DNA from: a virus | Taxonomy: Duplodnaviria; Caudoviricetes | DNA: 28,688 nt | Virus record (IMG/VR): IMGVR_UViG_3300023218_000274 | Span: 1 to 28,688 of that record | Reading direction: 5' to 3' (one strand) | Shown: positions 1 to 28,688 of the stretch, piece after piece | Numbering within the stretch: the first letter of the stretch is position 1 | Layout of the letters: each line of letters opens with the position of its first letter | Position numbers and translations under genes: made by a program | Notes under the pieces: generated by a model | The model's input: only the letters and a program-made list of their open reading frames with translations | Told to the model about the DNA's origin: nothing | Databases searched by the model: none

Positions 1-621
1 TCACACCGCCTCGAACGACAGGTCGAACTGGTAGAACGCCCCGAAGTGGTAGAGCGAATCGTTGGTCGTGGCGTCGATGAAGAGTGTGTGCTCGCCGGCG
101 GTCAGGAGCACCTGTTGGGGCGGGGGCGGGTCGGAGATGACCGGGCCCATCGGTCCGCAGCCCTGGTTGCCGCCGGGGGCGTGGGCCGAGCCGACAAGCA
201 TGCCGTCCACCGAGAGGCTCATCAGCTCGAAGTTGGGCGCCTCGGTCTCGCCGACGCCGGACCAGTCGACGGTCATGATCGTGTCCACGGGGACGGTGAT
301 GATCGCCGTTGCGGTGGCGCTCTGAGTGTTGTCGTTGAAGTTCGCGCAGTTGCCGTCGTCTTCCCAGTCGAGGCGAAGGCCGAGGCCGCCATTCAGGATC
401 GTCCATGGGCTGGCGGGGACGTCGGCGGGGTCGTCGTAGGCGCGCGCCGCGCCGTCCTGCCCGCCGGCGATGAAGCCGACATCCGTGAAGGACCACGCCT
501 GCGTGAACTCGATGCAGCACGAGGGGCACTGGCCGTCCGCGTTGAACACCGAGAGCTTGCCGCTCTCCAGCAGGCCGAGCCTGCCCTCCTCGAGCACGAC
601 GCCCTCGCCGGGATCGGCCAT
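1..621 (-). CDS. Putative tail-tip/receptor-binding protein (206 aa, beta-rich C-terminal domain, CPSCC motif)
   Basis: Phage-like part of ORF 1..1026 starts at MADPGEG (ATG at 621), just after the stop of the upstream gene at 624. Rich in aromatic, Gly and Asp residues; last in the post-tape-measure cluster. Confidence 0.55.
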   Translation of the reverse strand: MADPGEGVVLEEGRLGLLESGKLSVFNADGQCPSCCIEFTQAWSFTDVGFIAGGQDGAARAYDDPADVPASPWTILNGGLGLRLDWEDDGNCANFNDNTQSATATAIITVPVDTIMTVDWSGVGETEAPNFELMSLSVDGMLVGSAHAPGGNQGCGPMGPVISDPPPPQQVLLTAGEHTLFIDATTNDSLYHFGAFYQFDLSFEAV

Positions 622-623
622 CG

Positions 624-1997
624 TCACTCGCCCCCTGACGTGGCGGCGCACGCCTCGAGCTCGGGGACCTCGTTCGTCCAGGTGATGATCGCGTCGCCAT
701 CGGCGTTGCGGTAGGCGAGGCCGAAGGTCGCCGGCGCGTAGCGGCCGATGTCGGGGCGCTTCCACTGGTGCGGCGCCTGCCCGGGGTTCACGAACTCGCC
801 GAGCTGCTCGCCCGAGGCGACGTCGAAGACGTGGTACATGTGGTTGGTCGGCGTTTCCGCGCCGCCGCTGGCGAGCTCGGCGAGCACGAGGAGCACCGGG
901 AACGCCGGCATCGGGTGGATCTCGGGGACCTCGTTGATCCAGCCGATCACGAGGAGCCCCACGCTGGACAGCGACGCGTAGCCGTGCGTCGCGGGCTCGA
1001 CCTTGCCGACCGCCGGGCGTCGCCACTCGTGCGGCTCGGCGGTGGGGTCAACATTGGTGACGAGTGTCAGGCCGCTGGTCGCGTCGTTGACCGCGTAGCG
1101 CCACGTCGCGGGCATCGACGGCGTGCCCTGCTCGCCGCCTGACTGAGACAACGTGATCGGGAAGACCCACATGTGCTCGGCGGTCTCGTTGATCCAGGTG
1201 AGCTCGATCTCGTCCTCGTCGTTGCGGCGCGCGAGGCCGAAGGTCGCGGGGCTGACAGGGCCGGTCTCGGGGCGGGTCCAGTGGTGCGGCGAGGCGGTCG
1301 GGTCCACGCCGGTCGCGAGCGACTCGTCGGTGACGGCGTCCGCCACGTCATAGGTCCACGACGCTTCGATCAACGCGCTGCCCTGCTGGCCGCCCACGAG
1401 CGTGAGCGCGACAGGGAACAACGTGGGTTCCACGCCGAAGCCCCCGAGGCGCACGATGGCCCAGCGCACGCCTTCGCCCCCGGAACCCGGCTCGCGCCAC
1501 ACAATCGTCGCAGCGCCCTGATCGCCCGCCTTGAGGTTCGACGTCGAGCCGTCGGCCACGTCGGCGAAGCGCGGCTCGGGGGCTTCGCCCTTCGGCGGCG
1601 CGGCGGGGAACTCCACCTGCGCGGCGCAGAGCCCCGCGCCGCACGCCATGCCGATCGCGCCGGGCGGGATCGGCTCGAGGGCGATGACGAACTTGCCGAG
1701 GTGGTCTTCCTCCGATGGCGCGACGCCAGAGAGCGCCAGCCGCCGGCGGAACGCCTCGGGCGCCTCGACGGGGTCGAAGAGCGGGGCGTCGATGCCGAGG
1801 ACGCCGAAGCGCTGGATCGTCGCGCCGGTGTTGTTCTTGATCGGTGTAAGGAAGCGCGTCTGCTCGCGCACCGCGTCGCGCGCTGTGCCCTGATTCACGC
1901 CGCGGGTCGCCTTCGCGGCGTCGACGAAGGCGTTGTACGCCGCGGCGGGGATGCGCAGCGGCTGGCCCGGGCGCACCTTGGCGAGCGCGTCGGCCAC
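624..1997 (-). CDS. Putative tail-tip/fibre protein, 457 aa, with three tandem ~85-aa C-terminal repeats
   Basis: Downstream of tape measure. Repeats FPV/FPI...V(D/N)P...PHxWxRP...PATxG...W(I/T)NE start near 1421, 1166 and 905. Confidence 0.65.
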   Translation of the reverse strand: MADALAKVRPGQPLRIPAAAYNAFVDAAKATRGVNQGTARDAVREQTRFLTPIKNNTGATIQRFGVLGIDAPLFDPVEAPEAFRRRLALSGVAPSEEDHLGKFVIALEPIPPGAIGMACGAGLCAAQVEFPAAPPKGEAPEPRFADVADGSTSNLKAGDQGAATIVWREPGSGGEGVRWAIVRLGGFGVEPTLFPVALTLVGGQQGSALIEASWTYDVADAVTDESLATGVDPTASPHHWTRPETGPVSPATFGLARRNDEDEIELTWINETAEHMWVFPITLSQSGGEQGTPSMPATWRYAVNDATSGLTLVTNVDPTAEPHEWRRPAVGKVEPATHGYASLSSVGLLVIGWINEVPEIHPMPAFPVLLVLAELASGGAETPTNHMYHVFDVASGEQLGEFVNPGQAPHQWKRPDIGRYAPATFGLAYRNADGDAIITWTNEVPELEACAATSGGE

Positions 1998-2231
1998 TCA
2001 CCACCTCCCCTCGGGGCAGCGCTCGCTCGCGAGACGGGTCTTGAGCGAGAGGACGCACCGGCACGCCGAGCATCGGCACGCGCGGGACGCGTCGCGTGCG
2101 CACGGGACGGCGCGGTCGCACCCGTTGCAGATCGCCAGGCGGCGAGCGGTCACCTCGCTGGGTGCGCGGTCAATACCCGCCACGGCCTTGGCCGCTCCGA
2201 TCGCTCCCCGCATGCAAGCTCGGCAGCCCAT
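1998..2231 (-). CDS. Small Cys-rich protein (77 aa, 10 Cys; DUF6171-like)
   Basis: MGCRAC...RLAICNGC...CRCSACRC...KT...CPEGRW. Start reassigned to ATG 2231 directly after the upstream stop at 2234; its stop abuts the next start at 1997. Confidence 0.65.
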   Translation of the reverse strand: MGCRACMRGAIGAAKAVAGIDRAPSEVTARRLAICNGCDRAVPCARDASRACRCSACRCVLSLKTRLASERCPEGRW

Positions 2232-2233
2232 GC

Positions 2234-3061
2234 TCAGATCCCCAGCGCCGAGAAGGGCAGTTCGAGGTAGACGCGCTCGACATAGGCAGCGACGGGGCGT
2301 TTGACGATGGACTGAGCGCCAGTGTCCTCGGCGTCCTCGTAGCGCACCCAGAGGTACTCCCACCCCTTCTTGCTGATGCCGGTGATGGGGCCGACGGTGA
2401 TGGACGAAAGGTTCGCCGAGACGGCGAAGCGGAAGGTGACCTCCCAGTCGCCATCGCCGCTCGGCGATCCGCGCTTCGTGCCCGCCGCGCCGAGGAAGAG
2501 CACGGAACCCGCCGCGAAGCCGCGGAAGGCGTCGCTGTTCACGCGCCCGGTCAGGATCATGAGCGTGTTCTTGTAGGCGTCGGTGACGGTCGCGTTGGGC
2601 AGGACGTGCGTCTCGGTGAACTGGAAGACCGGTACGACGATGTCCACGCCCTCGACGCTGTCGGCGGTCACACCGATCGCGCCCTGGAAGTTCGGCGCGG
2701 TCTGCCCGGGGGCGGCGTGCGTCGACACGGTGGCCAGCGACTGCGTGATGTGCTGGGTGCCGCCGCCGGTGTCAAAGGTGAAGACACTCTCGCCCTGCTG
2801 GGGCGGCTCGGATTCGTCCTGCACGGGCGCGTACGACGCCTCGCCGTCCCACAGGCCGGGGCCGGACGGCTCGATGCGCACGTCCCGGCGCGGCAGGCTC
2901 AGGAACTCGGCCGGCGCGTCGTCCTCCAGAGCGGCAAGCGCCCCCTCGTCATTCTGCACGTCGCCCCCCGTCCCGCGCACGACGAAGCGCAGCTCGACCG
3001 CCGGGTTCGCGCCCGAGGTGATCGTGCGGCTGGTGTCACGCTCTTCGACCGTGAAGGGCAT
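2234..3061 (-). CDS. Putative distal tail/baseplate protein (275 aa)
   Basis: First gene after tape measure; GGAG SD upstream; Thr/Gly/Val-rich, beta-type composition. Confidence 0.6.
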   Translation of the reverse strand: MPFTVEERDTSRTITSGANPAVELRFVVRGTGGDVQNDEGALAALEDDAPAEFLSLPRRDVRIEPSGPGLWDGEASYAPVQDESEPPQQGESVFTFDTGGGTQHITQSLATVSTHAAPGQTAPNFQGAIGVTADSVEGVDIVVPVFQFTETHVLPNATVTDAYKNTLMILTGRVNSDAFRGFAAGSVLFLGAAGTKRGSPSGDGDWEVTFRFAVSANLSSITVGPITGISKKGWEYLWVRYEDAEDTGAQSIVKRPVAAYVERVYLELPFSALGI

Positions 3062-3070
3062 GGGGGACTC

Positions 3071-4939
3071 CTACGCGAAGGTCAAGCCGCCGCTGCGCGC
3101 GGACTCGACAAGGCGGCGGGTGTTGCGGGCCGTCTGCTCGGAGGCCCGCGCGGTTCGATCGATGGCGTCGCTCCCGCTGGCCAGCCCCTGCGCCGCCAGG
3201 GCGTTGAACGTGCCCCGGGCCTCGACGCGCCGAGCAACGGTCTCGCCCGCGCCGACGAGTAGGTCCTCGAAGTCGTCGAGCCGGTCCCGCAGGGACGGCC
3301 CCCCGGAAGCGGCATCCTCCCCTTCCGCTGCCTCCCGCCGCTGGCGCGCCTCTTCGATCGCCTCGTCGAGCTTGCGCCGCGCGTCCTCGAGCTCCTTGCG
3401 GCGCTCCTCCATCTTGTCGGCGGCGTCGTCGAGGATGCCCTTGGTGCGGGCGTCCTGCTCATCGCTAATGCGCTTCAGCGCATCCTCGGTCTCGCGGGCC
3501 AGCGATTCGAGCTTGGCGCGCGACTGCTCGTCGAGCTGCGCCTTGGCGGCCTCGACGTCGAGCGACGCGTCGAAGAGGCCGAAGAGTTCGGTGAAGCGCT
3601 TGGCGAGGAAGTTCTGCGTCCGCTCCCAGACGCCCTGCACGCCCGAAGCGAAGCGCGTCCACAGGCGCGACATCGTCCCGAGCACGTCCACCAGCGCCAG
3701 CCGCATGACCAGCAGCCCCTCGGCGAACGTCTCGCGGATCTCCTTCGTCCCTTCGAGGAAGGTCAGCTTGAGCCCGGCCCAGAGGACGCGCGCCGCCAGG
3801 CCGATGTCGCCCGCGGCCAGCGCATCCCGAATCCCGCCGAGCGTGCGCGTGACGATCCCCGCCAGCACGCCGAAGCGCTCGCGGAGGAAGTCGAGCGCCG
3901 CCTGCCCGGCGCTGGAGAAGCGGAAGAAGGCGACGACCCCGCCAGCCAGCGCCGCGACCAGCAGGCCGATCGGCGAGAGCAGGGCACCGACCGCTGCGAT
4001 CACGAGCCCGAGCACCGTCCCGACACCCGCAACGATCGTCGCCAGCCCGCCGAAGGCCGCGCCGATAAGCGCCAGCAGCAGGCCCAGCGCGATCAGCGCC
4101 GTGCCGACCGCGACGACTCCGATGGCGATCTTTGCAGCGGTCACGACCAACTGCCGGTTGCGCTTGATCCATGCGTTGGTGACGATGCCGATGCGCGTCA
4201 CGCGACCTGCCAGCGCCTCGAGTGCCGGCGCCAGCGCGCTGCCGACCGTGATCGCGGTGATGCGCAGGACGCGCCGCACGATGTTGAAGGCGTCGGTGAG
4301 GCGGGCGGCGTCCTTGGCGGTCTCGGTCGAGATCGTCAGCCCCAGGCGGCGCGCCTCGGCCTGGAGCGCCTCGATGCCGCGGGCGCCGGCCTCCATCAGC
4401 GGCAGCAGGCGCGTGCCCGCGCGCCCGAAGATCTGCTGGGCGATCGCCGCCCGCTTGGACGCGTCCTCCACCTGGCTGAGCCGCTCGGCGATGAGCTTGA
4501 ACTGCTCCTCGGGCGAGAGGCCTTCGAGATCGGCCATCGTCAGGCCGAGGTCCCCGAACGCATCGGTCTGGGTGGAGAGGCCGCGGCCGAGGTCGTTGAC
4601 GGCGCGCTGCATCGTGCGCACACCTTTCTCGAGCGTCTCCATGTCGGCGCCGGACTGCTCGGCGGCGAAGCCGAGCTCGGAGAGCGCCTCGACAGAGAGC
4701 CCCGTGCGGCGCGACATCTTCTCCAGCTCATCGCCCGCCTTGGTGAAGACGCGCACCGTGGCGGCGAGCGGCCCCAGCGCCGCCGCGCCCGCCGCCACGA
4801 GGCGCAGGCCGACCTGGCGCACGCCCGCGCCGAATGCGCGGAGACGGCGCTGGGCGCGCCGCAGCCCGGCGCTGAGACGGTCGCTCACGCCGAGTTCGAC
4901 GAAGGCGCGCCCGGCCCGGATGCCGCGAGTGTCTGCCAT
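3071..4939 (-). CDS. Phage tail tape measure protein (622 aa)
   Basis: N-terminal IRAGRAFVEL, Ala/Leu/Gly-rich helical core (MSRRTGLSVEALSELGFAAEQSG; AAIAQQIFGRAG), central hydrophobic segments, C-terminal coiled coil. Confidence 0.9.
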   Translation of the reverse strand: MADTRGIRAGRAFVELGVSDRLSAGLRRAQRRLRAFGAGVRQVGLRLVAAGAAALGPLAATVRVFTKAGDELEKMSRRTGLSVEALSELGFAAEQSGADMETLEKGVRTMQRAVNDLGRGLSTQTDAFGDLGLTMADLEGLSPEEQFKLIAERLSQVEDASKRAAIAQQIFGRAGTRLLPLMEAGARGIEALQAEARRLGLTISTETAKDAARLTDAFNIVRRVLRITAITVGSALAPALEALAGRVTRIGIVTNAWIKRNRQLVVTAAKIAIGVVAVGTALIALGLLLALIGAAFGGLATIVAGVGTVLGLVIAAVGALLSPIGLLVAALAGGVVAFFRFSSAGQAALDFLRERFGVLAGIVTRTLGGIRDALAAGDIGLAARVLWAGLKLTFLEGTKEIRETFAEGLLVMRLALVDVLGTMSRLWTRFASGVQGVWERTQNFLAKRFTELFGLFDASLDVEAAKAQLDEQSRAKLESLARETEDALKRISDEQDARTKGILDDAADKMEERRKELEDARRKLDEAIEEARQRREAAEGEDAASGGPSLRDRLDDFEDLLVGAGETVARRVEARGTFNALAAQGLASGSDAIDRTARASEQTARNTRRLVESARSGGLTFA

Positions 4940-4942
4940 GCC

Positions 4943-5410
4943 TCACCCTCCCCGCACGCTGTTGGCCCAGGACCTCGGGATGTTGGGAAGCTCCTTCCGC
5001 AGCGCCGGCCCCATGTAGGGTCGGGCCTCGATGCGGACACGCCGACGTTCGACGACGCGCCGCCCGTCCTTCCGAGCGCGCCTCCGCTCGACGGTCGCAC
5101 GACCGCCGAACTCGAGCACGCTGGGGGCCTCGCCGGGCTTGTTCAGGCGAAGCGGACCGACCACCACCGAGTCGCTGGCGCGGTCGTAGCCGAAGAGGAT
5201 CAGACGCCGCAGCGATCCCTCGTGCGCGTGCGGGGGCTGGCCCGGCGGGGCCGAGCCTCTGCGCCGCCGCATGCTCGTCTTCGCCCGCTGGCGGATGAAG
5301 GCGCCCGCCTTCGAGAGCGCCCGGCGCTTGGCGCGGTCGACGGCGCGGCGCACCTTGGGGCGGTCGAAGAAGAGGTCCTTGATCTTCATGTCCACCAGCG
5401 GCGTCGCCAT
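4943..5410 (-). CDS. Neck/tail-completion protein (HK97 gp10-like), 155 aa
   Basis: Basic protein with SAPPGQPP..G.LRR, VLEFGG and ARPYMGPAL motifs typical of this family. Start reassigned to ATG 5410 (TGATG overlap). Confidence 0.7.
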   Translation of the reverse strand: MATPLVDMKIKDLFFDRPKVRRAVDRAKRRALSKAGAFIRQRAKTSMRRRRGSAPPGQPPHAHEGSLRRLILFGYDRASDSVVVGPLRLNKPGEAPSVLEFGGRATVERRRARKDGRRVVERRRVRIEARPYMGPALRKELPNIPRSWANSVRGG

Positions 5411-5907
5411 CAGGCAGCGATCTCCCGAGGCGCGATCGGAGGAACGGCGTTCGCCAGCGTCCGTCCCTCTTCGAGCCCCTTGTTGAACGAGGCCTCCTTC
5501 TCGCGCGCCAGCCGCTTGTCCGTCCCCGGCGAGCGCAGGAACCACGCCCCGAGGCCGACGAGCCCGGTCGTCAGCAGTCCGCCGCCGGGCAGCGTCTCGA
5601 GCACGGGCACGCCGACGAGCAGCGCGTCGTTGGTCAGCGAGCTCAGCAGGCTGACCAGCTCGGCCTTGCGGTCGAGCTCCAGCTGGAACTGCTCGGCCGT
5701 GCGCTCGACGCTGGCGCGCCAGTCCGCGTAGACCACCTTCGCCTCGTTGAACGAGACGCGCGGCTCGCTGGGCACGACCTTCCGCACCGCCTGCGGCACG
5801 CTGGCCTGCACCACGTCGCCCACTTGGCAGCCCGCCAGGGCGAAGAGCGCGATCGACGCCGCGGCGCCGAGCGCCAGAAGCGTTTTGCCGATTCCTTCAG
5901 TCTCCAT
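5410..5907 (-). CDS. Lipoprotein with C-terminal hydrophobic segment (candidate unimolecular spanin), 165 aa
   Basis: Signal peptide ending in lipobox LAGC; C-terminal hydrophobic stretch GGGLLTTGLVGLGAWFL; GGAGG SD. Confidence 0.5.
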   Translation of the reverse strand: METEGIGKTLLALGAAASIALFALAGCQVGDVVQASVPQAVRKVVPSEPRVSFNEAKVVYADWRASVERTAEQFQLELDRKAELVSLLSSLTNDALLVGVPVLETLPGGGLLTTGLVGLGAWFLRSPGTDKRLAREKEASFNKGLEEGRTLANAVPPIAPREIAA

Positions 5908-6202
5908 CGTTCACCTCCGTGTGCCGTGCGTCCTTTGTGTCCTTGCCCCGGAACAGCGCCCGCAACGCGGGCATGTCGTTGGTCTTTTCCTCGCCGCGCC
6001 GCGCGAAGGGGTCGAAGTCGCCCGGCTTGAAGGCGCGGGTCTTCTTGGGGTCGCGGTGGGCATTGGCGATCAGCGCCAGCAGCGCGCTCATGCGCCCCCA
6101 CTCGCTCCGTTCGCGCGCCTCGGCCATCGCGACCAGCTCGCGCAGCGTCAGGGTGGCGGGGTCGATCCCGGCGACGCCCGCGCAGCGCTGGATGAGGTCC
6201 CA
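5897..6202 (-). CDS. Tail assembly chaperone C-terminal (gpT-like) frame, probably reached by -1 frameshift
   Basis: Frame of ORF 5897..6127 stays open upstream as WDLIQRCAGVAGIDPATLTLRELVAM, overlapping the chaperone end in the -1 frame. Confidence 0.6.
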   Translation of the reverse strand, partial: WDLIQRCAGVAGIDPATLTLRELVAMAEARERSEWGRMSALLALIANAHRDPKKTRAFKPGDFDPFARRGEEKTNDMPALRALFRGKDTKDARHTEVNDGD

Positions 6203-6651
6203 GCCGCCCCCGGAAGTTGCGCGGCTGCCAGCGCCTCGTCGATCGCCTTCTCCAGCTCGCCCCCGTCGAGACGCGCCTCGACCAGATCCCGGGCCTTGTC
6301 CATCGCGGTCCGCGTCGCCGCGAGCACGCGCCCGAGGGCGGCCCGGTCCCTCGGGCTCGGGCAGAAAGACACGATCTCGTCGAGCAGCGCCTCGGTGGCG
6401 TGCTCGATCGCGTCGCCCGCCATCGCCCGCCCGAACTCCTCATCGGTGACGCCGCGCTGGTCCGCCTCGGGCTTGCACGCGGCGTAGAGCACGTCGCACA
6501 GCAGCACGGGATCGCGGATGAGCCGCTCGATGAGCGTCCCGTCGAGCACCTCGAGCAGATCCACGCCCGCCAGCCCCTTGATGCGCTTCAGCGCCGCGAC
6601 GTTGATCTCGACCGTCCATTGCCTGCCCGCGTTGTCGGTGAACTGCTTCAT
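6148..6651 (-). CDS. Tail assembly chaperone (gpG-like), 167 aa
   Basis: Starts MKQFTDNAGRQWTVEI at ATG 6651 (TGATG overlap with tail tube stop); lies between tail tube and tape measure; acidic and helical, with a low-complexity Ser/Pro tail. Confidence 0.7.
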   Translation of the reverse strand: MKQFTDNAGRQWTVEINVAALKRIKGLAGVDLLEVLDGTLIERLIRDPVLLCDVLYAACKPEADQRGVTDEEFGRAMAGDAIEHATEALLDEIVSFCPSPRDRAALGRVLAATRTAMDKARDLVEARLDGGELEKAIDEALAAAQLPGAAGTSSSAARASPGSTPPP

Positions 6652-7082
6652 CACGACACTCCCGAGGTGGTCCACTCGCTGAAGACGGCGACCTTGGCCG
6701 TCACGCTGACGGTGATGGCCTCCTCCAGCGGCTCGGCGCGGCTGAAGTTCGTGATCGAGAAGTCCGCGACCAGCCCCTCGCCCGACGCGCCGGCCGAGTC
6801 GAGCGCCGCCAGGCCGATGATGGTTCCGTTGAGGAACGCGTCTTTGATCGCCTCGAAGCCAGCATCGCCGGGCTCCCAGACCATCTCGAACTCGAGCGTG
6901 CCCTCCTTGAGCGTGGCGAGCGTCGCCCGCCAGCCGGAGTTGGCGCGGGTGGTGATGTCCGCCTCGCCCGCCTCGACGGTGAGCGTGAGGTCGCGCACGT
7001 TGGTCAGCTCGGTCCACGAGCCGGCGCCCCCGACCCCGCCTGTCTTGAACATCAGAACCGCGAACATGCCCTGGATGGCCAT
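6651..7082 (-). CDS. Major tail tube protein (143 aa)
   Basis: WTELTNVRDLTL...EADITTR..GWR....LKEGTLEFEM...ITNFSRAEPLEEAITVSVT is a siphovirus tube-protein pattern; position fits. Confidence 0.8.
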   Translation of the reverse strand: MAIQGMFAVLMFKTGGVGGAGSWTELTNVRDLTLTVEAGEADITTRANSGWRATLATLKEGTLEFEMVWEPGDAGFEAIKDAFLNGTIIGLAALDSAGASGEGLVADFSITNFSRAEPLEEAITVSVTAKVAVFSEWTTSGVS

Positions 7083-7095
7083 GAGGTCTGTCTCC

Positions 7096-7527
7096 CTACC
7101 GCGTCAGGCGGTACGTGAGGGTGAGAACGGAGGTGAAGACGCTCAGCCGCTCGAGGTGCTCGGCGGCGAGGACCGGGTCGTGCTCGGACGTGAGCCACTG
7201 CGCCTCGGGCAGCGTGTCGAGGCGCTTCAGCCGAAGGTGGTCGCCGATCTGCTCAACGAGTTCGAGCAGGGCGTCGATCTGCGCCGGGGCGTTCGGATCG
7301 ACGCGCTTCTGCACACCGACGTCGATGGAGGCGTCGAAGAAATTCAGCGCCCGCGAGGCGTTGGCGACCGTCAGGCTCCGCGGCACGACGCTCACCTTGA
7401 TCGCGTCGCCGACCTGCCCGAGATCGAAGATCGGCAGATGCGAGCGCTCCGCCGTCACCGGCGGGTCGAACGTCTGGCCGTTGATCGACGCAGCGATGGC
7501 GTCGGCGAGGGTGATGACAGCGCTCAT
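7096..7527 (-). CDS. Putative tail terminator protein (143 aa)
   Basis: Start MSAVITLADAI at ATG 7527 (ATGA overlap); directly upstream of tail tube; ends FTSVLTLTYR. Confidence 0.6.
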   Translation of the reverse strand: MSAVITLADAIAASINGQTFDPPVTAERSHLPIFDLGQVGDAIKVSVVPRSLTVANASRALNFFDASIDVGVQKRVDPNAPAQIDALLELVEQIGDHLRLKRLDTLPEAQWLTSEHDPVLAAEHLERLSVFTSVLTLTYRLTR

Positions 7528-7742
7528 GGGCGCCCCCTCCCGGCCGGGGCCTCGGGCTCGTCGAAGACGCGCCGCTCGACGCGGTCGATGCGTCCGCCCA
7601 GGTGCCCGACCTCGGAAGCCAGCCGGGCCAGCTCCGTCTGGATGGCCATGAGGATGCGCACGATCCACCCGAGCAGTCCGATCATGGCGACGAAGCCCGC
7701 CAGCGAGACCGAGATGATGGCGATGATGTCCCCGGGGCTCAC
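7524..7742 (-). CDS. Small membrane protein (one TM helix plus coiled coil), holin-like or inner-membrane spanin-like, 72 aa
   Basis: IIAIISVSLAGFVAMIGLLGWIVRIL followed by heptad-like LARLASEVGHLGGRIDRVE; coupled to both neighbours. Confidence 0.55.
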   Translation of the reverse strand: MSPGDIIAIISVSLAGFVAMIGLLGWIVRILMAIQTELARLASEVGHLGGRIDRVERRVFDEPEAPAGRGRP

Positions 7743-8125
7743 GGCGTCACCTCCAGACCGATGAACTTGGTGTGGATGCGCAGCGTGCGGCGTTCGGGAT
7801 CGCTGAAGCGGAACGGCGGTTCATTCCCGATGGACATGACCTCGTAGAGCAGCGCCGCCGCGCCGCTGGGCTCGCGGACGCGGTCGCCGGCTTTGGGCGT
7901 CGTCTCCTCACCGCCCAGGACGAGGTCCTGCGCTCGGACGAGGTAGTCGCGGGTCTCCGTGCGATGGACCACGCCGAACTGGTCGGCCTGCTCGAAGACC
8001 GTGCGTCCGACCGTGGCCTGGAGTTCGGCGCTGTCGCCGCCGCGCAGGTACGTCACCGGCCGCGTCATGTGCTTGTGACGCTGGTCCTCGAGGAACGCCG
8101 AGCCTTGCTGGAGCAGGTCCGCCAC
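7739..8125 (-). CDS. Head-tail adaptor/head closure protein (gpFII-like), 128 aa
   Basis: GTG start at 8125 with GGAGGG SD; VTY.RG...PKAGDRV...YEV...TLRIHTK beta-barrel pattern; follows the DUF2190 gene. Confidence 0.65.
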   Translation of the reverse strand: MADLLQQGSAFLEDQRHKHMTRPVTYLRGGDSAELQATVGRTVFEQADQFGVVHRTETRDYLVRAQDLVLGGEETTPKAGDRVREPSGAAALLYEVMSIGNEPPFRFSDPERRTLRIHTKFIGLEVTP

Positions 8126-8135
8126 GTGCCCTCCC

Positions 8136-8477
8136 TCACTGGCTGAGCCGGACGCGCACGATCGCGTCGTCGTCCGCCGCGTCCTGCACCGCACGGCCGA
8201 TCCGCTTGTTCGCGCCCCCGGAGGGGTCGTCCGTCGCCTGCTGGGCGCCAGCGTCCCAGTAGACGTCCGCGCCCGCAGGCAGCGCGCTGCTCGGGCCGAC
8301 GCCCTTCGGGAAGTCGAAAACGCCCTCGACGGCCAGCGCGCCGAGGCGACCCGCCTTGATGTCGAGCTTCGCCACACCGATGAGCTCGCCCTGGACGACC
8401 ACGTCGCCCGCCGCCACGTCTGCGCCGGGCGTGTGATCGATCGCCGCGCCCTGATGCCTGAATGTCGCCGTCGCCAT
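8136..8477 (-). CDS. DUF2190 family capsid cement/decoration protein (113 aa)
   Basis: IDHTP..DVAAGDVVVQG.LIGVA..DI.AG.LGALAVEGVFDFPK...VYWD...IG.AV.......VRVRL matches the DUF2190 pattern. Confidence 0.85.
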   Translation of the reverse strand: MATATFRHQGAAIDHTPGADVAAGDVVVQGELIGVAKLDIKAGRLGALAVEGVFDFPKGVGPSSALPAGADVYWDAGAQQATDDPSGGANKRIGRAVQDAADDDAIVRVRLSQ

Positions 8478-8491
8478 CGTGTGTTCTCCTT

Positions 8492-8797
8492 CTAGAAGCG
8501 TGTCTCTTCCACGCCGCCCGTGGCGGTGCCGCCGACGCCGCGCATGACGACGTGGCGGATGAACTGGTTGTGCCCCGTGAGGCGCGCCGCCTCGCCCGGC
8601 TCGAGGCGCGCCTGCTGGCCCGACGGGTCAGCCGGCGCCTCGATGCGGTACTCCAGCGCGCCAGCCGAGTCCGGCGAGCAGGACAGGAGCAGCTCGCGCG
8701 CGCCCGGGCCGTCCGGTCCGCCGGCGTCCTCCGAGCGGAAGACGTCCATCCACGACGGGCCGGCAGGGATCGCGATGCGGTTGTTGCGCCGCGCCAT
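8492..8797 (-). CDS. Hypothetical protein (101 aa), possibly virion-associated
   Basis: GGAGG SD; co-oriented between capsid and DUF2190 genes. Confidence 0.55.
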   Translation of the reverse strand: MARRNNRIAIPAGPSWMDVFRSEDAGGPDGPGARELLLSCSPDSAGALEYRIEAPADPSGQQARLEPGEAARLTGHNQFIRHVVMRGVGGTATGGVEETRF

Positions 8798-8811
8798 CTA
8801 CGCCGCCTCCC

Positions 8812-9399
8812 TCATGCGAGCGCCTCTCGTGTGAAGACGGCCCGTCGTCGCGTCCGCAGTCGGAACGGCGTAATCGGCTCGCCCCAGTAGATGCGAACGC
8901 GAAGGCTGTCGATGAAGAGCGTGTTGCCCTGGATGTTGAAGCTGCTCGTCTGCCCCGAGAACTGGAAACCGAAGCCCGTGCTCGTGATGTCCGCGGGCGA
9001 GAGGTTCATCCGATCGTCCGGCCCGCCCTTGAGGCAGGTCTTCACCGCGGGGCTGACCTGGAACGTGCATGAGCCGAGGCTCTTGCGCACGGTCGAGCCG
9101 ACCACCGCCTCGACGGGGACCGAGCGGATGCCGTCCGTCGCGCCCTCCCATCGCCCGCGCAGCTCCATCTCGACGCCCAGCAGCCGGAACTGCGGCGGGA
9201 GCTGCCCGGCGAGGTTGGGGTTGCTGACGCGCAGCAGGTTCGTCTGGAAGAAGGGGCCGAGCGGCCCGATGGGGCCGCTGGACGCCTGCCCGCCGCCCGG
9301 CGCCAGCGCGCTGAGCTCGTTCGACCACGGCGCACCGCCGAAGACGGCCTGCTCCTCGGTCGCGCTCTGGAACTGGAGCCAAGGCGTGACGTTCACCAT
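8812..9399 (-). CDS. Hypothetical beta-rich protein (195 aa), possible head decoration/fibre
   Basis: GGAGG SD; directly downstream of capsid gene; strand-like segments FRLLGVEMELRG, GFGFQF, SLRVRIYW. Confidence 0.6.
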   Translation of the reverse strand: MVNVTPWLQFQSATEEQAVFGGAPWSNELSALAPGGGQASSGPIGPLGPFFQTNLLRVSNPNLAGQLPPQFRLLGVEMELRGRWEGATDGIRSVPVEAVVGSTVRKSLGSCTFQVSPAVKTCLKGGPDDRMNLSPADITSTGFGFQFSGQTSSFNIQGNTLFIDSLRVRIYWGEPITPFRLRTRRRAVFTREALA

Positions 9400-9429
9400 A
9401 GGTGGGTGCCTCCCGGCGGTGGGGGGTCA

Positions 9430-11568
9430 TCACGCCTCGCCCTTGGCCTTGACGGCCGCTCGGGTGTCCTGCATCGACACGCCGAAGTCGAAGAAGCCGC
9501 GCCACTGGACGCCGAGCGTGTTGAAGTTGGTGTCCCCGCTCTCGATGGTGGGCACGCGCCGGCCGCGGAGGTACGCGATCTCGATCGCCGCCACGTCCTG
9601 CGGGTTGGCGAAGAGGTACCACGCCAGGGCGCTCGAGCCCGCGATCCCCTGCGCGTTGAGATAGGGCGTCGCCACCGGCGTGAACTTGCCCGCGTGCGGG
9701 TTGTTGGCGGGCTTGGCGCTGGTGGGCAGCTCGTTGACGCGCGTCTCGGTCATCAGTTGCTGCGCACGCACCTTGAGCGAGGTGGGCACGAGCAGCACGC
9801 TGGCCGAGAGCAGGATCGGCTTGCCCTCCGAGTCCGTCTGGTCGAGGAACGCCTGCTCGGCCTGCGTGAGCGCGTCGATCGAGAGCGCGGTGCTCGCGCC
9901 GGAGAGGAAGTTGCTGTTGCCGGCGCTGAAGAAGGAGCCGGGGTTGCTCAGCAGCAGCTCGAAGAGCGCCTCCTCGCGCTTGAGCGCGCTCATGCGGCCG
10001 ATGATCCGGGGGATCTGGAGGAACGCCCCGAGGTCGTCGTTGATCAGCATCTGCCGCGTGAGCGTGATCATGCGGCCGTACGTCTCGACCTTGCTGGAGA
10101 AGGACTCCTCGGAGAGTTCGGCGCTCTTGAGCTCGCCGTCGGGGCCGACCTTCTCGAAGACGCCCACGCCCGTGAGGCGGTAGCGGGTGACCTCCTTGAA
10201 GTCGTTCACGTCCGTCTCCGCGGCGATCATCGACGCCACGCTGGGCACGGCCTGGTACGCCGCCAGCATCGTTTTGTTGGCGACGTTGGAGAGGATGCCG
10301 GTCAGCGAGATCGTGCTGAAGCCCGCGCCCCCGGATGCTTCGACGAGGCGCTTGTCGGCGGCGAACGCGGCGCGGATGGTCTCGTTGTCCACGCGACCGG
10401 GCCGCGCGTACCCACCCGAGGCCCGGATGACCTCGTAGAGCAGCGTGTGGATGCCCGCCCCCGCGAGGTCGCGCGACAGGGCCGCGTTCATCGTGCGCTC
10501 GTCGAACTGCTCTCCGACTGTCTTCTCGGGCAGCCCCGCCGAGAGGCACAGCGCCGCCTCGAGGGCTTTCGCGCTCGTCGCATCACCGCCGGTCCGAACG
10601 GCGCTGACCTGCGGCCGGTCGGCGCGGAGGATCTCCAGCTCGGTGCGGGCCACGTCCCAGCCCTCGCCGATGGCCTTGGCCTCGACCTCGGCGTGCTTGC
10701 CGCCCCCGGAAGCGCACAGGCGTCGAATCTCGGCGATGCGCTTCGTCTCGGCCGCGGCCTCGGCGCGCAGGTCGGAGACGACGCCGTTGGCATTGATGCG
10801 TCCGGCGACGGCCGGCGCATCTCCATCATCCTCGCCGCCCCCATCGTCATCCGCCGTCGCGGTCGCTGTCGCAGAAGCCTGCTTCTGCTCCGCGTCGTAC
10901 ATCGCCTTGAGGCTCGTCCGCTGGGCGTCGCTGAGCGCCTCCGCGTCGTCGAAGCCCTTCTCCGTCAGCCACGCCTGGAAGTCCATCTCTTCGTTCTCCT
11001 TGTTGTTGCGTGCCGCCACCTTCGCGCTCGTGTCGTCGTCGGCGCCGAGCGCCACGAAGGACACCTCGCCGAGACGGGAGCGCCGGACCACCTGGACGGG
11101 GCCGTCGAACGTGCGCCCGTTCGCCTGCGCGCTGCGTCCCTTGGGGACGGTCTCGATCTGCTCGGCGCTCGCGCCGAGCGAGGCCTGCCACGGGAAGCCC
11201 GCGACGCTGCTCTCGACGATCTCGCTCGCCACCGCCCCGGCGCCGCTGACGACGCCCGAGACGAGCAGCTGCGATCCCTCGACGCGCACCGACTCGGTGT
11301 GACCGACGATGAGCGAGGGGTTGTGGTCCTTGAGGATCGGCCGGCTCTTGGCGCTGACCTGCATGCCTGCGAGGTCCACGACCACCGGGTGCGGCCAGCC
11401 GCCGAGGCGCATCGCCCCGCCGGTGTAGGCGACCATGCCGAAGTTCCGGGGGCGTCGCGGCGAGGGCGCGCCGTCCTTAGCGTCGTCCCCCTGCGCCGCG
11501 ACGAGCTCGCCGACTGGTGCGCACAGCCGCAGCGAGCGCGCGGGATCACTCTTCGCCGTCTTCGGCAT
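9430..11568 (-). CDS. Prohead protease-scaffold-major capsid fusion protein (712 aa)
   Basis: N-terminal protease-like region (AYTGG, PILKDH, VGHT, WQASLG, EVSFVALGAD), acidic Ala-rich linker, and C-terminal capsid domain (VNDFK, TYGRMITLTRQMLINDDLGAF, FFDFGV). Confidence 0.9.
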   Translation of the reverse strand: MPKTAKSDPARSLRLCAPVGELVAAQGDDAKDGAPSPRRPRNFGMVAYTGGAMRLGGWPHPVVVDLAGMQVSAKSRPILKDHNPSLIVGHTESVRVEGSQLLVSGVVSGAGAVASEIVESSVAGFPWQASLGASAEQIETVPKGRSAQANGRTFDGPVQVVRRSRLGEVSFVALGADDDTSAKVAARNNKENEEMDFQAWLTEKGFDDAEALSDAQRTSLKAMYDAEQKQASATATATADDDGGGEDDGDAPAVAGRINANGVVSDLRAEAAAETKRIAEIRRLCASGGGKHAEVEAKAIGEGWDVARTELEILRADRPQVSAVRTGGDATSAKALEAALCLSAGLPEKTVGEQFDERTMNAALSRDLAGAGIHTLLYEVIRASGGYARPGRVDNETIRAAFAADKRLVEASGGAGFSTISLTGILSNVANKTMLAAYQAVPSVASMIAAETDVNDFKEVTRYRLTGVGVFEKVGPDGELKSAELSEESFSSKVETYGRMITLTRQMLINDDLGAFLQIPRIIGRMSALKREEALFELLLSNPGSFFSAGNSNFLSGASTALSIDALTQAEQAFLDQTDSEGKPILLSASVLLVPTSLKVRAQQLMTETRVNELPTSAKPANNPHAGKFTPVATPYLNAQGIAGSSALAWYLFANPQDVAAIEIAYLRGRRVPTIESGDTNFNTLGVQWRGFFDFGVSMQDTRAAVKAKGEA

Positions 11569-13042
11569 CCCTGCCTCCAGTTCGATTGAGTGCCCCCGGA
11601 CCCGGAACCGCTTCCTCGACCGTCAGGCCGAGTTCCGCCATCAGCGTCCGTTCCTTGGCGCGCTGGCGCAGCTCGGCCTCCCAGTCGCGCCCCTGCCGGG
11701 CGTACTCGTATGCCAGCGTGGTTGTGTGACTCGTGAGACGTGTCGCCTGTGCGCTCGCCTCCTTGAGCGGATCGACCTCGCTCTGGCCGTCCCAAAACCA
11801 CTGGTGGGCCGGGAGGTCGCCCGACGCGACAAGCGTGCGCACGCGCAGCGGCAGCAGATTGGAGATCAGCACCGCCTCACGCAGGAACGCCGCCAGCAGC
11901 CGGTCGAGCACGATGCGCCCGAGGTGCTCCTGCTCGACGCGGATCGACTTGAAGTAGACCTGGTGGTCGAGCTTGCCGGACGCGAAGTTGTAGCCGGAGG
12001 AGTTCCCCGCCGCGACATTGAACGGCATGTTCAGGCAGCGGGCGATCTCGTTGAGGATCTCCCGCTTGAACTCGGCGTAGGTGGTGCTGGGCTGCTCGGC
12101 CCGCATCTGCTCCATCCGCCAGCCGCCGGGCATCGTCAGCAGCGCCCGCGCCTCAAGTTCGATGGCGTCCATCGGCTCGACGGCCTCGGCCTCGCCGCTC
12201 GCGGGCGCGTCGGTGTAGAGGATGCCCGCGAAGTCCGCGGCCGTCTCGGCAGCCCCCAGCACCGCGAGCGTGTAGCGACGCAGCTGCGCGAACAATGGTA
12301 GAGCGGGCGTGATGTCGGGGATGCCGCGGCTCTGCCCGGGCCGATCGGCGCGGAAGTAGTGCACAACAGAATCCGCCGGCACACGGTCGAAGTCGCCGCC
12401 GAACGCGAAACGCGCGCCGGCGCTCGTGTCGCCGGGATGGACCTTCAGGACGTGGTATTCGACCGGGTTGCCGAAGGAGTCGAAGACGATCCCGTCCACA
12501 GCGTCGTCGCTGAGCAGATCGATCGTCGGCGTCGCGACCTGGTCCGCCTCGACAAGGCGCAGGTCGAGCGACACCGGAGCGTCGAGCCGGGGGTTGCTCG
12601 CCAGAACGCCGAAGACCTCGCCGCTCTCGGCGCGGCCCATCCGCACCGTGCGCAGCTTCTCAGGCAGACTGATCGCCTTGCACCACCGTGCGAAGACCTC
12701 CTCGATGACGGCGTTCGCCTCCGCGTCGTCGGTCAGCATCTGGAGCCGAGGCCCCGTGCCGATGACGTCGTTGGCGAGGGTGAGCACGATGCCGCGGGCG
12801 TAGGCGTTGTTGGCGACCTCGTACCGTGCTCGTGCGCGCAGAATGCGCCGGACTTCGGGCGACGCGGCCGCGTCGGCGGACAGCGAGTCAGCCATCGACC
12901 AGTGCCGCCGGTTGGCGTCGTTGGTTGTGGCGGCGTCGAACCGGGCCCGCACCGCCGGGACCATCCTGCGGATCAGCCCGCCCTTGGCCGCGGCGATCCG
13001 GCGTGGCTCGCTCGTGTTGCTGCGCGGGAAGAAGAACCCCAT
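11546..13042 (-). CDS. Phage portal protein, lambda family (498 aa)
   Basis: LRARARYEVANNAYA, VIGTGPRLQ, RPGQSRGIP, GNSSGYNFASG and VDPLKE motifs. Start reassigned to ATG 13042 (TGATG overlap). Confidence 0.92.
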   Translation of the reverse strand: MGFFFPRSNTSEPRRIAAAKGGLIRRMVPAVRARFDAATTNDANRRHWSMADSLSADAAASPEVRRILRARARYEVANNAYARGIVLTLANDVIGTGPRLQMLTDDAEANAVIEEVFARWCKAISLPEKLRTVRMGRAESGEVFGVLASNPRLDAPVSLDLRLVEADQVATPTIDLLSDDAVDGIVFDSFGNPVEYHVLKVHPGDTSAGARFAFGGDFDRVPADSVVHYFRADRPGQSRGIPDITPALPLFAQLRRYTLAVLGAAETAADFAGILYTDAPASGEAEAVEPMDAIELEARALLTMPGGWRMEQMRAEQPSTTYAEFKREILNEIARCLNMPFNVAAGNSSGYNFASGKLDHQVYFKSIRVEQEHLGRIVLDRLLAAFLREAVLISNLLPLRVRTLVASGDLPAHQWFWDGQSEVDPLKEASAQATRLTSHTTTLAYEYARQGRDWEAELRQRAKERTLMAELGLTVEEAVPGPGALNRTGGRDAEDGEE

Positions 13043-13260
13043 CAGGCCATCTCCCCCGCCCCCGGCGGCGCGATGCGGCTCATCCGAATGCCTCGGTCGG
13101 CGCGCTTCGCCGCCTCCTTGGAGGCGAGGTAGCGGTCGGCCTCCATCTGGTCTTTGAGCGGGTGCTGCTCGACGGACCCCGAGTCGCCCTGGGCGCGCTT
13201 CGGCCCCGCGGCGTTCTCGGCGATGGACTGGTCGAGATTGGTCGGTGAGGGCTCTCCCAT
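13042..13260 (-). CDS. Small head-completion protein (gpW positional analogue), 72 aa
   Basis: GPKRAQGDSGSVEQHPLKDQMEADRYL; immediately upstream of and coupled to the portal gene. Confidence 0.6.
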   Translation of the reverse strand: MGEPSPTNLDQSIAENAAGPKRAQGDSGSVEQHPLKDQMEADRYLASKEAAKRADRGIRMSRIAPPGAGEMA

Positions 13261-13385
13261 CGCCCTTACACATCCCCCGATGGGGACGAACTGTCGCACG
13301 CGTCTTCCCATTTCGAGCGCGAGCGCGCTCGATCAGGGAGCGTCAACGCGGGGGACGGCGCGAGGTGGTTGAAATTCCAGCGGCG

Positions 13386-14309
13386 TCAGGGCGCCGTCGA
13401 GCGCCACGGTCCGGGCGGCTCCCAGGTCGAGTCGAACGCCTCCTGGCGCGCGATCGCCCGGATCGGCGGGCCGAGAAAGTCCGCGACAGCGGCGCCGACC
13501 TCCGCGAACGTCACCGGCGCATCCGTCTTGCCGAGCCGGCGAACGAACGCGCTCCATTGGGCGGCGTTCTGCGGATCGGCGAGCGCCTGATCGCTCAGCG
13601 CAACCGGGTCGGGCACGATGGTGGTATTCCGCTGACGGCAGGTGGCGATGATGGCTTCGCAGAGCATCGGACCCTTGAATGGTCGCGACCGCGAGAGGGA
13701 CCAGATGTCGAAGTAGTCTTTCATGCGGCTGTTGAGAAGGCCGCGATGGAGCATGACGTGGAGCTTCTCCGCAATCGTGGTCTCGGGCGGGTAACCGCGG
13801 AGACGGGGCATAGGCATGCCGAGCACGGACGGGTACTCGATCTCCTCGGGCGCGGGCGTGATGGGATCGCCGAAGCCGACATCGACCTGCATCCGCAGCC
13901 GGGCGTTGCCGAGATGAGCGTCGAACGTGACGCGCACGCCCTCGTACTCCGCGTCGTCCGCGATGCGCTCCCCGCGGACGGTGGAGGCGTCGAAGACGAG
14001 CCCGTCGTCATCAACGGCGACCTCGCAGACCTCGCGCACCGTCCTGGCGATCGCTTCCACGTCGTTGGCTGTGCGGCCGAGGAGATCGATGTCGCGCGTC
14101 GGGCGGATCGCCGAGATTCGCCACACGCGTAGCAGCAGCGCGCCCTTCAGCACGAAGGCGTCCGCGTGTGGCGAGACCGACAGCCGGTAAAGGAACCGCT
14201 CGAGCGCGTAGTGCTGGAGCAGGTCATTGAATCGCTGCCCGGAGGCCGCGGCCGCGTTCTTGAGCCGCTGGTGGACCGACGCCGCCATGTTCTTCGGCTC
14301 GCGTGTCAC
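13386..14309 (-). CDS. abiEii: Type IV TA toxin, AbiEii/AbiGii-family nucleotidyltransferase (307 aa)
   Basis: YALERFLYRLS, FVLKGALLL, RPTRDIDLL, QVDVGFGD, AEKLH and SRMKDYFD motifs; GTGA overlap with the antitoxin. Confidence 0.92.
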   Translation of the reverse strand: MTREPKNMAASVHQRLKNAAAASGQRFNDLLQHYALERFLYRLSVSPHADAFVLKGALLLRVWRISAIRPTRDIDLLGRTANDVEAIARTVREVCEVAVDDDGLVFDASTVRGERIADDAEYEGVRVTFDAHLGNARLRMQVDVGFGDPITPAPEEIEYPSVLGMPMPRLRGYPPETTIAEKLHVMLHRGLLNSRMKDYFDIWSLSRSRPFKGPMLCEAIIATCRQRNTTIVPDPVALSDQALADPQNAAQWSAFVRRLGKTDAPVTFAEVGAAVADFLGPPIRAIARQEAFDSTWEPPGPWRSTAP

Positions 14310-14920
14310 AGCACGGCCTCGAGGTACGGACGCATGACCTTGCTCACCCGATCGATCTCCGCGTACCGCATGATGGCCTGAATGTCCGTCCGACGCTCTC
14401 GCCGGTACATCCGCAGGGCCTCGACGGCGACGTCGAGGCCGATCTTGTTGCGGAACTTGAAGCAGTCCGCCAGCGTCTTCTCGGGGCTGTAAACGCGAAT
14501 CGTCACGCCGTCCCGCTCATGCTCCTGGACGCCCTCGGTGAGGGCGTCGCCGCTGAAGCGGTAGACCCTGATCGGGGGATGGTCGATCACCGGCGCCCAC
14601 TTTCCCGGCGGCAGCGCGATGTCCACCGCGTGCGGGATCTGGGTGGTGATGCCGTGCAGAGCGAGCGCCGAGATCAGGCACACGACCCCCTCCGGCGCCC
14701 GGGCGGCGACGGCGAAGAGGTCAGGATCGGCGAGCGGCTCCTCGTCGGCCAGCCGATAGACGCCCCGGGAGACGCGTTCGAGCAGCCCCTGATCGCGCAT
14801 GGCGTAGAGTGTCCGGGGGTGGATGCCCCGGGCGAGGGCTTCCCGCGTCCGCATGACGCCCCCGTGGCGTTGGAACACGCTTCGGGCTCGCTCGACCGTC
14901 TTTTCCGGGACCTTGCTCAT
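14306..14920 (-). CDS. abiEi: Type IV TA antitoxin AbiEi (N-terminal winged HTH), 204 aa
   Basis: GLLERVSRGVYRL, VCLISALALHGITTQIP and VYSPEKTLADCFKFRNKIGLDVAVEAL are characteristic of AbiEi. Confidence 0.92.
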   Translation of the reverse strand: MSKVPEKTVERARSVFQRHGGVMRTREALARGIHPRTLYAMRDQGLLERVSRGVYRLADEEPLADPDLFAVAARAPEGVVCLISALALHGITTQIPHAVDIALPPGKWAPVIDHPPIRVYRFSGDALTEGVQEHERDGVTIRVYSPEKTLADCFKFRNKIGLDVAVEALRMYRRERRTDIQAIMRYAEIDRVSKVMRPYLEAVL

Positions 14921-14929
14921 GGCGCCTCA

Positions 14930-14977
14930 TGGATAAATACCGCATGGGTTATCGACAAGTATAGCGGTTTCTATCCA
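14930..14977. promoter_or_regulatory. abiE promoter/operator: 48-bp imperfect palindrome containing a -10 box
   Basis: TGGATAAATACCGC (14930-14943) and GCGGTTTCTATCCA (14964-14977) are inverted with 12/14 identity, symmetric about TCGA at 14952-14955. TATACT lies on the minus strand at 14958-14963. AT-rich patch in GC-rich DNA. Confidence 0.75.
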
Positions 14978-17283
14978 GTCGAAGGGGATGTGGACCGGCC
15001 CTTCCGCATCTCCGACAGCCGCACCCGCCGCCGAGGCGGTGCCTTCACATCCGTCCCGAAGAGCACCGCTCCCTCCATCGACGCCGCGACCGCCGCCCCG
15101 ACGAGGCAGTCGAGCCAGTGGTTGTCCAGCCCGTCGACCCGCAGCTTCCACTCGTCCACCGTCCGCCCGCGCCCTTCCGTCTTCACCCGGTACTCGCTCG
15201 TCAGGTGCTCGGCGATGAGGCGGTGCCGATCCGGCTTGCGGCCGAACAGCGACAGGCACCCGGGGTCGCCCATCGGGACGGCCAAGCGGGCGTGGACGAA
15301 GCTCTTCCAGTAGTTCGTGTCGAACACGACGTGCCGAACCGCCCGCTTGCCCGCGACGACGGGGATGCGCCAGTTGAGGCCGATGCGCTCGCCGCGCTTG
15401 CGCTTGTAATCGCTGAAGGGGATGCTCGATGCCCCGACATACCGCCCGTGGCTGGGCATAAGCGATCCAGCATGCGATGACTGGCGGCAGAACTGGTACA
15501 CCACGTCCGTGCTCGCGCCCCAGTTGGCGTCGATGAGGCAGCGGTCGATTCGCACCATCGCTCCGTCGTCGCGCCGCCACTCGCGGGCCAGGTGGGTCTC
15601 GGCCAGCCGCTCGAGCCCCGCGTAGATCGCGCCCTCCTGCCCGGCGCGGGGCGCCGCGTGCGCGAGCGTCCGCTTGATCTCGCGCAGAGTGAAGTAGGTT
15701 CCGGGGGCCGCCTTCTGGTCCGGCTCGACGCCGTAGTCGACGACATACCCCGTGAAGTCGTCCTCCCACGCGGCCACCAGCCAGAAGAGCGCCTTGCCCT
15801 GCACGTCGATGAACATCGTCAGCCGCGTGCAGCCGATCGGGACCTCCCCCCGCGCGTGCCCGCTCACCTTCGCGGCGATCTGTTCGGCGCTGAGCAGGTC
15901 GTCCTCGGCCTTCTCCTCGGGCAGCGGCTCGTTCTGGTACTCGGCGAAGAAGGCGTGCTCGTCCTGGAGCCGCAGGTTCATCGCGTGCTGGATCGCCGAG
16001 AGCTCGTCGTGATTGAACCGCGACGCCCACGCGACCGCCGCACCCTCGTCCATCGCCTTGCGGTTCTTCTTGTAGAACGCCGTGGCGTCCCTGATCCCAC
16101 GATCAGCGCGCAGGCCCTCCGCGCGCAGCTCGGCGTACTTCGACCACAGCGCCTCGTCGGTCGGGAACGAGTACACCATCTTCGTCCGCTCGCCCTGCCA
16201 CGCCGGGTGCTTGTCGCGGTCGAGGAGGCGGTCGGCCAGGTCGTCGGGGCGCACGACGGTGACCGTCATCAGCCCCGCGATCTTCTGCCCCGGCCCCGAC
16301 AGCCCGAGGATGGCCCCGGCGAGGACGCGCTCTCGGTTGGCGCACTGCGAGGGCGAGCGCGCCGACTCGTCCGTCTGCGGGTCATCGATCAGCACCAGCG
16401 ACGGCCGCACGCTCGACCCGTCCGCCCGCTTGTGCTTCATGCCGCGGATGCGGCCTGTGATCCCCGCGACCCGGATGATGGCGCCGGACGCCTCCGATCC
16501 CGCGCACGTCGGCAGCACGATCTCCTTCGCCGTCCAGCCGATGAGCGTCGGCGTGCCGTCGAGCAGTTGGCCCGCCGCCCGCTGGTGGATGCCCTCGAGC
16601 GAGCGGATCGGGTGGCATACCTCGGGGAAGTCCTCCGCGAGGACATCGCTGTTCTCCAGCTCCGCCTTGATCGAGTCCAGCATCTGTGCCGCGTGGTCCT
16701 CGTCGGATCCGATGAGCGCGACGAACTCGCGGTGGCCGTAGAGCATGGCCCAGAGACACGCCGTCTCGCACAGCGAGGTCTTCCCGCTCCCACGCGGCAT
16801 CGCCATCGCGAAGAGCCCGCCCTCGAGCACCGCCCGCTCGATCTTGGCGATCACCTTCAGGTGATCTTCGGACCACGCCAGATGGAAGGTCGACGGGAAG
16901 TACCGTTCGCAGAAGGAGCGGAAGTCGCGCGCGCACGACGCCTTGCGATCGGAGTCGACTACGTCCGGCAGCGGGCCGATGTCGCGACCCGAGAGCGACA
17001 GCGCCCGCGCCTCGCGCGCCTTGCGGTCGCGGTAGGCGTCGTAGCCGCCGGCGCCATCTCCCTGCTCCTCGGCGCGCTGGAGCGCTTCGTGCCGCGTCGT
17101 CGCCAGCCACGCCGTGTAGCGGAACAGATCGACGCGGTTCGGATCGTCCGGCGGCGAGATGCGGAACCCAGCGCGCGTGCGATGCCGGTGCAGTTGCCGC
17201 TCGTTGATCACCTCGCCCAGCGGGGTCGAGTTGAGCAGTCGGCACAGCTCGCCGGGCCGGAGTTGGCGGGGATCAATCGCCAC
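14971..17283 (-). CDS. terL: Terminase large subunit (GpA-like), 770 aa, with N-terminal HTH-like extension
   Basis: Walker A AMPRGSGKT, Walker B LVLIDD, nuclease motifs FIDVQ and DNHWLDC. Start reassigned to GTG 17283 with GGAGG SD. Confidence 0.9.
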   Translation of the reverse strand: MAIDPRQLRPGELCRLLNSTPLGEVINERQLHRHRTRAGFRISPPDDPNRVDLFRYTAWLATTRHEALQRAEEQGDGAGGYDAYRDRKAREARALSLSGRDIGPLPDVVDSDRKASCARDFRSFCERYFPSTFHLAWSEDHLKVIAKIERAVLEGGLFAMAMPRGSGKTSLCETACLWAMLYGHREFVALIGSDEDHAAQMLDSIKAELENSDVLAEDFPEVCHPIRSLEGIHQRAAGQLLDGTPTLIGWTAKEIVLPTCAGSEASGAIIRVAGITGRIRGMKHKRADGSSVRPSLVLIDDPQTDESARSPSQCANRERVLAGAILGLSGPGQKIAGLMTVTVVRPDDLADRLLDRDKHPAWQGERTKMVYSFPTDEALWSKYAELRAEGLRADRGIRDATAFYKKNRKAMDEGAAVAWASRFNHDELSAIQHAMNLRLQDEHAFFAEYQNEPLPEEKAEDDLLSAEQIAAKVSGHARGEVPIGCTRLTMFIDVQGKALFWLVAAWEDDFTGYVVDYGVEPDQKAAPGTYFTLREIKRTLAHAAPRAGQEGAIYAGLERLAETHLAREWRRDDGAMVRIDRCLIDANWGASTDVVYQFCRQSSHAGSLMPSHGRYVGASSIPFSDYKRKRGERIGLNWRIPVVAGKRAVRHVVFDTNYWKSFVHARLAVPMGDPGCLSLFGRKPDRHRLIAEHLTSEYRVKTEGRGRTVDEWKLRVDGLDNHWLDCLVGAAVAASMEGAVLFGTDVKAPPRRRVRLSEMRKGRSTSPSTG

Positions 17284-17512
17284 CCGTTCCTCCCGTCCTG
17301 TCCGACGCCATCTCGCGCACCAACCACGCCGCGTAGTGCACGAGGTTGACCGTCCCGTCCGCGTTCGTCGGCGCACCCGCCTCGATGTCCGCGCGGAGCA
17401 TCTCCTCGGTGACGGGAAAACCACCTGCGCGCGAGAGCACGCGGGCCGCGTCCGCCACCGGCAGGGCCGCGGGGTTCAGCCGCCCCTGTTTGACAGGTCC
17501 GCCCGTGTTCAC
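17273..17512 (-). CDS. Small HTH-like protein, putative terminase small subunit (79 aa)
   Basis: GTG start at 17512 with GGAGGG SD; overlaps the terL start; helical motif ending VNLVHYAAWL. Confidence 0.6.
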   Translation of the reverse strand: MNTGGPVKQGRLNPAALPVADAARVLSRAGGFPVTEEMLRADIEAGAPTNADGTVNLVHYAAWLVREMASDRTGGTGGD

Positions 17513-17682
17513 GCCGCCCTCCGCGCCCGGGCCGCAGCTTTGCCCACATGTCGCCCACTTCGGCGGAGATTCTCCGAAGGGCGGGCGGATTCGCCTTGAT
17601 GTCTCGCCCGGCTCTTGCCCTTGTGTGTCCAGCGCCGGGCCCCCCGGAAGAACAGCCGCCTCGGCGCGCAGGAGACACACGC

Positions 17683-17934
17683 ATGTTCATCAAACAGATC
17701 GTGATCGAAGGGGTCGAGGGCGACGTCGAGATCATTCGCGTCGATGGCGGCGCGCTCGTGATCGCCAACGACGTTGAGCGGTTCGTCTCCAGCGCCGCGG
17801 ACGACCGCGAGCGCTGGGACGTCGCATGGAACGCCGCGAAGGTCCTCTGCGGCATGCGCAACGAGCTGCCGAATGCCACCAACTCGATGGTCCACGACAT
17901 CCAGCGCGAGATCGAGCGCGTCGCGGGCTGCTGA
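17683..17934 (+). CDS. Hypothetical protein (83 aa)
   Basis: ATG 17683 after AGGAG SD; MFIKQIVIEGVEGDVEI...; GC3-rich codons. Confidence 0.7.
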   Translation: MFIKQIVIEGVEGDVEIIRVDGGALVIANDVERFVSSAADDRERWDVAWNAAKVLCGMRNELPNATNSMVHDIQREIERVAGC

Positions 17935-18000
17935 TCGTTTCACCCGCGTCCGCGCGTCGCGGGCGCGTTCATCCACACCGCTTCTGGAAGGAGCAACGAC

Positions 18001-18630
18001 ATGGCGAAGAAGACCACCCGGAAGAAGACGACCAAGAAGACCGCGCCGAAGAAGGCCTCGACGAAGAAGACCGGCGCCAAGACCGATGCGCCGACGATCA
18101 CTATCTTCCGCGCAGCGCCTGGCAGCGCGTACCACTGGCGTCTCGGCGACAGCGTCAACGCCAAGCGCTACATGGCGCGGAGCCAAGCCGAGCGCGCCGC
18201 GCTCAAGGCCCATTCGGACGCTGCGATCGTCCACGAGCCCGACCCGATGAAGTACGTGCCGAAGAAGAACGCCCCGGCCAAGGGCGATGCCAAGCAGGCC
18301 AAGCGGCGCTCGCGGCGTGAGCGCGTGCCGGACTCGGCGGGCGGACGCGCGATGCGCATCCACCGCAACCTCGCCGACAAGCCCAAGCGCATGAGTCTGC
18401 TCGATGCGGCCGCGACCGTGCTCTCTGACGCGAAGGCCCCGATGCAGGCGAAGCAGATCGTCGAGGCGGTCATCGAGCGCGGCCTCTGGAAGCCCAGCGC
18501 GGGCAAGACGCCCCACGCGACGCTCTACGCCGCGATGACGCGCGAGATCGCCGCCAAGGGCAAGGACGCCCGCTTCCGCAAGGTCGGCCGCGGGCAGTTC
18601 GTGTCCGGGGGCGCCGGGAAGGACGCCTGA
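18001..18630 (+). CDS. HARE-type winged HTH DNA-binding protein with Lys-rich histone H1-like N-terminus (209 aa)
   Basis: AAGGAG SD. C-terminal MSLLDAAATVL...M.AKQIVE.....GLW....GKTPHATLYAAM.REI......RF.KVGRGQF fits HARE-HTH; N-terminal KKT repeats. Confidence 0.85.
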   Translation: MAKKTTRKKTTKKTAPKKASTKKTGAKTDAPTITIFRAAPGSAYHWRLGDSVNAKRYMARSQAERAALKAHSDAAIVHEPDPMKYVPKKNAPAKGDAKQAKRRSRRERVPDSAGGRAMRIHRNLADKPKRMSLLDAAATVLSDAKAPMQAKQIVEAVIERGLWKPSAGKTPHATLYAAMTREIAAKGKDARFRKVGRGQFVSGGAGKDA

Positions 18631-18633
18631 GCC

Positions 18634-18972
18634 ATGCCCGACGAGACCTTCACCATCGAGGACGGCTCGTTGATCCGGCGCGTCGTCCCCCGGCGCGGGA
18701 CGCCCTACGAGCACACCTGCACCGAGCAGGTCTACAAGGACGCCGCCTGGGCCATCGAGCAGCTCGGCGCGGCCACCTTCACCGGCGAGATGATCCGTGA
18801 CCGGATCAATGCCCCGCACACCCAGGTGATGACCGCGATGGCGTTCCTCAAGGAGCGGGGCTGCATCGTCCCGGGGCGTGAGCGCCGCCACCGCGCCGCG
18901 AGCGACTTCGTCTACGAGGACGCCCTCATCGAGTGGCACGCCCTGCGGGAGGGAGCGCCGGGCAGCGCCTGA
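18634..18972 (+). CDS. Hypothetical protein (112 aa), possible winged-helix
   Basis: 3 nt after the HARE-HTH stop; FTGEMIRDRINAPHTQVMTAMAFLKERGCI resembles a wHTH. Confidence 0.7.
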   Translation: MPDETFTIEDGSLIRRVVPRRGTPYEHTCTEQVYKDAAWAIEQLGAATFTGEMIRDRINAPHTQVMTAMAFLKERGCIVPGRERRHRAASDFVYEDALIEWHALREGAPGSA

Positions 18973-18977
18973 GCAGT

Positions 18978-19760
18978 TCACGCCGCTTCCCCCTCACCCG
19001 CGACAGCCGTCGCGGGTGTTTCTTCGGCGTCAGCGTTTGACGCGATCCGCTCCGCCTTTTTCCCAGTGAACTTCTCCCATCGCTCGACGATCACGTCGCA
19101 GTAGGCCGGGTCGATCTCCATGAGGCACCCCCGCCGGCCTGTCTGCTCGCAGGCGATGAGCGTCGAACCCGACCCACCGAAGAGGTCGAGGACGCGCTGG
19201 CCCGGGCGCGATGAGTACTCGATCGCCAGCCGCGCCAGCTCGACCGGCTTCTCGGTGAGGTGGACCATCGCCTGCGGGTTGACCTTCTTGACGTGCCAGA
19301 GGTCGGTCGCGTTGTTCGGGCCGTAGAAGTGGTGGCCCGCGCCCTCCTTCCAGCCGTAGAAGCAGATCTCGAACGCCCCCATGAAGTCCTTGCGCGTGAG
19401 CACCGGGTGCTGCTTATCCCACACGATGCCCTGGCTGAAATACAGCCCGCACGCCTTGAGCGGGCCGGGGTAGTTGCCGAGGTTCGCGTAGCCGCCCCAG
19501 ATGTAGAACGACCCGCCCGGCTTGAGCACGCGCGCCGCGTTCCCGAACCACGCCAGCAGCAACTCGTCGAACGCCTCGCTCGTGACGAAGTCGTTCTCCA
19601 GCGGCCGGTCCTTGGCCCGCATCTGCTTGTGCGTGCCTTTGGCCTTGCCGGGGTGGCGCGCGAGATCGAGCTTCTGGTGGTGCGACTGCGCCTTCCCCGA
19701 CGCCTTGAACGATGAGTTGCCCGCCGCGATCGCGTTGTTGCTCCGCGGCTCGACCTTGAC
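18978..19760 (-). CDS. ParB-DNA methyltransferase, exon 2 (N6A/N4C MTase C-terminal part)
   Basis: Begins VKVEPRSNN; contains RVLKPGGSFYIW, HLTEKPV and motif I VLDLFGGSGST. Joins exon 1 in frame to give a 455-aa protein with beta-class motif order. Confidence 0.9.
   Translation of the reverse strand, partial: VKVEPRSNNAIAAGNSSFKASGKAQSHHQKLDLARHPGKAKGTHKQMRAKDRPLENDFVTSEAFDELLLAWFGNAARVLKPGGSFYIWGGYANLGNYPGPLKACGLYFSQGIVWDKQHPVLTRKDFMGAFEICFYGWKEGAGHHFYGPNNATDLWHVKKVNPQAMVHLTEKPVELARLAIEYSSRPGQRVLDLFGGSGSTLIACEQTGRRGCLMEIDPAYCDVIVERWEKFTGKKAERIASNADAEETPATAVAGEGEAA
18995..19024 (+). terminator. Intrinsic terminator for the plus-strand island
   Basis: Perfect 10-bp stem CACCCGCGAC-AGCC-GTCGCGGGTG followed by TTTCTT, 22 nt after the stop at 18972; lies inside the 3' end of the convergent MTase gene. 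Confidence 0.75.
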
Positions 19761-19854
19761 GTGGTGTAGGCCGGGGGATTGCACCCCGACCCCAACCCCG
19801 AACCGGACGTGCACGTTTCCGCGCATCCGGCTCTCCAGACGAGTCTTGGTCGCG

Positions 19855-21531
19855 CTACGCACTGTGCTTCTCCCGATGGCAGTCCAGGCACAAGGTCTGG
19901 AGGTTGTCGTCGGTGCTGGCCAGTGCGAAGCTCGCAAAGCGCTTGACGGGAACGATATGGTCCGCCTGAGAGGTCGCATCCGTGACCTCTTTCCCGCAGT
20001 TGCGGCAACGGTAGTCGTCGCGTTGCAGGGTGCGGTATTTCACATCCATGTTGCCCAGACGCTGCCGCTCATTGAAGCGCGCCAGCGCCCATTCCATATC
20101 GTCGTCGGTCTCGTAGACGTTCTGTCCGCCGGTGCCCGGCGTGTACGGCTCCGGCCCCCGATAGTCCAGCTTCATCGAGATGCCGCTGAACGTTTCGAGT
20201 CGGCACAGGTCATCAACCTGGAGCGTGCCGTCCCGGTAGAACCGTTTCATCGCCGCGCCCGTGGGGATGTCGAGCTTCCGGCAGATGGCCTTCAGCCCGA
20301 TCCAGAGCGCCTCGTGATCCAACGTTCCGGCAAGGTCCGTGAAGTTGTGAGCGATGCGGAAGTATTCCGACCACCCACGCACGACAGCCGAACCACGTTT
20401 CAGCCGAAGAGCCACCGATTCCTGGTGGGGACGGCGCCGCATGGCATCGTTGAGTCGTTCCTTCACGTTCCGACGGGCCTTCAGACCAACCTTGATCTTC
20501 GGGACCCGCTTGCCGCCCTGACCCACGGTGTGGCTCAAGTGGAAGCCGAGGAAGTCGAACCCATCGTGGACGTGCGTGATGTGCGTCTTTTCCACCGACA
20601 GTTCCAACCCGCATTCGCGGCGCAGGAACGATCGGATGGAGTCACGCAACGTCTCGGCGTACCGCTTCGACGCCCGCGTGATGAAGACGCACCAGTCATC
20701 GGCGTACCGAACGAATCGCACGTTCGGCTCGCGATGATGCGCTGCTCGCATCATGGCCTGCCCTTGCGTGCCCTTCCCATGCAGGAACCAGTCCAGCTTG
20801 TTCAGGACCGCGTTGGACAGCAGCGGCGAGATCACGCCTCCCTGGGGAACGCCCTTCTCGGTCGGCTGGACAACGCCCTCGACTTCGACGCCGGCCTTGA
20901 GGAACCGACGAATCAGATCGAGGAACGTGTTGTCCATGACCTTCTCCCGCACGACCTTCAGAATGGCCTTGTGCGGGATCTCATCGAAGCACGCCTTGAC
21001 GTCTCCCTCGATCACCCACCTGAAGCCGTGCTTCATGAGGTGCTGACATCGGTAGACGGCATGGTGCGTGCTGCGATTGGGCCGGAACCCGTACGAGTGC
21101 TCGTGGAACTCGACCTCGAAGATCGGCTCAAGCGCCATGCGGATGGCTTCCTGAACGATCTTGTCCCGCAGACAGGGAATGCCCAAGCCGCGCATCTTGC
21201 CGTTGGCCTTGGGGATCATCACCCGCCGCACGGGCTGAGGTTGATACGTTCCACGCTTCAACTCCAGGCGCAGATGTTCGAGCTTCCCCTCCAGTCCCTT
21301 GCGGAACTGGCGGGTCGTCACGCCATCGACGCCCGGCGCTTTGCCGTGAGAGCGACGGAGCACACGGTCCGCGGCTTCCCGCAACCAGTGCGGGTGGTGC
21401 ATCAGGTCCATCAGGTTCCGGACTCGCCCGTCATGCGGGTTCGTCGGGAACAAAGGTGTGCCTGACTCCCGGTGCCGCTTGTGCGCGCCGGATTGCTCCC
21501 ACAACCTTCTCTGGACTTCGTTCACGTTCAT
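19855..21531 (-). CDS. ltrA: Group II intron-encoded reverse transcriptase/maturase with C-terminal HNH endonuclease (558 aa)
   Basis: APGVDG, RGLGIP..RDKIVQ, SYGFRP, GVPQGGVISPLL, RYADD, GFDFLG, X domain RGWSEYF, and HNH CRNC...DHIVP...NLQTLCLDCH. Confidence 0.95.
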   Translation of the reverse strand: MNVNEVQRRLWEQSGAHKRHRESGTPLFPTNPHDGRVRNLMDLMHHPHWLREAADRVLRRSHGKAPGVDGVTTRQFRKGLEGKLEHLRLELKRGTYQPQPVRRVMIPKANGKMRGLGIPCLRDKIVQEAIRMALEPIFEVEFHEHSYGFRPNRSTHHAVYRCQHLMKHGFRWVIEGDVKACFDEIPHKAILKVVREKVMDNTFLDLIRRFLKAGVEVEGVVQPTEKGVPQGGVISPLLSNAVLNKLDWFLHGKGTQGQAMMRAAHHREPNVRFVRYADDWCVFITRASKRYAETLRDSIRSFLRRECGLELSVEKTHITHVHDGFDFLGFHLSHTVGQGGKRVPKIKVGLKARRNVKERLNDAMRRRPHQESVALRLKRGSAVVRGWSEYFRIAHNFTDLAGTLDHEALWIGLKAICRKLDIPTGAAMKRFYRDGTLQVDDLCRLETFSGISMKLDYRGPEPYTPGTGGQNVYETDDDMEWALARFNERQRLGNMDVKYRTLQRDDYRCRNCGKEVTDATSQADHIVPVKRFASFALASTDDNLQTLCLDCHREKHSA

Positions 21532-21858
21532 CGGGAACCCTCCCGATTGATGAACGCTTCGGTCATCCAGAACGAAACATCCTGCCTCCCTTCGCCATGT
21601 GGACGGCTTTCCCGTCCTCGGACTACTACGGAGGCTCCGCCACCCAACCGCCTCATCGGCAGGGATTCAATCGCCCGAAGGCGATCTATCCGTGCGACTG
21701 CCATACTCGGCTGGGCTTCCCTGGTTCCCTTGCGGACACTCAAACGCTTCCGGTTAGACTCCGACCTTTCGGTGCCAAACAGCTCTCTGCTGCTCCCCCA
21801 AGCACCGGCGGATGATTGGCTGCTCCGCCGGCCTCGGAATCGCCGAAGCGATTCGCCG

Positions 21859-21889
21859 GAGCGCGCGCCTACAACGATAACGCGCGCCC
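21859..21889 (-). other. Intron domain Id3 stem-loop carrying EBS1 (GUUGUA) and delta C
   Basis: Stem GGGCGCGCGTT/GGCGCGCGCTC with loop ATCGTTGTA; GTTGTA (21870-21875) is the exact complement of the last 6 nt of exon 1 (TACAAC). Confidence 0.85.
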
Positions 21890-22219
21890 GCTTGGGCCAT
21901 TCCCTATCCCGGGCGGGGTACTCCCGGGCGGCTTCAGTGTTGTCAGGAATGGGGGCCCACTTTCCCGATGGCATTGGTCGGTTCCTGAACGTAGTCATGC
22001 GGAAGCTCTACCTGGCAGGACTGCAACGGCTATGAAGCCTCGCCTGTGTCCCACGTTGTCGGAAGAGCTGTTTCGCCAGCGGAGTCACACAACTCCGCCG
22101 ACTTACTTCCTAGGTACGGTGGCCGGCCAAACGGCCACGGTTCGTGAGTGAACATTGCCACGCAAGGTGTCTCGCACATCTGCATGATCTCAGGCAGCGG
22201 TGCGATACATCAGGCGCAC

Positions 22220-22804
22220 GTTGTACGGCGGGTCGGTGTTGACCAGGTGGATCACCTCGCCGTCGAGCAGGCGGTCAAGATCTGTGGCGCTGCTGCTATC
22301 GCCGCACAGCAGCCGGTGCTTGCCGAGGATCCACAGGTCGCCCGGTCGCGTAGTCGCCTCATCGGGGGGCGATGGCACCTCGTCGGGGTCGGTCAGCCCC
22401 GCGTTCCCGCCGGCGTTGAGCAGCTTGGTCAGTTCCTTCTCGTCAAAACCTAGCGATGCCAGGTCGAAATCCATCGCCTGCAGCTCGCCGAGCTCGATGG
22501 GCAGCAGGTCGAAGTTCCACTCGGCCAGCTCGCCGCTCTTGTTGTCGGCGATGCGGTACGCCTTGATCTGCGCTGGGCTCAGGTCCTTGGCGACATGTAC
22601 CGGGGCCTTCTCCAGCCCGAGCTTGAGCGCCGCCTTGTAGCGGGTGTGGCCGCAGACGATGACGCTCTCGGTGTCCACCACGATCGGCTGGCGGAATCCG
22701 AACTCGCGCAGCGACGCGGCAACAGCATCGACCGCGCCGTCGTTGATCCGGGGGTTGTTCTCGTACGGGATGATGTCGGCGAGGGGACGCAGTTCGATCT
22801 TCAT
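22220..22804 (-). CDS. ParB-DNA methyltransferase, exon 1 (ParB/Srx N-terminal domain up to catalytic DPPYN)
   Basis: IIPYENNPR, SLREFGFRQPIVVD, GHTRYKAA, YRIADNK (ParB-like), then GDLWILGKHRLLCGDS and TDPPYN; 195 codons; GGAGG SD. Confidence 0.92.
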
Positions 22805-22861
22805 GGCAGGAGCCTCCGTGCTTCGGGGTTGGGGATCGGGGTCAACAGGCCGGCGGACCGG

Positions 22862-23207
22862 CGGGCGACGTTCGCCCGTGCCGGGCCGGTTGGCGGGATC
22901 GGGGGTTGGATTGGGAGACCGCCGCCGGGCGCGACACGGGCCAACGTGGGGCGACCCGGGGGAGGACAGACGAGGGCTTGCGGGGCGGACCGGACAGGCG
23001 AAACAAACTCTGTCGGGGATTGCGGCTGTTCCCGCGGGCGTCGGCTGGCCATCCCCCCTGGGAAGTACCTACGCCGCCCGTCCCGGCCCGCGCTCTCCCG
23101 CCCACGGCCCAACCAGCCGGCCCACGTTCCGCCGTGTCGCGTCCTGTCGACCGGGTTGGCCCGTTGGGCCACCCGCGTCTCGCCGCCACACGGGCCAACG
23201 ACGCCCG
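22862..23207. other. Candidate cos/packaging site with nested inverted repeats
   Basis: Inverted pairs 22862-22880/23189-23207 and 22930-22950/23121-23141 centred on palindrome CCCGCGGG (23031-23038). Minus strand AGGTACTTCC...CGCGGG resembles the lambda cosQ-cosN flanks. Confidence 0.45.
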
Positions 23208-23220
23208 TCCGGCTTCGCTC

Positions 23221-23394
23221 GCTCGCTTGAGCGCTGGAGCGCGCGCGCACGAGCGACCCGGGGCGTCGCGTGAGCGCACGCCCCCGGGGGGTATGGGGGG
23301 TGTGCGCGCGCACGAGCGAAACCACCCCCGAAGACGTTTTGGCTCGCTTGAGCGCTTCGGCGAAGCGCACGAGCGAATGTGCGCGCGAGCGAAA
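23221..23394. repeat. Direct-repeat cluster (iteron-like), candidate replication origin
   Basis: GCGCACGAGCGA at 23245, 23308 and 23365; GCTCGCTTGAGCGCT at 23221 and 23342; central CCCCCGGGGGGTATGGGGGG. Confidence 0.55.
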
Positions 23395-23417
23395 TCCGAT
23401 GGAGCGGAAGACGGTGC

Positions 23418-25601
23418 TCATGACTTGGCCTCCTCGCCCGCGGCGGGCTGAGGCACGGTGGCGAAGAGCACCTTGTGAGCCCGGCCAACCCGCCAGCGGT
23501 AGATCAGCCCGCGGCTCTCGGCGATGTCCAGCAGGTCCGCCACGCGACGCCAGGACAGCCCGGGCTCGCCCTTGGCGTCCTCGCGGATCTCGGCCTTACC
23601 GACCGGCTCGGCCGAGATGAACCGGGCGACGAACCGCTCCACGCCCCACGACGGCTCCGCGGGCTTGTCGGCCTTGGGCGAGGCGTCCTTCTTCTTGCCC
23701 GGCCGCTCGTTCTTGAGCGACGCCGGGTCGAGCGTGTCGTCCACCGACCACACCGGAAAGTCCCACCGCAGGCAGGTCGGGTCGATGGGCGGCCAGGACC
23801 GCACGGCCGCGTCGAGCACGACCACGCCGTCCTCCTCGTGCGGCCGCAGGACCAGGTGCGTGTCGGTGGCCCGGCTCTGCGCGCCAGCCCCGGCCCCGAC
23901 GTCGGTCACGCTCTTGCCGCTCTGGCTGCCCTTGGTCGAGTGGTGGATGAGCACGAAGCAGCAGCCCAGATGGTCGGCGAAGGCGTCGATGCGGTTGTAG
24001 ATGTTGGCCATCGTGCCGTTGTCGTTCTCGTCGCCGCCGGCGGGCATGAAGCGGTAGAACGCGTCGAGCACGATGACCTTGAACCGCCCTGGCTCAAGGG
24101 CCTCGAAGTACGGCGCGAGCGTGAAGATGTCCTGGAGCCGCCCGCGCAGGTTGTCCACGAAGATCCGCTCGGCGATCTCGCGCATCGCCACGCCCCGGGC
24201 CTGGGCGACCTTCGGCAGGCGGTGGGCGCTGGTCTCGCGGTGCAGCTCGTTGTCGATGATCAGGACCGGCCCGGCCTCGGTCTGGTAGCGCCCAAGCCAC
24301 GGCCGACCGGTGGCGACCGCGATCGCCAGGTCGAGCGTGAGCCATGACTTCCCTGTCTTGGGGCTGGCGATGACGTTCATGGTCTCGCCGGCGCGGAGCA
24401 GACCGTGGATCACGGGCTCGCGCAGTTGCGGGTACGCCGCGACGAGCTCGCCCACCGGCACGGGGCAGGGCTCGAGCGGCCCAGTCGCTGGCGGCGTGTC
24501 TGTCATGAATGCGGAGAGGTCGACGCCGGTCGGGTGCTCGCGCGAGCCGTAGTCCTCGGCAGCCAGCGCCGACGCCGCGGCCGCGAAGTCGCCGTGGTGC
24601 TCGAGCAGGGCGTAGACCGCGAACGGCGAGTAGCCCTTGTGCGCCTCGAACGGCGCGGCGTTGGTGCTGAAAACGTAGAAGACCCGGTCCTTCAATGTCG
24701 CGCTCGTGCCCGCCGACTTGCCGGGCCGACGCCAGTGCTCATTCTCACCGGAACGCACCAGCGTCCAGCCGTGCCGGAGCAGGATCTCGCGCGGGTCGCC
24801 CCGGTCGTTGAAGTCGTCGCCGGGGCGGGAGGGGCAACTATTCGGGAATGCCGAAGAGTTGGAGGGTGCGAGACCACCGCCCATCACCGGCTGGGGCGTT
24901 TCGTCCAGCGCCCACGCGCAGCCGAGCAGCACGTCCCGCTCGTCGGCGGTGATCAGCGGTGGCTCGCACAGGTCGCCCTGGGCGACCTCGTAACCCGGCG
25001 AGGGGTCGCAGAGGAACAGCCCACCCTCGCCCCGCGTCTCGATGATGGTCACCGTGACCACCCACGCGCCCGACGCGTCGCGCCTCGGTGCATACTCCTT
25101 GCTGCCCACGACGACCGGCTCGTCGCTATCGACATCGATCCGGCGCTGGGCAAGCTTGGTGTTGCCCGACACGGGCGCCTCGCAGCGGTAGACGACGTGC
25201 CTGCCGCCCGACGGCGTCGTTTCGATGACCAGCCGCTCCAGCAGCCCCGGCGCTGCCGCTTCGACCGCCTCACGCCAGGCCTCGAAGGCCTCGCCGCCGC
25301 CGCCGTCCCAGTTGTCGAAATCGATCATCTCCAGGTGGCCCGAGACCGCGCCGCACACGAGGCACATCGCGCTCGGCGACGATTCGGGGTTGAACCCACT
25401 TCCGCCAAACCAGGATCCCAGTTCGTCGCCAGACGGCAGCCGCGTCTGGTACGGCTTCCACGAGGACAGGGCGACGCGCTTCTCCTCGCCGCGGCGGATC
25501 GCGGGCAGAGCGCAGAGCCCCGCGGCCACGCAGGCCGTCGCGTGCGAAGCAAGCGTGCCGTTGCGACGGGGCGAATCGGATGGGTGCGGAGCGTCCTCCA
25601 T
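23418..25601 (-). CDS. Bifunctional primase/polymerase fused to AAA_25 (RepA-like) helicase (727 aa)
   Basis: Prim-Pol motifs WKPYQ, LEMIDFD, ETTPSGGRHVVY, ETRGEGG; Walker A ASPKTGKS, Walker B VIVLDAFY, LIHHSTKG. Confidence 0.88.
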   Translation of the reverse strand: MEDAPHPSDSPRRNGTLASHATACVAAGLCALPAIRRGEEKRVALSSWKPYQTRLPSGDELGSWFGGSGFNPESSPSAMCLVCGAVSGHLEMIDFDNWDGGGGEAFEAWREAVEAAAPGLLERLVIETTPSGGRHVVYRCEAPVSGNTKLAQRRIDVDSDEPVVVGSKEYAPRRDASGAWVVTVTIIETRGEGGLFLCDPSPGYEVAQGDLCEPPLITADERDVLLGCAWALDETPQPVMGGGLAPSNSSAFPNSCPSRPGDDFNDRGDPREILLRHGWTLVRSGENEHWRRPGKSAGTSATLKDRVFYVFSTNAAPFEAHKGYSPFAVYALLEHHGDFAAAASALAAEDYGSREHPTGVDLSAFMTDTPPATGPLEPCPVPVGELVAAYPQLREPVIHGLLRAGETMNVIASPKTGKSWLTLDLAIAVATGRPWLGRYQTEAGPVLIIDNELHRETSAHRLPKVAQARGVAMREIAERIFVDNLRGRLQDIFTLAPYFEALEPGRFKVIVLDAFYRFMPAGGDENDNGTMANIYNRIDAFADHLGCCFVLIHHSTKGSQSGKSVTDVGAGAGAQSRATDTHLVLRPHEEDGVVVLDAAVRSWPPIDPTCLRWDFPVWSVDDTLDPASLKNERPGKKKDASPKADKPAEPSWGVERFVARFISAEPVGKAEIREDAKGEPGLSWRRVADLLDIAESRGLIYRWRVGRAHKVLFATVPQPAAGEEAKS

Positions 25602-27301
25602 CAGAACGGCACCTCGTCGTCGCTGTAGCCGTACGCCGCGAGGGCGTGCTCAGGCCCAACATCAGGAAGGTTGTCCGGGTCCTCGAGACGCGGCGGCTTG
25701 TCGCCGAGCGCGTAGCCGACGATCCGCTCCCATTCGTCGCCGGGCTTTTTCTCCAGCGTGATGCGCTCGGTCCGGGCCAGCGCGCCCGCGTTCGCCCACT
25801 CAACGGCCTCCTCGACCGAGGACGGCAGCGGGTCATTGGATCGCTTTCGCCACCACTGCTCGGCCTTGCGGCGGGCGAAACCGCCCTCGGGATGCTCAAA
25901 GCACAGCCACTCGCGGGCCCAGCGGTTGAAGCCGATGCGGTACTCGACGCGCATCGTCGGCTTGGCCAGCGGGTCGTTGCGCTTGTGGTGGACGTAGTAC
26001 GCGACCTCGATGACGCGCTCGTCGCGCCGGGCCGGGCCTTCCGAGCCGGTGACAATCTCTTCGTCCGATGCGATCGCCGCGTGCTTGACCTGCCGCGGCG
26101 GGAACTTGTGCCCGCACTCGGGACAGACGGCGTACGCCGCGTGGATCAACGCATCGCACTCGGGGCACTGCTTGGCGGGGGCTTCGCCCGAGGCGTCCTT
26201 GGTGTCGGCCAGCCGGATCGCATCGACCGGGCCATGCCGGAGCACGTTGCCGCCGAAGTCCAGCACGAGGCAGTCGGTCTTCCCATCCGCCAGCCGGAAC
26301 CCCCGCCCGACCATCTGGTAGTAGAGCCCCGGGCTCATCGTCGGGCGCAGCATCGCCACGCAGTCGACATTCGGGGCGTCGAAGCCCGTCGTCAGCACGT
26401 TCACGTTCGCCAGGTATTTCAGGTCGCCACCCTTGAAGCGTGCGATCAGCGCATCGCGTTCCCTCGCAGGTGTCCCGCCCTCGACGAACCCGCACTCAAC
26501 GCCGTGCTTCTCACGCAGCACCCGCACCACGTGCTCCCCGTGCCGAACGCCCGAGCAGAACAGCAGCACGCTGCGACGGTCGGCCGTCGCGCCGACGACC
26601 TCGGCGCAGGCCGCCTCAACCAGCCCGTCCTCGTCCATGCGGTCCTCGAGCTCGCCTGCGACGAACTCCCCGCCCCGTACATGGATGTCGCTCGTGTCAG
26701 CGACCGCCTTCCCGGCCCGGCTCTTGAGCGGGCACAGGTAGCCCTGCACGATGAGCTCACGCACACCGGCCTCGAAGCACACCTCGTGCAGCACCGACTC
26801 GGGGCCGCAGATCGTGCCGGTCTTCATGCGGTACGGCGTCGCCGTCAGCCCGATGACGCGCTGGTGGTCGCACAGGTCCTGCGCGTCTGCCAGGAAGCGG
26901 CGGTACATGCCTTCGCCGTCCGGCGGGATCAGGTGCGCCTCGTCCACGATGACCAGGTCGAGCGGCCCAAGATCGTGCGCCCGCTGGTACACCGACTGGA
27001 TGCCCGCGATCGTCACGGCGTACCCGAGATCCCGCCGCCCGAGCCCGGCGCTGAACACGCCCACCGGCAGGTCGGGCGCGACGGCCGGCAGCGTGCCAGC
27101 CGCCTGCTCGAGCAGTTCCTTCACGTGGGCGACCACGATCACCCGCCCGCTCCACTTCTGCACCGCGTCGCGGCACAGCTCGGCGATGACGTGGGTCTTG
27201 CCCGATCCGGTCGGGAGCACGACGGCTGGGTTCGTGTCGCTGGTGGCGATGTGGTTCCACACGGCATCGACCGCGTCGCGTTGGTATGGCCTGAGTCCCA
27301 T
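25601..27301 (-). CDS. SF2 DEAD/DEAH-box helicase (RadD/YejH-like) with zinc ribbon (566 aa)
   Basis: LRPYQ, PTGSGKT, DEAH, GLTATP, LTTGFDAP, QMVGRGFR; CPEC...CPEC zinc finger; acidic DDEVPF tail. Confidence 0.92.
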   Translation of the reverse strand: MGLRPYQRDAVDAVWNHIATSDTNPAVVLPTGSGKTHVIAELCRDAVQKWSGRVIVVAHVKELLEQAAGTLPAVAPDLPVGVFSAGLGRRDLGYAVTIAGIQSVYQRAHDLGPLDLVIVDEAHLIPPDGEGMYRRFLADAQDLCDHQRVIGLTATPYRMKTGTICGPESVLHEVCFEAGVRELIVQGYLCPLKSRAGKAVADTSDIHVRGGEFVAGELEDRMDEDGLVEAACAEVVGATADRRSVLLFCSGVRHGEHVVRVLREKHGVECGFVEGGTPARERDALIARFKGGDLKYLANVNVLTTGFDAPNVDCVAMLRPTMSPGLYYQMVGRGFRLADGKTDCLVLDFGGNVLRHGPVDAIRLADTKDASGEAPAKQCPECDALIHAAYAVCPECGHKFPPRQVKHAAIASDEEIVTGSEGPARRDERVIEVAYYVHHKRNDPLAKPTMRVEYRIGFNRWAREWLCFEHPEGGFARRKAEQWWRKRSNDPLPSSVEEAVEWANAGALARTERITLEKKPGDEWERIVGYALGDKPPRLEDPDNLPDVGPEHALAAYGYSDDEVPF

Positions 27302-27693
27302 CAGTCCGTCGCCTCCATGCTCGTGATCCGGACGATCACCTTGCCCCCGGGCACGACCGGCCCGCGCTCGATCTCGATCCGATCGATCTGGCCGTCGTCT
27401 TCGTACACCCCGCCGTGCCCGAGGGCGTCGAGCAGGGCCTTCATCGCGTTGTCCAGGTCCCGCCGCCTTCGGTCGGGCGGGTGGGCGGTGACATGCACCG
27501 CCACCCGTCCCGACATGGGCTCTGCCGTTCGCCTGGCGAGCCGGGCGCAGACCCGCTTGCGGAACTTCCGTCCCTCGCGGCTGATCAGCGTCCGATCGCC
27601 GACGCGACGCCAGTAGTGGTTCACGCTGGGCGGGTACGGCAACTCGACGACGAACGCGCCTTCGTCAGCCGCCGCGGCTTTCAGCGCTTCCAC
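27301..27693 (-). CDS. rusA: RusA family Holliday junction resolvase (130 aa)
   Basis: LPYPPSVNHYWR, PPDRRRRDLDN..KALLDAL, DDGQID motifs. Start codon uncertain. Confidence 0.9.
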   Translation of the reverse strand: MEALKAAAADEGAFVVELPYPPSVNHYWRRVGDRTLISREGRKFRKRVCARLARRTAEPMSGRVAVHVTAHPPDRRRRDLDNAMKALLDALGHGGVYEDDGQIDRIEIERGPVVPGGKVIVRITSMEATD

Positions 27694-28142
27694 GGCGGCG
27701 TCCCTCCCGAGGCGGCCGCCATCGGACGCTGCGGCGCGACGCCGGTGTCCCGCTTGGCGTAGCCCTTGATGGTGTTGGTCGGCTCGCCGTTATCCTCGCG
27801 GTTCTTGATCGCGACGCTGACGACCAGGGGCAGGTTGTGCAGCTCGACCGAGTCGCGGGGCCGCAGCACGTTCACCGCACGGCAGATCGCCGAGAGCGTC
27901 CCGCGGGCAATCTCGATCGTCTGGGTGTTGGTGTGCTTGAGGGTCAGCCGGTCCCAGAGCTTGCGGCCCTTGAACGGTCCCTCCAGCACCTCCATCTCGA
28001 GTTCCAGATACTCGCCCTTGCCGTTCTTGGTCGGCTTCATGGCGCTGGCCGTGATGGCGGCCACGTACTTGCCGGCGGGGATGGGATCGAAGCCAGCATT
28101 GGGCTCCACGTTGGTCGCGTCGAATCCGTTCAGGTCTGCCAT
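27681..28142 (-). CDS. DUF669 family protein (putative phage single-stranded DNA-binding protein), 153 aa
   Basis: FDPIPAGKY.A.I.....KPTKNG.GEYL.L....LEG..KGRKLWDRL...PPWKR; adjacent to AAA_24 ATPase. Confidence 0.8.
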   Translation of the reverse strand: MADLNGFDATNVEPNAGFDPIPAGKYVAAITASAMKPTKNGKGEYLELEMEVLEGPFKGRKLWDRLTLKHTNTQTIEIARGTLSAICRAVNVLRPRDSVELHNLPLVVSVAIKNREDNGEPTNTIKGYAKRDTGVAPQRPMAAASGGTPPWKR

Positions 28143-28145
28143 GGT

Positions 28146-28688
28146 TCAGGCTCCTTGCTCTTGGGTGGTCTGGTTGGTGTCGTTCTGGTTGGCGTTCTCG
28201 TTGACGACGGTCGGATCGCCCTCGCCGCGCGCCATCGCCGCGAACACGCGGTAATCCAGCGGCAACTCGTCGGGCAGGTTCAGGCGGTTCTTGGCGACGT
28301 GGGCCGGCCGCTCGGTCGTGCGGAGGATCCGCTCGCCCGTGCCGATACCCTGCGTGCGCTTGCGGTCGAAGCCCTCGCTCTGGGTCTTCGTGTGGACGCG
28401 GTAGGTGGCGAAGAGCACCTCGTCGCACCACTCCTGGATCAGCGCCGATGCCTGCTTCTGCAGGCGGGGCACGTAGCGGTCGTAGGTGTCGGTTTCGGGG
28501 TTGGCGAACTTCTCGATCGCCGCGTGCGCGATCAGGACGACCTGCATCCCGCGCTCGGTCCGCAGCGCGTCGAGGCCCGCCAGGACCTCGCGCCATTGCG
28601 TCAGCGCGAAGATGTAGCCTTTGGCGTAACCGATGTCCTCGATCGTCTCGACGCCGCGCTTCGCGCAGACCTCGGCCCAGATCAGCCG
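28146..28688 (-). CDS. AAA_24/Sak4-like ATPase, 5'-truncated by the window edge
   Basis: Frame is open to the window end (RLIWAEVC...IEDIGYAKGY...VVLIAH...YDRY.PRL...EWCDEVLFA...AKNRLNLP). Confidence 0.82.
   Translation of the reverse strand, partial: RLIWAEVCAKRGVETIEDIGYAKGYIFALTQWREVLAGLDALRTERGMQVVLIAHAAIEKFANPETDTYDRYVPRLQKQASALIQEWCDEVLFATYRVHTKTQSEGFDRKRTQGIGTGERILRTTERPAHVAKNRLNLPDELPLDYRVFAAMARGEGDPTVVNENANQNDTNQTTQEQGA

Follow-up and report, generated by a model that had tools for sequence, protein, structure and literature searches.

The window, a 28,688-nt stretch of viral DNA, carries an intact group II intron that recognises its exons in the IIA manner; it lies in a ParB-methyltransferase gene, directly after the codons for the motif DPPYN. 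This intron probably splices with the help of its own protein, restores the enzyme and retrohomes to these codons in vacant alleles of the methyltransferase gene in other prophages. It occupies positions 22219–19761 on the minus strand (2,459 nt; GC content 62% vs 65–67% in the exons), starts with GTGCG and ends with CCTACACCAC. Joining the exons in silico gives a 455-residue protein with a single, terminal stop. The Rfam model RF00029 matches positions 19835–19761 (58.8 bits, E = 2.5e-9), and the end of this match is the proposed 3' end of the intron. A search for intron-less alleles, suggested in the preliminary description, found about 580 in IMG/VR in which DPPYNVKVEPR is uninterrupted; DPPYN and VKVEPR adjoin in at least 120 of those listed, and the best of the listed alleles is 82% identical over 447 residues. 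A DNA contig of run X1 omits exactly 2,459 nt. Both intron boundaries are thus independently confirmed by the contiguous intron-less alleles and by the X1 contig. The complete intron and the 455-residue joined enzyme given in the preliminary description are borne out by the joined frame, the RF00029 match and the intron-less alleles. Further hallmarks of a mobile group II intron are the GUGYG-type 5' end and the AY 3' end (both kept in 37 relatives), domains V and VI (19761–19835, minus strand) with an AGC triad, a bulged A at 19767 (−7, the predicted branch point) and the terminal CAC, and a discrete insertion relative to alleles without the intron.

Exon 1 (22220–22804, minus strand, 585 nt; PF02195 with E = 7e-7, phrog_498 with E = 1e-67) holds the ParB_N domain and the motif IV codons GAC CCG CCG TAC AAC (DPPYN, residues 191–195). 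Exon 2 (18978–19760, minus strand, 783 nt, 260 residues; PF01555 with E = 2.9e-25) opens with GTC AAG GTC GAG, the first base of which is δ', and carries the remainder of the N6_N4 methylase domain, including TEKP (364) and motif I, FGGSGST (389). DPPY (191) precedes FGGSGST (389), the order required for the beta-type N6A/N4C DNA methyltransferases, the class to which we presume the enzyme to belong. Its PDB matches are CcrMI, MboIIA and RsrI, and the interrupted gene is predicted to encode a DNA-methylating enzyme. A 333-residue frame (19979–18978) that starts within the intron is devoid of motif IV and was set aside as a by-product. Upstream of the methyltransferase lies a replication module (23418–28688, minus strand) with a Sak4-like protein, SSB, RusA, a helicase and an AAA_25 protein; the structural arm of a tailed phage (3071–17424, minus strand) encodes the terminase large subunit, portal, head/protease, tail tube and tape measure proteins. 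The tail-tube gene (7082–6651) has no intron here, yet elsewhere this intron family inserts into it.

The exons are read by two hairpin loops. The loop of the d3 hairpin (21859–21889, minus strand) contains δ, a C at 21876, followed by EBS1, GUUGUA (21875–21870); GTTGTA is found once in the intron, within this loop and with the C directly before it. EBS2, GUGGG (21960–21956), sits in the terminal loop of a second hairpin (21953–21966, minus strand), the stem pairs of which are retained in 33–35 of 35 introns, one of them with a G-C/A-U exchange. EBS1 pairs with IBS1 (22220–22225, minus strand; TACAAC, the Tyr and Asn codons) at −6 to −1, δ pairs with +1, and EBS2 pairs with IBS2 (22228–22232, minus strand; CCCGC) at −13 to −9, i.e. 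with the third base of the Asp codon, the whole first Pro codon and the initial base of the second. A 6/6 match of EBS1 is expected in every group II intron and, taken alone, is no sign of adaptation. Covariation over 17 loci (the window and 16 loci at non-DPPY sites) was used to judge the pairings, against 5,000 shuffles that ignore relatedness. Watson–Crick pairs number 81 of 102 for EBS1 (shuffle mean 32.8, maximum 52), 60 of 85 for EBS2 (mean 27.6, maximum 45) and 15 of 17 for δ–δ' (mean 6.9, maximum 13). The +1 base is best matched by the δ column; the neighbouring column (13/17) is an adjacent stem base, mostly T. On this covariation, GUUGUA is accepted as the true EBS1. The preliminary description was right about its 6/6 pairing with TACAAC and about the pairing of the δ C with the first G of exon 2; it had overlooked EBS2, which covariation supports as well, and had left the intron unclassified. 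We also looked for an EBS3 column, for an EBS2a-like partner of −14 and for partners of −7 and −8, without success.

Because covariation supports EBS1, EBS2 and δ–δ', exon recognition is of the IIA type. The 3' exon is read by δ adjoining EBS1 rather than by EBS3, and EBS2 lies in a hairpin's terminal loop, as it does in IIA introns (PMC8643678). PMC12350094 describes the λ–ε' region of IIA introns as an 11-nt loop with AGC; the window has a GCGAAACAGC-type motif, with AGC in six of the eight members shown, and automatic folds disagree on the loop.

EBS1, EBS2 and δ jointly span GAY CCN C.. TAY AAY|G, and G-U pairs tolerate synonymous changes. Among the third positions of GAY CCN CCN TAY AAY, three face a G (C or T accepted), one faces a U (A or G accepted) and one is unpaired, so that a single guide suits most synonymous alleles. 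Across 18 DPPY-site introns, third-codon positions form 36 Watson–Crick pairs, 28 G-U pairs and eight mismatches (of 72), compared with 123, two and one at the other positions (of 126). GUUGUA serves as EBS1 in 14 of the 18, where it faces TACAAC, TACAAT, TATAAT or TACGGC. A 12-base RNA guide can in this way track a protein motif over synonymous codons and enzyme families. In a GC-rich host a G opposite C-ending codons is automatic, and wobble tolerance can therefore be explained without selection for it.

The intron-encoded protein (IEP; 19855–21531, minus strand, 558 residues) comprises RT (YADD, 276–279), X/thumb and HNH endonuclease (509–557) domains, all of which had been described as intact and are so by our analysis. 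RVT_1 and HNH match with E = 1.4e-38 and 1.1e-10, respectively, and YADD and the HNH cysteines and histidines are unchanged across 32 aligned relatives; the maturase model GIIM matches weakly (E = 6e-4, below its cut-off), and the X domain aligns with those of known maturases. A hairpin (21530–21547, minus strand) covers the GGAGG ribosome site of the IEP and the first two bases of its start codon. It is predicted in all 11 family members checked, with differing stem sequences, and likely acts in translational control of the IEP.

According to established group II biology, transcription of the gene would lead to an RT/maturase made from domain IV, and the lariat would be freed through the A at −7. 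The ribonucleoprotein would reverse-splice into the target strand, the HNH domain would cleave the opposite strand and the RT would copy the intron. Methylation may depend on splicing. In two RNA runs (X15 and X16), a relative ~96% identical over the intron is covered to depths of ~47 and 20, with scant exon cover. Across all contigs of the two runs, aligned at 88% likeness, neither a joint omitting 2,459 nt nor one running head to tail was listed; divergent exons would escape alignment at this threshold. Such contigs show neither level nor strand and the libraries may contain DNA; given these limits, the null result is counted neither for nor against splicing.

That the window copy is splicing-dead and merely disrupts a dispensable phage methyltransferase is very unlikely. 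Spliced RNA was not seen, and one relative (L010) is decaying, but the window shows no damage to the pairings, to domains V and VI, to the IEP frame or to either exon, and IEP changes are mostly synonymous (49 synonymous and 15 non-synonymous codon differences from the 97% identical L092 copy). Most occupied alleles that are sequenced far enough keep exon 2 open; an exception is L010, whose IEP has stops too. Still more improbable is retention of the intron as a regulator, in which splicing would switch between a ParB-only product and the full enzyme and thereby time phage methylation. The unspliced exon 1 frame, extending nine codons into the intron before a stop, does encode 204 residues including ParB, and the ribosome-site hairpin is conserved; yet by far most alleles are without the intron, and copies shift between alleles and into unrelated genes as selfish elements do.

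Movement is apparent from introns 96–97% identical that stand behind exons 67–70% identical. The introns of the window and L092 differ at 94 of 2,459 nt and their first exons are just 67% identical; L002 and L004 are 97% identical in the intron and 70% in the exon, and L063 and L082 have identical introns and 40 of 60 identical upstream bases, all read with the caveat that metagenome assemblers can exchange the flanks of a 2.4-kb repeat. Near-identical introns behind divergent exons exclude plain inheritance, and the intron appears from these comparisons to have been mobile recently. Occupied sites are few: about 10 vs about 580 vacant IMG/VR stretches, and three vs 54 among 401 sampled genomes of the phylum, each of the 54 having at most four vacant DPPY sites. 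In one genome (G002) the intron lies next to three vacant paralogous sites, and the phylum sample yielded two new matches, neither at DPPY. Vacant sites in planctomycete genomes, up to four in each, would supply the targets for retrohoming.

Across the family, 38 of 98 distinct 3' flanks follow DPPY-X, 35 at the DPPY-X|V junction and three in other methyltransferase families, and 60 lie at non-DPPY sites; this locus set is skewed to close relatives, as the metagenome scan used the domain V motif of the window. Two candidates were not counted: the flank of L164 matches a methyltransferase family, although the homologue of L164 lacks DPPY ahead of the junction, and L013 lies in an MmeI-type gene ~296 codons ahead of NPPF, away from motif IV. 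The preliminary description took the intron to be adapted to methyltransferase motif IV and named a lack of motif IV enrichment among homologues as evidence to the contrary. Enrichment is present, and recurrent homing to DPPY stands; specificity for it does not, and the expected covariation of EBS1 was found without the consistently DPPY-N flanks. The other sites include at least five in the ParB-methyltransferase gene, three in the tail-tube gene and further ones in genes for Sak4, TrbC pilin, JAB, MmeI and IS transposases, and in a quick tree of 55 rows three members nested within the DPPY clade have a new EBS1 and non-DPPY sites. Together with the motif-based sampling, these sites speak for a generalist that exploits one abundant family of prophages, whose DPPY excess would come from oversampling of the window's own, gene-inherited subclade with no link to the motif. 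We regard this as unlikely: inheritance alone fails on the divergent exons, three junctions lie in other methyltransferase families at the equivalent codon, and a second clade (L048, L072 and L119; 64–65% protein identity, longer domain I, a different EBS2) occupies the same site, a single clade of DPPY-site introns being rejected (p-AU = 2.8e-8, with 26 of the 55 rows, namely outgroups, near-copies and partial or long rows, left out). The family is better described as one that retargets freely, a specialist of the genes of one prophage family and of other mobile elements, with DPPY as its commonest target. By altering its EBS sequences, the lineage would move among conserved codons of such genes and, at a low rate, may also reach the DPPY motif of unrelated methyltransferases.

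The family comprises at least 120 proteins (63–98% identity) in a clade with 100/100 support. Nearest to it are class A-type proteins, at 83/93, under the 95/80 mark, in a tree of 17 reference rows with class labels presumed, in part from context, and with placement relative to L039 not fixed. The IEP stands apart from L311 (presumed ML, label inferred, long branch); LtrA, absent from the tree, is its fourth-ranked PDB match. In plasmids and phages, the best counterparts of the RT are E. coli IS3-borne proteins (39% over 358 residues; 44% over residues 36–329), taken from context to be E.c.I4-like. These are the proteins grouped with the family at 83/93, and the 5' RNA profile of the family matches their D2–D3 (E = 2e-19). 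Rfam D1–D4 models matched neither the window (E up to 10), three relatives nor the E. coli IS3-borne introns, and so gave no classification. As described, class A corresponds to IIA RNA (PMC4424553 Table 1), has no En domain (PMC3552965, PMC8919778) and counts about three near-identical members, E.c.I4 and S.f.I1 among them (PMC3552965, PMC4424553, PMC3522654, PMC8919778). HNH is present in all eight family proteins tested, so the family is not filed as class A, from which it also differs in having at least 120 varied proteins and prophage-gene targets instead of IS3 transposases. A small endonuclease-less neighbourhood thereby gains a large clade with HNH, a result relevant to the published view (PMC3552965) of a single origin of the En domain, in the ancestor of classes B, CL and ML.

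A clear precedent is Ll.LtrB/Ef.PcfG, class ML introns in relaxase genes which, according to PMC5072309, occupy the site HLHN-H/HIHN-H and move between divergent alleles (introns 99.7%, exons 61% identical). Shared with it, as described there, are IIA RNA, RT-X-En, the EBS1/EBS2/δ pairing and a single position within a catalytic motif that is conserved in a mobile-element gene; this limits the surprise of our finding. Unlike that system, the target here is motif IV of a prophage methyltransferase, many more sites are occupied, IBS2 lies at −13 to −9 with two bases unpaired, and the IEP does not group with the sole presumed ML reference (L311, label inferred). PMC11855218, in which DPPY is unmentioned, reports an intein, a LAGLIDADG element and the ShiLan HNH insertion in phage DNA methylases; there too phage methylase genes repeatedly host homing elements at conserved residues, but those act at the DNA level in actinophage methylases, whereas this one is an RNA-guided retroelement. 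The available text and supplement of PMC12350094 (2025) name no methyltransferase or ParB host and contain no family-level target analysis. In INPHARED nothing exceeds 44% identity to the IEP. Reportedly, a group II intron interrupts the bmhA methylase-helicase gene of Bacteroides CTn341; our literature search for this precedent found nothing. Likewise, no description of the planctomycete-prophage family and its target was found in the open-access literature searched. Both motif homing (Ll.LtrB, relaxases) and group II introns in phages are already known; the planctomycete-prophage lineage and its target may be new. In these phage-borne group II introns EBS1, EBS2 and δ visibly track the target, which makes them a natural series.

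Some copies may join different enzymes. In L004/L006 and L092 the sequence runs on into type III Mod-like sequence at the codon after DPPY-X; L004/L006 consists of a phage ParB half, the intron and a type III Mod half, with 199 + 529 codons open; a type III res gene comes next. It is conceivable, though we doubt it, that recombination between introns at equivalent codons yields in-frame hybrid enzymes in an undescribed lineage, with L004/L006 and L092 as real products. Such hybrids would exchange everything past DPPY, including the specificity region, and would link prophage sequence with a restriction locus of the host; provided that these loci are real, methyltransferase specificity could be swapped by way of introns lodged at equivalent codons. 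With low probability, the lineage as a whole would be an undescribed IIA group, sister to class A and HNH-bearing, that twice acquired motif IV guides and makes real hybrid enzymes. A further locus, L114, runs on into a small N6_N4 methylase, likewise at the codon after DPPY-X.

The virus record carries terminase, portal, head, tail-tube and tape-measure genes and a Sak4-SSB-RusA-helicase module on 28.7 kb. Its minus-strand ParB-methyltransferase gene is cut into 585 and 783 nt by a 2,459-nt insert (22219–19761), which begins with GTGCG and ends with CCTACACCAC. The joined exons encode 455 aa without an internal stop, with the junction DPPYN|VKVEPR (| marks the insertion point, behind the codons of catalytic motif IV). 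Rfam places domains V/VI at 19835–19761 (58.8 bits), and its D1–D4 models have no match in the window, even at E 10. The intron-encoded protein (IEP, 558 aa, 21531–19855, minus strand) contains RT and HNH domains, and the maturase model matches it weakly. The split gene, intron ends, joined frame and intron protein reported in the preliminary description are all present, and its reading of the RT and HNH domains as intact agrees with YADD and HNH residues unchanged across 32 aligned IEPs. Two plus-strand genes (18001–18972) adjoin the methyltransferase in opposite orientation: one encodes a lysine-rich HARE-HTH protein (PF05066), the other 112 residues without a Pfam match. An AbiEi/AbiEii type IV toxin-antitoxin pair (14920–13386) lies between the terminase and the head genes.

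A protein search with the IEP gave 3,461 matches at E 1e-50 out of 8,000 scored candidates, the best 120 being 63–98% identical to it; in INPHARED and PLSDB no protein reached 60% identity (at most 44% among the matches listed). Named hosts are chiefly Planctomycetota MAGs (9 of 10 in one scan). Viral, genome and metagenome collections were scanned with the protein and with domain V, which gave 167 loci in addition to the window; a family 3' end could be recognised in 128, and the distinct 30-nt 3' flanks number 98. Because the metagenome scan used the window's own domain V motif, close relatives are over-represented.

Pairing was analysed in 56 loci with both ends, which reduce to 37 non-identical introns and, with the internally rearranged L097 and L062 removed, to 35. 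In an unbiased scan of each intron column against each exon position, EBS1 (21875–21870) held the best-scoring column for five of six exon positions, the base preceding it (delta, 21876) was picked out for exon +1, and a newly found block, EBS2 (21960–21956), for −12, −11 and −9. Across the window and 16 loci outside DPPY sites (L094 excluded; 5,000 shuffles), Watson-Crick pairs number 81 of 102 for EBS1 (93 including G-U; shuffle mean 32.8, maximum 52), 60 of 85 for EBS2 (69; 27.6 and 45) and 15 of 17 for delta (16; 6.9 and 13); these statistics take no account of relatedness, but the loci do differ in target gene. Covariation above the shuffle maxima bears out the EBS1 and delta pairings first proposed from the window, and exon positions −8 and −14 gave no pairing signal in the same set. 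EBS2 sits in a hairpin loop whose stem is preserved in 33–35 of the 35 introns. Since delta pairs with the 3' exon and EBS2 lies in a hairpin loop, as described for IIA introns in PMC4424553 and PMC8643678, exon recognition in this family follows the IIA pattern.

In the window all 12 guide positions are paired (one as G-U); no other site in the record pairs as well as the intron's own 5' junction. In 18 DPPY-site introns, third-codon positions (n = 72) show 36 Watson-Crick pairs, 28 G-U pairs and 8 mismatches, and the remaining positions (n = 126) show 123, 2 and 1; EBS1 is GUUGUA in 14 of the 18 and faces four different IBS1 sequences. The guide thus tolerates synonymous codon change. Many of the G-U pairs are a fixed U facing CCG, and selection for wobble tolerance need not be invoked, since a GC-rich host gives a G opposite a C-ending codon for free.

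The proposal that motif IV is the homing target stood in part: enrichment is seen, 35 of the 98 distinct 3' flanks lying at DPPY-X|V of the ParB-methyltransferase family rather than homologous introns occupying only unrelated sites, but exclusivity is contradicted by 60 flanks elsewhere, many matched to no gene. The window falls within a 21-row clade (SH-aLRT 99, quick tree), 17 rows of which stand behind DPPY. Its intron differs from that of relative L092 at 94 of 2,459 bases (49 synonymous and 15 non-synonymous codons), behind a first exon only 67% identical; L002 and L004 have introns 97% and exons 70% identical, and L063 and L082 have identical introns behind upstream sequences matching at 40 of 60 bases. 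Such near-identical introns behind divergent exons point to recent movement of intron copies. A second DPPY-using clade (L048, L072, L119) is 64–65% identical, with a longer domain I and different guides (EBS2 GAGGG/GGGGG; in L048, EBS1 ACCGUA on DPPYG). A single clade of DPPY-site introns is rejected when 12 DPPY rows are constrained against 17 others (p-AU 2.8e-8; 26 of 55 rows left out), which implies either two arrivals at DPPY or an ancestral use of the site followed by several departures.

Three 3' junctions occur at the equivalent codon of other methyltransferase families: L004/L006 (one assembly entered under two records), followed by a type III Mod half and then res; L092, where the flank's homologue reads DPPYN|TGNDEFVY; and L114, where it reads DPPYG|MSFQSNY. 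In L004/L006 and L092 the upstream exon is a phage ParB one and delta is mismatched, so these loci are either misassemblies across two copies or true recombinants; both readings imply an intron copy joined to a Mod-type site. L006:1721-7663 carries the phage ParB exon, the intron, the Mod half and the res gene, with the frame open through the junction (199 + 529 codons).

The non-DPPY sites include four further positions in the ParB-methyltransferase gene (L011, L014, L100/L151, L125), three in the tail-tube gene (a 5-row clade at EAD[IV]|TTR, L038, L035), Sak4 (L128), a TrbC pilin (L085), a JAB protein (L106), an MmeI-type gene (L013) and IS transposases (L009, L137, L046). Three rows nested inside the window's clade have both an altered EBS1 and an altered site, and the family is not exclusive to DPPY. 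The separate EAD[IV]|TTR clade (L015, L034, L036, L061, L007, L323) has introns beginning GTATG, not GTGCG, and its guides too form G-U pairs, with the Asp and Ile/Val codons; the window's own tail-tube gene lies at 7082–6651. As the tail tube is a structural gene, this insertion may be a better splicing test than the methyltransferase.

The search for intron-less alleles proposed earlier was productive: uninterrupted DPPY codons occur in at least 120 IMG/VR stretches listed (about 580 estimated), among which the best match to the joined 455-aa protein is 82% identical over 447 aa (median 67%). A contig of DNA run X1 jumps over exactly 2,459 nt of window sequence. Of 401 genomes sampled from the phylum of genome G001, 54 have vacant DPPY sites, at most 4 per genome, and three have the intron family, namely G001, one tail-tube copy and one copy at another site; genome G002 holds the intron together with three vacant paralogues. 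About 10 IMG/VR contigs were occupied at DPPY, which is thus the commonest site of this sample, yet seldom filled.

Eight family proteins make up a 100/100 clade in a 25-row RT-X tree; this clade groups (83/93) with L039 and two proteins of 502–509 aa, one of which has an E. coli-type IS3 context. Reference rows are presumed to represent named classes, from the IS3 context and general knowledge. E.c.I4 targets IS3 (PMC3522654) and is a class A intron with IIA RNA and no endonuclease (En) domain (PMC3552965, PMC8919778). HNH is present in all eight family rows and absent from L039 and the two neighbours, so the family is not placed in class A; it would work as an IIA, En-plus retrohoming intron. 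Near class A, PMC8919778 also puts U3, an unclassified group whose C-terminal part is elongated. L039 itself, a group II intron without En at 38% identity, is more distantly related and lies close to a terminase-like gene on a viral contig. At L174:1956-4118 a 721-aa frame begins as a class A-type RT and ends in an unrelated, phage-like C-terminal portion; fusion of a truncated intron to an adjacent gene is the probable explanation.

Anatomy, pairings, vacant alleles, the common site and recent spread can be read from sequence; the pathway would follow established group II biology. Lariat splicing aided by the IEP, with the branch at A −7, would restore the predicted 455-aa enzyme; the RNP would reverse-splice into GAY CCN C.. 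TAY AAY|G, where HNH would prime and RT then copy the intron. A hairpin over the IEP ribosome site, predicted for each of the 11 members checked, whose stem sequences vary, resembles the translational control of Ll.LtrB. In its proposed homing to the catalytic motif of a gene on a mobile element the family is also like Ll.LtrB/Ef.PcfG, with methyltransferase DPPY here and a relaxase there. Published work describes that relaxase homing (PMC5072309, which cites Staddon 2004), group II introns in phages (PMC12350094), their residence as a rule in mobile elements (PMC7306698, PMC2504315) and other selfish elements in phage methylases (PMC11855218). The terms 'methyltransferase', 'methylase' and 'ParB' are absent from the supplementary file of PMC12350094, and searches of literature outside paywalls turned up neither this lineage nor DPPY targeting. 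The observation made in the window is real; the lineage and its DPPY targeting appear to be new, and motif homing and phage group II introns were already known.

Several rearranged copies were also seen. ORF-less derivatives, which would require maturase in trans, comprise L058 (819 nt), L094 (770 nt) and an X1 DNA contig omitting 1,744 nt spanning the IEP (window joint 19837–21582); L058, at DPPYN|V, retains domains I–III and V–VI at 87–93% identity to the window intron. With C as delta and G as the first intron base, an occupied 5' junction still pairs 12/12 with the guides, making tandem insertion there possible. At L053:2025 (oriented) an intron 3' end is fused exactly to an intron 5' end, consistent with a tandem copy, a circle or an assembly loop. 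L097 joins a DPPYN 5' junction to a YC|DVI 3' junction within one gene and lacks 1.2 kb of intron; two introns at separate positions in that gene may have recombined, or the locus may be a chimera. L062 has multiple partial domain V/VI and domain I copies in a 1.6-kb stretch, with domain VI repeated beyond the 3' end. In L001, a related prophage, a type II hammerhead ribozyme match (6687–6754, minus strand, 40.6 bits) lies about 2 kb downstream of the intron.
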